Source of the DNA: Patescibacteria group bacterium
Lineage (GTDB): Bacteria > Patescibacteriota > Patescibacteriia > UBA10025 > JAHIVO01
Length of the DNA stretch: 64,000 nucleotides
Direction of reading: 5' to 3'
Assembly: GCA_028718605.1 (NCBI GenBank)
Contig: JAQULM010000001.1
Span: 94,693 to 158,692, forward strand
A program made the position numbers and the translations under genes. The notes beneath the pieces are model-generated. The model was not told where the DNA came from. It saw only the letters and a program-made list of their open reading frames with translations, and did no database searches. This document shows, one piece after another, positions 1 to 64,000 of this stretch; within the stretch, counting starts at the first letter, position 1, and the number at the start of each line of letters is the position of its first letter.

Positions 1-752
1 AATTTCCCCCGCGTGCAATTCATCGATGGAGACCAGCGCTGGTTTGAGCATACCGATATCAAGGGCTTCAGAATGACAATTAGTTCCCATGAAGTGCAGT
101 ATTTGTCCTTTTTTCGCCGTTCCATTAAACACACGACCATATGCCACAACCCCGCGGTATTCATCATAGAATGAATCGAAAATTAAAATCTGCAGTATCG
201 CATCCGGATCTCCCGTGGGTGGCGGTACATTGCGGATAACGCGTTCAAGAATCGCATCAACACCTTTGCCTGTCTTCGCCGATGCGAGGAGAATATCGTC
301 AGCTGAACAACCGATTAATTTGATTAAATCGTTGCGGACCCGTTCGACGTCGGCATTCGGCAAGTCAATTTTGTTAATTACCGGGATGATCACCAAATCC
401 TGCTCCAGCGCTAGATAAAGATTTGCGAGTGTCTGGGCCTCGATCCCCTGGGATGCGTCAACGAGTAAAATTGCTCCCTCGACCGCTGCAAGAGACCGCG
501 AGACTTCATAGGCAAAATCAACATGCCCGGGCGTATCGATGAGATTGAGCTCATACCCCTGATACTGCATGCGAACTGGCTTCAGTTTGATCGTAATACC
601 GCGTTCCCGTTCGAGATCCATCTGGTCTAAAAGCTGGTCGCGCATTTCACGTTTGTTGACGGTTCCGGTTATTTCTAAAAAACGGTCGGCGAGCGTCGAT
701 TTGCCGTGATCAATATGAGCAATGATTGAAAAATTTCTAATGCGTTGTGCCA
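1..752 (-). CDS. lepA: Elongation factor 4 (LepA), N-terminal part; the gene continues beyond the window start
   Basis: The reverse-complement translation begins [26 protein letters not shown]...DTPGHVDF...NKIDLP, which are the GTPase G1-G4 motifs with LepA-like spacing. This is not in the ORF track because it is truncated at the window edge. Confidence 0.9.
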
Positions 753-2383
753 TTTGATGATTCCTTTTTTACGCCATTGCTGAATAATTGCTGCCGTGCC
801 TTCCGGACCCACTCAGTTATGATGGTAATTTCGTCGCATTTAAAAACGATAGCTAATAGTAAATACGCTGCAATGCCGATGCAACCGGCGCCGGTGCCCT
901 GAATGAGCACGCCCATAAACGTCTGCATGTTAACGCCGAGATTAATGACATACCGTGCCGCAAACGTAACAGCGCCCGCCATCGCGGAAATCGTGATTAT
1001 TTTCAGTACCGAAAGGATCATGGTGCGGTCATCTAAATATCCAATTCGCTTTCGCAGTACGACGAGCAATAGTATCATCTGGAAAAAACTGGCAATACTG
1101 AATGCGAGCCCAAGGCCAAGCACTCCATAGGGACGAGAGAGAATGATCGCACCAGCACTGTTGATGACGAGTGAAACGATCGCAATTACAACGGGTGTTC
1201 TCGTATCCTGCCATGCATAGAATGAGCGCGCGAGGAGCGGTATCGTACTTTGTGCGAATAATGAAAGTGCGAAAAGACCAAGCGTCTGCGCGGTCAGTTT
1301 TGTATCTTCCCAATCAAAAGCGCCTGCCCCGAGAACCACACGGACGATTTCCGCCCTGAGGACAAGTATCAGCACTGAAAATGGAATTATAACAAATAGT
1401 ATTCGCCTGAAACTGATGGAAAAATGCTGCACAAAAAGCCGGTGGTTTTTTTGGGCAAAAGCCTCACTAAAAAACGGGAATGACGCAACGGCGATTGAAA
1501 CACCAAAAACATTAATCGGAAAGCTCTGGAGATTGTTCGCGAAGGTAAAAACGGCGACCGAGCCGGCGGCCAGTAACGATCCGATGATGACGCTGATGAG
1601 CTGGTCAACCTGCGCAACAGCAAGGCCAAACGTCCGCGGTAACATTAGTTTTCCAATCGTACGAACACCCCGGTCGTGCCAATCAAAAACGGGCCGGTAT
1701 CGGTATCCAATCCGGTGAACTCCCGGAATCTGGACAATAAAATGCAAGAATGAACCGAGCACGACGCCATATGCAAGTCCATACAGTCCATAGCGCGGGA
1801 CGAGCAGTACGATGCCGAGAATAATCCCGATATTATACATGACTGGCGCAAGTGCGAAACTGACGTATCGTTTCAACGAATTGAGCATGCCGGTCATGAC
1901 ATTGCTCGCGCCAAAAAAGACGATCGATACTAACATAATACGTGTCATGTTCACTGTCATGCCTTGCTTCTCCGTGTCGAATCCGGGGGCAATCAGCGGT
2001 ACGATCTGTGGGGCGAATATGAAAAACAAAATGCCAAAGACGACCAGCCCAACAAGTAAAATATTGAGGAGTGAATTCGCGAGGTGCCAGACTTCAGCGT
2101 GGTCCCCCGAATTTTCTTTTGCACGCTGGAGGTACTCGACAAAAACGGGAATAAACGCAGCTGAGAGCGCTCCAAGAACTAGGACATTGAATACGAGATC
2201 GGGTATGCGAAATGCCGCATAGTACGTGTCGAGCTCATCCCCTGCGCCAAATTTGCCTGCAAGCAAACGATCACGAACCAAACCAAGCACTCTGCTCAAT
2301 ACAGATGCGGTCGCTATTATAATCGCACCACCTGTTAAGGTGGTGGTTAATTTTCGCCAAATTTTTAACAACATCGTGCTCAA
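737..2383 (-). CDS. murJ: Lipid II flippase MurJ (MviN family)
   Basis: A 548-aa polytopic membrane protein with the MurJ-typical N-terminus ([54 protein letters not shown]). It apparently uses a TTG start. Confidence 0.85.
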
Positions 2384-2465
2384 ATTATACCGATTTGTAC
2401 ATTATTTCGCAAGTATTTGGTTATTCGATAAAAATGACTACGGTGTCGTAAAACATATTTATATA

Positions 2466-2581
2466 ATAAAAAAGAGCTGCTGGCTACATACTGAAAGCGT
2501 TTATAAATACTAAGCAGTGAGGAGAGAGTTTACCACCCAGTATGTTGTACTTTCTGTACGCGTAGACCAGCAGCTCTTTTT
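2466..2581. terminator. Long inverted-repeat hairpin (AAAAAAGAGCTGCTGG ... CCAGCAGCTCTTTTTT). It is terminator-like in both directions and is also a small-RNA candidate.
   Basis: A perfect 15-16 bp terminal stem is flanked by A6 on one side and T6 on the other, closing a loop of about 85 nt. The loop contains a nested inverted repeat (acatactg/cagtatgt) and the motif GAGGAGAGAG. It lies downstream of the stop of the minus gene 2766..3239. Confidence 0.4.
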
Positions 2582-2765
2582 TGCCAATGTTGTCTCATTG
2601 GCAACCAACAAGTATATGCTTTTTGATTAATTTGTCAAGGTCAGCCCTCGAACGCAGAAAACATTTTTCTGAACTCGAGGGATGGAGGGAAAAGCACGGT
2701 CGTACGTTCGTCAGATGACGAGCATTCGACTATTGTACTTTTCCCTCGCATGAGCCTTGGCGTTA

Positions 2766-3239
2766 TTAGCCCGAGATGCGGATAACCCAGAACGTTCCTT
2801 TCCAAAGCAAGATGGTCGCGCTAATTGCGAGTCCGTAAAAAACAATCGCAAATGGCGGGCAAATCTTCCAGATTCTGGGAACGAAATGAAATCCCCAGTT
2901 GAGGACGAGCGTGCACATGATCAGGTAGAGCCACCCGAACACGGCAAGCAAGAAAGTTCGGAGTACAAAATTATACACGAGGAAATCCAGAAATGAATCC
3001 GCACCCCGATACCGTGCATACCACTCGCTAAACAACTGTACGTTCTGCACCGGCAGAAACGTATAGTGATAGAGAATGAATACCACGGCGAAGAAGTAGC
3101 CGACAAATGTATCGTTCCGGCTGCCCCACCACCTCAGTCCTGCCTTGTTAAACGACAGGAGGCCGAAAATCAAGCTCAAGACAACGAAGTTAATCCCATT
3201 AGCTAGATATGGCCAATACCCAGGAATCGTGGTTTCCAT
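2766..3239 (-). CDS. Hypothetical polytopic membrane protein
   Basis: A 157-aa ORF with four or five hydrophobic segments and a good SD (aggagaataaatt ATG). Confidence 0.6.
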   Translation of the reverse strand: METTIPGYWPYLANGINFVVLSLIFGLLSFNKAGLRWWGSRNDTFVGYFFAVVFILYHYTFLPVQNVQLFSEWYARYRGADSFLDFLVYNFVLRTFLLAVFGWLYLIMCTLVLNWGFHFVPRIWKICPPFAIVFYGLAISATILLWKGTFWVIRISG

Positions 3240-3518
3240 AATTTATTCTCCTAACGGCTAAATGTTTACCAACCACGCAACTGGGGGCTAGAAGGCCCGA
3301 ATAGGCCTCGCAGAAGCGGGCATCAGGCCGTGGCGCGAACAATGATGCTCTCTCAGTGCAGGACCAAAAGATATCATCGTATATGCGCCAGTCACTAACC
3401 CTCCATTTGTGTGGTTGGTAAAACGCCGAAAGCTCATGTGTTCTCAAGGAACAGATGCGGATATGAATGCTGTTCGCACCCACGTCTGTTTCTTTGAACG
3501 GCGGCCTTTAAAAGAAAA

Positions 3519-3560
3519 GGAAGTAGGAGAGGCAAGTGGATTGAACACTTGCTCCCCTAC
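3519..3560 (-). terminator. Rho-independent terminator candidate for gene 3577..4209
   Basis: The minus strand shows an imperfect stem of about 14 bp, gtaggggagcaagtg/cacttgcctctcctac, followed by a T-rich tract (ttccttttctttt). Confidence 0.45.
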
Positions 3561-3576
3561 TGAAGTAGTTGAATAC

Positions 3577-4209
3577 CTAGCGATATGAGATTGAATCCGT
3601 ATCGAGGAAGAAGAAGTCCTTCCCGGACAGATAGTCGTGGCATGTCGGCGATGCTAGAGCGGGCAAAGAGTCCACGGGACTTATCTTGCCATACTCAGGC
3701 GGTATGAATTCGATGATTACGGCCGCATTTGCCGGAACGTCGATCGGACCGATGCTGTAGAGTTTGACCCTATCCCCATACACGGAAAAGTACTGCTTGT
3801 GGCCATTGATCCGAATTACCGGTTCAAGGCAATCCGGCTTGGCACCAAGTGTCTTCCGGTCGAACAGAACGATGTAGCGTCCTTCTGGGTTGTGGAGATA
3901 TACTGTGTCTGCAAACACTTGCCATGGAAGAATCCAGGGGTTCTCTTCGCGGTATACCAGATTGTTAACCGGTATGTAGGTCGTGTCGTGCTCAGTGATG
4001 ACTACCAACGTCGTATCGTAGTGCCACCTGTCGATCAACGTAGTGTCATGCACTTGAATCGAGTCGATAACGTAGATATATATCGGATATGGTATCGAGT
4101 CGATATATGTGTCCGGCGCCGTCGGGAGATTCCGAGGTGGGTTATCGCAGCCGATGCTCAGTACCAATACAATGAGCGTCAGTATCAACATCACAATTAA
4201 GTTCTTCAT
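3577..4209 (-). CDS. Hypothetical lipoprotein
   Basis: A signal peptide with lipobox-like LSIGC at the N-terminus. No recognisable catalytic motifs. Confidence 0.6.
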   Translation of the reverse strand: MKNLIVMLILTLIVLVLSIGCDNPPRNLPTAPDTYIDSIPYPIYIYVIDSIQVHDTTLIDRWHYDTTLVVITEHDTTYIPVNNLVYREENPWILPWQVFADTVYLHNPEGRYIVLFDRKTLGAKPDCLEPVIRINGHKQYFSVYGDRVKLYSIGPIDVPANAAVIIEFIPPEYGKISPVDSLPALASPTCHDYLSGKDFFFLDTDSISYR

Positions 4210-4220
4210 TGCTACTCCTC

Positions 4221-5222
4221 CTAAAACACTTGTACATTGAGCGCGAATCGTACGCTCCAGTTCGAGACCAGCTCACGCCGGTCCCATATCATGTTCTTGC
4301 CATAGCCGACAAGAACTGATCCCTCAAGCCACGGCCGCGTTGTCAACGTAGGCCCGAATTCGATGCACCGGCGTCTGACGAGCATCTGGCTGTAATCGTC
4401 ATTCATGTTGAATTGGCTCAGTGCCACCGTAACGCCAAAGTTCTTCAGCGTATCATTGGGCTCAGGGTCGAGCATGAGCAACCAGATGGTTGCGCCAACT
4501 GACTGAAAGTCAACATGGCCATTTATATACTGGCCTCGTTCGTCCTTAAAGTCCTGGTTGGTCAGAATCCCAGCTCCGTACGTCGCAAACATCGATAGGT
4601 CCTTATCGAACCTTATGTTGCAGCCGACTGACGGAGTCAGGTTGGCAACGTCACGGTTGATGATGACATTGAGGCCGAGGCGGATCGAACGCGCAAGCTT
4701 TGTTAGGGCTGACACACGATCCGTCGTATCGGTCACGTATACGTATGTGGAGCAGATCTCAATCTGGGGTGGAATCGCCGCAAGGCTATCCTTGAGCTTT
4801 TGCAGGTCTGCCATAGTGGCATTCCTGCTCACCACTGTCGCAATCGCGATACGTGACGAGTCGCCGCGTGTCCTGACTTCTCCGGTTTCCTCATGGATTC
4901 GTGTTGAATCAACACCGAACCCGTGAATTAGACGGTTTCTGACGCTATGTCCGCGGGATAATGCTGTGCCCGCATTCTTCGCATCATGCTGGGCATCATA
5001 CCGAATCGCGTCGGCCTGGCCGTACACGACGACCATAACATCGGGATCCGCTTTGAGCGTGTCAGCGATCCGTTGCAGACTACGGTCGAACTGGACCCAG
5101 AATGACTCATTGACCGACATTCCTTTTGCGATCGGGAAGTCGGTAATGATGACAGTCTGTGATTGGACTGCCGTTGCACACGCAAGGCACACAATCACGG
5201 TTAACAAAGACTTCAGGTTCAT
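4221..5222 (-). CDS. Secreted protein with an N-terminal OmpA/MotB-like peptidoglycan-binding domain and a C-terminal beta-barrel-like region ending in Phe
   Basis: There is a signal peptide. The OmpA-C-like segment is VVVYGQADAIRYDAQHDAKNAGTALSRGHSVRNRLIHGFGVDSTRIHEETGEV. The C-terminal half has alternating hydrophobic residues and ends ...FALNVQVF. Confidence 0.6.
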   Translation of the reverse strand: MNLKSLLTVIVCLACATAVQSQTVIITDFPIAKGMSVNESFWVQFDRSLQRIADTLKADPDVMVVVYGQADAIRYDAQHDAKNAGTALSRGHSVRNRLIHGFGVDSTRIHEETGEVRTRGDSSRIAIATVVSRNATMADLQKLKDSLAAIPPQIEICSTYVYVTDTTDRVSALTKLARSIRLGLNVIINRDVANLTPSVGCNIRFDKDLSMFATYGAGILTNQDFKDERGQYINGHVDFQSVGATIWLLMLDPEPNDTLKNFGVTVALSQFNMNDDYSQMLVRRRCIEFGPTLTTRPWLEGSVLVGYGKNMIWDRRELVSNWSVRFALNVQVF

Positions 5223-5768
5223 TCAATTACTCCTTTCACCTGAAAAACAGTTATACAGTGTATTTGACAACTTCAATTGGTTACTAGGTATTCAGCTTTC
5301 AAAGAGCGTCCCCCATTTCAGCAGACATACGCACATGGCTTATATCCGCTGGGATGGGGAGGGGTATGACAGAACACGTTGCATGTTCTATGCGCCATAC
5401 CCCCTGTGACGGAATTATGGAAGGGGCAATATTGGAGGCGAATGTGCGACATTGTCCGCAATGCGAACCATCGCACGTGGCGCCGATAGCGGAAGTGAAA
5501 TCGCAGTGCAGGACCGCGCTTTACTCCCAGGCCGGGCCTCGAGCCGCTCGAGTTCAACGAGCTGGCCGCTCTCTCCTCCAAAATTTCCCCTTTCACCTTC
5601 TTATTAAAGCGTATTATTAAAAAAAGTGACAAATTTTGTACGTCCTACAAGGAGAGCATACAGAACTTGCCACTTTTACATAAACATTCACCCAGAGTAT
5701 ATAGAATAACTCCAGGGTCTCTCTCCTCGTCTATTCGCTTTTCAAAGGTACTTCCAGCGTGACTCAAC

Positions 5769-5797
5769 AGTATATCCGATAGTGTTTCCCCTGTCAA
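5769..5797 (-). promoter_or_regulatory. Sigma70-type promoter: TTGACA, 17-nt spacer, TATACT. It lies inside conserved element E1.
   Basis: The minus strand reads TTGACAggggaaacactatcggaTATACT. The same architecture recurs at 7226..7254. Confidence 0.5.
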
Positions 5798-5947
5798 GGG
5801 CAAACATGTGGATAACGGACTTCCAAATATTAACTAACTTTAGCATTATTATAAGCCCTTTCTCCATAAAACATCAGTTGCCATGAATATTTTCAAGAGA
5901 AAGGGCTGGTGGGTGTCGTGTGCTCGGCGACACCCACCAATGCCTGA

Positions 5948-6325
5948 CTATCCCTGCCGTGACTCAGACTGGTACTGAATCGCGTCGAAAGGAATCCGTA
6001 GAACGTACACCCGTTCGAGTTTGCGCTCGAACAAGGAAAATTTCACACGCACGACTTCATCAATGCGCGCACGTGCAACTGTGACCGGGTAATATTCGAT
6101 GTTCACGATATCATCCTGCGTGAACGTTGTATCGTTTCGCTTGAATGAAAATGCGACATGTTCGACATACCCATTCACGATTGAATCGTGCTGGACATCG
6201 ACCATGTAAACCCGGTCAATGGTCACGTCATAGGTGGCCACTGTCATTTCGGACTTCATCGGAAGTGCGATACTTACGACAACAACCCCCACTAACGTCA
6301 GCACCACAGTCCATGCGTACTTCAT
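5948..6325 (-). CDS. Hypothetical small secreted protein
   Basis: An internal start, MKYAWTVVLTLVGVVVVSIALP, gives a signal peptide and is preceded by GGAGTG. The longer ORF in the track, extending to 6421, lacks an RBS. Confidence 0.5.
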   Translation of the reverse strand: MKYAWTVVLTLVGVVVVSIALPMKSEMTVATYDVTIDRVYMVDVQHDSIVNGYVEHVAFSFKRNDTTFTQDDIVNIEYYPVTVARARIDEVVRVKFSLFERKLERVYVLRIPFDAIQYQSESRQG

Positions 6326-6496
6326 TGTACACTCCTTGCTGCATCCATACAGCTGTTTATGTTTATGCCTATCAAAGATCGAATTATTAGTCCTCCTTCC
6401 CAACAAACGATGTTCTATCAATCGTTTGCTCAGAAAGTAGGGGCGGGTTCTCGGAGAAAGGAAACGAGAACCCGCCGACGCAAGCTTCCATCAGCG

Positions 6497-6715
6497 TTAC
6501 TGCACATCCACGAAGTCGAACTGAACCGGCTTCGCGAACATGCAGGGCGTTATCGGAGCTTGCCATGAATTGTGTGACAGCATATAGGCAGCTTTGAACT
6601 GGCGTTGTGCCAATATCGTACTGCCTTGCTTGGCCGCGAGAAATGTAACAGTCGGCAGCCCAATACTTATAACCGTCACCACAATGAGCCAGAACTTTCC
6701 TGCTGAATCAGACAT
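6497..6715 (-). CDS. Small hypothetical membrane protein (72 aa)
   Basis: One TM segment (FWLIVVTVISIGLPTVTFLAA). Weak support. Confidence 0.3.
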   Translation of the reverse strand: MSDSAGKFWLIVVTVISIGLPTVTFLAAKQGSTILAQRQFKAAYMLSHNSWQAPITPCMFAKPVQFDFVDVQ

Positions 6716-6753
6716 TACGCCTCCCCTTTAATGTTGGCATATGGTACGTCTCG

Positions 6754-6978
6754 TTATTGCACATCCGTGATCGGGACCTGGTTTAGTTCAGCAATCATAC
6801 AATTGCTACTAACGTCCCACGAGTGATGGACGACTTTACCGTCAATGATGATGACGCTTCTGTCATACATTTCCGGATGTACGTTTGCAAAAAATGCTTC
6901 CAGCGCATTACTCCCCCCAAGATATACCCCGGTGAAAATGACGAATGACATTGCCAACATAAACAAGAATCTGGTCAT
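6754..6978 (-). CDS. Small hypothetical secreted protein (about 74 aa)
   Basis: The internal start MTRFLFMLAMSFVIFTGVY gives a signal-peptide-like N-terminus with a purine-rich stretch upstream. Confidence 0.4.
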   Translation of the reverse strand: MTRFLFMLAMSFVIFTGVYLGGSNALEAFFANVHPEMYDRSVIIIDGKVVHHSWDVSSNCMIAELNQVPITDVQ

Positions 6979-7225
6979 ACTTTCCCCCACTTCTTTATAA
7001 AAGATTGCACTTTTTGTTTGCCTTTTTTCTGGAGCATAAAACATATATACTAGTTATATGCTCAAGAAAACGCGCGGACTAACTAAGTATTTACTGCCAC
7101 CAAAAAACGAGCAGTCCGTGCAAGGAGAGCCCGTTTCTTGGGATTATATATAGTTAAAAAAATACCCTTCTTTTTTGCTCTCTCCTCGTTGAAAATACAG
7201 TTGTGAAATAACGATGTAACCACAC

Positions 7226-7254
7226 ACTATATACCATAATGTTTCCAGTGTCAA
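7226..7254 (-). promoter_or_regulatory. Sigma70-type promoter: TTGACA, 17-nt spacer, TATAGT. It lies inside conserved element E2.
   Basis: The minus strand reads TTGACActggaaacattatggtaTATAGT. It is paralogous to the promoter in E1. Confidence 0.5.
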
Positions 7255-7283
7255 GGGGTGGTATCCACAGATCGATAATCAGC

Positions 7284-7310
7284 CCAAAAAAACGCCCTTT
7301 TCTGGGCGTT
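7284..7310 (-). terminator. Rho-independent terminator of gene 7330..9705
   Basis: The minus strand reads aacgccc-agaaaa-gggcgtt followed by ttttttt. Confidence 0.55.
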
Positions 7311-7329
7311 CGCAATGAAATGCCTATGA

Positions 7330-9705
7330 TTATTTTTTCAGCATACAGCCGTAGAATGCGTCAGTTCCAAGGTCCGCACTTAACGAAATGGTGCGTTCAT
7401 TTTTAGTCTCCGCATGATCCGGCTTCCAGACAAATTCGAGATCGGTATCAACCGTTACCAGGCTCGTCAGCGCTGCCGGATTCGCGCCTGGCTGTTTCTG
7501 GACGTAGAGGCTGTAGTAATCTGTCGGATCGAACATGCCCCCAATGTCAAGTTTAAACGGCAGCTGGTACTCGAATGTAATCCGCTGCACTTCTCCCGGA
7601 TCAAGGCTGACCCAATTGCCAAATACCGTTTTACCTGTTTCCTCCGTAATACGTGTGCCTGTTTTTTCATCAATAATTGAAGATAACTCCTCGGCAGCTA
7701 AATCTTCATCTGAAACAGCGTCAGTATCTGGCAACAGGTACCGAAATGGCAATACCTCGTCAAAGCCAGAAGAGTTGAGGAGCGTACTCCCCTGCGGTAC
7801 ATACAAACGGAGGTACGAAACATTTGCAACTTTTTCCCACTGGTCAAGTCCGTTTCCTCGATGGGCGCGTGTTACTGTGACGGTGTCAGTTACCGATCCA
7901 TCTGCATGAATTTTTGCTTCATGTTTAATAAACTGGTCAATCACGTGGTCAGTCTTCCCCCCGCCAATATTCGTACTGACAAGGGCTATGTAATCACGCT
8001 CATTGGTGCGGATACCACCATCCGCGCCAACCTGCACTACATCTTCCTGGAGCTTGTCATCAAATAAATGTATTAGCAAATCACGCGATAAAATTGCATG
8101 CTGAAGCGTACCGACGATACTAAGCATTTCATCCTGGCTTGCGTTGAACAGCCGGTCAAGCAATTTCGGCATAAGGTCGCTGATAAACCGCTTCGGCTGA
8201 TTCTCCACGCGGTCATATGCTATTTCTGCCCAATATTGCGCTTGATAGACGACATTTGATTCATCGACGGTGACACCATACGCTTCCTGCATATCAATAG
8301 GCCCAACAGCAGACAGCAAACTCTCTAGTATCGCTGGCGTCAATGTAATAACACCGTCGACCGATGCTCCAGCCGTCCGTTCAAAAAACCAGCCAATTTT
8401 CTGCGCTGATGTCGGAAAATCAAAAAACCAGTTCGCATCTTGAAGATTCCAATGTGCGTTGACAAGCCACAGTGGCCTTGGCGCGATAATTTTTTCCTTC
8501 AATTGTCCGGCAACATCATACACTCCTCCGCCGGGCACTTCAAGATTCTCAATAGTGCCCTTATATATATCGACAAGCGCAATTGACCCTATAAAACCTC
8601 CCGTCGGGCGAAGTTCTCTGTTATTCTGAAATGCGAGTAAGAAACGCCTCGATGCATCATCTCCGAGAATGGTAAGCATAACATCAGCAACGGAAACCAT
8701 ATCATGGAATCCCGCTTGAAGCGTTGGAATAGTCTTTTGAATTGCTGCGACCTGATCCTGATATTCTCCAGGGATATCCTGCAGGCGAACCGCATCCATC
8801 GCTTCAACCGCGGCATCAACGTTCGCAATCACTCCGGGGAGCTCATTCTGTACTAACTTGATAAATCTGACAAGGGATGACCCCCCATCAACGTTTGTGG
8901 AATCATCAGGTGCATTGAGCCATGAAATAACTGTACTCAAGGTAGCACCGGCTTGGCTCAGTTGCTGGCCGGCAATGAGCAGCTGGTGCGCACTCTGTGC
9001 TTTATTCGGCACGAGCGAAGTTATATCAAGCAACAATCCTCCCGTCCGCTCAAGTTCTTCGCGTGCGGTTGAAAAACTTGCAGACGCCTTGTTGAACTCT
9101 TGGCCGGCAAGGTTAAATGACGACGATGAAGCAAACCCACCCGCACTCTGTAAATAATCGTATGCATCCGACGTACTGCCGAGTACCTTACCTTTCGCAT
9201 CGGAAGCCCGTTCAAAAATTCCAATCGTAATAAAAGGTATCGATAGTGCCGCACAGATGCCGGCAAATACCATGAGACGCTTGCGCCAGCCAAGCGGTAG
9301 CCGCGAATGCAGCCAATCAATGCGTTCCTGCGGAATTTCTTCGGTTTCAGGAATCATCTGCTCAGGCTTACGGATCGGGGTAGGCGCAACCCGCAGCTGA
9401 ACCTGTCGGCGATTTGGGGTTACGATTACCGTTTCCTGGGAACGGTGCTTCTCCGGCCGATGCCTGATTATTCGGACTATCCAGGATGTTATCGACCGCC
9501 GAAGTGTGAGAAAAAAAGCACGCAAACGGCTTGTCCGAGAAACTGTGGCCGTCTTTTCTGCATTCGTGTTATCGTACCGCACCTTTCGCAAATCAATTAA
9601 ATTTGCATGCGGAACATGGTACCGTGCGATCTGCGATCGATGGGCGCCATTCTGGCGAACTGCAGAATTTATGCTATTGTTTCGTGTTGCCATAACAAAT
9701 ATCAA
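7330..9705 (-). CDS. Large membrane-anchored, probably extracellular protein of unknown function (791 aa)
   Basis: A single TM near residue 150 (LMVFAGICAALSIPFITIGIF) followed by a long soluble region. It sits just upstream of the glycosyltransferase cluster. No family assignment could be supported. Confidence 0.65.
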   Translation of the reverse strand: MIFVMATRNNSINSAVRQNGAHRSQIARYHVPHANLIDLRKVRYDNTNAEKTATVSRTSRLRAFFLTLRRSITSWIVRIIRHRPEKHRSQETVIVTPNRRQVQLRVAPTPIRKPEQMIPETEEIPQERIDWLHSRLPLGWRKRLMVFAGICAALSIPFITIGIFERASDAKGKVLGSTSDAYDYLQSAGGFASSSSFNLAGQEFNKASASFSTAREELERTGGLLLDITSLVPNKAQSAHQLLIAGQQLSQAGATLSTVISWLNAPDDSTNVDGGSSLVRFIKLVQNELPGVIANVDAAVEAMDAVRLQDIPGEYQDQVAAIQKTIPTLQAGFHDMVSVADVMLTILGDDASRRFLLAFQNNRELRPTGGFIGSIALVDIYKGTIENLEVPGGGVYDVAGQLKEKIIAPRPLWLVNAHWNLQDANWFFDFPTSAQKIGWFFERTAGASVDGVITLTPAILESLLSAVGPIDMQEAYGVTVDESNVVYQAQYWAEIAYDRVENQPKRFISDLMPKLLDRLFNASQDEMLSIVGTLQHAILSRDLLIHLFDDKLQEDVVQVGADGGIRTNERDYIALVSTNIGGGKTDHVIDQFIKHEAKIHADGSVTDTVTVTRAHRGNGLDQWEKVANVSYLRLYVPQGSTLLNSSGFDEVLPFRYLLPDTDAVSDEDLAAEELSSIIDEKTGTRITEETGKTVFGNWVSLDPGEVQRITFEYQLPFKLDIGGMFDPTDYYSLYVQKQPGANPAALTSLVTVDTDLEFVWKPDHAETKNERTISLSADLGTDAFYGCMLKK

Positions 9706-9708
9706 TAC

Positions 9709-10836
9709 CTAACTGTAGTATACATCGTTGTATAAATCAAGTGTAGTGCGTGCCATATCAGACCAATGGAATCTCGCAACACGGGCAAAACCACGTGCAC
9801 GCAAAGTTTCGGCAAGCTGTGGGTCTTTCAGTACCTGCATACAAGCATGGGCGATTTCGTCAATACTGTGGGGGTTAAAAAACAACGCAGCATCGCCGAG
9901 TATTTCCGGAAGGGATGAGCTGTTGCTCGCGACGACCGGAATCCCGTAGGAGCATGCTTCAAGTGCGGGTAAACCAAATCCCTCGCAAAACGACGGAAAT
10001 GCGTAGAGCGAGGCGCCGCGGTATACCTCCGGCAGATCGGTGTCAGTAACGAAACCGGTAAAAATCACACCGTCGCGGATTCCGAGGGTTTGAGAGGTTT
10101 CTTTCGCCCGCTTGAAAAAATAGTCTTCTTTGCCAACGATAACGAGGCGTACATGCGGCATTGCCATGGCAACTTTCTTATATGCCTGGAGGAGCCCTTC
10201 AACATTTTTATGCGGATAGACATTTCCGACATAGAGAATGTACGGTTTTTGAATTGAGTAACGGCGGAGTGCCTCAGGGCTATCAGGTGATGGTTTCTGG
10301 GCCTGGTCAACTGCTTCATAGGTCACGGAAATTTTCAGCGGATCAACATTGAAATAACGCACAACTTCCTGCTTTGTATATTTGGAAACGGCAATTATCC
10401 GCCGTGAACGTCTGATGGCAGAACGGATAACTATCCGGTAACCAAAATGTTTTAATGCGTACTGAAGCGGCCCAAGCATAGTCGCGCGCTGGGTGGGATA
10501 TTTCGTCAGTATCAAATCATGGACAGTTACAATAAATTTCCCCCAATACAATAGTGGTACATTAAAATGGGTAAAATGGACAAGATCCAGGCGCAGTGTC
10601 CAGAGTTTCAGGGGCAAAAGAATCTGCTCGGTGATTGTATACCAGCGAAAATCCGCAAGAACTTTTTTGAACCGCGGGTTCGTAGGTTGATAATCAGCCC
10701 AATTTTCCCTTCGAACAAGGATGAAATAATCATTCTCGTGATCAATCCGCTCGAGATGCTCAATAAGCTTCTGGGTATACCGGCCGAGGCCCTTGCCAAA
10801 TGTTCCGTAAAAACGCGCGTCTATTCCAATTCGCAT
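9709..10836 (-). CDS. Glycosyltransferase, GT4 family
   Basis: C-terminal GT4 motif: EGFGLPALEACSYGIPVVASNSSSLPEILGD. Confidence 0.85.
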   Translation of the reverse strand: MRIGIDARFYGTFGKGLGRYTQKLIEHLERIDHENDYFILVRRENWADYQPTNPRFKKVLADFRWYTITEQILLPLKLWTLRLDLVHFTHFNVPLLYWGKFIVTVHDLILTKYPTQRATMLGPLQYALKHFGYRIVIRSAIRRSRRIIAVSKYTKQEVVRYFNVDPLKISVTYEAVDQAQKPSPDSPEALRRYSIQKPYILYVGNVYPHKNVEGLLQAYKKVAMAMPHVRLVIVGKEDYFFKRAKETSQTLGIRDGVIFTGFVTDTDLPEVYRGASLYAFPSFCEGFGLPALEACSYGIPVVASNSSSLPEILGDAALFFNPHSIDEIAHACMQVLKDPQLAETLRARGFARVARFHWSDMARTTLDLYNDVYYS

Positions 10837-10839
10837 AGG

Positions 10840-11967
10840 TTACTGTAATGAATCAAATAAAGAAAGTGTTTGAGCTCCCGCCGACGGCCACGTTGCCGTT
10901 TCAACTGCGGCGTTCCCTTTTATCACGCATAAACGGCGGAGCGCTTCGTCCGTCGCGAGTATCGAAAGCGCACGAGACATCTCACTGATGTTATAGGGAT
11001 CAGCCAGGATTGCGGCATCCCTCGCGATTTCAGGCAGCGAGGTTGAAAAACTCGTCAGAACGGGCACCCCAGACGCCATTGCTTCGTACACGGGGAGTCC
11101 AAACCCTTCATAGTATGATGGGTATGCAAACAGCCGCGCGCCCTGGTACAGTGCCGGTTTGTCTTTATCCGCTACGTATCCTGTGAATAGTACGTCCCGG
11201 TGGTGTTTTGGGAGGCCTGTGCTATGCATACTGCCTGCGATGACCAGCTTGTACTGAAGGTTGTGCGCTTGTCGAGCATGGTTCCAGGCACGTATGAACC
11301 CTTCCGTGTTTTTCCTGGGTCCAACCGCTCCGAGCGATAAAATATACGAACCTGGCAATCCATACCGATGCCGGACCTCTTCCAAAACATCGCTTGAGCA
11401 CGGGCGAAACCGTTCGCGATCAACTCCGAGACGAATAATTTCGATGGAGTCTGCCGGCACACCAAACGAACACTGCAAATCACGGCTCGTGCTCTCTGAA
11501 ACTGTTATAATCCGTTCTGCGCGTTTCAGCAATTTTTTGAACCGTACTGCCCGATGCCATATCCGTTGTTTCAGCCCATAGAAACCTTGGTGGCAAAACG
11601 AAACGTCATGTACGGTAAGGACGAGTTTGCATGAATCCGTACATGAAAAAAAATTCATATTAGGCAAAAAGAAAAGGTCAGCGCCGCCAACGACCCGGTC
11701 AAGCGGCGGAAAAGAAAGCAATGCGAGTGACGTGTTCAATAATTTATTGGGTATCGCTCGCTCAACAACTCGGGCACAATCGGCTCGCAGCGGATCGAGG
11801 CGTTCTCGGGGAATCGGATGCACAGCGTTTGAAAACAAAACGAACTCGTGCTTACTCTCGCTCTGTACGAGTTCTGAAACGATGTGCGATGTATATTCGC
11901 TTACACCGGATGGATTGGGCTCAACAAGGGATCTGATATCAATCGCGATTCGCATGGGCAGAATCAT
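10840..11967 (-). CDS. Glycosyltransferase, GT4 family
   Basis: YEGFGLPVYEAMASGVPVLTSFSTSLPEI. Confidence 0.85.
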   Translation of the reverse strand: MILPMRIAIDIRSLVEPNPSGVSEYTSHIVSELVQSESKHEFVLFSNAVHPIPRERLDPLRADCARVVERAIPNKLLNTSLALLSFPPLDRVVGGADLFFLPNMNFFSCTDSCKLVLTVHDVSFCHQGFYGLKQRIWHRAVRFKKLLKRAERIITVSESTSRDLQCSFGVPADSIEIIRLGVDRERFRPCSSDVLEEVRHRYGLPGSYILSLGAVGPRKNTEGFIRAWNHARQAHNLQYKLVIAGSMHSTGLPKHHRDVLFTGYVADKDKPALYQGARLFAYPSYYEGFGLPVYEAMASGVPVLTSFSTSLPEIARDAAILADPYNISEMSRALSILATDEALRRLCVIKGNAAVETATWPSAGAQTLSLFDSLQ

Positions 11968-12646
11968 TTGCGGTAGATACGCGCCCGGTTTTAAGGTATG
12001 CGATGCTATACGACGCTGTTACACCGACAATCAACCCAGCGAAGAGACCGATGGCCGCATTAAACCAGAGCGCCGGCCGTTTTTCCACAATGACAGGTTT
12101 CGCTCCGATAACTTGGAAAAAAGCCTTTTGGTCAGCGGTTTGCACCGCTGCAGTTGCGCGTTCTTCAACTGTTTGTGTTATTGCGGCAGCGATTGTCTCC
12201 GCGGTCGCTCGGTCACGCTCACGGAACCGTACTGCGATATTCTGGGGTGAATATTGCTTTACTTTGAACCGAGAAGTGAATTGCTCAGTTGATGAAATAC
12301 GCGGATCGATCGTGGCCCGTTCATAGATTTCAAGCAGCACCGACGGCGTCATCATCCAGCTCATGACAGTCTGCGAAAAGAGGTCAGCGGCTTGGATGGC
12401 GTAGTAGCCGTCATACTGATACTCGGTTGTGTCCTGCCGGTTAATCCTGTTGATAGAAAACGATAGTGACGTGTCGTATTCCACAGGCTTCACGAGACTA
12501 CTGATAACCGCAGCCCCAATAGCCACAGCGGTTGTAGCGATAATGACCCATTTGAATCGAAGGAATATGCCCATAAAAATTACTCTTGTGCTCCTCGTAG
12601 ATAAAGTATTACGTATTTTTAAATTCTTGCCAAGCCTGCTCGACAA
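11939..12646 (-). CDS. Wzz-like polysaccharide co-polymerase / chain-length determinant (short form)
   Basis: An N-terminal TM and a C-terminal TM (LWFNAAIGLFAGLIVGVTASYSIAYL) flank a soluble domain, which is the PCP topology. The true start may be the internal MGIFLRF (about 12574). Confidence 0.55.
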   Translation of the reverse strand: MSSRLGKNLKIRNTLSTRSTRVIFMGIFLRFKWVIIATTAVAIGAAVISSLVKPVEYDTSLSFSINRINRQDTTEYQYDGYYAIQAADLFSQTVMSWMMTPSVLLEIYERATIDPRISSTEQFTSRFKVKQYSPQNIAVRFRERDRATAETIAAAITQTVEERATAAVQTADQKAFFQVIGAKPVIVEKRPALWFNAAIGLFAGLIVGVTASYSIAYLKTGRVSTANDSAHANRD

Positions 12647-13709
12647 ATGTTGATATGCGGTCTTTAAACCGAGCTACGCTGAACTGCTCCGCGTGTTGGC
12701 GGATCATCGCTGAATCGAAGTTCTCCGGCTTGAAATGAATGACGGTGTCCGCAATCGCCTCCCACGATTGCTCATCGAAAAGAACGCCGGTCGTGCCAGG
12801 CACAACAGTTTCAAGAGCTCCGCCAGATCCGTACGCAATAACCGGGCGGCCTGATGCCATAGCCTCAACGCACGTAATGCCAAAATCTTCCTCCTGCGGA
12901 TGGATAAACGCTTTACAACGGGAATAATACTCCGCGATTTTCTGGTCAGAAACAAAACCGAGGAACTTGATATGAGGTCCTGCCATCGAGCGAAGGCGGT
13001 CCTCATCCTCACCCTCACCGATAATATAAAGCGGTAAGCCGAGCTTATTGAACGCCTGGATCGCTATGTCAACCCGTTTATATGGCCGGAGTCTCGTTAT
13101 CATGAGATAATAATCATCCTGTGAATCGGTAATGGAAAACCGGTCAGTATTCACGGGAGGATTGATAACGACACTATCACGCTTATAGTATTTCTGTATT
13201 CGTTTCGCAACAAACTTTGAATTCGCAATAAAACGGTCAACTCGATCTGCTGCAAGCCGATCCCAGATGCGGAGATAACTACGATAGAGTTGGGACGCCC
13301 GCCCGATTAAACGCTTCCGCTCAAACTTATCGATGATTTCATTATGATCACTCCACAGGTAGCGCGTGGGTGTATGGCAGTAGCAGATATGCAGCGTTTT
13401 GGGAGGAGTGAGTACGCCTTTTGCGAGCCCTGAGCTATCGGAAAAGACAACGTTGTATCCCGAGAGATCATAGCTCTCAGTGGCCGGAACCATCATCGGC
13501 AGGTACCACCGGAATTTTTTACGGGCAAATGGAAAGTGCGAAATGAACGATTGTTTAATCGTATATTCGTCAAAACGATGCTGCGTTCCTATCGGGTCAT
13601 AAATGAGGGTATACACCGGCGCTTCGGGGTGCATTTCACAAAGGGCCTTTAAAACCCGCTCTCCCCCGCCAAGCTGATTGAGATGATCATGGACGAGTGC
13701 GATTTTCAT
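12609..13709 (-). CDS. Glycosyltransferase, GT4 family
   Basis: MKIALVHDHLNQLGGGERV... followed by a C-terminal E-x7-E-like region (FGITCVEAMASGRPVIAYGSGGALE). Confidence 0.85.
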   Translation of the reverse strand: MKIALVHDHLNQLGGGERVLKALCEMHPEAPVYTLIYDPIGTQHRFDEYTIKQSFISHFPFARKKFRWYLPMMVPATESYDLSGYNVVFSDSSGLAKGVLTPPKTLHICYCHTPTRYLWSDHNEIIDKFERKRLIGRASQLYRSYLRIWDRLAADRVDRFIANSKFVAKRIQKYYKRDSVVINPPVNTDRFSITDSQDDYYLMITRLRPYKRVDIAIQAFNKLGLPLYIIGEGEDEDRLRSMAGPHIKFLGFVSDQKIAEYYSRCKAFIHPQEEDFGITCVEAMASGRPVIAYGSGGALETVVPGTTGVLFDEQSWEAIADTVIHFKPENFDSAMIRQHAEQFSVARFKDRISTFVEQAWQEFKNT

Positions 13710-13712
13710 ACA

Positions 13713-15104
13713 TTAGCTCGCTGATTTGCCAGAGATAACAACGAGTGGGGTTTTAAGTGAAATTTGTAAATCGAGCTTCATGGACCAGTTTTCAATATAA
13801 TAAATATCAAGCTTGGCTTCGTCCTCAAATTTAAGGTCTGACCGTCCTGAAATTTGGGCGAGCCCGGTAAGGCCAGGTTTAATGGTCAGTAACGTTCGGT
13901 GCCACCGTTCGTAGCGCGATACTTCTTCTGGTTCGTGCGGTCGCGGTCCGACAATGCTCATCTCCCCCTTTAAAACATTGAAAAACTGGGGCAATTCATC
14001 GAGGCTTGTTTTTCGGATGAAGCGTCCGATGCGCGTAATGCGCGGATCATTAGAAATTTTAAACAGTGGGCCATCAGACCGCTCATTGTGCTGAATGAGG
14101 TCTTTTTTGAGCAAATGTGCGTTCTGGACCATTGAACGGAATTTATACAATGTAAAGGTCTTGCCGCGCTCCCCAACACGCTCAAGTTTTACGAAAACTC
14201 CACCCTTTGAATCGACGGCGACGAGCAGCCCCACAATCAGGAGAAGTGGCGATATGACGATTAAAAAAATCGTAGCGAAGACCATGTCAAATATTCGTTT
14301 TGATATCCTCCCCCACCCTTCCAGCTTGGTACGCTTAACCTCAATAATTGGTATGCCCGCGATCGTATTAATTTCAATATGGGTTGGCTGCACTTCAAAA
14401 AGGTCTGTCGTGTACTTGAATGTAATATGGTGATCATTGCAAAAATTTCGGATCGCAAACCCCTGCTCCTTGGGGAGGCTCGTATCGGCCTGGATAATCT
14501 CATCAATCGAATTGGTGGCGAGGGATGAAGTGACCTGCTTCTGTACGTCATCGCTAAAACTGTCATGCCGGGCAAGAATCCGGTACCCGAACGTCGGGTG
14601 CTGGTAAATTTGTTTAATGATGTCCTCGGTCGTCTTGTCCTTGCCGATGATAAGCACATTGTGTTGCCCAACACCGCGACGAAGGAGCGCACGCTGGATT
14701 CCACGAACGATAAAACGGCCTATCATAACCGTCACGATGCATAATATCCAGCCGATGAGAACAATAAAGCGGGATGAAAAGAGCTCCCGCTGGAAAAAAA
14801 TGATAATGATAACAATCGCGATAGACGCTGTACAAGTAACAAACAAGCTGGTCGCTTCATCGATCAGCCGTCGGGTAATTTTGATGGCATACAAACCGCT
14901 CAGTGCAAAAATAACGATAAAAATTATCGGCACGACAAATAAAAATCCGAGGTACTCACGTAATACAATTTCTGATACTACTGGCCGTAATTCGGTGAAG
15001 AACGGAATAAACCGCATTTGATATGCAAAAAAACCAGCCAGTATAACCATACAGTAGTCAACTGGTATGAGTATCATGCTAAAAATTAGTTCAGAGCGTT
15101 TCAT
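13713..15104 (-). CDS. Polyprenyl-phosphate sugar-phosphotransferase (bacterial sugar transferase, WbaP/EpsL-like initiating enzyme)
   Basis: The C-terminal catalytic domain is KRIFDMVFATIFLIVISPLLL...YKFRSM...DELPQFFNVLKGEMSIVGPRP. The start was taken at the internal MKRSELIF so the gene does not run into the RNase P RNA gene. Confidence 0.85.
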   Translation of the reverse strand: MKRSELIFSMILIPVDYCMVILAGFFAYQMRFIPFFTELRPVVSEIVLREYLGFLFVVPIIFIVIFALSGLYAIKITRRLIDEATSLFVTCTASIAIVIIIIFFQRELFSSRFIVLIGWILCIVTVMIGRFIVRGIQRALLRRGVGQHNVLIIGKDKTTEDIIKQIYQHPTFGYRILARHDSFSDDVQKQVTSSLATNSIDEIIQADTSLPKEQGFAIRNFCNDHHITFKYTTDLFEVQPTHIEINTIAGIPIIEVKRTKLEGWGRISKRIFDMVFATIFLIVISPLLLIVGLLVAVDSKGGVFVKLERVGERGKTFTLYKFRSMVQNAHLLKKDLIQHNERSDGPLFKISNDPRITRIGRFIRKTSLDELPQFFNVLKGEMSIVGPRPHEPEEVSRYERWHRTLLTIKPGLTGLAQISGRSDLKFEDEAKLDIYYIENWSMKLDLQISLKTPLVVISGKSAS

Positions 15105-15211
15105 TGATGTACACTGCGGATTGATGTCATTATATATAGAAAAGCGCCTAAGCAAACCTGTAAGCCGAATTCTGTCGACCTCCGCTCTCCGAGCTACGGT
15201 CGACAAGTCCC

Positions 15212-15600
15212 ATGGGGAGCCTGTCCGCCGGAGTTCGGAGAACGAAGGCGGATGATTATCTATCTAGCCCCGACGTTGCCGTCGGAGTCATGCGACCAAC
15301 CCACCCCGCCAGATGACGGGGCCTACTTGGTCTTGCACCGGATAGGGTTTTTCACGCTCTGGCGTCGCCACCAGAACCTGTGAGCTCTTACCTCACCTCT
15401 TTTCACCCTTGCCTGATCCCCGAAACAAGTTCGGAGCCATCGGCGGTTTTGTCTCTGTGACACTGTCCCTGAAAGACAACACTCAAAAGACTATAGCCCT
15501 TTTGATCGCTGCTCCCGGTCGCATTTCGCGACTATCCTTTTCCTTGCCTTTTATGGGCGAGGGGTGTTCGGACTTTCCTCTTTTTTGCAAGCTTTTTTGC
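15212..15600 (-). ncRNA. rnpB: RNase P RNA, bacterial type A
   Basis: The minus strand contains GAGGAAAGUCCGAACAC (P4 5' strand), ACAGAGACAAAACCGCCGAUGGCUC, AUCAGGCAAGGGUGAAAAGAGGUGAGGUAAGAGCUCAC, GGUGCAAGACCAAGUAGG and GGGCUAGAUAGAUAAUCAUCCGCC...GAACUCCGGCGGACAGG. These align segment by segment with E. coli M1 RNA. The ends are approximate. Confidence 0.85.
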
Positions 15601-15717
15601 CTGTAAAAAAGCAATCACCCGGTTTACTTAGGCAGAATATATCTTAGCCAAAAAGCCGTTTTTTGTCAATAAACTGTGGTATACTTGATATTGTAATTAC
15701 CATTAATAAACGCAGCT

Positions 15718-16416
15718 ATGCAAAAAAAGGTGCTTAATATCGCCCACCGGGGCGCCTCAGGATATAAACCGGAAAATACCCTCTCTTCCTTCAGGCACGC
15801 TCTGACGTATAAACCAGACATGATCGAGCTTGATGTCTATGTTTGCCTCAGTGGCGAGCTTGTCGTCATTCATGATGATAAAGTTGACCGTACGACCAAT
15901 GGTCAGGGTTATGTGGTTGAAAAAAGACTGTCCGAGCTTAAGAAACTCGATGCCGGACAGGGAGAAAAAATTCCAACCCTTATTGAAATACTGAATCTGG
16001 TCAATGGAAAAATTGCCATCAACATCGAACTCAAAGGAGCCGGCACCGCAAAACCAGTCGCTAAACTGATTAAAGAATATCTCAGCAAGATAAATTGGCA
16101 AGCAGAACAATTTCTAGTTTCTTCATTTAACCATCCAGAATTGGCAACTTTTAAAAAATTGTTGCCTAATATTAGAATTGGGGCGCTGTTTGTCGGCATC
16201 CCAGCTGAACTTGCCAAACCAGCAGAAGATTTAGGTGCTTACTCCATTAACTTATCGCAAGAATTTATCTCCCAAGAATTCGTTAATGACGCCCATCGAC
16301 GTGGATTGAAGGTTTTCGTTTTCACGGTCAACGATTTTGATGATATCGACCGGATGATTAAATTAGGGGTCGACGGTTTATTCTGTAATTACCCCGACCG
16401 TTTACAGACCCAGTAA
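15718..16416 (+). CDS. Glycerophosphodiester phosphodiesterase
   Basis: GDPD motifs: NIAHRGASGYKPENT, ELDVYVCLSGELVVIHD. Confidence 0.85.
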   Translation: MQKKVLNIAHRGASGYKPENTLSSFRHALTYKPDMIELDVYVCLSGELVVIHDDKVDRTTNGQGYVVEKRLSELKKLDAGQGEKIPTLIEILNLVNGKIAINIELKGAGTAKPVAKLIKEYLSKINWQAEQFLVSSFNHPELATFKKLLPNIRIGALFVGIPAELAKPAEDLGAYSINLSQEFISQEFVNDAHRRGLKVFVFTVNDFDDIDRMIKLGVDGLFCNYPDRLQTQ

Positions 16417-17283
16417 GTATTGACGGTAAAAATTCAGCAGTTTTTCCTCGTACTGATCCCCTGTAATTGTATACACTTCATCGTGCTCTGCATGCTGCAC
16501 GAGCCAAAACTCCTTCAGCCAAGGAGCTTTTTTATAGAATTCAAATGCTTCCTCGACTGGGATGCGTTTATCATATGAACTATGGATTATCATCAATGGC
16601 CGGGCGCGTAATGTATGGATATACTTGACCGGCGCAATCGTCGGAAGATAACATCCGGTTCGTAATTTGATCATCCAGATGGTGAAATAGCCGATCGGAA
16701 AAAAGGGTATTCCCTTCAGGTAATCCTGGAAGTTTTTCCAAATGATCGTTTTGAAGCGCGCGTATGAAGAAGCAATGACGATCGCCTTAATTTCGGGGAT
16801 GTCGCCGGATTTCATTATCGCAACTGCGCCACCCATAGAAAAGCCAAGCAACCCGATCTGGGAGAGATCAACATCCTTACGAGTTCGTAAATATGCGATC
16901 GCGCCGGCCAGATCACGCTGTTCACGTGCGCCAAATGTTATATATTTCCCCTGACTTTCACCAGAACCTCGAAAATCAAACATGAATATCGCATACCCGG
17001 CTTTATTCAAAAAACTAGCCTGCGGGAGCATTTGTTCCTTCGAGCGGCCATACCCATGAAGAAGAATTATCGTTGCGCCATTCGTTCCGGGAATAAATGC
17101 ACCCGCGAGCGCCAAACCGTCAGTTGCAGTGAACGTTAAACGCTCCGGCTGAAGCTGGTAACGGTTCCAGTCGTCTGAGTGAATTTCACGTGGCTGGCGT
17201 ATCACCTTGGTAGAGATGTACCATGCAAGGCTGAATGCCAAAAAGCCGAGCAGCACGATCCCAAAAATGATATTCATTATCAT
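16402..17283 (-). CDS. Membrane-anchored alpha/beta hydrolase
   Basis: The internal start MIMNIIFGIVLLG precedes an N-terminal TM. The hydrolase fold has a GFSMGG nucleophile elbow. It overlaps the rnhA stop by 4 bp (ATGA). Confidence 0.75.
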   Translation of the reverse strand: MIMNIIFGIVLLGFLAFSLAWYISTKVIRQPREIHSDDWNRYQLQPERLTFTATDGLALAGAFIPGTNGATIILLHGYGRSKEQMLPQASFLNKAGYAIFMFDFRGSGESQGKYITFGAREQRDLAGAIAYLRTRKDVDLSQIGLLGFSMGGAVAIMKSGDIPEIKAIVIASSYARFKTIIWKNFQDYLKGIPFFPIGYFTIWMIKLRTGCYLPTIAPVKYIHTLRARPLMIIHSSYDKRIPVEEAFEFYKKAPWLKEFWLVQHAEHDEVYTITGDQYEEKLLNFYRQYLLGL

Positions 17284-17687
17284 GCGCGTCTGTCGATAGC
17301 TTGGTTTACCAATTTGTCCGCCTCGTGGTTCTTCTCGCGCGGAACGTGGTGGAATGTAACTCGCTTGAATCCGACCATCATATTCCACGCTTTCACGAAC
17401 AGTGTCCCGAGCACCGGATCCTTTATTTTAAATTTCCGGTTCAGCTGGTTTACCGCTAGGTCGCTGTCCATATACACGTCCAGTTCACGGGCACCAATGC
17501 GTTTTGCCTGCTCGAGCGCCAGCAGAACCGCTTGGTATTCTGCTTGGTTATTCGTGGCTTCGCCGATATACTTCGCGTACGTGCCCACGAGGCTATGGCC
17601 GTGCCATATGACAACGCCAATACCGGCTGGTCCGGGATTGCCACGCGCCCCTCCGTCAGTAAAAATTTCTAGCTTTTCATGCTTCAT
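17280..17687 (-). CDS. rnhA: Ribonuclease HI
   Basis: MKHEKLEIFTDGGARGNPGPAGIGVV...NNQAEYQAVLLALE...HVPREKNHEADKL. Confidence 0.85.
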   Translation of the reverse strand: MKHEKLEIFTDGGARGNPGPAGIGVVIWHGHSLVGTYAKYIGEATNNQAEYQAVLLALEQAKRIGARELDVYMDSDLAVNQLNRKFKIKDPVLGTLFVKAWNMMVGFKRVTFHHVPREKNHEADKLVNQAIDRRA

Positions 17688-17835
17688 ACAGTGCATCATA
17701 GCACTCAATCTGTAGCATTGACAAGAATTAATTGAACGAAAAAATGGTTGGTTTAAAGCACTATCTTAAAAAACCCATCATTGGTAATTCATGGGCATCA
17801 CGGTTACAATCTCACGAGAGCACGCTAAGCTTTGC

Positions 17836-19542
17836 TTAATCCGTGCATTTTACGATGTCGATGACTTTCAACTGCAACTCACGGCTTCCGTTCCATTCAT
17901 TGAATGATATCTCAAACACTACATCGACGGTATCGCCTATTGACAGTGCATCGCACCAACGCTTGCCGAATCCAAATGCGATAAATTTTCTCGAGGTCGC
18001 GCCATCCTGAAGAACAAACCGCAGATGCTTGCCGTCTTTTCCAACTGCATGCATCTCAGCGATCGTAAGCTTGTAGGCAACAAACCGCGGCTGGTGGTTC
18101 CCAATGCCGAATGGCTCAAAATCTTGCAGCTTGGTTACGAGATCCCAGGTCATGGCATCGAGCGGCACCGCAGCATCGATCATAATACGCTTGACCATGT
18201 CGGTTTCCCGAATCTCGCGATTTGCAATGGCAACCATTTTCTTCAGGAATGCAGCAACCTTCCCGGCCTGAAGCGTAAAACCGCACGCTTCCGCATGGCC
18301 ACCAAAACGCACGAGATACTCCCGACACTCGATCAGTGCCTTAGTAATATCAAATTTTTCGATCGACCGGCCCGAACCGATAACTTCGCCATGATGTCGA
18401 CCCATAATAAGGACCGGCCGCTGGAACTCGTCAGCGAGCTTCCCCGCGACGAGGCCGACAACGCCTGCCTGCCAGCCATCGCCAATTGCGCTCAGCAAAC
18501 GACTGGTGCCGACACTACCGATCTGCTTCCTCGATTCAGCGACCATTGTTTCAGTCAACCGCTGGCGCTGTTGGTTGGTGCGCTCGAGACCCGCTGCGGC
18601 ATCCGCGGCAACTGATGCATCCTCGGTCATCAAGAGTTCATACGCAATATTTGCATGGTGCATGCGGCCTGCCGCATTGAGCCGTGGAACGATGCTAAAG
18701 CTGACGCCGTTCGTATCGACGGTGGCAATATCAAGACGCGCTGACCGCGCAATCGCCTGTAATCCATGGCGTTTCGTTTTTCGCAGGACTACAAGCCCGT
18801 AGCGTGCCAGGGTTCGGTTTTCACCGATGATCGGTACGCAGTCGCCTATCGTACCGATAGCAACAATATCGAGAAGCCATTTTTCAAAACCTGCGGGCAC
18901 GCGCGTGGCGCCATCTCGTGCAAGAAGCGCTTGAACTACCTTAAACGCCACACCAGCGCCCGACAGCTCACGGAATGGGTATGTTTCCTGGTCGAGGTGC
19001 GGATTAATAATCGCATACGCGGGTGGTAGCTCCGGCGGCTGCTCATGATGGTCAGTGACGACAACATCTACACCCTTCGTATTTGCACGCTCAATTTCCA
19101 GCTTATTGGCAATGCCACAGTCAACGGTCACAATGAGCTTCGTGCCTGACCGCGCAAGGTCATCGACTGTCTTTACGTTCAAACCATACCCCTCGGATTG
19201 GCGGTGCGGGATGTAAATATTCACGTCGGCACCCAGCTTACGAAGGGTCGAGACCATAATTATCGACGCACTAACGCCGTCTGCATCATAATCACCGTAG
19301 ACCGTAATCACCTCGCGTTTCTCGATTGCAGCAAAAATGCGGCTAACAGCCCGTGCCATGTCCTTGAAGACGAACGGATCATGCAGGTCCTGGCCGTAAT
19401 CCGGATTGAGAAATTCATCAATCGCGGTCTGAGTCGTAAAACCACGGTTATGGAGAAGCTGCACTATAATTGGGTCTACTTCGGCGAATCGTGCCCGCAC
19501 TGAATCTGAAATCGGTTTTGCCACCAGCCATGTTCGTTTCAT
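17836..19542 (-). CDS. recJ: Single-stranded-DNA-specific exonuclease RecJ
   Basis: DHH motifs (YGDYDADGVSA; VTVDCG; VTDHH) plus a DHHA1-like C-terminus. Confidence 0.9.
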   Translation of the reverse strand: MKRTWLVAKPISDSVRARFAEVDPIIVQLLHNRGFTTQTAIDEFLNPDYGQDLHDPFVFKDMARAVSRIFAAIEKREVITVYGDYDADGVSASIIMVSTLRKLGADVNIYIPHRQSEGYGLNVKTVDDLARSGTKLIVTVDCGIANKLEIERANTKGVDVVVTDHHEQPPELPPAYAIINPHLDQETYPFRELSGAGVAFKVVQALLARDGATRVPAGFEKWLLDIVAIGTIGDCVPIIGENRTLARYGLVVLRKTKRHGLQAIARSARLDIATVDTNGVSFSIVPRLNAAGRMHHANIAYELLMTEDASVAADAAAGLERTNQQRQRLTETMVAESRKQIGSVGTSRLLSAIGDGWQAGVVGLVAGKLADEFQRPVLIMGRHHGEVIGSGRSIEKFDITKALIECREYLVRFGGHAEACGFTLQAGKVAAFLKKMVAIANREIRETDMVKRIMIDAAVPLDAMTWDLVTKLQDFEPFGIGNHQPRFVAYKLTIAEMHAVGKDGKHLRFVLQDGATSRKFIAFGFGKRWCDALSIGDTVDVVFEISFNEWNGSRELQLKVIDIVKCTD

Positions 19543-19652
19543 ATTGGTATGTAGTATACCACGTTAAGTTGAGCTTGGACAAAAGAGTATTATCGGATCA
19601 ACAATAATATGATAGAATATAAATAGTTTCAGATTGTCCTACCGATCCATGT

Positions 19653-20072
19653 ATGAATATTTTTTGTCCCATTTCCATCCATGGTGGCCGCCATAATATT
19701 CAATACTGTAAAATGTTGGTACGCAGAATTCAGCAGCATGGCCATACAGTCCTGAACGCAATTGTAATTGATGACGATGTAGTTGAAAAAGAAGCACAAA
19801 AGCCCCCGCGGCAAATCCACGATCAATGTAAGCAGTGGATCGATGCGGCAGAAATCATCATTGGAGAAGTAACCACCCCAAGTTTAGGTGTGGGCATGGA
19901 GCTTGAATATTGTTTGGCGAAAAATAAACGCATATACGCCCTGTACGTAAGCCACTATGAACCGACGGTCTCGCTCATGGTCAAAGGCAATCCGCATATC
20001 CATCTTCAGCCCTACACAAACGCGACCGAACTCAAGGCAATCGTAGACGCTATACTTTCATCACACACCTAG
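19653..20072 (+). CDS. Nucleoside 2-deoxyribosyltransferase-like (NDT/Rcl-fold) protein
   Basis: MNIFCPISIHGG... and AEIIIGEVTTPSLGVGMELEYCLAKNKRIYAL fit the NDT-family pattern. Confidence 0.5.
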   Translation: MNIFCPISIHGGRHNIQYCKMLVRRIQQHGHTVLNAIVIDDDVVEKEAQKPPRQIHDQCKQWIDAAEIIIGEVTTPSLGVGMELEYCLAKNKRIYALYVSHYEPTVSLMVKGNPHIHLQPYTNATELKAIVDAILSSHT

Positions 20073-20095
20073 GCTCTTTTTATTATCCAATTTCC

Positions 20096-20130
20096 CCCTT
20101 CGGCATACGGAAGGGCCATTTTTATTACGG
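20096..20130 (+). terminator. Rho-independent terminator after gene 19653..20072
   Basis: cccttcggcatacggaaggg followed by ccatttttatt. Confidence 0.5.
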
Positions 20131-20180
20131 CTACAAATGTACTATACTGTAAGCGTGCGATAAACGTTAACAATAAACGC

Positions 20181-20747
20181 ATGACAACTAAGGATATCCT
20201 CAATTTTTTCTTCGAACTCGGGCAGCTGAAGAAAGTCGAACACGAAGGGTGGCGTTTAGCTGGCGTCGAACACCCTGAAAAAGTAACTGACCATTCGCTG
20301 CGCGTCGCTCATATCGCGTATGCGCTTGCCCACCTTGAGCAGTACCCAAATCCTGAGGAAGTGTGCACCATGGCTGTTTTCCACGATATCGCAGAATGCC
20401 GGACCGGCGATGTCCATAATGTCGCGAAACACTATGTCAAACGAGATGAGGCACGCGCAGTTCGTGCACAACTTAAAAACCTCGGCACACTCGGTAAAAA
20501 AATCTATTTGTTATGGAAACAGGTTGAGGACCGGAAGACAAAAGCTGGGATCATCGCCAAAGACGCTGATTACCTCGAACAGGCAGTCACTGCAAAAGAA
20601 TACCTTGAGCGTGGCATTGATCTGGCTACTGTATGGATCGAAAACGTTGAGCGGCGGCTTAAAACGAAATCCGCACGCACCCTCTTGGACGGCCTTCGTA
20701 CAACGCGATCCACAGACTGGTGTAAAAAGCAGATTATGGTCTCATAA
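20181..20747 (+). CDS. HD-domain phosphohydrolase (YfbR-like 5'-deoxynucleotidase family)
   Basis: HSLRVAHIAY...FHDIAECRTGD is the H...HD...D metal-binding pattern. The upstream -10 box is TATACT. Confidence 0.75.
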   Translation: MTTKDILNFFFELGQLKKVEHEGWRLAGVEHPEKVTDHSLRVAHIAYALAHLEQYPNPEEVCTMAVFHDIAECRTGDVHNVAKHYVKRDEARAVRAQLKNLGTLGKKIYLLWKQVEDRKTKAGIIAKDADYLEQAVTAKEYLERGIDLATVWIENVERRLKTKSARTLLDGLRTTRSTDWCKKQIMVS

Positions 20748-20774
20748 CGTTTATAAATCATCCTTACTTTCCCT

Positions 20775-21659
20775 ATGCAGCTGACGATCATCCCAACGTC
20801 AACGACCCACCACCTTGCTAAGAAGCTTGTGAACGCTCCCCATATCACAGTCATGGTTCCCGATACGAACAAGGACGGCACGTACTACTTCCCTGATGGC
20901 GAGCGGTATACGCGGCTTTCAAAAGTAAGTGAAATCAAAGACAGGGCGGTTATACTCCATGCAGGCCAGCCGCACCCGAATAAGGGTTTGGCGGAACTCG
21001 AGATGCTGGTTTCGATTCTCCACAATGCTGAAATTGACAATATCGAAATATTCTTTACCTATTTTCCGTATGGAATGCAAGACAAGGTGTTTGAACATGG
21101 CGAAACAAACGTCGCTGAAAATTTCCTCAAAAAACTGACATCCTATTATAAAGTCCGCCAGATTTACGCGATCGATGCCCATTTTCATGGCAGGCTGTGG
21201 GCGACAAACTATCCGTTCCACAATATTACCGCATTGCCGCTCTTGAAACAGGCAGCGTTAAAACTTTACCCGGATATGGTTTTCTCAACTCCCGACGCTG
21301 GCTCCCACCGGCGAACCGGCATCTCAGGGACAAAAAAGAAGCGGATTCATTCATACCATACAGAAATCCATTCCGACGAGCAGTTCGGTCAGATGGTACA
21401 AGGTAAGATGGTCGGCGTCATCGACGATCTGCTCGAAACAGGCGGCACCCTCGACCGGTTCTATGATACTGCCATAAAGTGCGGGGCACGTGATGTTGTT
21501 GCACTGATCACACACGGTGTTCTCGAAAGCGGCATCGACCGTATCACCCACAAATACAAACACCTGTTTTTGGCGAATACGATCGAACAAGAGCGAGCAA
21601 ACGTTGATGTCTCCCCGCTTATCATTAAAACATTAGGTTCGCAGCAAACACTCTTATGA
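20775..21659 (+). CDS. Ribose-phosphate pyrophosphokinase-like protein (Prs/PRTase family)
   Basis: An N-terminal YYFPDGERYTRL, FPYGMQDKV (compare PY-x-RQDR) and a PRPP-binding loop VGVIDDLLETGGTL. Confidence 0.7.
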   Translation: MQLTIIPTSTTHHLAKKLVNAPHITVMVPDTNKDGTYYFPDGERYTRLSKVSEIKDRAVILHAGQPHPNKGLAELEMLVSILHNAEIDNIEIFFTYFPYGMQDKVFEHGETNVAENFLKKLTSYYKVRQIYAIDAHFHGRLWATNYPFHNITALPLLKQAALKLYPDMVFSTPDAGSHRRTGISGTKKKRIHSYHTEIHSDEQFGQMVQGKMVGVIDDLLETGGTLDRFYDTAIKCGARDVVALITHGVLESGIDRITHKYKHLFLANTIEQERANVDVSPLIIKTLGSQQTLL

Positions 21660-22864
21660 TCACGGGCAAACTGATCATTCGCCTGTTCGATCCCGCCAAC
21701 ATGCAGCGCTGGAACGACCAGATCCGCCCAGTCGAGCTTCGGGAGTTGGACAAACAAGCGCATAAAATGGTTATTGCGTATGTTCTCGGAAGGCTCTCCG
21801 AGCGCGAACCGAATTTCTCCTGGCGTTCAATCATCGAAGGCGGTATTTTTGAATACCTGCAGCGCCTGGTGCTCACCGATTTGAAGCCCCAGCTCTTTTA
21901 CCGCATTAAACATAAACAAAAACGGTACGACAGGCTGAATGCATGGGTATACCGGCAACTCGCACCCGAGCTGAATCCACTCGGTAAAGAATTCACGAAG
22001 CGTTTTCATTCCCATTTTAACAAACGTAATGCGATTACCGACGTTAACCGGCAGGTTTTAAATACCGCACACCTTGTAGCAACACGCTGGGAATTTAATA
22101 TTATTAAACGTGCCAACCCCAACAGTGCTGAAATTGCTGATATCGGCCGCGAACTGAAAGCCCAGGAACAAGCAGCTGACGTCCGCCGCTTGCTGCGATT
22201 GCTTCAACCAGAAAAGAATTATGGTCGTTTCATCGACCTGTGCGGAACGCTTCGTTTCCAAGTGCGATGGAGCCATTTGCACCGCGAACCCCGCACGTCA
22301 GTACTCGGCCACATGCTTATCGTCGCTATGCTGTCACACCTTCTCTCGCTGGAAATAGGCGCATGCGAAAAACGCATGGTCAATAATTACTTTACGGGGT
22401 TATTCCATGATCTTCCAGAAGTCCTCACGAGGGATATTATCAATCCGGTCAAAATGTCTGTCCCTGGATTGCGGGATTTGATCCGCGATGAGGAACAAAA
22501 ACGCATGCAGGAAAAAGTTTATACGCTCGTCCCTGCGTGGAAGCGTGATCTGAAATTTTACACCGACAGGGAATTTGAAACCGTCGTAATGAACAACGGC
22601 AAACGAATGCGCACAACAACTGATAGAATCAACCGCTTGTATAATATGGATCAATACAATGCCCGCGACGGCGATCTAATCAAAGTTGCCGACAATCTTG
22701 CCGCATTTACCGAGGCTCACCTGGCCATCCAGAATGGGATTGCCAACCCAACATTCATTGCAGCGCGTTCTGCGCTGGTCCGCCAATACAAGCACATCCA
22801 ACTCGGCGGAATTCCTGTCGGTAAAATTTTCGAGGAACTCCAGACGACGACAATGGTGCCATAA
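21656..22864 (+). CDS. HD-domain protein (402 aa) with an N-terminal extension of unknown function
   Basis: LGHMLIVAMLSHLLS...FHDLPEVLTRDIINP. It overlaps the prs-like gene by 4 bp. Confidence 0.65.
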   Translation: MITGKLIIRLFDPANMQRWNDQIRPVELRELDKQAHKMVIAYVLGRLSEREPNFSWRSIIEGGIFEYLQRLVLTDLKPQLFYRIKHKQKRYDRLNAWVYRQLAPELNPLGKEFTKRFHSHFNKRNAITDVNRQVLNTAHLVATRWEFNIIKRANPNSAEIADIGRELKAQEQAADVRRLLRLLQPEKNYGRFIDLCGTLRFQVRWSHLHREPRTSVLGHMLIVAMLSHLLSLEIGACEKRMVNNYFTGLFHDLPEVLTRDIINPVKMSVPGLRDLIRDEEQKRMQEKVYTLVPAWKRDLKFYTDREFETVVMNNGKRMRTTTDRINRLYNMDQYNARDGDLIKVADNLAAFTEAHLAIQNGIANPTFIAARSALVRQYKHIQLGGIPVGKIFEELQTTTMVP

Positions 22865-22952
22865 GCGCCCAGCGAATACCTTGAGCGTATCGATGAATCG
22901 CGGGACTTTTTTTTAGCTCCATAAAATGGTATACTAGAAATCACACTGCCGT

Positions 22953-23630
22953 ATGCAACAGCAAGAAACAATTATTCAAGTTAATAAAATTTTCAAGACA
23001 TACCGTCTTGGAGAAGTGCACGTGCCTGCGCTGAAGAATGTTTCCCTTACTATCCACAAGGGTGATTTTTTGATAATTACCGGCAGAAATGGTTCGGGAA
23101 AATCGACGTTGCTCCGGCAGCTTGGGCTTCTCGATAAGCCAGATTCGGGCGAAATTCTCCTGAAAAACAAAGACGTAACGAAAATGCCTGAACGGGAACG
23201 GGCGTCTATACGCTTAAAACGTTTAGGATATATTTTCCAAGAATATGCGCTCATCGCCGAACTGTCAGCCGTCGAGAATGTCATGCTGCCTGCAATGATG
23301 CTTGAATCATCTGCGTCCTGCCGGAAACGTGCCATTGAAGTACTGAAAAAAGTCGGCCTGGAATATAAAATTAAAAACCTACCTCGCCAGCTCTCAGGTG
23401 GAGAACAGCAAAAAGTCGCAATCGCACGCGCCCTCATCAACCATCCGGAAGTGATCTTTGCCGATGAACCGACGGCAAACCTGGATTCAATCGCTGCGAA
23501 AGACGTACTGAAAGTTTTCAAAAGGCTCAATGAACACGATCAGTCGACAATTGTCATGATTACCCACGAGGAAGAAGAAACTGCATACGGCCACCGCATT
23601 ATTAAACTCGCTGACGGCTCACTTGTATGA
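22953..23630 (+). CDS. ABC transporter ATP-binding protein (FtsE/LolD/MacB-type)
   Basis: Walker [13 protein letters not shown] signature [15 protein letters not shown], Walker [12 protein letters not shown]. Confidence 0.9.
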
Positions 23631-24838
23631 AAGCTGAATACAAAATCCCTTTTATCTTGTCTTGGAAACACCTGCTGCGAAGCAATAAATGGACGCTGTC
23701 GCTCATCATTTTTTTCATGTCAATCGCTTTCATTAACATGATTTTTGTTCCGTCTCTCTTCAACGGCATTGTCGATGGGTTTAATAAACAGATCATCACT
23801 ACCACGACCGGCAATATTCTCATAACGCCACGCGATGGCAAAGACTTTATCAGCGACAGTTCCGAAACTATCAATCGTATTGAATCAACAGATGGAGTGA
23901 CTGCAGCAAGCGCGCAAATGCTCGTTCCGGGCACACTGAAATTCGACGGAAAGAAGGGCTCATGGTCCATCTATGCAATCAATCCTGACCAAGAAAAAAA
24001 AGTTACGACCGTATCTGAGAAAATCATCGATGGTGAGTACCTCGATCCTTCTGACGAAACCGGAATTTTATTGGGAAACGATATCACCAGTACTGAAACG
24101 ACAAACGAGGGGGATAATCCGTTTTCACTGAAAGGTGCCAGCGTCGGAGATACGGTTGCGGTTATTTTCGGCAACACTGAGTACGAATTTACGATCAGGG
24201 GAATTTTTAAAACTAAATTTAATACCGCAGACCAGCGTGGCTTTATTACCCAAGAAGCGCTTAAAAAAATGAATCCTGGATATGTCGACGAAGCAACGTC
24301 AATCTCGGTTACCATTAACCTTGAGGGTGATGAAGAAAACGTCATGCAGTCACTCAAAGACCGTGGCGTTCGTGAAAATATCTATAGTTGGCAGCAGGCT
24401 AGCTCACTGATGAGTTCTGTCAGTGATAGTTTTCTCAGCATAAATGTTATTCTATCGATTTTCGGCGTGCTTATTGCCGCCATTACTGTGTTCATAGTCA
24501 TTTACATTGACATCTCTTCGAGGCGGCAAGAAATCGGCATCCTCCGTGCCATCGGCATACGCCCGTACTTGATTCGGGCAATGTATATTATTCTCTCTGC
24601 GGTATATTCCGTAGCGGGCGTTTTACTTGGAACCGTCCTCTTTTTTGCAATCATCGTGCCCTATTTTAACGCGCATCCGTTTGTCCTCCCAATCGCAGAC
24701 GCGAAACTGCTCGTCAACCCTGGAGATTTTATTGCACGGCTTGAAACGCTGATATGGGTTGCAATCGCCGCCGGCCTCGTTCCGGCAGTAACAATAACCC
24801 GCACCAAGCTCCTCGATGCGATCTGGGGCAGTAAATAA
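23627..24838 (+). CDS. ABC transporter permease, FtsX-like fold
   Basis: An N-terminal TM, a large periplasmic domain and three C-terminal TMs. It is coupled to the ATPase by a 4-bp overlap. Confidence 0.85.
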   Translation: MKAEYKIPFILSWKHLLRSNKWTLSLIIFFMSIAFINMIFVPSLFNGIVDGFNKQIITTTTGNILITPRDGKDFISDSSETINRIESTDGVTAASAQMLVPGTLKFDGKKGSWSIYAINPDQEKKVTTVSEKIIDGEYLDPSDETGILLGNDITSTETTNEGDNPFSLKGASVGDTVAVIFGNTEYEFTIRGIFKTKFNTADQRGFITQEALKKMNPGYVDEATSISVTINLEGDEENVMQSLKDRGVRENIYSWQQASSLMSSVSDSFLSINVILSIFGVLIAAITVFIVIYIDISSRRQEIGILRAIGIRPYLIRAMYIILSAVYSVAGVLLGTVLFFAIIVPYFNAHPFVLPIADAKLLVNPGDFIARLETLIWVAIAAGLVPAVTITRTKLLDAIWGSK

Positions 24839-24848
24839 CATTCCCCGT

Positions 24849-25772
24849 ATGCCACATTCGCTGTGGGCAAACTTGCCACGGCCGGTCATCTGCCTGGCCC
24901 CCATGGATGGCTATACAGACAGCGCCTTTCGGCGTACCTGTAAAACGGTGAATCGGAACATTGTTGTGTTCACCGAATTCGTTTCGGCTGATGGCTTGCA
25001 CCACAAAGCAAAAAAATTGCAAGAAAAACTTCGATTCCATAATCAAGAACATCCGATCATCGCCCAGATTTTCGGAAAAAACGCCGAGTCATACATAACG
25101 GCGGCGAAATACTGTGAAACGCTTGGATTTGACGGAATCGACATTAACATGGGATGCCCATCGAAAAAGGTTGTAAAATCAGAACACGGCGTCGCTTTAA
25201 GGAAAAAACCAGACCTTGCATACCGGCTGATCGAAAGCATTTCGACGGCGACAAAACTGCCCATTTCCGTAAAAACACGCCTCGGATGGGATAGCGCAGA
25301 CGATCTTATCACATTTGGAAAAGGCGTAGAAAACGCAGGTGCCCAGCTTATCACGGTTCATGGAAGAACGTATAAGCAAGGGTTCTCCGACCATGCAGAT
25401 TTTAACCCACTCTACGCCCTGAAACGGGAACTAACGATTCCGGTCATCGGCAATGGGGATATTGCGGATATGAGCGATGGAATGAAAAAACTTGGCAACC
25501 TTGACGGTTTCATGATCGGACGTGCATCAATCGGCAATCCGTGGGTTTTTGCCAAATTGCATCCAGCGAACTTCAGTGATAAAATCGCCTTGATACTCAA
25601 ACATGCAGAACTTCTCTGGCAATTGAAAGGCGAAAAAGTTGCTATGCTTGAAATTCGCAAGCATCTCCTCGCATACGTGAAGGGTTTACCGAACGCCTCA
25701 GAATACAGAAGTAAACTTGTGCAAGTAACCTCCATTAATGAAATCCATGGTATACTCAAGGCGCTCGAATGA
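24849..25772 (+). CDS. dus: tRNA-dihydrouridine synthase
   Basis: ICLAPMDGYTDSAFRR...GIDINMGCP...VSVKTRLGW. The internal ATG at 24849 was chosen to avoid a 23-bp overlap. Confidence 0.85.
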   Translation: MPHSLWANLPRPVICLAPMDGYTDSAFRRTCKTVNRNIVVFTEFVSADGLHHKAKKLQEKLRFHNQEHPIIAQIFGKNAESYITAAKYCETLGFDGIDINMGCPSKKVVKSEHGVALRKKPDLAYRLIESISTATKLPISVKTRLGWDSADDLITFGKGVENAGAQLITVHGRTYKQGFSDHADFNPLYALKRELTIPVIGNGDIADMSDGMKKLGNLDGFMIGRASIGNPWVFAKLHPANFSDKIALILKHAELLWQLKGEKVAMLEIRKHLLAYVKGLPNASEYRSKLVQVTSINEIHGILKALE

Positions 25773-25793
25773 ATTACAATTCTATAAAACAAT

Positions 25794-26603
25794 ATGATCG
25801 GCCATCTGATTTATTCATACCAGCATCTTGACGACGCGCGGATTCAGCAGGAAATTTCGAGAAAATTGTACGCACCAGCGTTCGGCGGTGTCCATACCGT
25901 CCATGTTCACAACCAACATCCCAGCTTCCCCTGCCGGAAGTACCTCGAAGACGTTTTTATCGAACAAAAAAATCGCGGCCATTTTCAAGGCGCGTGTGAT
26001 GCCATCAACCGTGGTATTGCCTACTTTCAAACGAAGGGACCGAAGGCCATACACTACGTAATCGTAACAGCTGCTGATACATGGTGCATCAACGTACGAT
26101 TCTTGAAAAAGCTCCTCAACGAGATGGAACGAAATGCAAAAGTGATCGCCGCCTCATCCTGGAGCAAGACGCAGTACCCAGTCCCAATCCGTGGTTTTTC
26201 AACCGATTTTTTTATCATCGACATCCGCTGGATACGGCAAACACGAGTGTTCCCCTTGCATTTCAACCAATTCAAGCAGAAATTTAAGGACCTCTTCACC
26301 GTACTTTGGCAAATGCCAAACCTTGAAATGGCGTTCCAGTACCAATACAGCGCATACTTCATGAATACCTACCACGATAATGATATCTGGATCACTCGGG
26401 ATAAGCTCCTAGAAAGAATTACCGAACGCGAGCCGATCCACCGACCAAATGGTACGCGAATCAATGACTGGCCGACAATCGGGCTCTATACCAATCCAGA
26501 GCCAACAACAAAGCGCCGGGCATTGATTAATAACAAGCTCATGCTCGGTCCGCATGCGAAAAAGCTTATTCAAACGAACAAACCTAACTACTACAACCAT
26601 TAA
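25794..26603 (+). CDS. Hypothetical protein (269 aa)
   Basis: A long ORF with a coding-like composition. No recognised motifs. Confidence 0.5.
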   Translation: MIGHLIYSYQHLDDARIQQEISRKLYAPAFGGVHTVHVHNQHPSFPCRKYLEDVFIEQKNRGHFQGACDAINRGIAYFQTKGPKAIHYVIVTAADTWCINVRFLKKLLNEMERNAKVIAASSWSKTQYPVPIRGFSTDFFIIDIRWIRQTRVFPLHFNQFKQKFKDLFTVLWQMPNLEMAFQYQYSAYFMNTYHDNDIWITRDKLLERITEREPIHRPNGTRINDWPTIGLYTNPEPTTKRRALINNKLMLGPHAKKLIQTNKPNYYNH

Positions 26604-27038
26604 ATGGGCACATTTCTCATTTTTATCTGGATATATGCCGCAATGGTCGCTACAGCGTTCTGGGAAGCGTACGTGGAAGGCAGGAACGCCTGGGATCGCG
26701 GTAAACTTGGGTGGAAAATCAAGGTTGGTAACTATACATTCACTGCCTACCATTTTTTCCTGTTTGCTGTCATGTGGCCATTGCTGCTCACGCTCCCCTT
26801 TATCATGTTTGGCTGGGACAAACGGCTTTTCGGGATTGTTGTAAGCGCATTCGCGTCTGGTTCGGTGCTCGAAGACTTTCTGTGGTATGTCGTCAACCCA
26901 GCCGTTAAGCTGTCAGAATTGAATACGGATTTCGCGAACTACTACCCACGCGTGCGGATTGGTAATCTTCGGATTCCTGTGTTTTACTTTATTGGAATCG
27001 CGGTTTCGATACTGTCCTGGCTCCTCCTCTGGAGGTAG
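26604..27038 (+). CDS. Hypothetical membrane protein (144 aa)
   Basis: Three or four hydrophobic helices. It starts immediately at the previous stop. Confidence 0.5.
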   Translation: MGTFLIFIWIYAAMVATAFWEAYVEGRNAWDRGKLGWKIKVGNYTFTAYHFFLFAVMWPLLLTLPFIMFGWDKRLFGIVVSAFASGSVLEDFLWYVVNPAVKLSELNTDFANYYPRVRIGNLRIPVFYFIGIAVSILSWLLLWR

Positions 27039-27070
27039 CGCCAATCTCTGCGGCAACCGACAACAAGTGG

Positions 27071-27099
27071 TTGACAGATATATTGGGTTTCTATAAAAT
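27071..27099 (+). promoter_or_regulatory. Sigma70-type promoter of the tRNA operon (TTGACA, 17-nt spacer, TAAAAT)
   Basis: TTGACAgatatattgggtttctaTAAAAT lies about 95 nt upstream of tRNA-Met. Confidence 0.55.
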
Positions 27100-27106
27100 A
27101 CAAAAA

Positions 27107-27178
27107 AACTCGGGCTCTCACACACGCGGCCGGCCACACCGCAAAAACGGGATTGATTCCCGTGAGAGCCCGAAAAAA
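27107..27178 (+). other. tRNA-like leader hairpin between the promoter and tRNA-Met
   Basis: An 11-bp stem (cgggctctcac/gtgagagcccg) encloses a GCGG...CCGC arm and a T-arm-like CGGGAUUGAUUCCCG. It is followed by A6 on the plus strand and by T7 on the minus strand. Confidence 0.3.
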
Positions 27179-27190
27179 TTGCTCTGAAGA

Positions 27191-27265
27191 GGCAGGGTGG
27201 AGCAGTCTGGTTAGCTCGTCGGGCCCATAACCCGAAGGTCGCGGGTTCAAATCCCTCCCCTGCCC
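27191..27265 (+). tRNA. tRNA-Met (CAU) with mixed initiator and elongator features
   Basis: Cloverleaf with a 7-bp acceptor GGCAGGG/CCCTGCC, anticodon stem TCGGG/CCCGA with three G-C pairs next to the loop, loop CCCATAA (C33), A11-U24, but G1-C72 paired. Confidence 0.85.
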
Positions 27266-27306
27266 TTACTTTTGCCCACGAATCGTGGGCGTATCTTAAA
27301 GGGAAC

Positions 27307-27381
27307 GGGCGATATAGCTCAGTCTGGTAGAGCGCCTGTCTGTGGATCAGGTTGTCGGCAGTTTAAATCTGCTTATCGCCC
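27307..27381 (+). tRNA. tRNA-His (GUG) with an encoded G-1
   Basis: gGGCGATA...TATCGCC C. The extra 5' G pairs with the discriminator C73. Anticodon loop CTGTGGA. Confidence 0.85.
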
Positions 27382-27396
27382 CATTCTTTCAAAAAT

Positions 27397-27499
27397 GCCG
27401 CTGTAGTTCAGCTGGTAGAGCAGTGGACTGTGTCCCTACGGGACATCTCACGCAGGGAGAAAAATCCAAAGGACAGGGGTTCGATTCCCTCCAGCGGCA
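27397..27499 (+). tRNA. tRNA-Phe(GAA)-like gene with a 30-nt insertion (about 27431..27460) in the anticodon loop
   Basis: It has a 7-bp acceptor GCCGCTG/CAGCGGC, D arm GTTC-AGCTGGTA-GAGC, T loop TTCGATT and discriminator A. Deleting the 30 nt gives the loop CUGAAAA, as in E. coli tRNA-Phe. The insertion lies between anticodon nt 34 and 35. Confidence 0.6.
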
Positions 27500-27509
27500 T
27501 TGCATTCAC

Positions 27510-27535
27510 GGCCTCGCCCCCAGAGGCCTTTTTGC
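27510..27535 (+). terminator. Rho-independent terminator of the tRNA operon
   Basis: ggcctc-gccccca-gaggcc followed by TTTTTG. Confidence 0.7.
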
Positions 27536-28474
27536 TTATTCCAATCGTTCACGAAAATTGACGTAGTACCGCCTACACACATCTTTCCAGGTGAATGAAT
27601 GTGTCTGCGTACCGTATTTCTCAACCGTGTATACGCTTACAACGGACGCCAAGCGGCCAATAACCGGCAGTGGATATCCCCGGAGGAATCCTGCGATCAA
27701 ACCGGCACGGTACGCATCACCGGCGCCGGTCGGATCAGACGTGTTCTTGGGACGTGCGGCCTGAATACGGCATGCGCGTGTTGCTGTTGTAATCACCGAG
27801 CCCTTCTTGCCGTACGTCGTTATAACCACTTCAGTCGCCTTCAGGAGCTGCTGCATATTCCAATGCGTCTTTTTTTGGATTAATGACAGCTCGTAATCAT
27901 TTGAAACAAGCGCACGGGATCCTTGTATTCCCTGAATAATATCGGCTGCGCGCAATGACGTCAGTTGCTGGCCGGGATCGTAGATATACGGAACCGAGGC
28001 TTTCTTTAATTCACGCGGTAGTACGCGCATATCCCTGTTATTACCCGGCGAGACAATAGCCATCGACATGCCGTGAAGTGCTGCCCGGCTGATTTTCCTG
28101 CACTGCCGAACCATTGCCCCCGGGAAAAAACCCGTGATCTGGTTATCGTCCTGGTCGGTAATCACATATGCCGACGTCGTTGGGATATCCAAACAGCCCG
28201 TGCTGCAGTCCAGTCTCATCCCGTTTTTCCGGCACCAACGTTTGTATTCGCCAAAATCGCTTCCGTATGCCGAAGCAATAAACGGCGTTACACCGAGAAG
28301 CGCGAGATTATATGCGATATTGCCGGCAGTCCCCCCAAAACCCTGGCGGAACGTGCGTACGGTGAAACTGACGCTCAAGGAATGAATTTTATCGGGGAGT
28401 ATATGGTCCCGAAAACGACCGGGGAAATCCATGATCCGGTCATATGCCAGCGATCCAGAAACCAAAACCCTCAT
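27536..28474 (-). CDS. PfkB-family carbohydrate/nucleoside kinase
   Basis: The ribokinase-like fold has the C-terminal motif DPTGAGDA and an N-terminal GG (GGTAGN). Confidence 0.8.
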   Translation of the reverse strand: MRVLVSGSLAYDRIMDFPGRFRDHILPDKIHSLSVSFTVRTFRQGFGGTAGNIAYNLALLGVTPFIASAYGSDFGEYKRWCRKNGMRLDCSTGCLDIPTTSAYVITDQDDNQITGFFPGAMVRQCRKISRAALHGMSMAIVSPGNNRDMRVLPRELKKASVPYIYDPGQQLTSLRAADIIQGIQGSRALVSNDYELSLIQKKTHWNMQQLLKATEVVITTYGKKGSVITTATRACRIQAARPKNTSDPTGAGDAYRAGLIAGFLRGYPLPVIGRLASVVSVYTVEKYGTQTHSFTWKDVCRRYYVNFRERLE

Positions 28475-28486
28475 AGTTTTTCGAAA

Positions 28487-29350
28487 TTACCGGTAGGAAT
28501 CGAATGCCGGCTCAAGGTCTGCTACTTTGATTGGCTGCCTGACAAGCGGTTCTACCTTTATCTGTGGTATTTGCTCATCGTATGTCGGGCGTTTCGTCTG
28601 GTAGAGAATGCCGAGCGGCAGTTTACCGTCTGTACGCGTGGCAGCAAGGAGTGCTCCATTAAAATCCGCGGGATTGTAAGTGGCATCAAGCTTATAGGTA
28701 TGCTGCTTGTACCAATCAAATGTGTTGACCTTATTATACGTTGTACACACCTGTAAAATATTCACGAGCGAAAAACCCCGATGTTGTATTGCCTTTTTAA
28801 TGAGATCGGCTAGATGCGGGATATCCCCGGAAAAGCCCTGTGCGACAAACGTTGCGCCCGATACGAGCGCTGTCGCTACCGGATTAAATGGTTCATTGAT
28901 CGAGCCAGCGGGGGTGGTAACCGTCTTGGTGCCCTTCAATGACGTGGGCGATGTCTGTCCTTGCGTCAGGCTGTACATGCGGTTGTCATGCACGAGGTAC
29001 GTGATATCAGCATTGCCCCGGCACGCGTGCACAAAATGGTTCGTTCCCTCGCTGTACCCGTCACCATCGCCGGAATCAGCTAAAACCGTCAGCTCATGAT
29101 TCGCAAGCTTAACACCGATCGCAACAGGGAGCGACCTGCCGTGGATGCTATGGAACGAATACAGCTTGTAGCAGTTTGCGCCGTTGGACGAGCAACCAAT
29201 GCCGAATACCATGACTGCCTCATGCGGCTTGATACCGAGCTCAGCAAGCGCGCGCTTGGTTGCGGGATAAATTCCATAGTTGCCACAGCCCGGGCACCAT
29301 GTCGGTTTGTATGTACTGGTAAAATCTTTTTCAGTTGCCATAGGTTCCAA
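28487..29350 (-). CDS. 2-oxoacid:ferredoxin oxidoreductase, beta (TPP-binding) subunit
   Basis: WCPGCGNYGIY, then GDGDGYSEG, which resembles the TPP motif. Confidence 0.85.
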   Translation of the reverse strand: MEPMATEKDFTSTYKPTWCPGCGNYGIYPATKRALAELGIKPHEAVMVFGIGCSSNGANCYKLYSFHSIHGRSLPVAIGVKLANHELTVLADSGDGDGYSEGTNHFVHACRGNADITYLVHDNRMYSLTQGQTSPTSLKGTKTVTTPAGSINEPFNPVATALVSGATFVAQGFSGDIPHLADLIKKAIQHRGFSLVNILQVCTTYNKVNTFDWYKQHTYKLDATYNPADFNGALLAATRTDGKLPLGILYQTKRPTYDEQIPQIKVEPLVRQPIKVADLEPAFDSYR

Positions 29351-29355
29351 TTTGC

Positions 29356-31098
29356 TTACAGTAAATTTTTGATTGTCGATGTGATTTCATCTGAAAAAAA
29401 CGGCCTGCCGTCGTATTTCAGAATTTTATAATCCGGCGCAAGCCCGGTCTGTTCGCGAATCCACGCGGCAAGCTGGCCCGTCTTGTTATTTTCAACAACC
29501 GCAATCTTTTTCGCCTTTTTAAACACTGATTTCACGTACTCGACAGGAAACGGGCTGATGTATTTGATTTGAAGGTAATTTGCCCGAATCCGGTGCGATT
29601 TCAACTGTTCGATCGCTTCGAGAATTGCACCTCGCGTCGAACCCCAACCGATGATCGTTATGTCGGCATTACTGTCACCCTCGAGAACGGGTAGCGGAAC
29701 ATCCGCAGCCGCCGCGTCAAACTTACGGAACCGCTTATCGACCATCTTTGCGCGCTCCTCAGCCGTTTCGTCAGAAAAACTTTCTTCATCATGCTCATCA
29801 CTATTCGCAATATGTTCACCGCCCGGCGTACCCGGCAGGGTTCGAGGAGAAACGCCATCTTTCGTATGCAAATACCGTTTGTACGCGGTTCCAACCGGCA
29901 AATCTTTTTCCGCCGCAACACGTCCACGGTCAATTGGCAGGTCTTTAAAACCTGACTGCTCAATCCACGAATGGCTCGAAGCAAGATATTTGTCAGTAAT
30001 GACCATGACGGGAGTCTGATACTTTTCTGCTAAGTTAAATGCCTCCTGGGTCATGAAATAACATTGCTCAAGGTCTCCTGGCGCCATCACAATGCGCGGA
30101 AACTCCCCGTGCGATGCAGCGAGAAGCATTGCGAGGTCATCCTGGCCGCTCCAGGTTGGCATGCCTGTCGAGGGCCCGGTACGCATCGCTTCAACAACGA
30201 CGAGCGGTACTTCAATTTGGCCGGCCATGCCCCACGCTTCCGTCATGAGGTCGAAACCGCCGCCTGACGTCACCGTCATCGAACGGACACCAGCGTATCC
30301 TGCACCGATTGCAGCGCAAATCGCCGCAATTTCATCCTCGACCTGAACCACGACGAGATTATGTTTTTGGGCTTGGCCAGCGAGTGTATTCATGATTGAA
30401 GTTGCCGGCGTCATCGGATAGCCAGACAAGAACTTACAGCCGGCCTTGATCGCTCCAAGCGCGATAGCGTTATTCCCTGCCATGATCATACGCTCCGGAT
30501 TCGAAAGGGGTTTCGCGGTGTAGTTGAATGGTTTGCTTAAATTTTTATTAATAAAATCAAATCCCGCGCGTGCTGCGGCTTTATTGGTATCGATAATAGC
30601 TTGTGGCTTTTTTTTGAGGGTAAAATTTAGCTCAATAATGGCAAATAACCCCTCGATAGGCAGCTTCAGAAGTGCGTACGTAGCGCCGAGCGCCACAACG
30701 TTCCGCGCCACGCGCTCCGCGCCGCTTGCCAGGGCTAAATCTTCAAACGGCACGCCAATCACCGTTACGCCGTCGCCATAGTATCCTCCTGGCACCGAAG
30801 CGTTATTCGTGTTGTAGAGAACGGCAGCATCGGGGGCGAGTTCGTGGGTGTGGAGATTCACCGTGTCTTGATTCAGCGCTATAAGCACCTGAATCGGGCG
30901 CCGGGGAGCGAACACTTTTCGGTCTGAAACGCTCACCTCAAACGTATTATGGCCTCCGCGAATCAATGATGGGTATTCCGCGTAGTCAAAAACATATAAA
31001 CCTGCCCGAAGCATCGCGCGGGCAAACATTGCACCGGCTGACAGGATGCCATAACCAGCTTCCCCGCCAATTTTCCAGCTAAAATTATTCTGAATCAT
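29356..31098 (-). CDS. 2-oxoacid:ferredoxin oxidoreductase, alpha subunit (with the gamma-type N-terminal domain)
   Basis: About 580 aa. It has the N-terminal KIGGEAGYG (gamma domain) and a large alpha domain. The start is at MIQNNFSW, preceded by AAAGGAAA. Confidence 0.85.
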   Translation of the reverse strand: MIQNNFSWKIGGEAGYGILSAGAMFARAMLRAGLYVFDYAEYPSLIRGGHNTFEVSVSDRKVFAPRRPIQVLIALNQDTVNLHTHELAPDAAVLYNTNNASVPGGYYGDGVTVIGVPFEDLALASGAERVARNVVALGATYALLKLPIEGLFAIIELNFTLKKKPQAIIDTNKAAARAGFDFINKNLSKPFNYTAKPLSNPERMIMAGNNAIALGAIKAGCKFLSGYPMTPATSIMNTLAGQAQKHNLVVVQVEDEIAAICAAIGAGYAGVRSMTVTSGGGFDLMTEAWGMAGQIEVPLVVVEAMRTGPSTGMPTWSGQDDLAMLLAASHGEFPRIVMAPGDLEQCYFMTQEAFNLAEKYQTPVMVITDKYLASSHSWIEQSGFKDLPIDRGRVAAEKDLPVGTAYKRYLHTKDGVSPRTLPGTPGGEHIANSDEHDEESFSDETAEERAKMVDKRFRKFDAAAADVPLPVLEGDSNADITIIGWGSTRGAILEAIEQLKSHRIRANYLQIKYISPFPVEYVKSVFKKAKKIAVVENNKTGQLAAWIREQTGLAPDYKILKYDGRPFFSDEITSTIKNLL

Positions 31099-31513
31099 AG
31101 AAATTTCCTTTAGTAACACACGCCTGTACTGTATACTATAGCAGATGTGTCATGAATTGATAACACCCCTCGGCGCATTCAAATGCGCAAGCATCCGATC
31201 GCGCTCCTGTACAACGAGCTCACTGTCATATTCGCCCGCATGTGCTGGGCTACCTTCATATGACGGCTGTTTTTCATCAAGGTGCAAATTGAATTCAGTG
31301 CGCTCAGGAGAGAGGTATACATACAGGTGAAAACGCGGAAATGGCAGCCCTCGCAAGCGCCTGATGAATACAAACGACCGGGGGTCACGCGTCGACTGTT
31401 GGTGGTACCCGAGCCGGTTCATGAATACTTTTAAATTCATCGGGAACTGCCCTGAATGTGAAAACTTCACCGTTGATCAGTTAACAAATTATACAGCCGA
31501 AAACTGCTGATCG

Positions 31514-33562
31514 TTACCGAACCTGAAACAGGCGGATGTCGGCGACAGCACACGAGGACGGTGCCATAATCACAGGATTTAAGTCAAGCTCGACAATTCG
31601 CGGTTTTGCCATCATAAGAGCAGAAATTCCGACAAGGATATCGGCGAGTTTCTCGATTGGAAAATTACTGCCTCGTTTGCTAGAAAAAATTCGCCCGAGA
31701 ACACTTTCATTAATAAGCGCGTAGGCCTGCTTCTTATTGATCGGGAGAGGTGTAATAACAGCACTTCGAAGAACCTCCACGAAAATACCGCCAAGACCGA
31801 CAATAACATATGGTCCGATGATTGGATCGCGTTTTGCGCCAACGACAACTTCGAGCGGTCCGGGCGCATAGGGCTGGATAAAGAATCCTTCTTCTGCGCC
31901 GAAACGGAACGGGAACCTTGTGCGCCATTCAGCTAAGAGTGTTTCGAGGGCTGACGGAGTTGGGATATTCAGGCGAACAGCCCCTGAATCAATTTTATGC
32001 ACCATCCGACGATGCACGATTTTTATGACGATAGGGTACCCGATTTTTTTTGCTGCCCACATCGCACGCTCGGGAGTGCGCGCCAGGGCTGAAGGCATTA
32101 TAGTCGAAATAAACGGCCGCACAATCCGCTCGGCCGCTTTACCAAGCACCGGAACCGCCCGTCCACGCGGCGTTTGGGTCTGATCGGGAAACGTGCGCAC
32201 TTCATTGCGATCAATTTTATAGAGCGCCAGCGCCGCGAGTGCCTGCGCGGCGCGTTCGGGATACGGAAAATGCAAAAGTCCGGCTTTTGAAAAAATTGCC
32301 CGGCCTCTTTCGACCCCTTGCCCGCCCACAAACGAGGATACGATCGGTATACGCGGATGTGCCCGCTGGATGCGGACTATAGCATGTGCAATTTTTTCCG
32401 TATCCGTAACATACTGGTGCGTGAGCACCGCGATAATGCCTGCGACTGACGGATCCTGGACAACTACCTCAAGCGCTTTCTGGTAGCGCGACGCTGCTGC
32501 ATCACCAAGAACGTCAACAGGATTGCCAACTGCAGCAGCGGGCGGGAGCGCCTTGTGCAAAGCCGCAACGGTTTTTTCAGAAAAAATCGCTAACGAGATA
32601 TTCGGGCTCACCGCAACGGCATCAGTCGCGAGGATGCCAGGACCGCCGGCGTTTGTAACGATTGCGACACCACTGCCAGCGCTCTGGAAGCGCTTCTCAA
32701 ACAATTCCGCGTACGCGAATAATTCTTCCAGCGTCGGTACGATGATTGCACCTGCAGCGCGCAATGCGGCACACTGGACATCATGCGATCCCGCGAGCGC
32801 ACCGGTATGTGATGCAACAGCAGATTGCGCTTGCGTACTCACGCCAGGCATGAGTACGATGACCGGTTTCCGCTTACTCGCACTTCGGACAGTCCGGAGC
32901 AGTGACCGGCCCGTGGCAAGACTCTCAAGGTATAAAACAACAACGCCGGTATCCGGATCATTGCCAAAATACCGAATCAGCTCTTCTTCGTGAACATCCG
33001 CTTTATTACCAAGTGACACGAGGGCTGAAAAACCAATATTTGAGGAGAGCGCCCAATCGGTTATTGCGACTGCCATCGCGCCAGACTGGGATAAAACCGC
33101 GATTCTGCCATGTTTTGGCAAGCCTTCTGCGAATGATGCATTCATCCTCAGCTTGGGTATGATAAGCCCGAGGCAATTCGGTCCGAGTAAACGAATGCGA
33201 TTCTCACGGGCAATTTTCATGCACTGCCGCTCAAGGCGTTTGCCTTCCTCACCGCTTTCTCCAAATCCGGCGCTCACAATCAGTACTGCACGAATTTTCC
33301 GCGCGCCGCATTCGCGCAAAACACCGGAGACAATGGGTGCCGGAACAACGATCACCGCAAAGTCTGGACGCTCACGGAGGTGCTGGACCGAGATCTCGAC
33401 GCGTTTGCCATACAGCATGCCGCCTTTGGGGTTAATGGGGACTATCTTCCCCCGAAAACGGTATTCAACCAAATTTTTAATTATAATGTTTCCAAGTTTC
33501 GATGGGTCGTGAGATGCACCGATGATCGCGATTGAACGCGGATGGAAAAAATTCGATAGCAT
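31514..33562 (-). CDS. Acetyl-CoA synthetase (ADP-forming), fused alpha-beta
   Basis: The N-terminal CoA-binding domain is SIAIIGASHDPSKLGN. The succinyl-CoA-synthetase-like ligase domains follow, ending with an ATP-grasp C-terminus. Confidence 0.85.
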   Translation of the reverse strand: MLSNFFHPRSIAIIGASHDPSKLGNIIIKNLVEYRFRGKIVPINPKGGMLYGKRVEISVQHLRERPDFAVIVVPAPIVSGVLRECGARKIRAVLIVSAGFGESGEEGKRLERQCMKIARENRIRLLGPNCLGLIIPKLRMNASFAEGLPKHGRIAVLSQSGAMAVAITDWALSSNIGFSALVSLGNKADVHEEELIRYFGNDPDTGVVVLYLESLATGRSLLRTVRSASKRKPVIVLMPGVSTQAQSAVASHTGALAGSHDVQCAALRAAGAIIVPTLEELFAYAELFEKRFQSAGSGVAIVTNAGGPGILATDAVAVSPNISLAIFSEKTVAALHKALPPAAAVGNPVDVLGDAAASRYQKALEVVVQDPSVAGIIAVLTHQYVTDTEKIAHAIVRIQRAHPRIPIVSSFVGGQGVERGRAIFSKAGLLHFPYPERAAQALAALALYKIDRNEVRTFPDQTQTPRGRAVPVLGKAAERIVRPFISTIMPSALARTPERAMWAAKKIGYPIVIKIVHRRMVHKIDSGAVRLNIPTPSALETLLAEWRTRFPFRFGAEEGFFIQPYAPGPLEVVVGAKRDPIIGPYVIVGLGGIFVEVLRSAVITPLPINKKQAYALINESVLGRIFSSKRGSNFPIEKLADILVGISALMMAKPRIVELDLNPVIMAPSSCAVADIRLFQVR

Positions 33563-33566
33563 AAGC

Positions 33567-35156
33567 TTATACTTCTAATAAATTATTTCCTGTCATGCCA
33601 GAAGAAGGCTTCAGCTGCATATACGTCAAAATAGTCACGGCGATATCTGATAGTATGCCCGTCGGCTGCAACATGCTTAAATCATGCTCGGTTATCATAT
33701 CACCGTATGGCCGTACATTCTCCCACTCACGGCCGACAGCGACGAACGGCACCGGATTCACGCTATGCTCCTTATCCATTGCTCCAGTCTGAAGATTTGT
33801 AAGCTCTTCCCCGTTGCCATGGTCGGCCGTGATAAACAGGAGACCGTCCAATTCCAGCACGGCATCGACAAGCTCACCGAGGCATTTATCAATCGCTTCA
33901 AGTGCCTTAACCGTTGCTTTAAATTTCCCGGTATGGCCAACCATATCGCAATTTGCATAATTGACGACGATAAAATCAAACGATGCTTTTTTAATTTCCT
34001 TGAGCAGCCGTTCGGTGACTTTCGGCGCGCTCATTTCGGGTTTCTGGTCATACGATGACACGGACGGTGATGGGACGATCATATTCTCTTGCCCCTCGTA
34101 CGGCTTTTCGTTGCCGCCATTGAAAAAATACGTTACATGGGCATACTTTTCAGTTTCCGCGATGTGGAGCTGGCGCAAGCCAGCCTGTGCGATGACCCAC
34201 CCGAGCGGATCGGCGATTTCAACCGGAGGGAATGCGACAATAGTCGGGAGATCCTTGTCATACTGGGTCATGCTGACGAAAAGAAGGTCCTTCAAGTACT
34301 GCGGGCGCTTAAATTTATCAAAACTTGGGAGAACAAATGCGGTGGTTATTTGGCGTGCCCTGTCCGGCCGAAAGTTGAAAAAAATCAGGGAATCCTTCGG
34401 GCCGACTATTGCCGTGGGTTTGTCCTCCGATCCGATTACTGTCGGGATAACCTCCTCGTCATACACTTCCTTGGCGTACGATTCCTGAATTGCCGTCATC
34501 GGATCTTTCGCATATTTTTCAGCAACTCCTTCGGCGATTGCACGGTACGCCTTCTCTTCCCGATCCCAGCGGTTATCACGGTCCATCGCGTAGTACCGTC
34601 CGGATAGTGTCGCAACCTTTCCAATTTTTAATTCTTTAATTTTTGCTTCAACTTTTTTCATCAGTTCAATGCCGCTGTCACGTGGCGAGTCACGGCCATC
34701 AAGCATGATATGAAGGTAGACATCTTTCAGTTTCTGCTTCTTGCAAAATTCCATGAGTGCAAAAAGATGGTCTGTCGATGAATGAACGCTGCCGACTCCT
34801 ATCAAACCCATGAGGTGCATCGCTGATTTATTCTGCTTCGCATGCTCAGCTGCCTGAATGAACGCGTCATTTTTGAAAAAACTCCCATCAGCAATGCTTC
34901 TCGAAATTCTCGGAAGATTCTGGTAGATGATGCGGCCGGCGCCGAGATTGAGATGGCCGACTTCGGAATTTCCCATTTCTCCCCATGGAAGTCCGACGGC
35001 TTCACTCGAAGCTTGGAGTGCCATTGTCGGATAGGTGTCTACCAGCTTATCCCATACCGGCATTTTCGCTGAGAACGTCGGATTCCCTTGCGACGGCGGC
35101 GCGATGCCAAATCCATCGAGAATGCACAGTACTACTGGTTTATGCGGAAGTTGCAT
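33567..35156 (-). CDS. gpmI: 2,3-bisphosphoglycerate-independent phosphoglycerate mutase (iPGM)
   Basis: VVLCILDGFG...EVGHLNLGAGR...DGRD; C-terminal ADHGN. Confidence 0.9.
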   Translation of the reverse strand: MQLPHKPVVLCILDGFGIAPPSQGNPTFSAKMPVWDKLVDTYPTMALQASSEAVGLPWGEMGNSEVGHLNLGAGRIIYQNLPRISRSIADGSFFKNDAFIQAAEHAKQNKSAMHLMGLIGVGSVHSSTDHLFALMEFCKKQKLKDVYLHIMLDGRDSPRDSGIELMKKVEAKIKELKIGKVATLSGRYYAMDRDNRWDREEKAYRAIAEGVAEKYAKDPMTAIQESYAKEVYDEEVIPTVIGSEDKPTAIVGPKDSLIFFNFRPDRARQITTAFVLPSFDKFKRPQYLKDLLFVSMTQYDKDLPTIVAFPPVEIADPLGWVIAQAGLRQLHIAETEKYAHVTYFFNGGNEKPYEGQENMIVPSPSVSSYDQKPEMSAPKVTERLLKEIKKASFDFIVVNYANCDMVGHTGKFKATVKALEAIDKCLGELVDAVLELDGLLFITADHGNGEELTNLQTGAMDKEHSVNPVPFVAVGREWENVRPYGDMITEHDLSMLQPTGILSDIAVTILTYMQLKPSSGMTGNNLLEV

Positions 35157-36709
35157 AGTATTTTGGTTTCTTTCATTTGGTTAGGCAGCGGGCAGCCCAT
35201 CATATGGACAATCGTCGGTGCGATATTCGCGAGAACACCGCGCTCGATCGGAATATCCCGCGGAATAGTTTTATTAACAATAATAAATGGCACGGGATTA
35301 CTCGAATGTGACGTATCCACTTGCCCGGTTTCAAGGTCAACAAGTTCTTCAACATTGCCATGGTCAGCGGTAATAACCAGCGTTCCCTCATGCTCGCGTA
35401 TAGCTCCATACAATCTGCCAATACACAGATCAACCGTTTGTACCGCGGTAATACACGCCGGCAGGTCACCCGTATGGCCAACCATGTCGGGATTCGCGTA
35501 ATTCACGCAGATGAAATCATACCGTTCATCATGGATCGATCGCACGATATAATCCGTCAATTGGGCAGCGCTCATTTCGGGCTTGTCTTTGTATGACTGG
35601 ATGTGGGGTGATTTGATGATAACCCGGTCTTCGTTCGCGACCGTGCTATCATGCCCGCCGTTCAGGAAGTACGTGACATGGGCGTATTTCTCTGTTTCAG
35701 CGGTGTATAACTGGCGCAATCCTTGGAGAGCGAATGGCAAGGTGCCAGGCAATACGCGCGCTGGGTATGCGGAAATGACACCGGGCAAATCAGGCCCGAA
35801 ATCCGTCAAGGAAACGAAGAATAAGTCATTGAGTACCTTTTTCCGGGGAAAGCCGATAAAATCTTTCTGGACAAACGCCTTGCATAGCTGGCGAACGCGA
35901 TCTGACCGGAGATTAAAAAAGATTACCGCATCATTATCCTCCAGGCGACGGCTGTTCCCATCACCATCAGTAATGACAGTCGGCTGGAGGTATTCATCGT
36001 TTTCATGCCTGTTATAACCGAGGAGTACCGCCTCAACGGCATCCTCCGCATGTACTCCGGTGCCTTCAACGAGCGTTTCGTATGCTTTCTGGGTCCGTTG
36101 CCATTCCTTAATCCTGTCCATCGCGTAGAAACGCCCGATAATGGTAGCGATTTTTTCTCCCGGTTCAAGCGTCCGCTTGATGCGGTCAATCAAGCGAATT
36201 GCGAGATATTGGTAGGAATCCCGGCCGTCGGTAAACAGATGTAAAGTCGTATTATGGATTTTTTTAATCCTCAGAAGCGTCAACAGCGCCAATAAGTGGT
36301 CTGGATCAGCATGCGCCGATTGCTCAGCAGTTATCATCCCCATGAGGTGAAGCCTCGAATTATGCTTTTGCACATGGCGTATTGCCGCAAGAAATGCGGG
36401 ATTCTTGAAAAACGTCCCCTCATTAATCGATTTAGAAATAATAACTGAATCTTGTTCCACGATCCGGCCAGCGCCGATATTCATATGCCCTGCTTCGGAA
36501 TTGCCATCCTGGGTCGGCGGCAAACCAGCATCCCTGCCGGACGCCCCGAGGAGAGTGTTCGGATAATTATCAGTCAGCATATCCATGATGGGCGTTGACG
36601 CAAGCGCGATTGCATTGCCGCGCGTTTCATTCCAAATCCCCCACCCATCAAGTATCGCAAGAATGAAGGGCTTCCGCTTCTTAGCTTCCGATGAAGAATT
36701 ATTTCCCAT
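35132..36709 (-). CDS. Second, divergent iPGM paralog placed in tandem
   Basis: FILAILDGWG...EAGHMNIGAGR...TDGRD...ITADHGN. It overlaps the downstream gpmI by 25 bp. Confidence 0.85.
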   Translation of the reverse strand: MGNNSSSEAKKRKPFILAILDGWGIWNETRGNAIALASTPIMDMLTDNYPNTLLGASGRDAGLPPTQDGNSEAGHMNIGAGRIVEQDSVIISKSINEGTFFKNPAFLAAIRHVQKHNSRLHLMGMITAEQSAHADPDHLLALLTLLRIKKIHNTTLHLFTDGRDSYQYLAIRLIDRIKRTLEPGEKIATIIGRFYAMDRIKEWQRTQKAYETLVEGTGVHAEDAVEAVLLGYNRHENDEYLQPTVITDGDGNSRRLEDNDAVIFFNLRSDRVRQLCKAFVQKDFIGFPRKKVLNDLFFVSLTDFGPDLPGVISAYPARVLPGTLPFALQGLRQLYTAETEKYAHVTYFLNGGHDSTVANEDRVIIKSPHIQSYKDKPEMSAAQLTDYIVRSIHDERYDFICVNYANPDMVGHTGDLPACITAVQTVDLCIGRLYGAIREHEGTLVITADHGNVEELVDLETGQVDTSHSSNPVPFIIVNKTIPRDIPIERGVLANIAPTIVHMMGCPLPNQMKETKILCNFRINQ

Positions 36710-37970
36710 GAAGCTCCTCCTCGATTTCCATTAAACGGTTATACTTTGACGTACGCTCGCCCCGAACAGGCCCGACTTTAATGTATTCGGCATTTGCTGC
36801 AGCGGCAACATCAACCATAAAGCTGTCGTTTGTTTCTCCGCCGCCACGGTGCGACACGACCTGCCAGAAATCGTGCGCACGCCCGAGTTTAATCGTTTTC
36901 ATTGTTTCGGAAAGCGTCCCGATCTGATTGAGCTTGATAAGGACGGCATTGATCGCTTTCCGGTCGATTGCCATCTGAACCCGCTCCGGATTTGTCACCG
37001 TTAGGTCATCGCCGATAATCCGTATCTTCTTCCCGCATTCGGCGAATAATGAAATCCACCCGTCCCAATCGTCTTCCGCAAGGCCGTCTTCCAGCGTTAT
37101 GATCGGGTACTTCGAAATCCAGTCACGGAACAATCCAATCATCTGGTCAGTCGAGAGGCCAGCGCCTTCGCGCTTCAAAACATACCGTTTGTTCTCAGGT
37201 TCATAGAGCTCTGATGTCGCTGGGTCAAGTGAAATAGAAATATCCTTCCCGGGGGCATAGCCAGCTTTCTCAATCGCTTCAGTAAGAAACCGCAGCGGCT
37301 GTTCATTGGTCTCGATGCCAGACGGGGCAAATGCCCCCTCGTTGCCGACATTGGTATTGAATCCCTGTTTCTTGAGAATTGATTTTAACGCACCGTACGC
37401 TTCTTCCCCCCATCGGACTGCTTCGCGTGCAGTCGGCGCGCCCGAAACACTCAGAAGATACTCCTGGAAATCAGTTGAATTATCGGCATGCGCACCGCCT
37501 TCGATGACGACCATCATCGGCCGGGGAAGCTTCCAAGTTTTATACGGCAGCTTGTACGTTCGCCGAATGTACGCGTACAGCGGTTCATGCAACGCCAGGG
37601 CTGCTGCACGTGCGCACGCGAGGGAGACGGCTAATATGCTATTTCCGCCGTACTTTGACTTTTGAGGGGTACCGTCAAGCTCAATCATTGTCTGGTCAAT
37701 CGTTTCCTGTGAAGTTACAGCCATGCCCTTGAGCGCCGGACCCAGTGTGCCCGTAATCGCCTTGCACGCTTTTAACATTCCGCCGCCGTCATACCGCTTC
37801 TTATCACCATCCAGCATCGTCAATGCTTCATGCGTACCGGCAGAAACGCCGTATGGAACTGAGGCACTGCCTACAATGCCGTTATCAATGATTACATGCG
37901 CTTCGATGGTCGGTTTCCCGCCAGAGGCGAGCACTTCTCGTGCGGTAATCTGTTTAATTTTATTCTGCAT
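36699..37970 (-). CDS. eno: Enolase
   Basis: Full-length enolase (SGETED-region equivalents; C-terminal KYNRLMEIEEEL). Confidence 0.95.
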   Translation of the reverse strand: MQNKIKQITAREVLASGGKPTIEAHVIIDNGIVGSASVPYGVSAGTHEALTMLDGDKKRYDGGGMLKACKAITGTLGPALKGMAVTSQETIDQTMIELDGTPQKSKYGGNSILAVSLACARAAALALHEPLYAYIRRTYKLPYKTWKLPRPMMVVIEGGAHADNSTDFQEYLLSVSGAPTAREAVRWGEEAYGALKSILKKQGFNTNVGNEGAFAPSGIETNEQPLRFLTEAIEKAGYAPGKDISISLDPATSELYEPENKRYVLKREGAGLSTDQMIGLFRDWISKYPIITLEDGLAEDDWDGWISLFAECGKKIRIIGDDLTVTNPERVQMAIDRKAINAVLIKLNQIGTLSETMKTIKLGRAHDFWQVVSHRGGGETNDSFMVDVAAAANAEYIKVGPVRGERTSKYNRLMEIEEELHGK

Positions 37971-37987
37971 ACAATAGATTGTTTAGT

Positions 37988-39160
37988 TTATTCTATTAAT
38001 GGGTTAATCGCTGGCAGGCCGTTGCCTTCCAGTAATTTCAGCATTGCGCCGCCCCCTGACGACGCAAATGATACTTTATCGAGGCAACCGGCGCGCTTTA
38101 CAGCATCGAGCGTGTCCCCGCCGCCGATGATTGTCCTCGCGCCTGAGGTACTCAACGCTGTGGCTACTTCTTTCGTGCCGCGTGCAAATTCATTAAGCTC
38201 GTAATAACCCATCGGCCCGCCCCAAACAACGACCTTCGCCTTTGCGATTACCATACTGTACAACCTAACGGTGTCAGGACCAATGTCCAGGATATACTCA
38301 TCGTCACTGACATTGCCAGCGGCTTTTATTTCTGTCGGGACTCCAGTCGCGATTTTTTTTGCAGTCACCACGTCAACCGGCACGTGGAGCCTTGTATCAA
38401 CGAGTGCGAGCTCCTTCGCGACGTCCATCATTTCCTCTTCAAAAATAGATTTACCGATCGCCATGCCTTTTGCCTTGAGAATATTGTTTGCGAGCGCTCC
38501 CCCGAGGCAGACGTGATCGGCAATTTCGAGAAACTTTTTGATAACTTTAATCTTGTCGGAAATTTTTGCTCCCCCAACGAGTGCGACAAGAGGCTTCTGG
38601 GGAGACTCGAGTACGCTCGAGAGCTCGCTGACTTCCTGCTCGAGCCGGAGGCCTGCATACGACGGGAGGTGTTCGGTAACGCCAAGCATTGATGCGTCCT
38701 CCCGATGGCATACGCCAAATGCCTCGTTAACGTAGAGTTCACCGAGGGTGGCGAGTGCTTTCGCAAATTCGGGATTTCCTTTCTTCTCCTCCTTATGAAA
38801 ACGGAGATTCTCAAGCATGATAATATCTCCAGGCATCATTGCCATAACGGCCTTCTCGACATCTGGCCCAACGCAATCAGACAGCATCATAACGGGTTTT
38901 CCCAGCAGCTCACCAAGGCGGACCGCGACTGGCCGAAGCGAAAATTTCTCATCTCCCGGTTCCCCTTTCGGGCGGCCAAGGTGCGCACTGAGGACTAATT
39001 TTGCTTTTTGTTGAAGCAAGTACTGTAGAGTCGGCAAACAAACCTGGATGCGGGTATCATCGGTAATACTGCCAGTATCATCGAGTGGCACGTTGAATTC
39101 ACACCGCACCAAAACTCGCTTATCAGCGACATTCGCCTTACGGACTGATCGTAACTCCAT
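37988..39160 (-). CDS. pgk: Phosphoglycerate kinase
   Basis: The start at MELRSVRKANVADKRVLVRCEFNVPLD gives a canonical Pgk N-terminus. The longer ORF reaching 39223 adds 21 non-conserved residues. Confidence 0.9.
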   Translation of the reverse strand: MELRSVRKANVADKRVLVRCEFNVPLDDTGSITDDTRIQVCLPTLQYLLQQKAKLVLSAHLGRPKGEPGDEKFSLRPVAVRLGELLGKPVMMLSDCVGPDVEKAVMAMMPGDIIMLENLRFHKEEKKGNPEFAKALATLGELYVNEAFGVCHREDASMLGVTEHLPSYAGLRLEQEVSELSSVLESPQKPLVALVGGAKISDKIKVIKKFLEIADHVCLGGALANNILKAKGMAIGKSIFEEEMMDVAKELALVDTRLHVPVDVVTAKKIATGVPTEIKAAGNVSDDEYILDIGPDTVRLYSMVIAKAKVVVWGGPMGYYELNEFARGTKEVATALSTSGARTIIGGGDTLDAVKRAGCLDKVSFASSGGGAMLKLLEGNGLPAINPLIE

Positions 39161-39273
39161 AGGCCGAATAGAGTTAATGTTCTTTCGTGATGTGAGATTA
39201 ATTATACAATATTTTTTCTCCATTCACAATAGCAAAATAACCGGGAATCGCCTTTCTCTCCTGGCGCATACCA

Positions 39274-39531
39274 TTACTTTTTGCCTCGTATTGAAACAAC
39301 TGAAATCGAATTGGACGCTGTTTTTTTGATAATCAACCGCGCCTTCGCAGCGACGGTATTTTTCCTTACTAAATTGAAATTGAATTTCAAATTTTGCGGG
39401 GTTATCGCTTGTCCATGCTGGACAAGAGTGCCCAGGCGCACCGTAACGCTCGTGATTTGCTTCAAATCGCGCAGTGCGGCCGTATGGACAGCTGTTTTCA
39501 GTATATCCTGCGCTGCAATTAAATCATGCAT
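39274..39531 (-). pseudogene. hypA: HypA-like fragment A: the Ni-binding N-terminal domain only, with no Zn-finger
   Basis: MHDLIAAQDILKTAVHTAALRDLKQITSVTVRLGTLVQHGQAITPQNLKFNFNLVRKNTVAAKARL... parallels E. coli HypA (MHEITLCQRALELIEQQAAKHGAKRVTGVWLKIGAFSCVETSSLAFCFDLVCRGSVAE). It then ends after 22 more residues with no CxxC...CxxC motifs. Confidence 0.55.
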
Positions 39532-39763
39532 ACCATCTCTCCTGCGGCTTGCCGCGTTCAATACGTATTCTGCGGTTCCAATGAAATACGCCTTCCCCTT
39601 ACAACTCTTCGTCTGATTTATCAGCTCTTTTCTCCGGTTCCGTATCGCCTGCTGCATGCTCGTCGGTATCGTTCGTATCTAATGGCTCACCACGCTCACT
39701 GTCTGGCTCATGGAATGGTGATAATCGTTCAGGCATACAATACAAAAGTTTATGTCCTCATCG

Positions 39764-40171
39764 CTAGTGCGTCGCACACGTCATGCACGGATCGTACGCA
39801 CGGATGAGGGTACCGAGTTTACGCGCATCGGGAGCATGTCGCCGGGCAGCACGTAAGTAGTGCTCCAAGTCAACCTCGAGATTGTTAATCATTTGCGCGG
39901 TCGGGGTAATAATATTTACATTTTTTAAAATACCAAGCCGATCTGTTTCGTAGTAATGCAGTAAAATTCCGCGCGGCGTTTCTATCGCAGCGACGGTATT
40001 TTTCCTTACTAAATTGAAATTGAATTTCAAATTTTGCGGGGTTATCGCTTGTCCATGCTGGACAAGAGTGCCCAGGCGCACCGTAACGCTCGTGATTTGC
40101 TTCAAATCGCGCAGTGCGGCTGTATTGACAGCCGTTTTCAGTATATCCTGCGCTGCAATTAAATCATGCAT
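39764..40171 (-). pseudogene. Chimeric ORF: HypA N-domain copy B fused in frame to a duplicated C-terminal 73 codons of the hydrogenase large subunit
   Basis: The first 62 aa are identical or near-identical to fragment A. The remainder, IETPRGILLHYYETDRLGIL...DPCMTCATH, matches the C-terminus of the ORF 40810..42066. Confidence 0.5.
39766..39993. repeat. Direct duplicate of the 3' end of the hydrogenase large-subunit gene (original at about 40813..41037)
   Basis: About 225 bp with only a few substitutions. It includes the DPCxxCxxH-encoding end. Confidence 0.8.
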
Positions 40172-40173
40172 AC
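39988..40173. repeat. Direct repeat, copy B of the hypA 5' segment (copy A lies at about 39350..39531, with few mismatches)
   Basis: A stretch of about 185 bp is nearly identical between the two loci when read directly. Confidence 0.8.
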
Positions 40174-40200
40174 GACTAAAAACTCGGCCAATGAATCAAA

Positions 40201-40785
40201 TTAGATATGTTCTTTTATTACTCCCTTCCCTGATTCAATGATATGTTCTTTCAAAAATGCTTCTACCACATCTACATTGTCTGGATTTGTGTACAAGGAC
40301 AAATAGGGGCTCATCTTTAAATTCGTATTAGCCCAACGCAAAAGAAACATTACGCCATGCCCTTTTATAACCGCCTTTGTTGCCATGCTATATATACCAG
40401 AACTGACACCAGTCATAACTGGTGTTACTCCATATGAAGCTTTTACTGGGGCGTTAAGCTTCGCCATTCTTTCATACGTCGTCAGATGGTCAAATTCCGA
40501 CCACACATGTTTTTCCTTCTTCTGCCCATACTGAATGCACACACCTTCATTATTTAATTCAATATCCATGCCTTGTCTGTATTTTCGAAATAAAGCTAAA
40601 TATAAAATTGTTGATAATAGCACGGCAATGGCAACCGTCACAACAACTCCAAACCAGCCCCATAGTTTTGGCCCCAGAATTATTAAAACTGTACCAATAA
40701 TCCAAGTGCATACTACTGCTACGATTGCAGGGCGCTGCCTTTCTTTAAAAACTTCCTTTGAAATTGAGTATTTTATTTCGGTCAT
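40201..40785 (-). CDS. Hypothetical membrane protein (194 aa) lying between the two duplicated segments
   Basis: Two N-terminal TM helices and then a soluble domain. No known motifs. Confidence 0.55.
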   Translation of the reverse strand: MTEIKYSISKEVFKERQRPAIVAVVCTWIIGTVLIILGPKLWGWFGVVVTVAIAVLLSTILYLALFRKYRQGMDIELNNEGVCIQYGQKKEKHVWSEFDHLTTYERMAKLNAPVKASYGVTPVMTGVSSGIYSMATKAVIKGHGVMFLLRWANTNLKMSPYLSLYTNPDNVDVVEAFLKEHIIESGKGVIKEHI

Positions 40786-40809
40786 AGTACTATCAGATTA
40801 TTTTATTTA

Positions 40810-42066
40810 CTAATGTGTTGCACACGTCATACACGGATCGTACGCACGGATGAGGGTACCGAGTTTACGCGCATCGGGAGCATGTCGCCGGGCAGCACGT
40901 AAGTAGTGCTCCAAGTCAACCTCGAGATTGTTAATCATTTGCGCGGTCGGGGTAATAATATTTACATTTTTTAAAATACCAAGCCGATCTGTTTCGTAGT
41001 AATGCAGTAAAATTCCGCGCGGCGCTTCTATCGCACCGACGCCCTTACCAGCACGAACGGTATACGCCGCCATCGGCTTTTGGTGTTTCATACGGAGATA
41101 CTGGGCGAGAAGTTTCTGAGTTTCTTCAACGCAGTGAATCAGCTCGACTCCCTGGCACCATACGTTATAGAACGGATTGTCGATCGGCATGCGGTGCCCG
41201 AGGTGCCGGAATGCCTGCCGCGCGATTGGATTCAGCTGGCGCCAGTTGTTGTTGACGCGCGAGAGCGCACCGACAAAATACGCTTCGCCTTTGTGTGTCG
41301 TCCGTTTAACATAATCATCGTCAGACTGGATTTCACGAACATGCCTCATGAATAACGATGGTTGCTGGCGTAATCCGTTTGTCGAAACAACTGCTGTTCC
41401 GTCATAGATCGAATATTCACGGGAAGACCGGAGGCTAATGTATTCAGTTTTCCGGTGGAAATCGGGGAATTTCAGATGTGAAATAAAATGAGCAAGCTCC
41501 ACTACCCCCATCATCACTTCCTGGCTGTCCGCAAGCAGCAATTCCAGCACGCGCCGGTTAGGGAGCTTTAAGAAACCGCCAACCTGTGAATTAACCGGAT
41601 GCAAGTTTCTGCCGCCGATGGCGTGTGATATGCGGTTTCCGTAATCACGGATTTTGAGCGCCAGCGCGCTCTGCTTCGGAGCAATGGCAAGCAAATCCAG
41701 CGCTGAATCCTTTCCGTAGAAATCTGGAATCGCCATGAAGTACGCGTGAACTGCGTGGCTCGTAATCGTCTGGGCGAGCATCATTAATTTGCGCAAAACA
41801 ACCGTACCCGGCGACACGCAGACGCGCATGGCGTTTTCCAGCGCTTTAATCGCTGTTAAATTGTGGACGATCGGGCACACGCCGCAAATCCGTGCCGTGA
41901 CGAGTGGCGCGTCCATGTAATTCCTGCCGATCAAGATGCCTTCGATAAGCCGCGCGCCCTCAAGCGTCAAATAACGCGCTTCGGGGATATTCCCCTTCTT
42001 GAGCGCTCCCCAGAACGTAGCGTGGCCCTCAATCCGCGTGACATGTTTGATAGTGACTGTCTTCAT
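40810..42066 (-). CDS. hydA: [NiFe]-hydrogenase large subunit, group 3 (sulfhydrogenase alpha-like)
   Basis: The N-terminal RIEGH...CGVC Ni-binding motif-1 region and the C-terminal DPCMTCATH. 418 aa. Confidence 0.9.
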   Translation of the reverse strand: MKTVTIKHVTRIEGHATFWGALKKGNIPEARYLTLEGARLIEGILIGRNYMDAPLVTARICGVCPIVHNLTAIKALENAMRVCVSPGTVVLRKLMMLAQTITSHAVHAYFMAIPDFYGKDSALDLLAIAPKQSALALKIRDYGNRISHAIGGRNLHPVNSQVGGFLKLPNRRVLELLLADSQEVMMGVVELAHFISHLKFPDFHRKTEYISLRSSREYSIYDGTAVVSTNGLRQQPSLFMRHVREIQSDDDYVKRTTHKGEAYFVGALSRVNNNWRQLNPIARQAFRHLGHRMPIDNPFYNVWCQGVELIHCVEETQKLLAQYLRMKHQKPMAAYTVRAGKGVGAIEAPRGILLHYYETDRLGILKNVNIITPTAQMINNLEVDLEHYLRAARRHAPDARKLGTLIRAYDPCMTCATH

Positions 42067-42869
42067 GTTTTTTTCTGGCTGTTATACCATTCTTCCTGTA
42101 TCCCAAACACCTGCAGTATCCGCTCTAAATTTTTCCTGCTGGTGCCTTTTAAAATCTGCTGTTCAAGCTGTGCGCTGCTGTATCCGGCCAATAATCCGCG
42201 GCACCCTTTGCAGAAAAACTTTAAATTCAGGCAGACGGCATCGCACCCGCCGCGCGTCACGGGCCCGAGGCACGGCTCTCCTTTTTGCAACAGGCACTCG
42301 TTGCCGTTCAACTGGCACTCATAGCAAACAGGGTTCTCTAAAAGCCTTGGGTTGATTCCTTCGCGAACTGCGTTCAACACGGCAATCACGTCCCTGCCGT
42401 CGGGCGGGCATCCGGGAAGGCAAAAATCCACGTTAACATACTTCCGGAGCGGCAGAATGTCCATATTATCAACCTGCTTCCAGGTTTTCGGGTACTGGTA
42501 CCGCACTGCTTTCCCTTTATCAATATAATTTTTAATATTGGGAATCACGCCCTGGCATGCGCATGCGCCGTACGCTACTAAGATTTTTGTCCGTTTCCGC
42601 GCTTCTTTCAGGGCTGCGATGTTCTTTTTTGTTAATGGCGCTCCTTCGATAAAGGTAACGTCATACTGTGCCTTCTTGTTTTTCTCGTCCATGATCAGGA
42701 AAAAATCGCCAAGCTCAAAATGATCGACCGCGGCGATGAATTCCGCGCCCATGTCAATCGCGGTCACCGAGCAGCCGTCGCACGACGTGAGACCGACGAT
42801 CGCGACGCGCAGCTTCCGACGCTTTGAGTAATGAGCGGAGGCGTTCATTTTTGAACTATGGTTTTTCAT
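42063..42869 (-). CDS. hydD: [NiFe]-hydrogenase small subunit (delta-like)
   Basis: VAIVGLTSCDGCS...GACACQG...CLPGCPP cysteine clusters. A 4-bp overlap with hydA. Confidence 0.85.
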   Translation of the reverse strand: MKNHSSKMNASAHYSKRRKLRVAIVGLTSCDGCSVTAIDMGAEFIAAVDHFELGDFFLIMDEKNKKAQYDVTFIEGAPLTKKNIAALKEARKRTKILVAYGACACQGVIPNIKNYIDKGKAVRYQYPKTWKQVDNMDILPLRKYVNVDFCLPGCPPDGRDVIAVLNAVREGINPRLLENPVCYECQLNGNECLLQKGEPCLGPVTRGGCDAVCLNLKFFCKGCRGLLAGYSSAQLEQQILKGTSRKNLERILQVFGIQEEWYNSQKKT

Positions 42870-43738
42870 TTGAACGAGATAGGTGGGATTTCGGAATCAA
42901 GCTTCTTAACGCATAAGTACGCGGCGGTGTACGCCATCGCATCACAAATATCAGCTGCGGTGATCGTCTCACCCCGGAGAGCTTCTAACTCATTGAATAC
43001 TTCTGCCGTTTCAAAATAATCTTCGGTCGGGCCACAGCTCGCCCGGTATGTGGCATTATCCGACTCAAGCAATGCGAGGGCATCCCCATCCGCATCGAGG
43101 GCTCGGAGGTACGCTTCCGCGAACGGCTTCCACTGCCGACATATATCCAGCATTTCTTGACGCAACGCCGGTTTGTCCTGAATGGAAAGATTGCCTGACC
43201 AAATATTTATGCAAAACGTATCGGAGAAAAAACGATCGTCAATTTTTCCCGACGAGATCGGATTGTAGCAGTTTTTCACTTCATCGGCATCGCTGTATGA
43301 ATCACCGTCAGAATCAGCCTTAAGATCACTCGTCCCATAATACCCTTCGAGCAGGTCGTTCATTCCATCCTCGTCCTCGTCCAGTGGCAGGTCGATGGCA
43401 TTGGTATTGGCGAGGGAATTTGTGTTAAGTCCAGTATTGTCGTTCAACATGATGCCGCCGTTGGTATTTTTATTCGAGGAAGTATTTGTATTCCGGTTCT
43501 GTGACGGCTGCGAATTGCTGTTTGCCTCCTGATTCTGGTTTGCAACAACCAGGTTTTCATTGTTCGAATTCGCATTACCCTTCGCGAAAAAGAAATAGTA
43601 CGCCGCGCCAGCACCAGCAATGACCACGATCCCGATAAGAATGATGAGCAACATCTTCGAATTGTTTTTCTCCGCCGGCGTCAGCGGCGCCTGGCGGTAC
43701 TGCGCTGGCGGCACCTTGATGATGGGGTTTATTTCCAT
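42866..43738 (-). CDS. Membrane-anchored protein with an N/S/T-rich linker and two acidic Ca-binding-like DxDxDG repeats, embedded in the hydrogenase operon
   Basis: A TM at LLIILIGIVVIAGAGAAYYFFF; DEDEDGMNDLLE and DSDGDSYSDADE; a Cys-containing C-terminal domain. It overlaps hydD by 4 bp and hypC by 10 bp. Confidence 0.55.
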   Translation of the reverse strand: MEINPIIKVPPAQYRQAPLTPAEKNNSKMLLIILIGIVVIAGAGAAYYFFFAKGNANSNNENLVVANQNQEANSNSQPSQNRNTNTSSNKNTNGGIMLNDNTGLNTNSLANTNAIDLPLDEDEDGMNDLLEGYYGTSDLKADSDGDSYSDADEVKNCYNPISSGKIDDRFFSDTFCINIWSGNLSIQDKPALRQEMLDICRQWKPFAEAYLRALDADGDALALLESDNATYRASCGPTEDYFETAEVFNELEALRGETITAADICDAMAYTAAYLCVKKLDSEIPPISFK

Positions 43739-43941
43739 ACATTTTGAATTAGTTGTAAACGTTTCAAGGCTTCTCTTTGGGGAATTGCACCGACCGCATA
43801 TCCATTTTCAGACATGACCCAGTTTCCCTTTTTTGCATGTGGCAGCAGCCGCACGTCGAGAGCGTGGGTCTTTTTGCCGCACTGGACGCGGGCCGTCGCA
43901 CCTTTGATTGATAGTATCTTATGTGGAATGGCGAGGCACAT
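43729..43941 (-). CDS. hypC: Hydrogenase maturation factor HypC
   Basis: N-terminal MCLAIP motif; 70 aa. Confidence 0.85.
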   Translation of the reverse strand: MCLAIPHKILSIKGATARVQCGKKTHALDVRLLPHAKKGNWVMSENGYAVGAIPQREALKRLQLIQNVWK

Positions 43942-44074
43942 AGTTTAAATCGTTTGAGTTTGTGTTGGCGCTGCGCGTATCGTTATACGATCGGATCCTT
44001 AACCTCAGACGACACCTTTATATCCTGCCGATACAAGCGGCAACACCGCAACCGTTATACGCCACTTCGACTAG

Positions 44075-44869
44075 CTAACTCTGAAAGATTACTTTCGCTT
44101 CTTTCGGAAATTTTATTTTTTTCAAATCCTCTTCCTGCCACAGGCGCTGGAAATCAACGCCGAGCTTCGACTGTTCAATAATCTTGCCTGCCATGTCAAC
44201 CCTGAAAAAAGATTCTTTCGCATAATCGATGTTTTTCCCGAAAACCTGCCGGGATAGTTTCTGGACAAACGCCTTGCCATTTTGCCTGCGCTGCAAGCTT
44301 CGTGCGAGATCTCGCAATACGGGGGTGGAAGCAACCGCGAGTACAACGCCGAAATGGTGGAATACTACTGAACCAACGCGTACCGTAAGTTCTCTGGGGA
44401 CGAGCACGTGTGAAAACTTGACCCGTGCGCCAGTAACAGTTACTTCAATATCGGCGAGCTGCCGCTGCTCAACGCTCCGGCACTGTTTGGCCGTGCCAAT
44501 CGTGAGCAAATGCGCGAGCGCGTACGCTGGCTGCATCTGGAGGTGCTCGAGATTCTCTTCAATCGCGTCAGCATGGTCAAGCGCGTAACATTCGAGCAAA
44601 TCAGCTCCGGTGATCACCCGTATTCCTTTCCGCTGCGCAAACCGGGCGGCTTGCGACGGAAACGCGGTGATGATGTGCGGTGATATGTCAGTGAGCGATA
44701 CCGGCTTACCGGTTAAAAATTTCGCGAGGTTGATGTCCGATTTGCATCCGGGGTGCAGAAACGCACGAACGAGTATTTCCACCGCTTCCGGCTCAAAGAT
44801 AATTGTTCCGAAATTCTTGAACGCGAGGCGCCGCGCCTTTTCAAGGTTTTTAATGATCTCGCGCGCCAT
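44075..44869 (-). CDS. Hypothetical protein inside the hydrogenase cluster (about 265 aa)
   Basis: A long ORF with an N-terminal Cys/His patch (CACCHHP) but no P-loop. It is not HypB, HypD or HypE by motif. The start is uncertain. Confidence 0.45.
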   Translation of the reverse strand: MAREIIKNLEKARRLAFKNFGTIIFEPEAVEILVRAFLHPGCKSDINLAKFLTGKPVSLTDISPHIITAFPSQAARFAQRKGIRVITGADLLECYALDHADAIEENLEHLQMQPAYALAHLLTIGTAKQCRSVEQRQLADIEVTVTGARVKFSHVLVPRELTVRVGSVVFHHFGVVLAVASTPVLRDLARSLQRRQNGKAFVQKLSRQVFGKNIDYAKESFFRVDMAGKIIEQSKLGVDFQRLWQEEDLKKIKFPKEAKVIFQS

Positions 44870-45800
44870 ACGATTGGGATGATGGCAACAGGCGCAAGCG
44901 GCGGATTCCAACAATACTCACAACACCGGCGACCATAAACGCCATGCCGACCCACTGTAGGGAATGTATTGATACCGTGCCCTGCGCAATCAACGTGACA
45001 ACAGACGTTATCGGTGCCCCAAGCGCCAGCACCGCAGTCGCAACCGACGCCCGTACATATTTTAAGCCGGTATAGAACGTAAACACGTAGCCGAATAAAA
45101 ACGCGGATGCAATAGCAATCCATTTCCAATGCTCGGCGGTGTACGAAAATATACTGCCAGCCTGGCCTGTTACTGCTAAAAATCCAAAAATAATGACTGA
45201 ACCCAGAAACATTCGCCCCCACATAACAATGCGCGGGGATAGTGTATTCAGCGTTCGTTTTGCAATTACGATTTCAGCGGCCCACATCAGCGTGGCGAGG
45301 AACACCAGACAGTCTCCCCAGTTCAATGCCTGTGGCCCGATGCCAAGGAATAAAATACTGCCGACGACCAACGCGGCTAAACCAATCAACAAACTCTTGT
45401 TTATTTTCTCTTTCAAAAACACGATTGCCAGAAAACTGACGTACAGAAACATCGTCTTGTGGATGAACCCGCCCTTTGCTGCGGATGTCAACGAGAGCCC
45501 TTTGAAAAACAGCAGGAACGGCACTGAACCGCCGATCACGCCGATCAGCGTAAGCTTAAGCCAGTCTTTCCCTTTCAAACGAATGATGTCCCGCCATTCT
45601 TTCGCACACAAAACAACGGCGCATAATCCGAGCGCCACGATCACGTTCTTTAAACCGGTAAACACGTATGGGTTCGCAAACTTTACGCCGATTGAGTTGA
45701 CGTAAATCGATACGCCGGATATCACGGCGGTCGCGAGTACAAAGAGGATGCCTTTTCGTTCGTTCATATTCCGAGCAACGATTAAATTTCCAATTACCAA
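44850..45800 (-). CDS. DMT-superfamily (EamA-like) transporter
   Basis: Ten predicted TM helices in a 5+5 duplicated arrangement. Confidence 0.75.
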   Translation of the reverse strand: MVIGNLIVARNMNERKGILFVLATAVISGVSIYVNSIGVKFANPYVFTGLKNVIVALGLCAVVLCAKEWRDIIRLKGKDWLKLTLIGVIGGSVPFLLFFKGLSLTSAAKGGFIHKTMFLYVSFLAIVFLKEKINKSLLIGLAALVVGSILFLGIGPQALNWGDCLVFLATLMWAAEIVIAKRTLNTLSPRIVMWGRMFLGSVIIFGFLAVTGQAGSIFSYTAEHWKWIAIASAFLFGYVFTFYTGLKYVRASVATAVLALGAPITSVVTLIAQGTVSIHSLQWVGMAFMVAGVVSIVGIRRLRLLPSSQSYGARDH

Positions 45801-45900
45801 ATCCTAATACCCAATCAATGTCCAATGAGGAAAAAACCAATGACTAATTGGTGAATTGAATATTGGGGAATTCATTGGAAATTGGATATTGGTCATTGAA
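45801..45900. repeat. CCAAT/ATTGG foldback element (MITE-like, no cargo) between the transporter gene and hydG
   Basis: The left half carries repeated CCAAT motifs and the right half repeated ATTGG motifs (ttcattggaaattggatattgg). The two halves are related to the terminal arms of the element at 58420..58960. Confidence 0.5.
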
Positions 45901-45902
45901 TA

Positions 45903-46736
45903 TTATTTATACTGCACTGTATCTTTCAATTGCGCATAGGTAAAGACAGGGCCGTCTTTGCACACGTAGTACGGCCCGATCGCGCAATGCTGGCACGTCC
46001 CCAGGCCCGCGCAGTGCATCCGGCGTTCAAGCGACAAGTAAATGCTTTCATCCGAATAACCAACGTTCTGCACTTCGGGCACAACAAACTTGAACATGAT
46101 GGGCGGCCCGCACAGCACAGCAACGCCGTTTTTCACGACATCCGCTTTTTTAAACAGGACAGTTATCACACCTTTGTAGCACGAAATTGGGCCAATTGTC
46201 GTATCAGTGCCCTGGTCCATGGACATGGTAATAGTAAACATTTTTCCGAGCTTTTTCATTTCTGATTTAAAGAGAATCGCGCCAAGGTCACGGCACCCGT
46301 ACAGCAATTGAACCTGGCGGTGTTCTGTATCAAGCAGGTTCCGGTTAATTAAATAGTGCAGCAACGAACGCAGCGGCACGAGGCCTAGCCCGCCCGCGAT
46401 GAGTAGGATATTTTTCTTCTCAAATTTCTTGAGGTCGAAACCGTTGCCGTACGGTCCGCGGACGCCAAACGTATCGCCTGCTTTCAGCTCATGGAACTTG
46501 CCCGTTACCCTGCCGACGTTCATCACGGCGATATCGTACGTGTTTTTTTCGGTTAACGATTCGGCAGGCACGAAAACCGATTCGCCGAATCCTGGCAGTG
46601 AGAATACGAAAAACTGGCCAGGATTATATACAAGCGCACCACCGCTTTTCAACTTGAACCTGAACGATTTCACGTTCGGCGTCTGTTGCTCTGTTCCAGT
46701 AATTTTCGCTTCTTGTGTTTGGTAGGGATTCAGCAT
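45903..46736 (-). CDS. hydG: Sulfhydrogenase gamma-like subunit (FAD/NAD(P)-binding oxidoreductase with a C-terminal 2Fe-2S cluster)
   Basis: A ferredoxin-reductase-type fold (RPYS-like PYQTQ...; GGLGLVP) and a C-terminal cysteine cluster CAGLGTCQHC. The start is taken at MLNPYQ. Confidence 0.8.
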   Translation of the reverse strand: MLNPYQTQEAKITGTEQQTPNVKSFRFKLKSGGALVYNPGQFFVFSLPGFGESVFVPAESLTEKNTYDIAVMNVGRVTGKFHELKAGDTFGVRGPYGNGFDLKKFEKKNILLIAGGLGLVPLRSLLHYLINRNLLDTEHRQVQLLYGCRDLGAILFKSEMKKLGKMFTITMSMDQGTDTTIGPISCYKGVITVLFKKADVVKNGVAVLCGPPIMFKFVVPEVQNVGYSDESIYLSLERRMHCAGLGTCQHCAIGPYYVCKDGPVFTYAQLKDTVQYK

Positions 46737-46849
46737 GATGATTAGGTTGAGGTGGCGTTTTCGCTGCTCGTATCGTAATACGGTTCCGTACTGCGGCTTT
46801 ATGCCGATAGCCACAAACGACACCGATACGGGCGGCGATACCGCTACCG

Positions 46850-47860
46850 TTAAACGAGAATTTTTTTCTTACTGTACTTCGGGTCCTTGTGCTCATCCAT
46901 CCATTTGAACACGTCCGCGCGCTTGATGCCCACGGGGCACACGCGGTCGCACCTGCCACAGTTGACGCACCCCATGATCTGGAATTCCCGCGGCGTCCTG
47001 ACCCACTTGTGCGCGTACCAGTTTTGGATGCGCTGGGCATTGGTTTTTAAAAACTTTTCTCCGCCGCCGATTTCTGAAAAATCATTGTAAAAACATGTGG
47101 TCCATGACCGTACGCGTTTACCGCTGCCTTTCTCCTTTGTCGCATGCTCATCGGCGATATTGAAACAGTAACACGTCGGGCAATCAATCGCGCACTTTCC
47201 GCACGCCATGCAGATCTCCCCCCAGTGCAGCCATGCGTCCTGCGATGCTTCAACGATTTGCTTCCGGTGCCGCTCGAGGTCAGGGTCAATGCCCTCTTCC
47301 TTGATCAACCCTGCAAATTCAATATGTTCATACGCTGTGAAACCAAACGCATCCAGCGTTTCCTGGCCGCGCTCGCTACCGGTGAACACTTTCCATTCGT
47401 TTTTACCCGATTTCACGAGCAGGATGTCGAATATAACGTGCTCGAGGATGTCCTCCTCGTACCGCTCGCGCAAGTGCCCGGAAAAACCTGAGCCCTCGAA
47501 GAACGCATGCCCGACCAACAGGTTGCTTTGGCGCTTTTTCTGGTAGTACGGATCCCGCTCAAACACCTGGTGGAATAAGCCGACAGCTTTCAGGTCCATG
47601 ACTGACATCAGAAAACCGCATTCCGGCGCATACGGCTCTTTCCGCTCAGCGAGCTTCCCGCGCCTGAATGTAAAAAGCTCATCGCGCTTCGGCACCAGGA
47701 CGTGCTTATAGGTATTGATAGGGATTTGCGGGGAAAAATCGACTTCTTCCAGCTCGTGGACTTCATCTACATACAGTTCATTCCCGTCACGAACAGGCGC
47801 GTATACTCTATACTTTTTCTTGAGGTAAACGAAAAATTTCTTGAGCTGTTGTCGCGTCAT
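46850..47860 (-). CDS. hydB: Sulfhydrogenase beta-like subunit (4Fe-4S protein)
   Basis: Two ferredoxin-type motifs, CMACGKCAIDCP and CVNCGRCDRVCP. The start is approximate (MTRQQLKKF). Confidence 0.8.
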   Translation of the reverse strand: MTRQQLKKFFVYLKKKYRVYAPVRDGNELYVDEVHELEEVDFSPQIPINTYKHVLVPKRDELFTFRRGKLAERKEPYAPECGFLMSVMDLKAVGLFHQVFERDPYYQKKRQSNLLVGHAFFEGSGFSGHLRERYEEDILEHVIFDILLVKSGKNEWKVFTGSERGQETLDAFGFTAYEHIEFAGLIKEEGIDPDLERHRKQIVEASQDAWLHWGEICMACGKCAIDCPTCYCFNIADEHATKEKGSGKRVRSWTTCFYNDFSEIGGGEKFLKTNAQRIQNWYAHKWVRTPREFQIMGCVNCGRCDRVCPVGIKRADVFKWMDEHKDPKYSKKKILV

Positions 47861-47988
47861 AGTGGATATATTATAACAAAAAACAACGCGTTGGACAAAC
47901 GTGCACGGTGATATAAAAAACGCCGGACCCACGAGAGCTTCCGGCGTTTCTCACGGTGGTGAGGATCGTATGGAGTACATACGACACC

Positions 47989-49656
47989 TCACTTCAGAAG
48001 GAGCATCTTTTTTGTTTCAACTGCCTCAAAAGTTGCGAGGCGGTAGAAATAGACGCCCGAGGAGTACTGGCTCGCATCCCACGTGATAGAATACTCGCCA
48101 GCAGGCTGGTCTCCGTCGACGAGCACAGTTACTCGCTGACCGAGGATGTTGTACACATCGAGCGTGACGTGCGCGGCATCCGGCAGTGAATAGCTGATGG
48201 TCGTTACGGGATTGAACGGGTTCGGGTAGTTCTGGGACAGGGTGAAGGTGATAGGAAGGATATTGCCGTCCTCCTGGCTAACAATCGATGCCTTCCCGGC
48301 GACCTGACACGGGCTGATGGGATCCCACTGGTTTGTGCCGGTTGCAAAAATGCGGTAGAAACTGCTTCCCTTCTTGAAATCCTGGCACCACTTCCCTCCG
48401 TAGTAGAAACGGTCAATCGTTGCGCATCCGAATTTCGCAACGCCACCATTCGCATCGTAACGGTCCTTGATCGTACCGTACACCCAATACGCCTCATTGG
48501 TCGCGCATTCGTTTCCTTCCCAATTCTCCATGTCGTACATGATCATGCCAGGATCACCCGTTGGCGCGTCAGTGCCGCCCTGGAAATCCTGGATAACGAT
48601 GTTGCCATAGAGAACGTGGACCCTGTTCATCGCATTACCGACATCGCGCGATGCGCCGTTACGGTCATAGGCATCCGCAAACAGGTAAGAATACCTGCTG
48701 TTCCAGATTTCGCCGGATGACCATCCAGGAGCGCACGTTTGGTAACCGGAGATAGTACCATTTACGATGTACCCTTTTTGGAAGTCCTGGCGCCATTTCT
48801 CGGGACTACTTGAAACCTTATACGAGTTCGTAATCGGCATCCCGAGGCAGGAGTTCGGGCCGCCTTGGCCAGAGGAACCATTCAATCCGCAACTTACCGA
48901 AAGGTTATCCCAGGTGGTCCACTTCTCCCATCCAACGCAGTACGCATACATAGCACCGCCGAGAGCATCGTAGACGATTGCAGCTTGGCCGGATGAATGG
49001 ATAGCGCGCTGGCAGTTAGCCGCAGCGAGATCGTTGTCGTACGTGTTGTACGCATATGTCGGGAACGGATGGTACCACCCGACCGAACCGATACTCGAAC
49101 CGAACGCGGTATTCGGGCTCTGCGGCCAGCCGTACGGATTGCGGTTATTCATCGGTTTCGAACGTCGCTCGCTGATGAGCTGGGATGGGGTCTTGGTCTG
49201 GCGATATGGAACCGGGCCACCGTAGATAAAACCCTGATCAGTGCTCGTATAGCGCTTAGCGCGTACGCCAGCGTTACATTTTGAGCAACAGTTCATCTCG
49301 GAAACCCAGAATGAACCGTCTGAGTGCACGTACATTACAAAGGCGACGTGGCCAAGTTTTGGGATTTTCGCAGCACTGAAACATACGATACTTCCTACGC
49401 GAGGCGCGGAGCCACGCGAAAGATTTTCCCGGATAGCATCCGGCCACCAGCCCGTCCCATCGCCGTGAACCCCTTCGCCATCAAGATCAGGCCTTTGAGC
49501 ATATGCCCACCAGGTACAGTTACCGTTATTCGGACAACACTCATAGGTGTTACCAGGATAGCGGACACCGCCACACTCCGGATCTGACGCGGCGATTACG
49601 TTCCCTACCAGTAGCAAGATGATAGGGATAACAAGCACTACATGTCTGAAATTCAT
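47989..49656 (-). CDS. Secreted CHAP-domain protein with a T9SS type-A C-terminal sorting domain
   Basis: A signal peptide. The CHAP-like Cys/His region is CTWWAY...GSIVCF...GHVAFV. The C-terminus, SQNYPNPFNPVTTISYSLP...VYNILGQRV...SGVYFYRL, matches the T9SS CTD consensus. Confidence 0.8.
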   Translation of the reverse strand: MNFRHVVLVIPIILLLVGNVIAASDPECGGVRYPGNTYECCPNNGNCTWWAYAQRPDLDGEGVHGDGTGWWPDAIRENLSRGSAPRVGSIVCFSAAKIPKLGHVAFVMYVHSDGSFWVSEMNCCSKCNAGVRAKRYTSTDQGFIYGGPVPYRQTKTPSQLISERRSKPMNNRNPYGWPQSPNTAFGSSIGSVGWYHPFPTYAYNTYDNDLAAANCQRAIHSSGQAAIVYDALGGAMYAYCVGWEKWTTWDNLSVSCGLNGSSGQGGPNSCLGMPITNSYKVSSSPEKWRQDFQKGYIVNGTISGYQTCAPGWSSGEIWNSRYSYLFADAYDRNGASRDVGNAMNRVHVLYGNIVIQDFQGGTDAPTGDPGMIMYDMENWEGNECATNEAYWVYGTIKDRYDANGGVAKFGCATIDRFYYGGKWCQDFKKGSSFYRIFATGTNQWDPISPCQVAGKASIVSQEDGNILPITFTLSQNYPNPFNPVTTISYSLPDAAHVTLDVYNILGQRVTVLVDGDQPAGEYSITWDASQYSSGVYFYRLATFEAVETKKMLLLK

Positions 49657-49726
49657 TTCAGACCTCCTTGATTTGAACGTTACTGTGTTTAAGTTGTTAA
49701 ATTTCGATTTATCTGATTGTTAGTTT

Positions 49727-50668
49727 CTATAGAAACTTGAAGCTTTCCACCATATCTGAATCAAAATCTTCGAAAGGATCAAAGCTTTTAATAAATGTTT
49801 GCGCTTGCCCTAAGTTCCACGACACGAAAATATGCTTCTTCTCATTATAAATTAATTCCGTTGCATAATTCACAGGACACTCGCTTTCGTTTAGCTCCTT
49901 ACCATCCCCTTCAATCGAAATACTATATATCCCATTCCCAAGTTTAGATTGTGTCATAGCACCTAATTCGCAACCCGATCCATAGCGATCCCGAATAGCC
50001 TGTCGTAATTCAGAATTATTATTTATGGCTTTCACTTCAATCTTCCAGTTACTCTGATAATATTGGTCTTCCTGCACTAATGTTGCTAAAGTCGTATCAA
50101 TTTTAATACAATCAGAGAAATAGCTATGATCTATACCATTAACCGTTTCATCGGTTCGCCCTTTTAATTGATAACTATAACTATTTACCAAATAAACGGT
50201 ATCGCTATTTTCAAAAACTGATGTGGGAATCATCGCATTAACTGGCCTATATGAATGGTCTTCTGTTCCATCAGATGCAATTGCTTCATTCCATTCGCAT
50301 CCTCCATAGTTAGTCATTATCTGTTTTGGTAGCTTTATTGAAAACCCGAGATGATAATTTGTATATTGTACCCATGTATTATCGATACTAATAATTTCTG
50401 AGGGTTTTATTTCAGGAGAATACGTACTTTGAATAACTGGTATAGTATCATCGCTATTTACAACGGCATTTACGTTCTTATTTGAATTTGCAGTAGTATT
50501 CGTATTCACCACCGCATTAGCATTGCCATTCCCATTCGTATTCACCTTACCTGACAAAATCGCGTACGTACCATATGCGGCTGCCGCGACAACAAGGATA
50601 AAAAGCACGATCCAGAGTGTCCGCTGGGCGGGTTTAATTGGCTTGGTTTGGGGGGTTTGGGTGTCCAT
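49727..50668 (-). CDS. Hypothetical membrane-anchored protein with an Asn/Thr-rich low-complexity linker
   Basis: An N-terminal TM, NTNGNGNANAVVNTNTTANSNKNVNAVVNS, then a globular domain of about 230 aa. Confidence 0.5.
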   Translation of the reverse strand: MDTQTPQTKPIKPAQRTLWIVLFILVVAAAAYGTYAILSGKVNTNGNGNANAVVNTNTTANSNKNVNAVVNSDDTIPVIQSTYSPEIKPSEIISIDNTWVQYTNYHLGFSIKLPKQIMTNYGGCEWNEAIASDGTEDHSYRPVNAMIPTSVFENSDTVYLVNSYSYQLKGRTDETVNGIDHSYFSDCIKIDTTLATLVQEDQYYQSNWKIEVKAINNNSELRQAIRDRYGSGCELGAMTQSKLGNGIYSISIEGDGKELNESECPVNYATELIYNEKKHIFVSWNLGQAQTFIKSFDPFEDFDSDMVESFKFL

Positions 50669-51171
50669 AGTATACTAGTTTAATTAATCTCTACTGTAAG
50701 CGTAACACCTACAAGTGGTGCGTCAATGCAGGAAACATTAGCGTTTTTGCATTAACGTGATCGGGCAACCAAAAAATCTGTGCATAACAAAAAACGGTGC
50801 ATCGGGATATCCACCGATTATTGCGCCGTCGCGACGGCGCGAAAATATTTTTACGTGGCTATTCCTTTTTTCTTCTGCCTGCCCGATCGGTACTATTTTA
50901 ATGCCGCCCTTTAGAAAGAAATGTTACGGAAATTGTGGGAGGAGTAACGGTCCGTCCAGGACGGACCGCCGCGTCCTGTTCGAGCGTACGAGCAAAAGCG
51001 AGAAGCGAGTTACGCGACGGAGTGACGACGAGCCAATTTCTGTTAATTTCTTTATATGGGCGGAATCTCTTTTCTGTCACTTTTCTGGATTGGCAGAAAA
51101 GTGACAATAAAAAAATGTACAAATTGAAAAAACAAGCCCGGCCGCGGAGCGCCACGCCCGGAAGGTAGTAT

Positions 51172-54027
51172 TTACTTTTTCTTCCGTTCTTCCGCTTTCC
51201 CGATCGGCAGCGTGAAATGGAACGTCGAACCCTTGCCGATGCCCTGCGATTCCACCCAGATCGTGCCGCCGTGCGCCTCGGTCAATCGCCGGGCCACGTA
51301 CAAGCCGAGGCCGGAGCCGTCCGGATTCACCTGTGCGATGCCAAATCCGCGCACGAACTTCGCGAAGAGCTTCTTCGCCTCCTCCGGCTCGATACCGCGG
51401 CCCGTGTCTTTCACGCTGACGAGAATATCGCTTCCCTTCTTCACGGTTGAAACCACTACACTGCCGGCATCTGTATACTTGATCGCGTTATCTACCAAGT
51501 TCAGAATCATATCATCGAGCTTGTCGTGGTCAGCGGAAATGATCGGCAATGCGGTTTTCGGCTTATTATACTTCAGCACAAGCTTCTTGTCAGTGGCGTT
51601 CTTCTGGACGACCGACAGCACGTGCTCGACAATCTCCTCAACCTGCGTTGGCTGGAGATTCAGCACGAGCTTACCGGATTCGATCTTCGATACGTCCAGG
51701 AACAGGTTAATGAGCCGTATCATGCGCTGGGATTCATCGAGCAGCCCCTGCAGGATCTTGTGCTGTTCAGCCGGCACCTTACCGAAGTCTTCCTGCAGTA
51801 TCATGGACAGGTAGCCCATGATGCCGGTCATGGGCGTGCGGAGCTGGTGCGACGTTATTGAAACGAATTCCGATTTTGCCGAGTCAAGCTGCTGCAAATG
51901 CTTGTTCGCTTCGGCAAGTTCCGTATTCGACCGTGCGAGCTCTTGGTAGAGCTCGATATTCCGGTACACGATGCCGGTCTGGTTCGCAAGCGCCTTCATG
52001 ATCGAGAGGTCAGTATCCCTGAGCGTCCCAGGGTCGCGCTGCATCAGGAAATCAATGACGCCAATAATGCCTTCTTCGGAATAGATCGGGACTGCGATGA
52101 CTGTCTTGAGCGCGATAAGCGACTGGATTTTACCGCATACATCTTCTGGAACTGCCGGGGAGAGGAACTCGTGAAGTTCACTGCCGATCTGGATTTTCCC
52201 GAGTTTAATCGCTTTCACGGACCTGCTCGTGCTCGTCTGGAAATTTGAATAGAGTTCTGACAATGGTTTACCGATCAGGTTCATAATCTCCGGCGTCATG
52301 AGCCCGCGCGTGACCGCATCCGGGAATAACTTGTGCCTTTCCCTTCCGAGAAACATCACGATGCCGCCCAGGTACCCGAGCTCGTCCGCGATCGCGTCGG
52401 CGATCGACTGCGTCACTTTGCGAAAATCAAGCGTTTTGGTCATCAGCGTCGTCACTTTCTGTAACGCTGACAGGAACTTGTTGCGCTCCTGGAGCTGGAC
52501 GTTAGTGCTACGGAGGTCCTCGGTTGCGACCGCGACTTCCTTCTTCAGCCGCTCAGTAAACCGCTGTGCTTCCTCATATAAGCGTGATTTATCGAGTGCA
52601 GACGCGAGTTGCGGACCGATGAGCTTCAACAGATTGAGGTCTTCTGATCCATATGGATCACCTGACATCTTCGGTCCGAGCACCATAACCGCATTTAAAC
52701 TATTGCCAACGATAATGGGTGCAACCACGCTTGCATCGAGCTTGTCGAGCTCGGCTTTTGACGACTCGAGCTGTTTCCGTTCCCTCTCTTCCTGCGTATC
52801 TTCTATCTTACGTTCAAGCGCTTCCAAAACGATGACTTCATGGGACGTCTTCATGTATTGCACAAGCGGATTATCGTGCCCGAGACGTTCCCCAATGCCG
52901 GTCTGTCCTGTTATCTGCCCCAACGGCATATCGGGAAGTTTTTTCCCGGTCTTTGGGTCAATCCTACCCCTGCGCTTAAAAAATGCCCCGCCAATCGATG
53001 CCGATAAAAATATTGATACGTTCTTGACTTTCAACTTCGATTCCAATTCCCGCGACATTGAAAACAAAAGTATGTCCAAATCAATTTCACGATTAATGAT
53101 TTCACTTAATTCGGAAAGGAGGTGCTGGTAATCAACTTTGGCTTTAAAGAAGAAAGTATCAGTAATTTGAGCGATTGCTTGTCGTAATGGATTTAGTAAA
53201 AAGACAATAATTATTGCAACTATGACCTGAATAGCAATTGTTGTTATAAAATCAAGATTTAATGACCTTGGTAAAAGTAATGTCAGCACAACCACAACTA
53301 CCGAAACAAATATCGTAACAACTGAATAAGTAATAGTTCTTAGAATGATTAACCTAATATCAAGTAATTGGTGCTTTATAATTGCGTAAGCTGTAAATAC
53401 TATAAAAAATATTGTTGCAAAGGTGCCATAATTACTTAATTGTGAACTTCCAAGAGCAGGCAAGAATAAATTTGTAATACTTCCGAACACTACAGAAATT
53501 AATAAACCGAAGAATAAATACTTTATTCTTGTTCTTTTAACGCCTACCGCATGACGATAACTATTAACAAGAAAAAAGAAAGCTAACAATATATAAACAA
53601 TAAAATACAGCAGAAAGAGATAATAGAAAGGACCAAAAACGGGTACTATTGGATGAATCGTAATATCTTCAACGCCTGTTATAACTAAATTAGCAAGTGT
53701 TAAACATACGAGCAATATTGCCGGTAATATTATTAGATATGGAATTTGTCTTTTAAATTTATATTTTGAAGGGAAAATTAGAGTAAATAATAATAAAAAT
53801 GCCGGGATAAAAAACGACCCGATAAAGGTCATTTTTGTCCAGAAAAAGGCCGCGGAATAGGAATTAGTCAAATCAACAGTAAAATTTGAAATTAACCATA
53901 CACTTATTGCAATGGTAAAAGAAAGGAAGGTAATATTTACCGTTCCTCTTCGGTTTCTGGTAAACACCAGAATCCCCAAAAAAAGATTTAACCCAACAAT
54001 TAGTAATAATGCTATTAATTGATTCAT
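51172..54027 (-). CDS. Sensor histidine kinase with an N-terminal 7TM (HisKA_7TM-like) domain, GAF domain(s), HisKA and HATPase_c. The architecture is PrsK-like.
   Basis: An N-terminal multi-TM block; the H-box SHQLRTPMTGIMGYL; the G-boxes DTGRGI and GSGLGLYVARRL. No response regulator lies adjacent. Confidence 0.85.
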   Translation of the reverse strand: MNQLIALLLIVGLNLFLGILVFTRNRRGTVNITFLSFTIAISVWLISNFTVDLTNSYSAAFFWTKMTFIGSFFIPAFLLLFTLIFPSKYKFKRQIPYLIILPAILLVCLTLANLVITGVEDITIHPIVPVFGPFYYLFLLYFIVYILLAFFFLVNSYRHAVGVKRTRIKYLFFGLLISVVFGSITNLFLPALGSSQLSNYGTFATIFFIVFTAYAIIKHQLLDIRLIILRTITYSVVTIFVSVVVVVLTLLLPRSLNLDFITTIAIQVIVAIIIVFLLNPLRQAIAQITDTFFFKAKVDYQHLLSELSEIINREIDLDILLFSMSRELESKLKVKNVSIFLSASIGGAFFKRRGRIDPKTGKKLPDMPLGQITGQTGIGERLGHDNPLVQYMKTSHEVIVLEALERKIEDTQEERERKQLESSKAELDKLDASVVAPIIVGNSLNAVMVLGPKMSGDPYGSEDLNLLKLIGPQLASALDKSRLYEEAQRFTERLKKEVAVATEDLRSTNVQLQERNKFLSALQKVTTLMTKTLDFRKVTQSIADAIADELGYLGGIVMFLGRERHKLFPDAVTRGLMTPEIMNLIGKPLSELYSNFQTSTSRSVKAIKLGKIQIGSELHEFLSPAVPEDVCGKIQSLIALKTVIAVPIYSEEGIIGVIDFLMQRDPGTLRDTDLSIMKALANQTGIVYRNIELYQELARSNTELAEANKHLQQLDSAKSEFVSITSHQLRTPMTGIMGYLSMILQEDFGKVPAEQHKILQGLLDESQRMIRLINLFLDVSKIESGKLVLNLQPTQVEEIVEHVLSVVQKNATDKKLVLKYNKPKTALPIISADHDKLDDMILNLVDNAIKYTDAGSVVVSTVKKGSDILVSVKDTGRGIEPEEAKKLFAKFVRGFGIAQVNPDGSGLGLYVARRLTEAHGGTIWVESQGIGKGSTFHFTLPIGKAEERKKK

Positions 54028-54031
54028 TCAA

Positions 54032-54823
54032 TTAATATTGATTATAAATATATTTTTTAAGCAGCAAATCGATTGCGATAATATTCGGTACAACGACTGG
54101 CTTCCTTTTACCAAGAAGAATAAATAGTGCTTCAGCAACCATGATACTAGCAGCTAACGTTTGAGCAAGTGCAATATTAGGTATGGGAATTCTTTTTTGT
54201 ATAGTTTTACTTATTATCTCCTCATTAATATAGTCCGGTAAAATTGGTGCATATTTTTCAGGCGGAATTATTATTTGACCCACCTCTTCCCTTGACATCC
54301 CTTCGTGCATTCCTAAATATTCGTTAAACGAAATCCCATTAGGATCAAAAATTAATATACTTGCACCATAGCCGATTGCTTGTGGGGCTAACACAAATTT
54401 TTTCTGGTGCTTTGCTTCATTCGTTAATATATACGAAAAAAATAATTCATTATAATCAATGCAATCGAAAATAATATCAGATTGCTTTACAATCTCAGTT
54501 ACGTTCTTTTCATTTAATCCTTCCTTGTGCGGTGTAACTTTAATATTAGAATTAATCCCTTTAACAATTCGTGCCGTTATCTGAGCCTTATTCTCGCCTA
54601 TTGTTTTTTCAAAAGCACTAAATTGATTATTAATATTCACTGCCTCATAATTTTCTGGATCTGCTAATATTATAGACTCAACACCCGTCCTTGCGGCAAT
54701 TTGAGCAGTAATACTACCCATTCCACCACAACCGATCACCCCGATAGTTAAATTGCGTATGGTCTTTTGTTCTTTTTCAGAAAAGATCCCAATGTTTCTG
54801 GCAAACATTACATCATATTCCAT
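54032..54823 (-). CDS. ThiF/MoeB/HesA-family E1-like adenylyltransferase
   Basis: The Rossmann motif IGVIGCGGMGSITA and the ThiF-family core. No Cys-rich Zn motif. The gene is AT-rich. Confidence 0.8.
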   Translation of the reverse strand: MEYDVMFARNIGIFSEKEQKTIRNLTIGVIGCGGMGSITAQIAARTGVESIILADPENYEAVNINNQFSAFEKTIGENKAQITARIVKGINSNIKVTPHKEGLNEKNVTEIVKQSDIIFDCIDYNELFFSYILTNEAKHQKKFVLAPQAIGYGASILIFDPNGISFNEYLGMHEGMSREEVGQIIIPPEKYAPILPDYINEEIISKTIQKRIPIPNIALAQTLAASIMVAEALFILLGKRKPVVVPNIIAIDLLLKKYIYNQY

Positions 54824-54843
54824 ATTTTTGTATGAATTGGTTT

Positions 54844-55317
54844 TTATATAATACTACGAACAATTTGAATCCCGCTACTATAAATAAATATCCAGGTTAC
54901 AAAAAATAAAATATTTATTGAAAATATTAAGTAATACAATCTTTTTTTTTCGTAGCCCAGTAAACAAATCAGAACCGTAGTCACGGGCGTCCCAGCAGAT
55001 AATGTAGAAAAAACTATCCCAGTAAATTCACTATATCGAAGTACCACACGTTTTTTCTTACTTAAAGACTCTTCTTTGTTCTTAATCCAATTATGGAGTA
55101 TGTTAATTATCCTATTGCCTGATTCCTTGCTTTTATTATATAGCTTCGCAATTCCAAAACAAATTAGTATAAACGTTGCTGTAAATAATATAAAGGAGAT
55201 CAGTGGTCCTAAAAAAAATATACTAGAAATAAGTAGACTTTCCCCAAAGATTAACAAAATAACACTAATAAATATTGAAGAGACCGCGCTGCTATATTTC
55301 AATACTCCTCTTAGCAT
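54844..55317 (-). CDS. Hypothetical 4-TM membrane protein
   Basis: Four hydrophobic helices. AT-rich. Confidence 0.5.
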   Translation of the reverse strand: MLRGVLKYSSAVSSIFISVILLIFGESLLISSIFFLGPLISFILFTATFILICFGIAKLYNKSKESGNRIINILHNWIKNKEESLSKKKRVVLRYSEFTGIVFSTLSAGTPVTTVLICLLGYEKKRLYYLIFSINILFFVTWIFIYSSGIQIVRSII

Positions 55318-55397
55318 TTCATATTAGCAATTTATTATATTCTCATTGTAAACAAAAGATTGCATATCTATCGCCGATCTATTAATTTTTTCGTAAA

Positions 55398-56144
55398 TTA
55401 TTTTTTTGAAAAAAAGTTATAAAACAGTGGATTCTTTCTTTTTAAAAAATCCTCCATCTCGGCTACCTTTAATAGATTTGGGCAGGTGTGGCCTTGATAT
55501 GAAGAATATTCTCCGATTCTATTAAATGGAAAGCTCAATTTCAATAGCATATTCAATAATCTATCATCCATAACACTATAAATCTGCGTAATACCTTTCG
55601 ATTTGACATAATGATACATCGCTCGGATAAGTAATAGCATCAAATGAAAACGACGGTAATCGGGTGATAAAATCAAACGTGATATTTCTGCAATATGGTT
55701 TCGATCGATTTTATCTTGACTGTTAATTTTAAAGTGATTTTCTATAGGAAATCCCTTATCAGAAATTAAAATTAGCCGCACATAACCAACAATTTCTTCG
55801 ACACCCCCTTTAAAGTTTCGTTTTAGAAGGACAAAATGTTCAGAGTAGGGATCGTATTCATCACTTTCTAGCTTATGTGGATAATTTGAGGCTTGAAGGT
55901 AATTATATTGCTCACAGTATACCTCATACCGTAAGCGATAAATACGATACATATCATCAAGATTTTGCGAATATCTAATATAAAAATTTCTTGAGGTCCA
56001 ATGATTAAAAATAATAAATTTAAAAAAATTATCAAGCTTTTTAAAAAAACGTTTAATAACTTTATTACTTATTTTAAAATTTCCAAGAAAAATATCCCAG
56101 AGACTTATATCTAGCTCCTGATCATTATCATTTGAATCAGCCAT
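55398..56144 (-). CDS. GNAT-fold N-acyltransferase of the LuxI / N-acyl-amino-acid-synthase type (exosortase-system-associated acyltransferase-like)
   Basis: MYRIYRLRYEVYCEQYNYL (compare R-x-x-V-F in LuxI/NasY) and ESDEYDPYSEHFVLL. Confidence 0.6.
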   Translation of the reverse strand: MADSNDNDQELDISLWDIFLGNFKISNKVIKRFFKKLDNFFKFIIFNHWTSRNFYIRYSQNLDDMYRIYRLRYEVYCEQYNYLQASNYPHKLESDEYDPYSEHFVLLKRNFKGGVEEIVGYVRLILISDKGFPIENHFKINSQDKIDRNHIAEISRLILSPDYRRFHLMLLLIRAMYHYVKSKGITQIYSVMDDRLLNMLLKLSFPFNRIGEYSSYQGHTCPNLLKVAEMEDFLKRKNPLFYNFFSKK

Positions 56145-56330
56145 ATACAAATTCCTCTGCTATAAAATCTTTTTTGTATAAAATTAACCCCTGTGCATGA
56201 AAATAGGGGCTTTTCGTGAGTTATTCATACTTTTCGTCTTTATTTTTCTTTCACCTATATTGTACCATATTTTCAGGTAAATTGAAAGGCTCTAGTGTCT
56301 TACGCTAAAGTAATTCAACACCATTCCAAT

Positions 56331-57761
56331 TTACCGCTGGGTCCCAGTAATCCTCCCGATCGCCTGCTCGTACAAAATCGCATTCCCAATCGCGCTGGTC
56401 ATTTGCGGCTGGAGGCGCGTTAAATAACTGACATTGTCGGCAGTGAACGCCTCGCCGCCTTTTTTCTCGCCGAACAAAAACACGCCGAGCAGGTTATCCC
56501 GCTCACCGATCGGCAACGCCATTGCCACCTTCATTGAATTGAGTCTGTCACCAACCTTGCGTAGCACTTCACGTTGGCCGTTGACCTGCTCCTCGATCAG
56601 ATACGGAATTTCTTCCGTAATCAATAACCGCGGGTTAGCGCGCAGATACTGGATGAGCACGTCATCCTGTGCGATTCGATTCGCGCCACCATGTCCTTTT
56701 TCAAAAACGCCGGTACTGGCATTCATCACAAAGAAGTCGATTGTGCCAACGCTGAAAAAATCGCCGAACCGCGACCGTATTGTATTGACCAGGCGGTCGA
56801 GCTGGAATCCTGAAGATAAGGCATTCCGCATTTCCCTGATCTCATCCTTCACGTCAGGCCGGTTTGAATAAAACACTTTGTCGACAGCTTTCAATATCAA
56901 TCGGCGAAGCGGCTCGATCGTTAGAACGATGGCAAACACAAGTAACAGCGTTGTTGTCTGGTCTGACCAGCCGAATTGCTTGACAAAATACCTTTGCGAA
57001 AAAATCAGTATATAAAAATATAAGAATAAAATGAGCGCAATTGAAATAAAGTTCGAGACGCCTTTTCGAATAACTAGATTGATGTCCATGAGGCGATACT
57101 TCAGTATTGAGTAAGCAAATGACACTGAAATGAAAATTGTACCAAGGGGGCCCCAAAAATTGGGATGGTTTTTATCGATAATCGGCATCACTAAATCGGC
57201 GATAAAACCGATTACTATTGCGGGCCCAAACCCAAAAACGATGTATTTTAACTTTGCGCGGTCAATCGAAATGCTCTTACGGTATTTTCTAATCAACAAC
57301 AGATAGGCAAATGAAACATACACTAAAGTATACATTGCAAAAACACTTTGGTAATCGCCATATACGGGAATTGAATATTCTTTTCCAACTATTATTTGGT
57401 CTTTGGCGAAATAGGGGCCAAGCGATGAAATTGTAATCACAAGAGATGGAACTAACAGCACGAGTAATTGCCATAATTTGAATTTGCTTTTCGTCGGAAA
57501 AAGTAGAACAAAAATTATAAAAGTAGGCGCAATTAAGGCGCCAAACATAAATGCCATTCTCCCACACAATAATGCGAAATTTTGACTGGTATTAACCAGG
57601 TAGCTGAGATAATTGGTAATTAACCATCCATTCAGCACCATTACCAACAGAAAAAACGTCCACTTGATTGCTCTTTGCTTGGCCTTGAACAATACGATAA
57701 AAGCAACTCCAAAATTAACAATTGCTACTATCCACTCAAAAACTTTCAATACTTCAATCAT
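56331..57761 (-). CDS. 7TM-GAF sensor paralog with no kinase domain
   Basis: An N-terminal 7TM block homologous to that of the HK at 51172..54027 (shared motif KYRLMDINLVIRKGV / KHQLLDIRLIILRTI), then a GAF-like domain. There is no H-box. Confidence 0.7.
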   Translation of the reverse strand: MIEVLKVFEWIVAIVNFGVAFIVLFKAKQRAIKWTFFLLVMVLNGWLITNYLSYLVNTSQNFALLCGRMAFMFGALIAPTFIIFVLLFPTKSKFKLWQLLVLLVPSLVITISSLGPYFAKDQIIVGKEYSIPVYGDYQSVFAMYTLVYVSFAYLLLIRKYRKSISIDRAKLKYIVFGFGPAIVIGFIADLVMPIIDKNHPNFWGPLGTIFISVSFAYSILKYRLMDINLVIRKGVSNFISIALILFLYFYILIFSQRYFVKQFGWSDQTTTLLLVFAIVLTIEPLRRLILKAVDKVFYSNRPDVKDEIREMRNALSSGFQLDRLVNTIRSRFGDFFSVGTIDFFVMNASTGVFEKGHGGANRIAQDDVLIQYLRANPRLLITEEIPYLIEEQVNGQREVLRKVGDRLNSMKVAMALPIGERDNLLGVFLFGEKKGGEAFTADNVSYLTRLQPQMTSAIGNAILYEQAIGRITGTQR

Positions 57762-57762
57762 A

Positions 57763-58353
57763 TTATTTTCCCTTAAACCCCTCGTCTTTTTCCATTATTT
57801 CCTCTAAAAACTTCCGTAAGAAATCGGCTTTAGTCAATTTCCGCTGCTTGGCTTTGGCAGTCAAGTACCGCTCCATGCGCGGAGTGATGCGGAGGGTAAA
57901 CTTGATCGTCGGCTTTTGGCTGAATCCCTTGCCAGAACTGACCTGTTCGATGAAATCTATGACTACCTGCGCGAGCTCTTTCGCCGAATACTGGACGATG
58001 TGGATGTATTCGGGCGTATTTTTCTTGGTCAGGTACCCATGCGCGATCTTTTCCGGGGTGCCCTTCCGCACCAGGTACAGGAGCGGCTTGCGCAGGGAGA
58101 TCGCGTACGCGAGCAAATAGCCGATCTCTTGGTCCTGCTGCGACCCTTCGATCACGATGCAGTCCATCTTGTCGAGCAGCGTCTCCCCTGTTTCATTGAG
58201 CCGCTCGAGCTCCTCTTTCTTGAAATCGTTGTTGTTCTCGTTGTTGGACGCGACGACGAAAATCCCGGCATTGCGCAGCGTCTCTGCAATCAATTTATAG
58301 TTTTGATTGAGCTCAGCCGGGGCTATGAGCGGAGTGAAGAGATAGAGGCGCAT
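57763..58353 (-). CDS. NDT-like (nucleoside 2-deoxyribosyltransferase fold) domain fused to a C-terminal ribbon-helix-helix DNA-binding domain
   Basis: N-terminus: LYLFTPLI...DCIVIEGSQQDQEIGYLLAYAISLRKPLLYL. C-terminus: TIKFTLRITPRMERYLTAKAKQRKLTKADFLRKFLEEI. Confidence 0.55.
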   Translation of the reverse strand: MRLYLFTPLIAPAELNQNYKLIAETLRNAGIFVVASNNENNNDFKKEELERLNETGETLLDKMDCIVIEGSQQDQEIGYLLAYAISLRKPLLYLVRKGTPEKIAHGYLTKKNTPEYIHIVQYSAKELAQVVIDFIEQVSSGKGFSQKPTIKFTLRITPRMERYLTAKAKQRKLTKADFLRKFLEEIMEKDEGFKGK

Positions 58354-58419
58354 TGTTAGTTAAGTAGTAGGGAGTAAGTTATAAGAAATTAGTAAGGAGA
58401 TATGAAGTAGGTTCGCAGA

Positions 58420-58960
58420 TTAATATCCAATTCTCAAATATCCAATATCCAGTGAATGTTCAATGTCTGAATTTCCAATGCCCAATGAGAGATAAATTGA
58501 TGAGATATTAATAGCTTCGCTTGTTAGTTGAGTTTACGATTGCATTGAAGATAAGCGTAAGCTCGGTTGCTTCTCGTTTGAGAGGATCGACTGCAGTCTT
58601 GAGACTCGGCACCGCTTCATCGAGCATGATAAGCCAGTGCCTCGACTCCTTTGATTCTTTCCGGCAGATGCTGATCTTGTGCTTGAAGTCTTTCCGTGAC
58701 TCAGCGTTATCAGCCTCGCAGTAATTTGCGCCAACACTCGTTGCCGCCCGAATGACTTGCGTGATCAGTGGTCTGGTTACCGGTGTCTCTGAAATACGTT
58801 TCGCCAACCCAATAACCGAGCGGCCAAACGTCGCTGTCCGTTCTTCTAGATCAAATTTCTTATTTGATAATTGGGAATTGTTCATTGGAGCTTAATTGGT
58901 AATTGGATATTGGCCATTGGGATTTCATTGGAAATTGATAATTGGTTATTGGATATTTCC
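58420..58960. mobile_element. Putative small mobile element: CCAAT-rich left arm and ATTGG-rich right arm (inverted) flanking a four-helix-bundle gene
   Basis: The left arm (58420..58500) carries repeated (A/T)TCCAAT motifs. The right arm (58886..58960) carries repeated ATTGGA(T/A) motifs. The outer ends aatatccaat and attggatatt are reverse complements. The arms are homologous to the cargo-less foldback at 45801..45900. Confidence 0.4.
58508..58885 (-). CDS. Four-helix-bundle protein (23S rRNA intervening-sequence protein family)
   Basis: GANYCEADNAESRKDFKHKISICRKESKESRHWLIML matches the family signature. Confidence 0.8.
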   Translation of the reverse strand: MNNSQLSNKKFDLEERTATFGRSVIGLAKRISETPVTRPLITQVIRAATSVGANYCEADNAESRKDFKHKISICRKESKESRHWLIMLDEAVPSLKTAVDPLKREATELTLIFNAIVNSTNKRSY

Positions 58961-59956
58961 TTACACATACTCTTCCCACATCATTAATCTGATTTTGCCG
59001 ACATCCCGCGTCTGCCCCAGTACCCACATGAATTTCACGAACGTTGTTTCGAACGTCTTGTCATTGATTACAATATACTCGCGCTTCTTCTTCTTGACGT
59101 CCAGCGCAAACGGGTTGTGCGCGAGAATCGGAACTTTTTTGCGATATGCCCGTTCGAGTACGGGCTTGAAGGTATCGGGAAACAAGTTGGTATTGAAACT
59201 GCGCACGACGATGCCGCGGTATCCCTTCTTGAGCAAGGCATCCAGGAGCTCCGGTCCGGCACCCGGGACGAGCTGCAGCAGTCCAACGTTCGATTCGATT
59301 GTGTCGAGCAGCCGCGGCTTGGCGCGGGAGCGGCGCGTCGCCGTTGCGAGGAGCTTGATACCAAAATCCACGGTCCCGAGGAGCCCGTCGCGGTGCGCAT
59401 CGAAGAAATTGAATGACGCGGCATCGCTCTTCACCGCGCGGGTGCCCTGCAGCAGGCGGTTGCCGAACATGATCGCGACTTCCGCGATGTCCATGGACGC
59501 GACCTGCACGGCGTTAATCAGGTTTGCCTTGATGCCCAAGTTCCGGTAGTTGGAAATCAGCCCGGACAAATCCTGCTTGTCGCTCTCGGTCACCTCGGCT
59601 GACAGCGGCGACCCGGTAACGATGATCGGCTTGCCCAACGGCTGCAGCATGAACGACAGCGCCGCACTCGTGTACAGCATCGTGTCGACGCCGTGGAGCA
59701 CGACAAAACCGTCGTACCGGGGCATCCTGCTGTGGATTTCCCGGGCAAGGCGTATCCACAGGTTTGGCTCGATTTCCGACGCGTCGCCGCCAAAAACGAA
59801 TACGGGATCGACGTCCGCGATCAGCTGGAGCTCGGGGATGGCGTCCATCCAAGGCTTCAGGTCAGCGCTCGACATCACGGACACGACGCGGTCGTCGGAT
59901 ACCATCGCGGATCCGCCGCAAAACAAGAGGCAAATTGTAGGTTTAGCGTGAAGCAT
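58961..59956 (-). CDS. L-asparaginase / glutaminase-family amidohydrolase
   Basis: N-terminal ICLLFCGGSAM (compare the TGGTIA motif); type I asparaginase fold. Confidence 0.75.
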   Translation of the reverse strand: MLHAKPTICLLFCGGSAMVSDDRVVSVMSSADLKPWMDAIPELQLIADVDPVFVFGGDASEIEPNLWIRLAREIHSRMPRYDGFVVLHGVDTMLYTSAALSFMLQPLGKPIIVTGSPLSAEVTESDKQDLSGLISNYRNLGIKANLINAVQVASMDIAEVAIMFGNRLLQGTRAVKSDAASFNFFDAHRDGLLGTVDFGIKLLATATRRSRAKPRLLDTIESNVGLLQLVPGAGPELLDALLKKGYRGIVVRSFNTNLFPDTFKPVLERAYRKKVPILAHNPFALDVKKKKREYIVINDKTFETTFVKFMWVLGQTRDVGKIRLMMWEEYV

Positions 59957-59999
59957 GTATCGCTTTAATCTTCATTCTATTGTTTTTTAGCTAACTAAT

Positions 60000-60420
60000 G
60001 CTTGTCACTCTGACCTGCTGGACGTTTAGAGATCGCCGCGCTTCGCTCGCGATGACAGAAAAAGTATGTCTTTGCGACCGGAGCGAAGCAATCAAGTTCA
60101 GATTCCGGGTCAAGCCCGGAATGACCAGGGTTTATTATTTTGTCATCCTGAACTTGATTCGGCGTCGAGCCATCTCACCCTCTGTCACTCTGACCCGCCA
60201 TTGGGTGGGGAAGAGTCCCCTGGCCGGAGGCCAGGAGATGCTTTGCATGCAGTGGCGTCATGGGGTCTCTCGTTACACATGAAGGAGGCGGTGACCAACC
60301 CAGTTTGTCACCCTGAACGCAGTGAAGGGTCCCCTGGCCGATTGTCCAGAGATCGCCGCGCTTCGCTCGCGATGACAGAAAAAGTATGTCTTTGCGAGCG
60401 CAGCGAAGCAATCTCATGAG
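60000..60420. repeat. Hairpin-rich repeat block
   Basis: Two copies of a 66-bp palindromic unit (60028..60093 and 60348..60413). Several GTCA(C/T)CCTGAAC / TGTCACTCTGACC boxes. Perfect palindromes attccgggtcaagcccggaat and cctggccggaggccagg. Confidence 0.55.
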
Positions 60421-60689
60421 TACCAATTATACGCAAGGTCTTTCCACTGTCTATTATTCTTTTCAATCAGCTGTATCTTCTTTTGCCTTGAACCAGCCTT
60501 GATCTGTTTCTCCCGTGCAATTGCATCCATCGGATTGTCGAACACTTCGTAATAAACTAACTTGTTAACGTTATACTTACTTGTAAATCCTTTGACTATT
60601 TTCGTTTTGTGCTGGTACACACGCCCTTCTAAACTACCAGTAACGCCAGTATAAAGGACTCTATTGAACTTATTCGTCATAATATACAT
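60414..60689 (-). CDS. GIY-YIG nuclease-family small protein (UPF0213/YhbQ-like)
   Basis: MYIMTNKFNRVLYTGVTGSLEGRVYQH...KLVYYEVFDNPMDAIAREKQIK. Its stop abuts repeat copy 2. Confidence 0.8.
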   Translation of the reverse strand: MYIMTNKFNRVLYTGVTGSLEGRVYQHKTKIVKGFTSKYNVNKLVYYEVFDNPMDAIAREKQIKAGSRQKKIQLIEKNNRQWKDLAYNWYS

Positions 60690-60729
60690 GCAGTACTGCC
60701 GTTCCTGCCGCATAGTATCATTCCATTCG

Positions 60730-62169
60730 TCATGAGGATGCCTCGCCGTGCATCTGTAATCGTATCCGCTCCATCGCATCGCGGTACTGGAGGGCGTTCG
60801 CGAGCGGCGCAGTAACCTGGTCGCGCACGTGCTCAAGGTACTGCACATCCTGCACCGTATACGCATCGGATCCCGTGCGGTCGCCAACGGCGATAATCCC
60901 GATTACTTCGTCCTCGGTTCGCAGCGGCACGTACGCGGTAATATGCCGCTTTTTCATGTCATGCTCAGCCCGTTGTAGGTTGCCATTGCCCTTCCCCTCC
61001 TCGATCAGGTGGGGAATTTCGTCGCGGATGATCACGTCCGGCTTTACAAGCGCCAACCGGGCTAAATCGCTCGAGTCCTCGTGCAATTCTTCGCGCTGCA
61101 TGGCGTCCGGGCTATGCACAAAACACCCCTTGGTTCGTTCGAGGAGGAATATTTTTACGGCGTTTGCGTTCAGGTAGCCCTGAATGTTTTTTGCAACGGC
61201 GTCCGCAAGCTCCTGCGCGTCAGTCTTTTTTGCCACAGCGTCGCGCACCTCTTGAACGGCGAGGTCAATGCTCTGCCTGCCCTTGAACGTTGTGTCAACA
61301 ATTTTTTCAACGAGCCTCTTCAATGGCGGAAACCCTAACGCAACGAGTGCAATGAGGATTATTGCCGTCCACGTCGTATTAATATTCCACGATTGTTCAA
61401 TAGTTGACTTTAAAGCGAGAGCGAGATACGTATAAATTGCGAGAACAAGTATCAATGAAATTCCATAAATAACTCCACGGCGAACTATTACCCTAATATC
61501 CATAAATCGGTATTTGATCATGGCATATGAAGTTGCTGCAGCATATACAATACAAGCAATATAAGCAATCGAAAATAACGTTGAGTTTGAACGATTAATC
61601 GCAAATTCAAAACTTAAAACTAACCCAATGGTGATTGCTACTAGTAAGCCGAGGATAATATATTGTAACTGAATGTGTGCGACTCCTTGAGAATGTTTAT
61701 ATTTTGTAATTAAATTATAAAAGGTGATTGGAAAAAAATAAATTGCGATCGTTAGAAAATAAATTATAAAAAGTAATATATTGTAAACTAAACCAGAATT
61801 TTGATAATAAAATATTTTTCCAAAAATCGTTAAAAGAATTACTGATCCAATAGGAATGAACAGTAATAGCTCCGATTTTATCGTCAACCTTTTGTTCTCG
61901 GTAGGAAAATGAATTGCAAACAGCGATAAAAAATAGGCGATTAACGATGCAAATATGAAATCTAGTTTTGATAGAAATATATTTATTGAGGGAATATTCC
62001 TCAATGAACTTGTTTCAAACGTCCCGATTATTACCCAAAAAGCCCCCATTACAAGAAACCAAATATATCTATTAAATGCTTTGGTTTTCTTGCGCTTGAT
62101 AATAGCTTCAATAGCAATTAATGTTACAAAAACTGCACTGATCCCACAAAGAATTACTAAAATATCCAT
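60730..62169 (-). CDS. 7TM-GAF sensor paralog with no kinase domain
   Basis: An N-terminal 7TM block with the shared motif IKYRFMDIRVIVRRGV, and a C-terminal GAF-like domain. Confidence 0.7.
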   Translation of the reverse strand: MDILVILCGISAVFVTLIAIEAIIKRKKTKAFNRYIWFLVMGAFWVIIGTFETSSLRNIPSINIFLSKLDFIFASLIAYFLSLFAIHFPTENKRLTIKSELLLFIPIGSVILLTIFGKIFYYQNSGLVYNILLFIIYFLTIAIYFFPITFYNLITKYKHSQGVAHIQLQYIILGLLVAITIGLVLSFEFAINRSNSTLFSIAYIACIVYAAATSYAMIKYRFMDIRVIVRRGVIYGISLILVLAIYTYLALALKSTIEQSWNINTTWTAIILIALVALGFPPLKRLVEKIVDTTFKGRQSIDLAVQEVRDAVAKKTDAQELADAVAKNIQGYLNANAVKIFLLERTKGCFVHSPDAMQREELHEDSSDLARLALVKPDVIIRDEIPHLIEEGKGNGNLQRAEHDMKKRHITAYVPLRTEDEVIGIIAVGDRTGSDAYTVQDVQYLEHVRDQVTAPLANALQYRDAMERIRLQMHGEASS

Positions 62170-62566
62170 AATATTCTCCTTTCTTTGCGCCGTCGCAATA
62201 ATTAGCGCCGTCGCTTTTAACCTACCACTCCCCCTTTTCCCGTCAAGTTAGATATAAACAAACGCCTGTGGATAAGTTCATTTACCGTATAATGCATGGA
62301 GCGTACAATTACCGTAGTACATATAACATAGATATAGACTTCTTTCTCTTCAACGCCCATTGCGTGGGATTAACACACGCTCAAATCGCGCTTTTGTCTC
62401 ACGGATGAGCAAATCCACGCCACCTATCGTCCAAATTCGTGGCTGGTACCCAGGTGCGCCAGCACCAATCATTGCCCTCCCCAGGTTCACCCCGGACTTG
62501 TGGAGGGCGTATTTTACCAAACCAAAACACGCCGCCGTGCCTGTCGCAGGCAGTTTTTGAATTGTC

Positions 62567-63217
62567 CTAACGGACCTGCTCGGGATTTTCGCCGCTGGCC
62601 TTCACGATCCTCCACTGCTCGATGCGCCGCACGGCGAACATAAGAATGAGTACGACAACAATCGCGCCGATCATGTTCCACATCATGTCATCCGCCGTGT
62701 CAATGCCGTCGCCGAGCCGCTTGCCGACAACCCCCCTGATTTTATCCTCAATATATTCTTCCATCTCGTAGCACGTGCCGAGCGCCATGGTCATAATGAC
62801 CGCGATAAAGCCAGTGAGCTTCTTGCCGATGCCGAGCTTGCCCGCCTGCCGCAAATGCCAAAACAAGTAAAATGCCAGGAGCGCCGTCATACCGCCGCCG
62901 AACGCGTGCGCCATCTGGTCGTACCACATGTACTTCGAATACCAGTGTGCCACGTCACCCATCGCGTCAACCGATACCGACAGGAATGCGCCGAGGAACA
63001 CGAACCAGGGAAACGGCTCGCCCGTCGCCTTCCTGACGCGGTTCGAGATTACTTCAACTGCCAGCCATACGCTCCCCGACGTGACGATGAGCCCGCTCCA
63101 GGTGAAATCGAGCGAGAAGTGCAGCACTTCGATCCAGTTCAGGAATTCAAAAACGATCCACGCCGAGAAAGCGAGGCGTACGATAGTGGTGATAAGTGCG
63201 TTGCGTTTCATACGCAT
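62567..63217 (-). CDS. Hypothetical membrane protein
   Basis: The start at MRMKRNALITTIV was chosen to avoid overlap with the next gene. Five or six TM helices. Confidence 0.5.
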   Translation of the reverse strand: MRMKRNALITTIVRLAFSAWIVFEFLNWIEVLHFSLDFTWSGLIVTSGSVWLAVEVISNRVRKATGEPFPWFVFLGAFLSVSVDAMGDVAHWYSKYMWYDQMAHAFGGGMTALLAFYLFWHLRQAGKLGIGKKLTGFIAVIMTMALGTCYEMEEYIEDKIRGVVGKRLGDGIDTADDMMWNMIGAIVVVLILMFAVRRIEQWRIVKASGENPEQVR

Positions 63218-63404
63218 ATCGTACTGTACCCGCGCCGTGCCTGTCAACGCCGCTTCTCGTTTTTGTCTCTGTGAATAAACCGGCTTGACGGAGCTCACGC
63301 GTACGCTATACTTTCCGTTGGAACGACCACCGACCCACGATGGTTGTTCCGCTTTTATATTAATAACAAACCCCGCTGCCTTGGCAATAAACAACGGGGT
63401 TATA

Positions 63405-63923
63405 CTAAGTGGTACGCACCTGCACTTCATGGAGCAGGCGCACAGTCTGCTCAACGATCGGCCTGCCGATACTGCTCGCTTTTTTCGCGTGGATGTTCAG
63501 CGAGTAGCCCTGCCGGCTGCGGGTGAACTTAAAGAGAAGGACGATTTTGTGGGTACGGAGCCATTGGAACGCTTTGTCGAACTGTTCCTGGTCGAAGAAC
63601 ACGATTTTGTGGGCGACATCGCGCTGGATATTCTCGAGATAGGTATACGAGTTGAGGATATACGGAATGCCACCCAGCGGACTGCCCAACGCAAGGAGTA
63701 TCCAGGTGACGTGGCCAACATCAATGGGATGGGGAATGTAACCCCGAATACGCCCTGCGAGCTGCTGGAACAGCTCATCCTCGGACATGATTACCTCTTG
63801 GTCCATAGCGCCTGCTGTCACGGGCTGGCGAGGTGTTGCAGGAGAATCAGGCTGCCCCAGAGCTTCATGCAGCCCAAGCGCCTTTTCCAAGTAATAAATG
63901 CGCGTACTCAGGCGTGACTTCAT
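63405..63923 (-). CDS. Hypothetical protein (172 aa)
   Basis: An ORF with no recognisable motifs. Confidence 0.4.
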   Translation of the reverse strand: MKSRLSTRIYYLEKALGLHEALGQPDSPATPRQPVTAGAMDQEVIMSEDELFQQLAGRIRGYIPHPIDVGHVTWILLALGSPLGGIPYILNSYTYLENIQRDVAHKIVFFDQEQFDKAFQWLRTHKIVLLFKFTRSRQGYSLNIHAKKASSIGRPIVEQTVRLLHEVQVRTT

Positions 63924-64000
63924 CCCCTCCGCGAGCTTGATCCACTCTGTTTGCGCGGCAGTACGTTTGGAATCAGGAATCGCATGAATACGATCCCAGA

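Follow-up and report, generated by a model that had tools for sequence, protein, structure and literature searches.

Candidate Attenuator Leaders and a Complementary Structured RNA at a Hypervariable Envelope-Gene Island of a Patescibacteria Genome

Countertranscript-driven attenuation is known from the plasmids pT181, pIP501 and pAMbeta1. In these systems, a leader folds as either an antiterminator or a terminator, and a small RNA (sRNA) complementary to one strand of the antiterminator decides between the two. Could a similar arrangement operate in the Patescibacteria/CPR, a large and mostly uncultured share of the bacteria with tiny genomes and an epibiotic lifestyle? The literature that we searched contained no native non-coding or regulatory RNA for this group. 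A 2024 perspective on the Patescibacteria mentions riboswitches solely as potential tools for engineering and gives no account of a native regulatory RNA (PMC11665869).

We analyzed a 64-kb stretch of DNA (the window) from a Patescibacteria MAG. In it, an island that encodes small membrane or secreted proteins and is hypervariable separates a cluster of polysaccharide genes from murJ, the gene for the lipid II flippase; an E-type unit and E0 bracket this island. Our preferred reading, which we hold with about even confidence, is that the Patescibacteria have a conserved promoter-leader-attenuator cassette, with the units E1 and E2 as two of its diverged members, and that its GA motif pairs with the terminator in cis or with E0 in trans. 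As in the plasmid systems, the GA motif would be the decisive antiterminator strand, and E0 is predicted to carry its perfect complement in an exposed loop (CUCUCUCCUC; computed E0:GA duplexes of about −19.8 kcal/mol). Unlike the plasmid countertranscripts, E0 lies kilobases away on the same strand and is not antisense RNA from the same locus, its complementarity is a 10–14-nt seed instead of a full antisense, and the arrangement is chromosomal and would control envelope genes.

Riboswitch and attenuator platforms combine a promoter, a non-coding leader, mutually exclusive helices, a U-tract terminator and downstream genes without their own promoter, a layout that is also predicted here. The E units differ from them in having no conserved ligand-binding aptamer, no leader peptide and no Rfam 15 match, as well as in their hypervariable leader middle and their long distance to the start codon. 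Processive antitermination leaders (rrn and lambda boxA-boxB, HK022 put, Bacillus EAR, the LoaP leader hairpin and JUMPStart/ops) share with them a short invariant element early in an envelope or polysaccharide transcript, followed by terminators. However, the copies in the window have no boxA-like half, no known cognate factor and no Rfam match, and a complementary partner RNA is not known from any of these systems. Compared with the boxA consensus GCUCUUUAACAA, the ACUCUUUGAGG of the canonical relatives matches 7/8 core positions (by eye), and E1 (AUAGACGAGG) and E2 (UUCAACGAGG) are without boxA. The seed-loop sRNAs RsaE/RoxS and FsrA use C/U-rich motifs that target purine-rich, Shine–Dalgarno-like sequences. 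E0 would resemble them as a structured, self-terminating sRNA exposing an invariant pyrimidine-rich stretch complementary to AGGAG-containing sites, but its sequence and fold are unrelated, and instead of ribosome-binding sites it would target the hairpin of a leader and, in a 5′UTR domain, the P1 helix.

Anatomy of E1 and E2

The two units consist of the following elements.

7269..7261, minus strand: E2 upstream box TGTGGATAC, DnaA-box-like, 8/9 positions matching TGTGGATAA, 6 nt upstream of CCCTTGACA
7254..7226, minus strand: E2 promoter, TTGACA-17-TATAGT, 11/12 consensus positions
7219..7100, minus strand: E2 leader RNA of ~120 nt, start predicted ~7 nt after the −10 element, end at the U-tract
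7189..7177, minus strand: E2 GA motif ACGAGGAGAGAGC
7142..7100, minus strand: E2 intrinsic terminator CCCAAGAAACGGGC..GCUCGUUUUUUGG, with the CU block GCUCUCCUUG (7130..7121) as apical 5′ side
7130..7114, minus strand: E2 CU-side motif GCTCTCCTTGCACGGAC
5815..5807, minus strand: E1 upstream box TTATCCACA, a perfect DnaA-box consensus (9/9), in the orientation opposite to the E2 box
5797..5769, minus strand: E1 promoter, TTGACA-17-TATACT, 11/12 consensus positions
5762..5619, minus strand: E1 leader RNA of ~144 nt, predicted
5730..5718, minus strand: E1 GA motif ACGAGGAGAGAGA
5677..5619, minus strand: E1 intrinsic terminator AAAAGUGGCAAG..UUUGUCACUUUUUUU, the apical part containing GCUCUCCUUG (5657..5648)
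5657..5642, minus strand: E1 CU-side motif GCTCTCCTTGTAGGAC

The initial annotation had described a shared minus-strand TTGACA-17-TATA(C/G)T promoter with an upstream box, a GA motif and a CU motif, and all of these were present where it had placed them. The promoter blocks of E1 and E2 are identical at 28/34 positions (82%; counted by hand), the spacer GGAAACA..GGTATA of the E2 promoter is common to relatives, and the full cassette has only two copies within the window. A shared TATATA box, also described, is present in both units but occurs in 6/22 family members vs. 2.2 expected, an enrichment too weak for a defining feature. The upstream box resembles a DnaA box just upstream of the −35 element, and relatives carry TGTGGATAT at the same position in either orientation (14/27 units); unlike the clusters of an origin, it is a single candidate box at a promoter. 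Within the window, TGTGGATA occurs six times vs. 1.6 expected, with no further CCCTTGACA site adjoining it. The palindrome GCTAATATTAGC, found upstream of many relatives' units, is absent at E2 and only approximate at E1.

At ~37 nt after the −10 element, both units carry ACGAGGAGAGAG. The GA core GAGGAGAGAG occurs four times in the 64 kb (2519 on the plus strand; 5569, 5719 and 7178 on the minus strand) vs. 0.05 expected; this count was reached in 0/100 shuffles, and all copies lie inside a 5-kb island. The exact GCTCTCCTTG is found in the window only at the E1 and E2 sites. A coding explanation fails. The small ORFs over E1 (5645..5803) and E2 (7083..7223) read the shared motifs in different frames, so that the conservation of these motifs is not coding; furthermore, the E2 leader contains no conserved ORF, and the relatives have no conserved start codon after the GA motif. 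A Shine–Dalgarno/anti-Shine–Dalgarno reading was rejected as well: AGGAG is present, but neither in E1 and E2 nor in the 5′UTR copy is it suitably spaced from a start codon. A PyrR site has no Rfam match and the wrong gene context, and the TRAP and CsrA site architectures do not fit.

The GA block had been suggested to pair back, and the computed folds agree: GA and CU form a 9-bp helix (CGAGGAGAG/CUCUCCUUG), with duplexes of −16 and −17 kcal/mol. This is the minimum-free-energy helix in leaders without the terminator 3′ arm, whereas the terminator wins at full length, where E1 and E2 reach only modest fold z-scores of −2.4 and −1.2, respectively. Both units have a predicted terminator within the 5′ leader downstream of the promoter, and the comparison of truncated with full-length folds gives an alternative helix that uses one terminator strand. 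Because the CU block is the apical 5′ arm of the terminator, GA:CU pairing would act as an antiterminator; because the hairpin competes with the intrinsic terminator, the unit would be an attenuator. Among E-associated terminators, 11/22 carry CUCUYC, compared with 6/490 others (Fisher p = 5e-13). The hairpin-forming leader of the initial annotation stands as to the predicted pairing, but that account had overlooked the terminators (E1 5677..5619, E2 7142..7100), and the long helix is extended only in this genome, where E1 and E2 have lost an arm of the local hairpin and gained UUG after CUCUCC, lengthening the cis helix from 6 to 9 bp.

What do these leaders precede? The genes 3′ of the E units encode almost exclusively small proteins with N-terminal hydrophobic or signal segments, in line with the secreted proteins of the initial annotation. 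The genes upstream of the units end in their own terminators, and the island carries several internal terminators and few promoters. A consensus scan from each E terminator to the start codon that follows (7100..6978 and 5619..5222, minus strand), which weak or non-sigma-70 promoters would escape, found no promoter. With no predicted promoter of their own, the downstream genes would be expressed only via terminator read-through. The gap from terminator to start codon is 125 nt for E2 and about 390–400 nt for E1, which is long for a simple attenuator. Behind E1, it is filled by a long 5′UTR.

5581..5431, minus strand: structured 5′UTR domain of ~150 nt, headed by a third GA copy, UUGGAGGAGAGAGCGG
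5430..5223, minus strand: rest of the long 5′UTR, upstream of the gene for a 333-aa secreted protein; partly conserved

The P1 helix of the domain (UUGGAGG.AGA/UUC.GCCUCCAA) encloses three internal hairpins, and 19/50 predicted pairs stay paired despite two-sided changes (5 sequences). In several lineages, the domain begins 20–45 nt past the terminator. The remainder (5430..5223) has no called gene and no predicted promoter. The initial annotation had listed the motif at 5572 as a complement; the motif is there, but on the transcribed strand it is a further GGAGGAGAGAG.

E0 and its CU motif

A third minus-strand unit, E0, with a predicted promoter to itself, lies 3–4.6 kb downstream of the E units and in the same orientation.

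2638..2611, minus strand: E0 promoter, TTGACA-16-TATACT, 11/12 match, conserved in relatives
2605..2468, minus strand: E0, a structured sRNA; a 5′ hairpin (UUGCCAAUG/CAUUGGCAA) comes first, and the motif is enclosed by a long closing stem (AAAAAGAGCUGCUGG/CCAGCAGCUCUUUUUU) with a U-tract after it
2531..2517, minus strand: E0 CU motif AAACUCUCUCCUCAC, exactly complementary to the GAGGAGAGAG core that E1, E2 and the 5′UTR domain share

The initial annotation had placed the GA motif in the loop of a hairpin at 2466..2581. It is there on the plus strand, but the element is transcribed from the minus strand, so that its RNA carries CUCUCUCCUC, a complementary CU loop and not a GA site. The same account missed the terminators, E0 as a third minus-strand unit and the ~150-nt 5′UTR domain at the 5569 copy.

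In the predicted fold of the relatives, the CU motif is unpaired between P3 and P4. The core of E0 is 83% paired vs. 38–50% in slid controls, with seven pairs changed on both sides, and its covariation score of 0.384 vs. 0.212 was reached by 0/500 shuffles. Both the closing stem and the 5′ hairpin covary. The counts of G.U vs. A.C cells (22:0 and 8:3) place the E0 RNA on the minus strand. These compensatory changes across species argue with moderate strength that E0 is a structured non-coding RNA, moderate because the sample is small (7–9 sequences). Could E0 be a 6S RNA, which forms an irregular hairpin of ~180 nt with a large central bubble? No Rfam 6S match was found at E ≤ 10 or E ≤ 5, and the fold differs, consisting of a 5′ hairpin and a branched domain closed by the terminator stem.

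The complementarity between E0 and GA comprises only the 10-nt core in this genome and 11–14 nt in relatives. Since the GA core is invariant, covariation cannot prove either the GA:CU or the GA:E0 pairing; co-variation between E0 and the GA flanks is likewise uninformative, the GA 18-mer being invariant in relatives and the window sharing only the 10-nt core.

The cassette family in relatives

Further copies exist in other genomes. An E-type unit stands directly after the DUF4012 gene in 7/7 syntenic relatives (DUF4012 43–51% identical), E0 precedes MurJ in 9 genomes, and at least 22 further distinct units with promoter, GA motif and CU-rich terminator were found in metagenomes, counting all loci. 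The order recurs elsewhere: other contigs have a GA unit followed, 0.8–8.5 kb downstream on the same strand, by a CU unit. Canonical units carry the hairpin ACUCUUU-GAGG-AGAGAGU (18 nt, a local 7-bp hairpin), invariant by construction, as these members were retrieved with the exact 18-mer. In the minimum-free-energy fold of canonical members, the GA motif sits in this local hairpin instead of pairing with the CU block, and the cis helix has only 6 bp; the antiterminator role is thus clear only for the copies in the window. The middle of the leader is hypervariable across the family. The relative L009 has ortholog types of both E1 and E2, with stems ACGAGC/GCUCGU vs. GUGGCA/UGCCAC, which indicates that the duplication is ancient; the E1 terminator has its orthologs in L053 and in unit b of L009, where the stem is GUGGCA/UGCCAC. 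The family of cis-regulatory leaders that had been proposed thus holds as a set of conserved promoter-plus-leader units; the regulation itself, including the occurrence of GA pairing and its direction, is what we infer.

On the window, only RNase P and tRNAs reached the gathering threshold of Rfam 15. E-value scans of the window (2300..7500), L009 (10300..15600) and L008 (10300..14300) gave weak matches far below gathering, mostly to microRNA precursors, and no antitermination, riboswitch or 6S family; on the E units, there were just two marginal sub-threshold matches. A genome-collection scan with CGAGGAGAGAGN{40,70}GCTCTCCTTG returned only four chance matches in high-GC sequence (61–69%) of unrelated phyla with no promoter or terminator context, so that the GTDB representatives do not contain the cassette in the form that it has in the window. 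A viral origin was rejected: the 18-mer has three unrelated viral matches, two of them in high-GC sequence with the motif as a Shine–Dalgarno site, and the 15-mer CU pattern gives chance matches only, none with E0 features.

Attenuation, its rivals and its meaning

We propose the following mechanism. A strong sigma-70-type promoter with a DnaA-box-like element would start a short non-coding leader, with the GA motif GAGGAGAGAG ~30 nt into it and, ~50–60 nt further, a terminator containing the CU block CUCUCC(UUG). Genes behind the cassettes, having no predicted promoter of their own, would be expressed only by read-through, in the case of E1 after a long structured 5′UTR. If the GA motif pairs with the CU block before the 3′ arm of the terminator is made, the resulting antiterminator would allow read-through. 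E0, transcribed separately at the far end of the island, would present CUCUCUCCUC single-stranded and bind the GA motif, either in trans or, within long read-through transcripts, in cis; this would withdraw GA from the antiterminator and favor termination, much as the plasmid countertranscripts do. Canonical members may instead mask the GA motif with their local hairpin. It may also be, given E0's own promoter and its constant place before murJ, that the roles are reversed, with E0 as the murJ leader and the E RNAs as its regulators. Going further and more tentatively, the elements may form a dedicated RNA–RNA circuit, with GA leaders both at the start of the island and inside it and a CU-loop sRNA before murJ, in which pairing sets island read-through through either sRNA-driven attenuation or the reset of processive antitermination.

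Alternatively, E1 and E2 could be independent, self-terminating sRNA genes (~120 and 144 nt) whose products work in trans. They might serve E0 as sponges or partners or control murJ read-through via its CU loop, and the downstream genes would be transcribed by other means. We consider this rather unlikely. Each unit is indeed a promoter plus a terminator with no ORF, separated from the next start codon by a long gap (125 and ~400 nt) and variable in its middle, as many sRNAs are; the 5′ end and the pre-terminator segment of the relatives can close into a compact fold, and E0 is strictly linked to murJ in 9 genomes. On the other hand, the downstream genes have no predicted promoter, transcription of the genes upstream ends at their own terminators, and the conserved 5′UTR domain 20–45 nt past the terminator in several lineages points to read-through transcripts; moreover, this reading is compatible with an attenuator, as a terminated leader can also act in trans. 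An invariant 18-nt hairpin in diverse units, as expected of a specific binding site, upstream of an intrinsic terminator in a polysaccharide/envelope locus, would also suit a protein or RNA-polymerase recruitment site (ACUCUUUGAGGAGAGAGU) for processive antitermination past the island terminators, in the manner of lambda nut/boxA-boxB, HK022 put, EAR or the LoaP hairpin, with the CU element at the island end stripping or neutralizing that site to stop transcription before murJ. The several internal terminators and few promoters of the island fit this model, as do the GA-upstream/CU-downstream order that recurs on one strand of unrelated contigs and the likeness of ACUCUUUGA to the rrn boxA GCUCUUUAA. 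However, E1 and E2 have no 5′ arm, and hence neither the hairpin nor the boxA-like part, yet they keep the GA core; no candidate factor was identified, no antitermination RNA in Rfam matches, and the strong promoter of E0 would be superfluous, all of which makes this model improbable.

Readings at the DNA level fare worse still. The GA and CU motifs do form a 10–14-bp inverted repeat around the hypervariable island, AACTCT-N6-AGAGTT is a DNA palindrome in canonical copies, and the upstream TGTGGATA box occurs in either orientation, as DNA sites do, so that GAGGAGAGAG and its inverted E0 copy might be recombination sites or terminal inverted repeats of an invertible or mobile cassette, or a repressor operator; inversion junctions would look like CTCTTTGAGGAGAGAGATTT. 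However, the island has the same orientation in 9 genomes, and no island protein of the window matches a recombinase family (Pfam). Within each class, the motif keeps one strand relative to transcription; the sequences on either side of the CU motif covary as helices of an RNA would, G.U pairs being frequent; and the palindrome is missing from E0 and from the window's E1 and E2, which leaves this reading with very little probability. Finally, E1 and E2 could hardly be a plain local duplication of a promoter region with functionless shared motifs. The 82% identity of the promoter blocks and the mere two full copies in the 64-kb window would suit it, but the GA core, the CU-type terminator and the position are kept where DUF4012 is only 43–51% identical, and the separate E1 and E2 ortholog types in L009 imply an ancient split; the comparative data contradict it.

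The locus thus yields three RNA elements that are conserved and, it appears, undescribed: the proposed GA leader/attenuator, E0 with its CU loop and the ~150-nt 5′UTR domain. The E units and E0 would be new RNA families with a mechanism of an already known type, in a phylum with no native regulatory RNA described in the literature found. The motifs are short and invariant, which makes the hypothesis directly testable. If the circuit is true, it would be the first native riboregulatory system described for Patescibacteria, tied to variable surface proteins that probably mediate host attachment. If the pairing is real, the genetic tools under development for Patescibacteria could draw on it for ready-made promoters, terminators and switches from nature, and it would show how minimal cells switch a variable surface repertoire.

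E1 and E2 leaders and their terminators

The boxes, promoters and motifs of two look-alike intergenic units, E1 and E2, were located on the minus strand, where the initial annotation had described them correctly.

Features of E1, E2, the third unit E0 and the 5′UTR domain
7269..7261, minus, E2 upstream box TGTGGATAC
7254..7226, minus, E2 predicted promoter, TTGACA-17-TATAGT
7189..7177, minus, E2 purine-rich GA motif ACGAGGAGAGAGC
7142..7100, minus, E2 predicted intrinsic terminator CCCAAGAAACGGGC...GCUCGUUUUUUGG
7130..7114, minus, E2 pyrimidine-rich CU-side motif GCTCTCCTTGCACGGAC
6978, first start codon past the E2 terminator (74-aa protein)
5815..5807, minus, E1 upstream box TTATCCACA
5797..5769, minus, E1 predicted promoter, TTGACA-17-TATACT
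5730..5718, minus, E1 GA motif ACGAGGAGAGAGA
5677..5619, minus, E1 predicted intrinsic terminator AAAAGUGGCAAG...UUUGUCACUUUUUUU
5657..5642, minus, E1 CU-side motif GCTCTCCTTGTAGGAC
5581..5431, minus, structured 5′UTR domain, aligned with L009 (15182-15337), L030 and two copies in L047
5222, first start codon past the E1 terminator (333-aa protein)
2638..2611, minus, E0 predicted promoter, TTGACA-16-TATACT

GAGGAGAGAG occurs four times in the 64 kb (0.05 expected), all within 2519..7187. A coding basis for the E1/E2 conservation was rejected, because the shared motifs fall in different reading frames of the small ORFs that cross the elements. The GA:CU pairing of the hairpin-forming leader suggested earlier was borne out in predicted folds, but the intrinsic terminator ending each unit had been overlooked. 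The CU block is the apical 5′ part of this terminator hairpin. The terminator forms in full-length folds of the leaders, and when its 3′ arm is left out, the MFE structure is the GA:CU helix CGAGGAGAG/CUCUCCUUG (9 bp, −16 and −17 kcal/mol). As modeled, the leaders have the layout of a terminator/antiterminator attenuator. The genes preceding E1 and E2 each end in their own predicted terminator, and the stretches from the E1/E2 terminators to the following start codons have no predicted promoter.

The box upstream of the −35 matches the DnaA-box consensus at 9/9 positions in E1 and 8/9 in E2; the box TGTGGATAT is present, in either orientation, in 14 of 27 units, and TGTGGATA occurs six times in the window (1.6 expected). 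Two more perfect DnaA-box 9-mers (TTATCCACA, minus strand) lie at 55876..55884 and 62267..62275, the latter adjoining a TATAAT. Furthermore, a palindrome-like (G)CTAATATTAGCC, a probable transcription-factor site, recurs 20–60 nt upstream of the −35 in relatives' E units of several subtypes (e.g., L011, L022, L028, L030, L053); the window's only counterpart is an approximate one (CTAAAGTTAG, ~5845), upstream of E1. Together, the box and the palindrome-like element suggest an additional putative DNA-binding regulator.

E0 and the 5′UTR domain

The hairpin noted earlier at 2466..2581 is real but belongs to a separate unit, E0; since E0 lies on the minus strand, its RNA carries CUCUCUCCUC, the complement of the GA motif, and not the motif itself. 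After its promoter, E0 comprises a 5′ hairpin, a long closing stem and a U-tract. In a small alignment of nine sequences, compensatory changes occur in the 5′ hairpin and in the closing stem/terminator, and the core motif AAAUCUCUCUCCUCA is unpaired between helix P3 (RUAGAAA/UUUCUAY) and hairpin P4. In P3 and P4, 83% of the cells pair, compared with 38–50% with slid partners, and both sides have changed at seven pairs; the covariation score (0.384 vs. 0.212) was reached by none of 500 shuffles. E0 is a structured RNA, and its ratios of G.U to A.C cells (22:0 and 8:3) assign it to the gene strand. Its CU motif is complementary over 10 nt (about −19.8 kcal/mol) to the E1, E2 and 5′UTR copies in the window; this complementarity extends to 11–12 nt in most relatives and to 14 nt in L008.

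A complement of the motif had likewise been reported at ~5572; the relation holds, but the transcribed strand of the copy at 5569 reads UUGGAGGAGAGAGCGG, a GA copy. Its start is ~40 nt past the E1 terminator, at the head of a structured domain closed by P1 (UUGGAGG.AGA/UUC.GCCUCCAA), so this third GA copy is the 5′ strand of P1. The ~150-nt fold has three internal hairpins, and pairing is kept through two-sided changes in 19 of 50 predicted pairs (five sequences). A partly conserved non-coding leader of ~390 nt (including 5223..5430) separates E1 from its gene. The domain may represent a novel cis-regulatory or riboswitch-like element preceding genes for secreted proteins.

An Rfam 15 scan of the window gave no match to E1, E2, E0 or the 5′UTR domain, and canonical family copies had none in Rfam; the GA leader, E0 and the 5′UTR domain are three families without an Rfam 15 match. 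Elsewhere in the window, a class A RNase P RNA (15145..15630, minus, 200 bits) has 486 nt against a 367-position model, implying sizeable insertions. Beside tRNA-Met and tRNA-His, Rfam places a third tRNA (27397..27499, plus, 103 nt, 48 bits) that ARAGORN does not report, possibly a tRNA interrupted by an insertion or intron. Two direct repeat pairs at 39345..41041 (189 and 232 nt, 97–98% identical) carry a second copy of the C-terminal end of a [NiFe]-hydrogenase large-subunit-like gene (..RAYDPCMTCATH) and of the beginning of a small gene beside it, through either a real partial duplication or an assembly artefact. A 66-nt direct repeat (60028..60093 and 60348..60413) is 97% identical, 320 nt apart.

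Relatives and the wider family

The window's 787-aa DUF4012 protein is identical to one from a Patescibacteria MAG, with ~43–51% identity to those of the next relatives. Relatives keep the order sugar transferase, glycosyltransferases, DUF4012, a variable island (small unannotated genes separated by large spacers), MurJ and LepA. In 7/7 syntenic genomes, an E-type unit directly follows DUF4012 and includes the TGTGGATAT box, a promoter (CCCTTGACA, 17-nt spacer, GGTATAtgAT), the motif (A)ACTCTTTGAGGAGAGAGT 45–75 nt beyond it and a U-tract terminator whose 5′ side carries CUCUCC or CUCUUC. E0 precedes MurJ in these seven genomes and on two further contigs (L022, L047); a more distant, non-syntenic genome (L082) has neither unit at the locus. 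L009 has an additional E1-type unit, followed by UUGGAGGAGAGAGCGG and a secreted-protein gene, and its GUGGCA/UGCCAC terminator stem, shared with the window E1, argues that E1 and E2 are ancient paralog types and not a recent duplication. A second kind of conserved post-terminator domain, GAAAAGGRGGGCUAGAAAA... and then long hairpins, was observed behind relatives' type-A units (L011 ~10740, L079/L034, L073, L080 ~12800, L081 ~12720, L035) and is absent 3′ of the window's E2.

A metagenome scan with an exact 18-mer, whose invariance among the retrieved members is by construction, returned 64 loci. A TTGAC-type promoter lies ≤110 nt upstream in 26 of them; the others are mostly coding-sequence matches. 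Over all loci, 22 distinct promoter–GA–terminator units of several subtypes, with unrelated flanks, could be extracted, which, with the syntenic genomes, upholds the earlier suggestion of a family. Of the E-associated terminators, 11/22 contain CUCUYC, compared with 6/490 other terminators at the same loci (Fisher p = 5e-13); the CU-rich terminator is specific to the E family. In canonical units, the GA motif is predicted to form a local hairpin, ACUCUUU-GAGG-AGAGAGU (7 bp, including one U.G pair). The window E1 and E2 are divergent: both have lost its 5′ arm and carry UUG after CUCUCC, as a result of which the cis GA:CU helix is 9 bp instead of the canonical 6 bp. Viral collections and, for the window-specific pattern, GTDB representative genomes yielded chance matches only, the latter in high-GC sequence. 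A GA unit upstream and a CU-motif unit 0.8–8.5 kb downstream on one strand recur on unrelated contigs.

Possible gating of the surface-protein island

The island covers 4–6 kb, with different small genes in each genome (the window, L008, L009, L011, L079, L080, L081) and unusually long non-coding spacers (up to 1.2 kb in L079). Two weak pairs excepted, its genes are non-homologous between genomes, and nearly all encode an N-terminal hydrophobic, transmembrane or signal segment, in keeping with the secreted-protein context first proposed. By sequence comparison, the DUF4012–MurJ island is a hypervariable surface-protein locus. Within 2374..2412 (minus), the murJ ATG at 2374 (545-aa gene call) lies ~10 nt past the TATAAT (2389..2384) of a predicted promoter, so murJ mRNA would be nearly leaderless.

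Could E1 and E2 gate the expression of the island genes? The anatomy, conservation, motif specificity, E0 structure and complementarity were demonstrated; we infer the transcription starts and ends, the occurrence of pairing and the sign of its effect. E1 and E2 would be promoter–leader–attenuator cassettes with the GA motif as the regulated pairing site: its pairing in cis with the CU block would prevent the terminator, and its withdrawal would let the terminator form. The better-matched, single-stranded CU loop of E0 could act in trans to withdraw the motif, a task that would fall to the local hairpin arm in canonical members.

The roles could also be reversed, with E0 as the murJ leader and the E RNAs as its regulators, or a processive antitermination factor could be recruited by the invariant hairpin and reset by the CU element at the island end. 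All nine genomes have the island in one orientation, the window's island proteins include no detected recombinase family, and the motif flanks covary as RNA, so a role at the DNA level, as inversion sites or an operator, is unlikely. The nearest known mechanism to the proposed E1/E2–E0 circuit is the countertranscript-driven attenuation of plasmids pT181 and pIP501, although the regulator here, E0, is a trans-encoded RNA from the same strand.

We found no published account of native regulatory RNAs in Patescibacteria. Both attenuating leaders and seed-loop sRNAs belong to known kinds of element; the unusual features here are the recurring bracket of GA unit, variable surface genes and CU unit, and a single 10-nt motif that is reused in three structural contexts.

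What the first reader, a model, noticed from the sequence alone, without database searches (positions are those of the whole stretch)
27397..27499. A cloverleaf tRNA-Phe-like gene interrupted by a structured 30-nt insertion between anticodon positions 34 and 35
The gene has a canonical acceptor stem, D arm, T arm (TTCGATT) and discriminator A. The anticodon arm, however, reads GTGGA-CTG-[TGTCCCTACGGGACATCTCACGCAGGGAGA]-AAAA-TCCAA. Removing the bracketed 30 nt gives the loop CUGAAAA with anticodon GAA, identical to the E. coli tRNA-Phe loop. The alternative reading as a second His(GTG) gene would put U at position 37 and lacks G-1. The insert contains a perfect hairpin (UGUCCC-UAC-GGGACA) and a second hairpin (UCUC...GAGA). 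Position 34/35 is where group I introns interrupt tRNA-Leu(UAA) in some bacteria, but 30 nt is far too short for a group I intron. Short introns removed by a BHB endonuclease are an archaeal and eukaryotic feature. This is therefore either a novel short bacterial tRNA intron, an inactivated tRNA, or an assembly or indel artefact.
Basis: partly seen in the sequence, partly recalled or inferred. Interest (0 to 1): 0.75.

Follow-up and report, generated by a model that had tools for sequence, protein, structure and literature searches.

The report
tRNA-Phe gene split by double hairpin
A Patescibacteria (CPR) genome carries an otherwise intact phenylalanine tRNA gene whose anticodon is split by a 30-base insert that folds into two small hairpins; it fits no known kind of tRNA intron, and sequence alone cannot tell whether it is a disabled gene copy or a new kind of short bacterial intron.

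Summary
Window 27397-27499 (+) is a tRNA (Rfam 48.4 bits; 57.2 bits with a tRNA-Phe model). It has 30 extra bases (27431-27460) exactly between G34 and A35 of a CUG|AAAA (Phe GAA) loop. The same sequence appears in independent assemblies of two sequencing runs, so it is not an assembly artefact.

The insert consists of two tandem 15-nt hairpins, each a 6-pair stem with a 3-nt loop. Eleven of 12 pairs are Watson-Crick (54 of 2,000,000 shuffles do as well). It is not a group I intron, has no bulge-helix-bulge motif, matches no Rfam family and is not a repeat within the window.

The gene is third in a Met-His-X operon with a strong promoter and a terminator. Syntenic loci of relatives lack this operon. 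Scans of JGI metagenomes and IMG/VR found no interrupted tRNA-Phe like it. One Verrucomicrobiota contig has the same 30-nt double hairpin at the same site, but in truncated tRNA-Phe fragments.

My best reading (about 0.4) is a transcribed but non-decoding, disabled tRNA-Phe copy. The main rival (about 0.25) is a new short protein-spliced bacterial intron, with the unexplained megaphage tRNA introns as precedent. A census of tRNA genes in the whole genome, plus RNA reads, would decide.

The parts
27071..27099 (+). Sigma-70-type promoter of the tRNA operon (TTGACA, 17 nt, TAAAAT)
   Evidence: 11 of 12 consensus matches. This is a consensus match only; it has not been shown to fire.
27110..27173 (+). 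Strongly structured leader element. A 12-pair outer stem (CUCGGGCUCUCA/UGAGAGCCCGAG) encloses two small hairpins, one of them T-arm-like (GGGAUUGAUUCCC). On the minus strand it is followed by a T run and may serve there as a terminator.
   Evidence: MFE -36.6 kcal/mol, z = -5.8, 0 of 200 shuffles fold as well. Sequence. Its role is unknown.
27191..27265 (+). tRNA-Met(CAT) of initiator type (three G-C pairs in the anticodon stem, A11:U24). It is atypical in having C33, a paired G1-C72 and C73.
   Evidence: ARAGORN. Rfam 57.2 bits. The same C33 anticodon arm occurs in 26 IMG/VR contigs.
27307..27382 (+). tRNA-His(GTG) with an encoded G-1 (27307) and C73; one U31.U39 mismatch
   Evidence: ARAGORN. 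Rfam 61.7 bits. Sequence.
27397..27499 (+). Interrupted tRNA-Phe-type gene (X), 103 nt; it would be 73 nt without the insert
   Evidence: Rfam tRNA 48.4 bits. tRNA-Phe model R1 57.2 bits, the best hit in the window. Identical in L001 and L002.
27397..27430 (+). 5' part: acceptor strand, D arm, 5' strand of the anticodon stem, and loop bases C32 U33 G34
   Evidence: Alignment to the tRNA models.
27431..27445 (+). Insert unit A: perfect hairpin TGTCCC-TAC-GGGACA
   Evidence: 6 of 6 Watson-Crick pairs. Pair probabilities 0.81-0.97. No other copy in the window.
27446..27460 (+). Insert unit B: hairpin TCTCAC-GCA-GGGAGA (5 Watson-Crick pairs plus A.G). It shares 9 of 15 bases with unit A, with one pair swapped on both sides (G-C in A, C-G in B).
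   Evidence: The comparison of the two units is read directly from the sequence. No other copy in the window.
27461..27499 (+). 3' part: loop bases A35 A36 A37 A38, 3' strand of the anticodon stem, variable loop, T arm (TTCGATT), acceptor strand and discriminator A. CCA is not encoded.
   Evidence: Alignment to the tRNA models. Sequence.
27510..27535 (+). Intrinsic terminator of the operon (GGCCTC-GCCCCCA-GAGGCC followed by TTTTT)
   Evidence: Terminator scan.

Best explanation
X is a real, co-transcribed tRNA-Phe(GAA)-type gene. A 30-bp insert of two tandem 15-nt palindromic units sits exactly between wobble G34 and A35. The most likely state is a non-decoding, disabled copy, rather than an intron-containing gene that yields mature tRNA-Phe.

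Proposed course of events:
1. Shown: the operon promoter and terminator bracket Met, His and X.
2. Inferred: X is therefore transcribed with its neighbours.
3. Shown: the acceptor, T and D domains are intact.
4. Inferred: RNase P and RNase Z can trim the ends of X.
5. Shown by folding: the insert forms its own double hairpin.
6. Inferred: the anticodon loop is thereby replaced by a three-way junction. This separates G34 from A35 and A36, so the RNA can neither read UUY codons nor present the anticodon that PheRS recognises.
7. Inferred: decoding of Phe codons depends on another tRNA-Phe gene elsewhere in the genome.
8. Inferred: the insert arose at the DNA level by a palindrome-generating event in or next to the inverted repeat of the anticodon arm, with duplication of a 15-nt unit. 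The same event type has hit tRNA-Phe sequences in an unrelated phylum.
For: - No known removal route fits. At 30 nt the insert is too short for a group I intron, and no group I or ribozyme family matches at E<=10. No bulge-helix-bulge forms at any splice pair that restores a 7-nt loop.
- About 50 window ORFs show no RNA ligase or splicing endonuclease.
- The feature is singular. Syntenic loci of the closest relatives (60-65% protein identity) have no tRNAs at this position.
- A complete scan of JGI metagenome contigs for tRNA-Phe with a 10-40-nt insert found only assembly duplications, eukaryotic tRNA-Tyr introns and one 11-nt case. IMG/VR gave none.
- The only structural analogue is L097 (Verrucomicrobiota). 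It has the same 30-nt double-hairpin architecture (two 6-pair stems, 3-nt loops) at the same CTG|AAAA site. It sits in tandem truncated tRNA-Phe fragments that lack the T arm and the 3' acceptor strand and match no tRNA model. There the insert cannot be an intron of a working tRNA.
- X has two non-standard stem pairs (G27.A43, A49.C65).
- All three tRNAs of the operon are somewhat atypical, and the Met gene carries a C33 variant also seen on viral contigs. This fits an accessory, possibly redundant tRNA cluster.
Against: - The tRNA body is otherwise pristine. U8, A14, G18 G19, A21, G53 T54 T55 C56 A58 C61, G15:C48, and the 10-25-45 and 13-22-46 triples are all kept.
- Removing the insert restores exactly the universal Phe loop CUGAAAA.
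- The two hairpin units differ at 6 of 15 positions, yet both still fold, and one pair is swapped on both sides. If they arose by duplication, the body stayed intact for a long time afterwards, which argues for selection.
- Patescibacteria genomes are small and, to my knowledge, seldom carry duplicate tRNA genes, so a second tRNA-Phe is not assured.
- The gene sits in a tight operon with a strong promoter and a terminator.
- Short tRNA inserts that are neither group I nor bulge-helix-bulge are conserved in huge phages (PMC6784885). Some way of handling such inserts may therefore exist in bacterial cells.
Confidence: 0.4

Rival explanations
1. The insert is a new kind of short bacterial tRNA intron. 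The precursor folds as a normal tRNA body with the 30-nt double hairpin protruding from the anticodon loop. A protein endonuclease recognises the hairpins or the three-way junction and cuts at G34|U and A|A35. An RNA ligase (RtcB type or Rnl type) then joins the exons to give tRNA-Phe(GAA). The two stacked hairpins bring the two cut sites next to each other.
For: - Precise removal gives the canonical loop CUGAAAA, and the body is the best tRNA-Phe match in the window.
- All invariant tRNA bases are kept.
- The insert is an autonomous, highly ordered fold (54 of 2,000,000 shuffles).
- The two units differ in sequence but keep pairing.
- The operon has a strong promoter and a terminator.
- Patescibacteria are unusually rich in tRNA introns, though all known ones are group I (PMC13011429).
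- Huge-phage tRNAs carry conserved short inserts that are not group I and have no known mechanism (PMC6784885).
Against: - No bacterial enzyme system for this is known.
- There is no bulge-helix-bulge, and no ligase or endonuclease gene in the window.
- It is a single occurrence with no conservation data.
- The only analogue lies in non-functional tRNA fragments.
Confidence: 0.25
2. X is an unspliced but functional tRNA-like RNA. It keeps the acceptor/T/D body, so it is processed and stable. It uses the three-way junction in place of the anticodon for a role outside decoding. Examples would be a decoy or sponge for an anticodon-directed nuclease or a modification enzyme, or a regulatory RNA.
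For: - The body is conserved, the insert is ordered, and the gene is co-expressed with two tRNAs.
- The 5' junction reads CUGUGU, which resembles the His-type loop CUGUG of the neighbouring gene.
- The Met gene in the same operon has an anticodon-loop variant (C33) that is common on viral contigs. Such variants have been proposed to evade tRNA-cleaving toxins (PMC10264068, abstract only).
Against: - There is no conservation, no partner protein and no match to Y-RNA-like or other tRNA-like families above noise.
- The idea rests on analogy only.
Confidence: 0.15
3. The insert is an assembly, amplification or sequencing artefact, or a rare variant within the population.
For: - Palindromic insertions can arise as chimeras during amplification.
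- All the assemblies come from one study.
Against: Contigs assembled independently from two runs (SRR22315506, SRR22315508) carry the identical locus. They match the window without a single mismatch over 17.4 kb and 1.8 kb.
Confidence: 0.03

Closest known systems
Group I introns in bacterial tRNA anticodon loops (for example tRNA-Leu at 34/35; Patescibacteria tRNA-Phe at 33/34 and Asn/Asp at 35/36; PMC13011429)
   Same: Same phylum and the same region of the tRNA. Position 34/35 is a known group I insertion site. Standard tRNA finders miss such genes.
   Different: [quoted passage not shown] They begin after a U and end in G. This insert is 30 nt, follows G34, ends in A, has no catalytic core and gives no Rfam match.
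Archaeal and eukaryal protein-spliced tRNA introns (bulge-helix-bulge; EndA/TSEN plus RtcB)
   Same: Short (10-60 nt) and located in the anticodon loop. The exons would need cutting and ligation by proteins.
   Different: No bulge-helix-bulge forms at any compatible splice pair. For the Phe reading the position is 34/35, not 37/38. The host is a bacterium, where to my knowledge no splicing endonuclease has been described.
'Enigmatic' short introns of Lak megaphage tRNAs (Devoto et al. 2019, PMC6784885) and the interrupted tRNAs seen here on large IMG/VR contigs
   Same: They are inserts in anticodon loops of tRNAs that must work in bacterial cells. They are not group I, are not recognisably bulge-helix-bulge, and have no known mechanism. 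As tRNAs they score similarly in Rfam (43-56 bits against 48 for X).
   Different: The phage inserts are 40-60 nt. Many are themselves tRNA-like, with a T-arm hairpin inside a longer stem, and four of them score as tRNA on their own. They recur in identical form across related phage contigs. X's insert is 30 nt, made of two plain hairpins, chromosomal and so far unique.
The 30-nt double hairpin in tandem tRNA-Phe fragments of a Verrucomicrobiota MAG (L097, CAYYWX010000018.1)
   Same: Same site (CTG|AAAA of a Phe anticodon arm), same length and same architecture: two adjacent hairpins with 6-pair stems and 3-nt loops, 12 of 12 pairs. Within each insert the two units resemble each other and show changes on both sides of a pair.
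   Different: There is no sequence similarity to X's insert. In L097 the insert sits in truncated tRNA pieces (positions 1-47 only) repeated every 150 bp, which cannot fold into a tRNA.
Disrupted tRNA genes (pseudogenes)
   Same: An essential element, the 7-nt anticodon loop, is destroyed, and two stem pairs are non-standard.
   Different: The rest of the gene and its expression signals are intact. The disrupting sequence is highly ordered rather than arbitrary.
Expansion or intervening sequences in structural RNAs of Patescibacteria
   Same: The RNase P RNA in the same window is 486 nt against a 367-position model. Its long hairpin insertions include one capped by UCCC-CAU-GGGA, which resembles unit A (UCCC-UAC-GGGA).
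   Different: Such expansions sit at peripheral, tolerant sites. An anticodon loop is not a tolerant site.

Membership tests
tRNA (Rfam RF00005) | Cloverleaf with conserved D-loop and T-loop bases, scoring above the gathering threshold | tested here: met
   48.4 bits against a gathering score of 29, with all 71 model positions matched.
tRNA (Rfam RF00005) | A 7-nt anticodon loop in the gene product | tested here: not met
   The encoded loop is 37 nt. It would be 7 nt only after removal of 27431-27460.
tRNA-Phe(GAA) | G34 A35 A36 in a CUGAAAA loop, A73, and a Phe-type body | tested here: met
   - The flanks are CUG and AAAA, the discriminator is A, and U20, U59 and U60 are present.
- X is the best hit of a tRNA-Phe model, 57.2 bits against 52.3 for His and 46.2 for Met.
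- With the loop masked, 44 of the 60 most similar tRNAs are Phe. That set was enriched for Phe by the way it was collected.
- The anticodon is met only if the insert is removed.
Group I intron | Ribozyme core (P3-P9), usually more than 200 nt | tested here: not met
   The insert is 30 nt. No Intron_gpI match in 27000-27700 even at E<=10.
Group I intron | 5' splice site after U; the last intron base is G | tested here: not met
   For the GAA reading the exon ends in G34 and the insert ends in A. A U33|...G| reading would leave the anticodon AAA.
Bulge-helix-bulge intron (archaeal or eukaryal type) | Two 3-nt bulges that hold the splice sites, separated by a 4-bp helix | tested here: not met
   For all eight 30-nt excisions tested (5' cut after positions 31-38; those after 33-37 leave a 7-nt loop closed by the GUGGA/UCCAA stem), the central helix has at most 2 of 4 pairs. 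The geometry used is taken from my own knowledge of the motif.
Bulge-helix-bulge intron (archaeal or eukaryal type) | A splicing endonuclease (EndA family) and a ligase encoded in the genome | not testable with these tools
   None is found among about 50 ORFs of the window and its flanks. Roughly 90% of the genome was out of reach.
Huge-phage 'enigmatic' tRNA introns | A short insert in the anticodon loop that is not group I | tested here: met
   for X. for the phage examples.
Huge-phage 'enigmatic' tRNA introns | The insert has a tRNA-like or T-arm-like fold and recurs across related genomes | tested here: not met
   X's insert is two plain hairpins. No second genome carries it.
tRNA pseudogene | An intact functional paralogue elsewhere in the genome | not testable with these tools
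   Only the 64-kb window plus about 6.7 kb of flanks could be read, and no further tRNA lies there.
tRNA pseudogene | Decay of conserved positions beyond the disrupting lesion | tested here: inconclusive
   Two non-standard stem pairs (G27.A43, A49.C65), but every invariant or tertiary base is kept. The neighbouring tRNAs also have one mismatch each.
Dispersed palindromic repeat (REP- or MITE-like) | Several copies in the genome | tested here: not met
   Neither 15-mer has another copy within 3 mismatches beyond chance. No shared k-mer of 11 or more exists in the 64 kb. The rest of the genome was not tested.
Known small ribozymes and riboswitches | A match to a curated covariance model | tested here: not met
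   Only noise-level hits (E>1) in 27000-27700.

The most novel reading that the evidence does not exclude
The 30-nt double hairpin is the first example of a short, protein-spliced intron in a chromosomal bacterial tRNA gene. It would be a third class of tRNA intron, neither group I nor bulge-helix-bulge. It would be recognised through its two stacked 6-bp hairpins or the three-way junction, cut at 34/35, and resealed by a bacterial RNA ligase. It might be mechanistically related to the unexplained introns of huge-phage tRNAs.
Probability: 0.22. Interest if true: 0.9.

Novelty: new variant of a known kind. Interest (0 to 1): 0.5.

Why it matters
As far as I know and from the papers read here, bacterial tRNA introns are almost all self-splicing group I ribozymes, with a handful of group II cases (PMC13011429). 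Protein-dependent splicing of short tRNA introns is treated as a hallmark of archaea and eukaryotes.

A short intron that is truly spliced in a Patescibacteria tRNA would overturn that division. It would point to an unknown bacterial cut-and-join pathway. It would also offer a route into the unexplained tRNA introns of megaphages.

There is a practical consequence too. Default tRNA finders miss this gene. If it is the only tRNA-Phe, the genome would be wrongly scored as lacking one.

If it is a disabled copy, as I think slightly more likely, the interest is narrower. It would then illustrate a recurrent mutation that generates palindromes and has struck the tRNA-Phe anticodon loop in two phyla.

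Tried and rejected
- **Assembly artefact:** rejected. Two independent Logan assemblies are identical.
- **Group I intron or remnant:** rejected on size, on the splice-site bases and on the lack of any model match.
- **Bulge-helix-bulge:** rejected. The canonical 37/38 reading has both outer helices but only 2 of 4 central pairs. It would also give a tRNA-His with U37 and no G-1.
- **Known ribozyme, riboswitch or Y-RNA-like element:** only noise hits.
- **Other cloverleaf readings:** ARAGORN with introns allowed proposes tRNA-Val(GAC) with a 12-nt intron and a 23-nt variable arm. A GUGGA/CCUAC stem with loop CUGUGUC would need a 36-nt variable region. Both were rejected as far less tRNA-like than the Phe reading.
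- **Dispersed repeat or local duplication as the source of the 30-mer:** no other copy in the window and no hit of its central 20-mer in IMG/VR.
- **Orthologous loci by synteny:** the POR-PfkB...Dus neighbourhood is conserved in three relatives, but it holds no tRNAs there. No comparison of the insert was therefore possible.
- **Genome-collection scan:** my pattern was flawed. It is therefore incomplete, although it did yield L097.
- **Metagenome and viral scans with a tighter pattern:** only eukaryotic tRNA-Tyr introns and assembly duplications.
- **Walking outwards from the window to find more tRNAs of this genome:** 5.2 kb to the left and 1.5 kb to the right, with no tRNAs.
- **Phage or prophage origin of the locus:** the flanking genes are housekeeping genes syntenic with relatives, and no phage record is similar.
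- **Context of L097:** the neighbours are ordinary genes (methyltransferase, Na/H exchanger, Kelch/FG-GAP repeat protein, AsmA-like) and gave no clue.

Full report
**What is there.** The stretch 27397-27499 (+) reads as a complete cloverleaf. It has a 7-bp acceptor stem, a D arm with G18 G19, a T arm with TTCGATT and discriminator A. The anticodon arm is GTGGA-CTG-[30 nt]-AAAA-TCCAA. Rfam's tRNA model matches exactly these coordinates at 48.4 bits and places the extra bases inside the anticodon loop. Default ARAGORN reports only the two upstream genes, tRNA-Met(CAT) at 27191-27265 and tRNA-His(GTG) at 27308-27382.

Three details need adjusting. The stems contain G27.A43, A49.C65 and G50.U64. 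The second hairpin is best read as TCTCAC-GCA-GGGAGA. The insert is therefore two tandem 15-nt units.

**Which tRNA it is.** Removing 27431-27460 leaves the loop CUGAAAA with anticodon GAA. I built a covariance model from 14 diverse intron-less tRNA-Phe genes. Gene X is its best hit in the window at 57.2 bits, despite the penalty for the insert. The neighbouring His and Met genes score 52.3 and 46.2. The model aligns CUG to CUG and sets 34 nt against its AAAA.

That set was enriched for Phe by the searches that gathered it. Intron-less tRNA-Phe genes with the identical arm GCAGTGGACTGAAAATCCA occur on 25 IMG/VR contigs.

The His reading fails: base -1 is T, the discriminator is A, and position 37 would be U. 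A bacterial Tyr reading fails for lack of a long variable arm. ARAGORN with introns allowed offers a Val(GAC) model with a 12-nt intron and a 23-nt variable arm, which is much less tRNA-like.

**It is not an artefact.** Contigs assembled independently by Logan from two runs (SRR22315506 and SRR22315508) carry the same locus. They are identical to the window over 17,451 and 1,760 bases, with no mismatch.

**The insert.** It consists of two adjacent hairpins, each with a 6-position stem and a 3-nt loop: TGTCCC-TAC-GGGACA and TCTCAC-GCA-GGGAGA. No linker separates them. Three loop bases (CUG) lie on the 5' side and four (AAAA) on the 3' side.

Eleven of the 12 stem positions are Watson-Crick pairs. 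Only 54 of 2,000,000 shuffles of the 30-mer reach 11 pairs in this register. In the partition function of the whole precursor, hairpin A has pair probabilities of about 0.97 and hairpin B about 0.6.

The two units share 9 of 15 bases. At stem position 2 they differ on both sides (G-C in unit A, C-G in unit B). They look like diverged copies of one unit, although the statistical support is modest (about p = 0.04 by my own count of matching pairs).

Neither unit, nor any k-mer of 11 or more from the insert, occurs elsewhere in the 64 kb. The central 20-mer has no exact match in IMG/VR.

**What it is not.**
- At 30 nt it cannot hold a group I core. A permissive Rfam search of 27000-27700 (E up to 10) returns only the three tRNAs and noise, with no intron, ribozyme or riboswitch family.
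- I tested the bulge-helix-bulge geometry (3-nt bulges around a 4-bp helix) at eight 30-nt excision positions spanning the loop. The central helix never has more than 2 of 4 pairs. The best case is the canonical 37/38 position, which would in any case yield a His-like anticodon with U37.
- No RNA ligase, kinase/phosphatase or splicing-endonuclease domain is found among about 50 ORFs of the window and its flanks. These are housekeeping genes for glycolysis, pyruvate:ferredoxin oxidoreductase, a hydrogenase, cell-envelope glycosyltransferases and histidine kinases.

**Context.** The organism is a Patescibacteria (CPR) bacterium. The adjacent PfkB kinase is 100% identical to proteins of two NCBI MAGs named 'Patescibacteria group bacterium', one on a 651-kb contig. 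The next-closest homologues are only 65% identical.

The three tRNA genes form a compact unit:
- a near-consensus promoter (TTGACA, 17 nt, TAAAAT) at 27071-27099;
- a strongly structured 64-nt leader element (z = -5.8);
- tRNA-Met, tRNA-His and X;
- an intrinsic terminator at 27510-27535.

In three relatives the neighbourhood (POR alpha/beta, PfkB..., a 144-aa membrane protein, Dus) is conserved, but it contains no tRNA gene. The operon is thus specific to this lineage at this site, and no orthologue of X could be compared.

All three tRNAs are a little unusual. The Met gene is initiator-like (three G-C pairs, A11:U24) but has C33, a paired G1-C72 and C73. His has U31.U39. The C33 initiator arm occurs on 26 IMG/VR contigs, mostly in otherwise canonical initiators.

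**Relatives of the phenomenon.** My first scan of the genome collection used a pattern that also matched normal tRNA genes followed by ...CCA(C)AAAATCC. It still produced one striking hit. In a Verrucomicrobiota MAG (L097), three tandem 150-bp units each contain positions 1-47 of a tRNA-Phe. Each has a 30-nt insert at the same CTG|AAAA site. The insert is again two adjacent hairpins with 6-pair stems and 3-nt loops: CCAGCC-GCA-GGCTGG and TCCGCC-TCA-GGCGGA, 12 of 12 pairs. The two units resemble each other, 10 of 15, with two positions changed on both sides.

There is no sequence similarity to X's insert. The L097 units lack a T arm and a 3' acceptor strand and match no tRNA model. The shared site, length and architecture are very unlikely to be coincidence. 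Because L097 cannot give a working tRNA, the match points to a recurrent DNA-level event rather than to a shared intron.

A complete scan of JGI metagenome contigs used a pattern anchored on the T loop. It found 12 loci: five assembly duplications, six eukaryotic tRNA-Tyr genes with their usual introns, and one bacterial-looking tRNA-Phe with an 11-nt insert. None has a double hairpin. IMG/VR gave only eukaryotic-type tRNA-Tyr introns.

**Precedents in the literature and in the fetched loci.** Group I introns are frequent in Patescibacteria tRNAs, including tRNA-Phe at 33/34. Position 34/35 is the classic tRNA-Leu site (PMC13011429, read). That paper reports no short introns.

Devoto et al. 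2019 (PMC6784885) described 'enigmatic' introns in Lak megaphage tRNAs, one of which may itself encode a tRNA. I saw the same kind of thing on the large IMG/VR contigs that my tRNA-Phe search brought in. At least nine tRNAs of 117-138 nt have 45-60-nt inserts in the anticodon loop, and they are identical across related contigs. In four cases the insert itself scores as a tRNA. Short tRNA inserts that are not group I therefore persist in genomes that express them in bacterial cells, by an unknown mechanism. X's insert is shorter and lacks the T-arm-like hairpin, so it does not belong to that group.

**Weighing the explanations.** Five points favour a disabled, non-decoding copy:
- no known or plausible removal route;
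- no conservation;
- uniqueness in large scans;
- the L097 analogue in dead fragments;
- two non-standard stem pairs within an operon of somewhat atypical tRNAs.

Five points favour a functional interrupted gene:
- the otherwise perfect tRNA body;
- exact restoration of CUGAAAA on removal;
- an insert that folds on its own and whose two units have diverged while keeping their pairing;
- good expression signals;
- a small genome of a type in which, to my knowledge, duplicate tRNAs are uncommon.

I put the disabled or non-decoding copy at about 0.4, a new short spliced intron at about 0.25, an unspliced functional tRNA-like RNA at about 0.15 and an artefact at about 0.03. The remainder is unassigned. 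In-silico folding cannot help further. The algorithm fails to recover the anticodon stem even for the insert-free sequence.

**What would decide.** Two things would settle it: a tRNA census of the complete MAG, and RNA reads across the junction. Neither could be done here. The tools gave access only to the window plus about 6.7 kb of flanks, which hold no further tRNA.

Noticed in passing
window 27191-27265 (+): The tRNA-Met is initiator-like (three G-C pairs in the anticodon stem, A11:U24; bases 10-45 nearly identical to the E. coli initiator as I recall it). It has C33 instead of the near-universal U33, a paired G1-C72 and C73. The same C33 anticodon arm has 26 exact matches on IMG/VR viral contigs, mostly in otherwise canonical initiators (C1xA72, ACCA).
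   Followed up: partly
window 27110-27173 (+): The leader of the tRNA operon forms a very stable three-way structure (z = -5.8). A 12-pair outer stem encloses two hairpins, one of them T-arm-like (GGGAUUGAUUCCC). On the minus strand it is followed by T7 and could terminate the PfkB transcript, which would then run antisense through the three tRNA genes.
   Followed up: partly
window 15145-15630 (-): The RNase P RNA (class A, 200 bits) is 486 nt against a 367-position model, with several large insertions. One, near the 3' end, is a hairpin of about 60 nt (z = -4.2) capped by UCCC-CAU-GGGA. That cap and unit A of the tRNA insert are the only two matches to TCCCNNNGGGA in the 64 kb.
   Followed up: partly
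L097 3762-4158 (tRNA sense is the minus strand); Verrucomicrobiota MAG contig CAYYWX010000018.1: A tandem 150-bp array of truncated tRNA-Phe pieces (positions 1-47). Each has a 30-nt double hairpin at 34/35, and two units also have a 44-nt insert in the D loop. The array ends in a tRNA-Phe 5' half broken in the anticodon loop. Nature unknown; the neighbouring genes are uninformative.
   Followed up: partly
L172 1522-1643; L180 7537-7658, 1722-1854 and 9536-9673; L172 275-412; L186 4034-4166; L179 1837-1953; L185 2814-2939; L181 2732-2849 (large IMG/VR contigs): Phage tRNAs of 117-138 nt with 45-60-nt inserts in the anticodon loop, identical across related contigs. In four cases the insert itself scores as a tRNA in Rfam: L177 5656-5709, L188 6413-6466, L167 3023-3081 and L181 4325-4379. 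This 'tRNA inside a tRNA' suggests excision by RNase P and RNase Z followed by ligation.
   Followed up: partly
window 39274-40171 (-): Two adjacent small HypA-like ORFs lie next to split-looking [NiFe] hydrogenase large-subunit pieces. An identical 15-mer, TGTCCATGCTGGACA, occurs at 39410 and 40050, which indicates an internal duplication.
   Followed up: no
window about 54000-56000: A low-GC island (0.32 against about 0.49 elsewhere) that carries a ThiF-family gene and a GNAT/FeeM-like N-acyl amino acid synthase. It is flanked by three paralogous 7TM histidine-kinase-type genes (51172-54027, 56331-57761, 60730-62169).
   Followed up: no
window about 60414-60713 (-), seen as L193 4766-5065: A small 99-aa GIY-YIG nuclease-domain protein just downstream of a 7TM-GAF gene. 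Its function is unknown, and no link to the tRNA locus 33 kb away is evident.
   Followed up: no
L136 2356-2410 (metagenome contig ERZ1026892.8784): A bacterial-looking tRNA-Phe with an 11-nt insert (AGGGCTGCTAT) at the same CTG|AAAA position and a damaged 5' acceptor strand. It is probably a pseudogene.
   Followed up: no

Follow-up and report, generated by a model that had tools for sequence, protein, structure and literature searches.

Organization of the locus

The locus, where a hydrogenase operon of a Patescibacteria genome ends, consists of a ~1-kb region duplicated head to tail. It lies within the 64-kb stretch of DNA that was analysed (the window), and all of its features are on the minus strand. 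A repeat search of the window returned two repeats, D1 of 232 nt (39764-39995 versus 40810-41041, 97% identical) and D2 of 189 nt (39345-39533 versus 39985-40173, 98% identical). With the exception of one 66-nt pair, these are the only long repeats in the window. A first-pass annotation of this DNA had described near-identical copies of the HypA N-terminal segment together with a duplicate of the hydA 3' end, and both were recovered with coordinates that agree to within a few bases. The features of the locus are as follows.

39274..39531, minus strand: hypA (copy A), nickel domain only, 85 aa from an MHDL start; identified by Pfam, orthologue alignment and model
39345..39533, minus strand: D2, copy A, inside the intact hypA
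39534..39763, minus strand: native-like S spacer (230 nt, 48% GC), similar at its 3' end to that of relative L006
39736..39599, minus strand: doubtful 45-aa acidic ORF in the S spacer, from the ORF list
39764..39995, minus strand: D1, duplicate hydA 3' end; carries the change at 39979, 6 nt from the junction
39764..40171, minus strand: chimeric HypA-N::HydA-C ORF of 135 aa; HypA 1-62 in frame with HydA 346-418 (the last 73 residues)
39985..39995, minus strand: novel junction; 11-nt microhomology, the overlap of the two repeats
39985..40173, minus strand: D2, copy B; hypA codons 1-62 plus 2 nt upstream
40121..40831, minus strand: divergent tract; last 22 nt of hydA, low-GC insert and first 51 nt of hypA copy B
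40201..40785, minus strand: M, gene of an orphan protein of 194 aa whose N-terminal part has two hydrophobic segments; accessory gene in the hydA-hypA spacer
40810..41041, minus strand: D1, original copy; the hydA stop codon and the 229 nt before it
40810..42066, minus strand: hydA, [NiFe]-hydrogenase large subunit; intact 418-aa ORF with a Pfam match

The first unit consists of the hydA tail, M and the hypA head, and is followed across a single novel junction by the second, which consists of the hydA tail, a spacer and the hypA head. The internal sequences of the two units are unrelated, being a 636-nt spacer that contains M in one and a 230-nt spacer in the other.

The large-subunit gene is intact, as had been claimed. 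Both metal-ligand motifs, RICGVCP (RxCGxC) and DPCMTCATH (DPCxxCxxH), occur in the single ORF, and the product ends at the latter with no C-terminal extension. It scores 103.5 bits against Pfam NiFeSe_Hases (PF00374), and residues 1-418 align with relatives at 70-73% identity. The genome of the window is itself absent from the GTDB species representatives. The hydrogenase gene set may be 3b-like.

The 194-aa gene reported between the original and duplicated copies was found as an ORF at 40785..40201. The composition of this gene (M) is foreign, with a GC content of 38.5% compared to ~50–52% in the flanking genes, and the 24-nt spacer upstream of it has a GC content of 16.7%. The only database matches of M are to M itself, in two MAGs, and comparison with Pfam and PHROG gave weak, sub-threshold matches over the hydrophobic part only. 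A donor lineage for M was not found in the protein database search. The S spacer has no Pfam, Rfam or tRNA match. Searches with M, with the 45-aa ORF of the spacer and with the hydrogenase small subunit matched only the other MAG, and exact searches of the position index with the chimeric protein, the long pgk ORF and a long 127-aa ORF gave no match. Scans of the locus for promoters, terminators, Rfam families and tRNAs returned nothing informative.

In relatives, the spacer between hydA and hypA is 1 to 806 nt long, and unrelated low-GC ORFs occupy it in L007/L021 and in L014/L016. The spacer is thus a variable spot that carries different accessory genes in different relatives. It resembles flexible genomic islets, where the same slot likewise holds different low-GC ORFs in different relatives and differences are clustered in the flanks adjoining the insert. 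However, in such islets one version replaces the other, while here one molecule retains both.

A short HypA without a zinc module

HypA has been described in a review as a nickel domain plus a zinc finger. Copy A contains no zinc module and no cysteine, and no such module is separately encoded anywhere in the window. The lack of a CxxC...CxxC module in either copy, pointed out in the first-pass annotation, is borne out. That annotation had also interpreted the two copies as truncated fragments, possibly leaving the locus with no complete hypA, and had considered the last 22 residues of copy A to be unrelated sequence. Neither of these claims stands.

Copy A scores 37.4 bits against the Pfam HypA model (PF01155), above the cut-off of 28.9, with residues 1-72 matching profile positions 1-68 of 112. 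The copy B chimera scores 27.0 bits, so the proposed search of both fragments with this model recovers copy A but not copy B. Alignment of copy A with its orthologues is gapless, at 48–54% identity. In each of the 18 related loci for which upstream sequence is available, hydA is followed by an orthologue of 85–86 aa that has this C-terminal strand too, and in 13 of these pgk comes next. Short forms also predominate among the profile-matched representative clusters, where 103 of 146 are at most 96 aa long and none of these 103 has the two CxxC pairs. The start motif of the short homologues is MHD in 54 and MHE in 40. The first two residues (M1 and H2) are invariant across 42 members of the HypA family, and both copies in the window start with MHD.

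The AF2 model of copy A (pLDDT 87.3) contains helices at residues 2-20 and 45-55 and strands at 25-33, 65-70 and 76-84. In a Foldseek comparison with the PDB, the best 14 matches to this model are all HypA. The predicted structure superimposes on 3A43_B with a TM-score of 0.88 (rmsd 1.8) and on 6G81 with a TM-score of 0.82. This superposition on solved HypA nickel domains takes in the last two predicted strands. The final 22 residues of copy A correspond to these two strands and are homologous to the rest of HypA, as indicated by Pfam, the alignments and the model together.

Copy A is thus a complete HypA, full length for its lineage and typical of it. The short orthologues, the short clusters and the full predicted nickel-domain fold all show that absence of the zinc module is a family trait rather than the result of truncation. 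We have accordingly placed copy A in a nickel-domain-only HypA subfamily, rather than with canonical HypA, and judging from the homologues collected the zinc-less HypAs make up a large family. Nickel binding and delivery to the large subunit are putative functions of the short protein, and its genomic association with hydA holds in all 18 of the related loci that have upstream sequence.

Several features are shared with canonical HypA (PF01155; T. kodakarensis 3A43/5YXY and H. pylori 6G81). These include a Met-His-acidic N-terminus, which is MHD here, and a gene position adjoining that of the [NiFe]-hydrogenase large subunit. The nickel domain also has the same helix-strand-helix-strand-strand fold (TM 0.82–0.88, for the predicted model). 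Canonical HypA differs in carrying an inserted zinc module of ~30–35 residues with two CxxC pairs, where the short protein has a short turn, and in its length of ~113–140 aa compared to 85 aa here. These differences hold for the whole family of short homologues. As hypA has not been lost at the locus, a crippled hydrogenase need not be expected in the host. The more interesting side result is that the [NiFe]-hydrogenase operons of this lineage seem to be served by a nickel-domain-only HypA, and the many such sequences may provide a natural experiment on the role of the zinc module.

The chimeric reading frame and its junction

At the novel junction, hypA codon 62 is joined to hydA codon 346. 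The claimed in-frame fusion of HypA to the large subunit, ending in DPCMTCATH, is confirmed by the ORFs and by the positions of the repeats. The junction sequence, CGTCGCTGCGA, is exactly that of hypA, and the hydA counterpart is CGTCGGTGCGA, with 10 of the 11 positions matching. Both genes read this 11-mer in the same frame (GTC GNT GCG). By our own arithmetic, the chance of a match of at least 10/11 at a random pair of sites is ~8e-6. NCBI annotates the chimeric ORF as MDD5715196.1, on a MAG contig of 651,121 bp. A Shine-Dalgarno difference that might bear on translation of copy B was sought, and no conserved motif was present in the relatives.

The duplicate hydA tail carries a single derived non-synonymous change, at 39979, which replaces Ala with Thr in the conserved IEAPRG. 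All relatives carry Ala at this position, and the change is as expected of an unconstrained hydA fragment.

The chimera is most likely a by-product of the junction, and we infer that it has no function. If so, the 'hypothetical protein' MDD5715196.1 in GenBank would be corrected to a junction by-product. It is conceivable that the chimera is made and functions, for example as a decoy or a regulator of nickel insertion, as it would pair the MHD nickel-binding N-terminus of HypA with the C-terminal DPCxxCxxH ligands of the large subunit. The immature large subunit is a docking partner of HypA (PDB 5YXY), both metal-binding motifs are retained in the in-frame fusion, and all four differences near the stop codon in the duplicated hydA tail are synonymous. 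However, the synonymous pattern is explained by divergence that predates the join. The fusion also occurs in one contig only among 5.8 billion proteins, and 21 related loci are all without it. Of the three beta-strands in the HypA domain it retains one, having lost those at residues 65-70 and 76-84 in the AF2 model of full HypA, its conserved IEAPRG is changed, and its scores of 27.0 bits for HypA and 25.1 bits for NiFeSe_Hases are both just under the cut-offs. A functional chimera is therefore very improbable. Expression of the fusion with interference in nickel insertion is a more remote possibility than the resolvable cassette considered below.

The tandem in the assemblies and its proposed origin

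The differences between the repeat copies are not evenly distributed. Four fall in the last 22 nt of hydA, all synonymous, and three distinguish hypA copy B from copy A over its first 51 nt, two of them synonymous. A further 193 + 136 nt of the repeats are identical between copies. Near the spacer there are thus 7 differences in 73 nt, compared to 1 in 321 nt elsewhere (Fisher p=4e-5), and 6 of the 8 are synonymous where the expected fraction is 0.24 (p=0.003). Since the differences are mostly synonymous and clustered at the spacer, the copies diverged as parts of working genes. The same pattern argues against decay of a duplicate in place and for two pre-existing spacer alleles that now stand in tandem.

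These observations bear on the earlier proposal of a tandem duplication with insertion or replacement. The head-to-tail arrangement, in which a segment occurs twice with different spacers, supports this proposal, but simple decay in place does not account for the differences. In the form considered here the proposal is that one sequence was duplicated and diverged where it stood, followed by an insertion, leaving two truncated hypA copies and no working one. Tandem duplication fits the head-to-tail order and the microhomology at the junction, and the zinc module is indeed absent from both copies. However, copy A is complete for its family, neutral decay would have spread the differences rather than clustering synonymous ones at the spacer, and the spacers are unrelated, with M of foreign composition. 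Taken as a whole, this version is quite improbable.

The reading that we prefer, with a probability of roughly 60%, is that the tandem is a genuine but ordinary structural variant in which S and M versions of the spacer were joined by illegitimate recombination. The ancestral order in the lineage is hydA, a short spacer and the 85-aa hypA, followed by pgk and eno. Two spacer versions exist in the population, S being the native-like 230-nt spacer and M the low-GC orphan membrane-protein gene. M may have been imported from a ~10% divergent donor by homologous replacement that also took in the final ~22 nt of hydA and the initial ~51 nt of hypA. Joining of the two versions would give the order in the window: hydA, M, hypA codons 1-62, the junction, the last 232 nt of hydA, the S spacer and full hypA. 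The in-frame 10/11 microhomology may be read as a signature of RecA-independent illegitimate recombination, for example through unequal exchange, or a switch of template, involving sister or incoming copies. Either an S-S duplication occurred first and M was later imported into the left unit, or an unequal exchange between M and S could have given the tandem directly. Whatever the order, two rare events must have struck the same 1-kb locus if the preferred reading holds. One-step homology-facilitated illegitimate recombination with a uniformly divergent donor was rejected as the sole explanation, as the divergent sequence does not extend beyond 40831..40121 and, outside it, hypA copy B matches copy A exactly.

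RecA-independent, microhomology-mediated tandem duplications (join-point duplications) have been studied in Salmonella and E. coli. As here, a contiguous segment is repeated head to tail, with one novel junction at a short imperfect direct repeat (10/11 nt in this case) and a fusion ORF at the join, and the duplication can be resolved by homologous recombination between the copies. The present units differ from these in being non-identical, with unrelated centres and coding ends that are ~10% different. Such units call for either an exchange between alleles or a further event, and with unrelated spacers the structure is better described as a tandem of two alleles than as a simple duplication.

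The first-pass annotation advised caution over the assembly, with justification, as an independent assembly breaks exactly at the repeats. The 651-kb contig spans the whole structure, with the four genes annotated by NCBI in the order given here. Where the contig and the other MAG were compared, a single synonymous base separates them. In a second assembly of the same population (GCA_028711455.1) the junction is absent, with one contig stopping at 39994 and another beginning at 39912. Both ends lie 128 nt (k+1, with k=127) from the nearest copy-specific base. In De Bruijn simulation the same ends were expected whether the genome was a tandem or the population mixed M-only with S-only genomes, and contig ends at k+1 from copy-specific bases therefore cannot separate a true repeat from a mixture of alleles. 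A Logan contig from SRR22315508 (L004) starts at the repeat boundary 39533, which indicates that two left flanks exist. The same contig passes 39345 unbroken, where in simulation a pure tandem genome would branch at k=31. The junction is probably absent or rare in SRR22315508, although coverage there looks low. The hypA-head core has no exact DNA match among JGI metagenome contigs, which thus add no further samples of the population, and a literature search returned no paper mentioning the accessions of the locus.

These data could reflect a mixture of cells with hydA-M-hypA and cells with hydA-spacer-hypA, whose two alleles were placed in tandem by the assembler. The junction would then have come from rare chimeric reads or a merging step, and the chimeric ORF would be present in no genome. 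The breaks in GCA_028711455.1 are those predicted for two alleles, the branching of L004 at 39533 but not at 39345 is the mixture pattern at k=31, and the two units resemble two alleles in their clustered and mostly synonymous differences. Microhomology junctions are also produced by template switching in vitro. However, the graph simulated for an M and S mixture has no edge from hypA to hydA at k=31 or k=127, and hence no path from hypA codon 62 into hydA. None of the assembly steps considered would produce this junction. The overlap at the join is just 10/11 nt, far below any k used, and the sequence there contains no N. For 136 nt ahead of the junction the sequence does not differ from copy A, and so presents no dead end to a gap closer. 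A join by a SPAdes-type gap closer, which accepts a minimum overlap of ~10 nt, was ruled out as the source of the junction on this basis. The bridging 81 nt (39913..39993) include an A at 39979 that is in neither public contig, and must therefore derive from separate read evidence. In addition, pruning would normally remove a rare chimeric read from the path of a 651-kb contig, and no other repeat resembling a false duplication occurs in the 64-kb window. Known false (haplotypic) duplications in assemblies of mixed populations are similar in that two allelic versions stand side by side and another assembly breaks at the same repeats. They differ from the present case, where no gap, N run or k-mer-length overlap is found at the join and the junction is non-allelic. 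Overall a mixture or artefact seems unlikely, with roughly one chance in four. The locus provides a clean quality-control example of a place in an assembly that needs checking at the level of reads.

If the tandem is real, as we prefer, it might be reversible in two directions. A clean S allele would be regained if the hydA-tail copies underwent homologous recombination, and a clean M allele if the hypA-head copies did. It is a rather improbable extension of this that the tandem acts as a two-way resolvable cassette, keeping an accessory-gene polymorphism in a nearly clonal population. In that event the mixed signals of the three assemblies would represent cells in all three states, and each resolved allele would keep an intact hydA and hypA.

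Layout of the hydA-hypA locus

All genes of the locus lie on the minus strand and are listed here in 5' to 3' order.

42869..42063, minus: small subunit
42066..40810, minus: hydA, large subunit, 418 aa, ending DPCMTCATH-stop
40785..40201, minus: M, 194-aa protein
40171..39764, minus: chimeric ORF, 135 aa
between the 135-aa ORF and hypA, minus: spacer, 230 nt
39531..39274, minus: hypA, 85 aa (copy A)
downstream of hypA, minus: pgk, eno, gpmI

A repeat search of the window returned two long direct repeats here. D1 comprises the 3' end of hydA and its duplicate (39764-39995 versus 40810-41041, 232 nt, 97%), and D2 comprises the 5' part of hypA and its upstream duplicate, copy B (39345-39533 versus 39985-40173, 189 nt, 98%). 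The only other long repeat is a 66-nt direct pair near 60 kb (60028-60093 and 60348-60413, 320 nt apart at 97% identity), which seems to lie between ORFs. In the 135-aa ORF, HypA residues 1-62 are joined in frame to the final 73 residues of HydA. D1 and D2 overlap by 11 nt (39985-39995, CGTCGCTGCGA), a sequence present exactly in hypA; its hydA counterpart is CGTCGGTGCGA, and the reading frame is identical. The repeats and ORFs agree with the first-pass annotation to within a few bases.

The large subunit terminates exactly at the His of DPCMTCATH in the window (40810-40836, minus) and in all relatives (L005:7228-7257, L006:7228-7257 and L007:2277-2306), and lacks a C-terminal extension that a maturation endopeptidase could cut off. 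Between the FAD/NAD-binding subunit and small-subunit genes, the hydrogenase gene set is interrupted (42866-46823, minus) by genes for an EamA transporter, an unknown 264-279-aa protein, hypC and a 290-aa protein. The last has a transmembrane segment and a low-complexity region, and L005 and L006 also have a comparable protein ahead of the small subunit.

Completeness of hypA and a nickel-domain-only family

The segmental duplication and chimeric ORF of the first-pass annotation stand, but its proposal of two truncated HypA fragments, and of a locus that may lack a complete hypA, is not supported. Copy A is a complete HypA of the nickel-domain-only type, as judged by Pfam score, orthologue alignment and synteny, family size and predicted structure. 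It scores 37.4 bits against the Pfam HypA model (gathering score 28.9), and the match reaches residue 72, beyond the 62 duplicated residues. Three related genomes (HydA 70-73% identical) have an 85- or 86-aa hypA after hydA, with pgk and eno next in both of those that have sequence beyond hypA. All three HypAs align with copy A over their full length without gaps, the tail ...A-L-I---G-----I-V-G-K included. A further 18 metagenome loci show the order hydA, short hypA wherever upstream sequence is present. Modelled with AlphaFold from 42 family members, copy A gives a confident prediction (pLDDT 87.3) with a helix-strand-helix-strand-strand fold, its last 22 residues forming the two final strands. 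When the model was compared with solved structures, all 14 best matches were HypA (TM 0.88 and rmsd 1.8 Å for 3A43_B; TM 0.82 for H. pylori 6G81), and the best alignments pass over the zinc module and cover the target in full. The sole hypA fragment is the upstream copy B, which is missing two of the fold's three strands. A second HypA-like sequence or a separate zinc module was sought across the window and was not found.

A profile run against 1.84 billion representative proteins (clusters at 50% identity) matched 146 clusters, 103 of them of at most 96 aa. These short homologues (77-95 aa) begin with MHD or MHE, and their match spans the entire query; for canonical-length HypAs it is confined to query positions 1 to about 70. 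Two CxxC pairs occur in none of the 103, and cysteine is absent altogether from 64. Examples include the window's gene (39274-39531, minus), L005:7436-7693, L006:7362-7622, L007:2753-3010 and search proteins P0005-P0150. In a 2025 review, HypA is presented solely as a nickel domain combined with a zinc finger. The window's hypA belongs with canonical HypA by sequence and predicted fold, but is without the zinc module that reviews count as part of HypA, an absence common to a large set of short homologues. This family, a by-product of the analysis, is more noteworthy than the structural variant.

Two of these loci, L005 (CAZBNI010000014.1) and L007 (CAZJUO010000102.1), are titled 'uncultured Gammaproteobacteria bacterium'. 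Both share the hydA-short hypA locus of the Patescibacteria MAGs (HydA identity 70-73%), with pgk and eno next in L005, and these labels look doubtful.

Spacer versions and their possible joining

The slot between hydA and hypA measures 1 to 806 nt in relatives and holds unrelated low-GC ORFs; the hydA-hypA-pgk stretch looks like a place where insertions recur. The relatives' hydA-hypA and hypA-pgk spacers contain different ORFs, mostly of lower GC than the upstream flank.

L014:1322-2127 and L016:111-821: spacer ORF of about 230 aa
L007:2307-2752 and L021:2574-3000: spacer ORF of 116-121 aa
L018:356-1317: spacer ORF of 299 aa
L019:553-940: spacer ORF of 87 aa

The centres of the window's two units are wholly different, one (S) being the 230-nt spacer (GC 48%) and the other the M gene. 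The 3' end of the S spacer resembles the spacer of L006. M has a GC content of 38.5% versus about 50-52% in flanking genes, follows a 24-nt stretch of 16.7% GC, and has no homologues among 5.8 billion proteins besides itself in two MAGs. Junction aside, seven of the eight differences between repeat copies lie in the final 22 nt of hydA or the opening 51 nt of hypA (7 in 73 versus 1 in 321, Fisher p=4e-5), directly adjoining the heterologous centre, and the copies agree throughout the other 193 + 136 nt. Synonymous changes make up six of the eight (24% expected, p=0.003). These clustered, mostly synonymous differences indicate that the repeat ends diverged within working genes in separate lineages; judged from such comparisons, the units represent two alleles rather than two copies. 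Most simply, the hydA-hypA spacer is a variable slot, the population holds versions M and S, and the window has both head to tail. The residual difference (39979), 6 nt from the junction, replaces Ala with Thr in the conserved IEAPRG motif. Thr is derived, since every relative has Ala, and the change fits an unconstrained fragment or error-prone joining.

The junction signature suggests illegitimate, microhomology-mediated recombination; by our own arithmetic, a 10/11 match at a random site pair has a chance of roughly 8e-6. An S-S tandem duplication may have come first, an M cassette then replacing the left spacer via homologous exchange in the flanks, or a copy of M type and one of S type may have exchanged unequally to give the tandem directly; the data favour neither. 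Recombination between the hydA tails would yield a clean S allele, and between the hypA heads a clean M allele, both of which keep hydA and hypA intact in simulated constructs. Among known events, it falls with the microhomology-mediated tandem duplications, from which it departs in that the centres of its units differ. Pending confirmation at read level, it is best read as an ordinary structural variant, and there is no sign of functional loss.

Assembly support for the tandem

The window comes from a 651,121-bp contig of an NCBI Patescibacteria MAG (locus tags PHF98_), which is annotated with HypA as MDD5715194.1, the chimera as MDD5715196.1 and M as MDD5715197.1. Over the 8.8 kb compared on one side, the window is matched exactly by a second MAG from this population (GCA_028711455.1); over 11.2 kb on the other side, a single synonymous base separates the two. 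In the second MAG, contig 3 stops at 39994 and contig 2 begins at 39912, so that neither contains the 81 nt in which the junction falls, and each of these ends is exactly 128 nt away from the closest copy-specific base (k+1 for k=127). In de Bruijn simulation the same branch points arise from a tandem genome and from a mixture of M-only and S-only genomes, so these contig ends are uninformative.

At k=31, a branch at 39345 is predicted by the tandem genome alone. The Logan contig (SRR22315508; n=1) begins at the 39533 branch and continues through 39345; the junction path is therefore absent from that dataset or too rare to keep, although coverage there appears low. This fits an assembly artefact or a pure population mixture, which we nevertheless consider rather unlikely. 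False duplications made in assembly are alike in outline, but the window's junction cannot be produced from the allele graph: a two-allele graph contains no path from hypA codon 62 to hydA, and the shared junction sequence is far below any k. Moreover, a gap closer would meet no dead end, because the 136 nt upstream of the junction are also in copy A, and the bridging segment has its own variant base (39979). A real tandem in at least part of the population is the preferred reading, with a probability of about 0.6.

Directly after eno lie two adjacent, slightly overlapping cofactor-independent phosphoglycerate mutase-like genes.

35132-36709, minus: 525 aa, Metalloenzyme and iPGM_N domains
33567-35156, minus: 529 aa, Metalloenzyme and iPGM_N domains

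The lone base differing between the two MAGs in the compared stretches (34980, synonymous) falls in the second of these.
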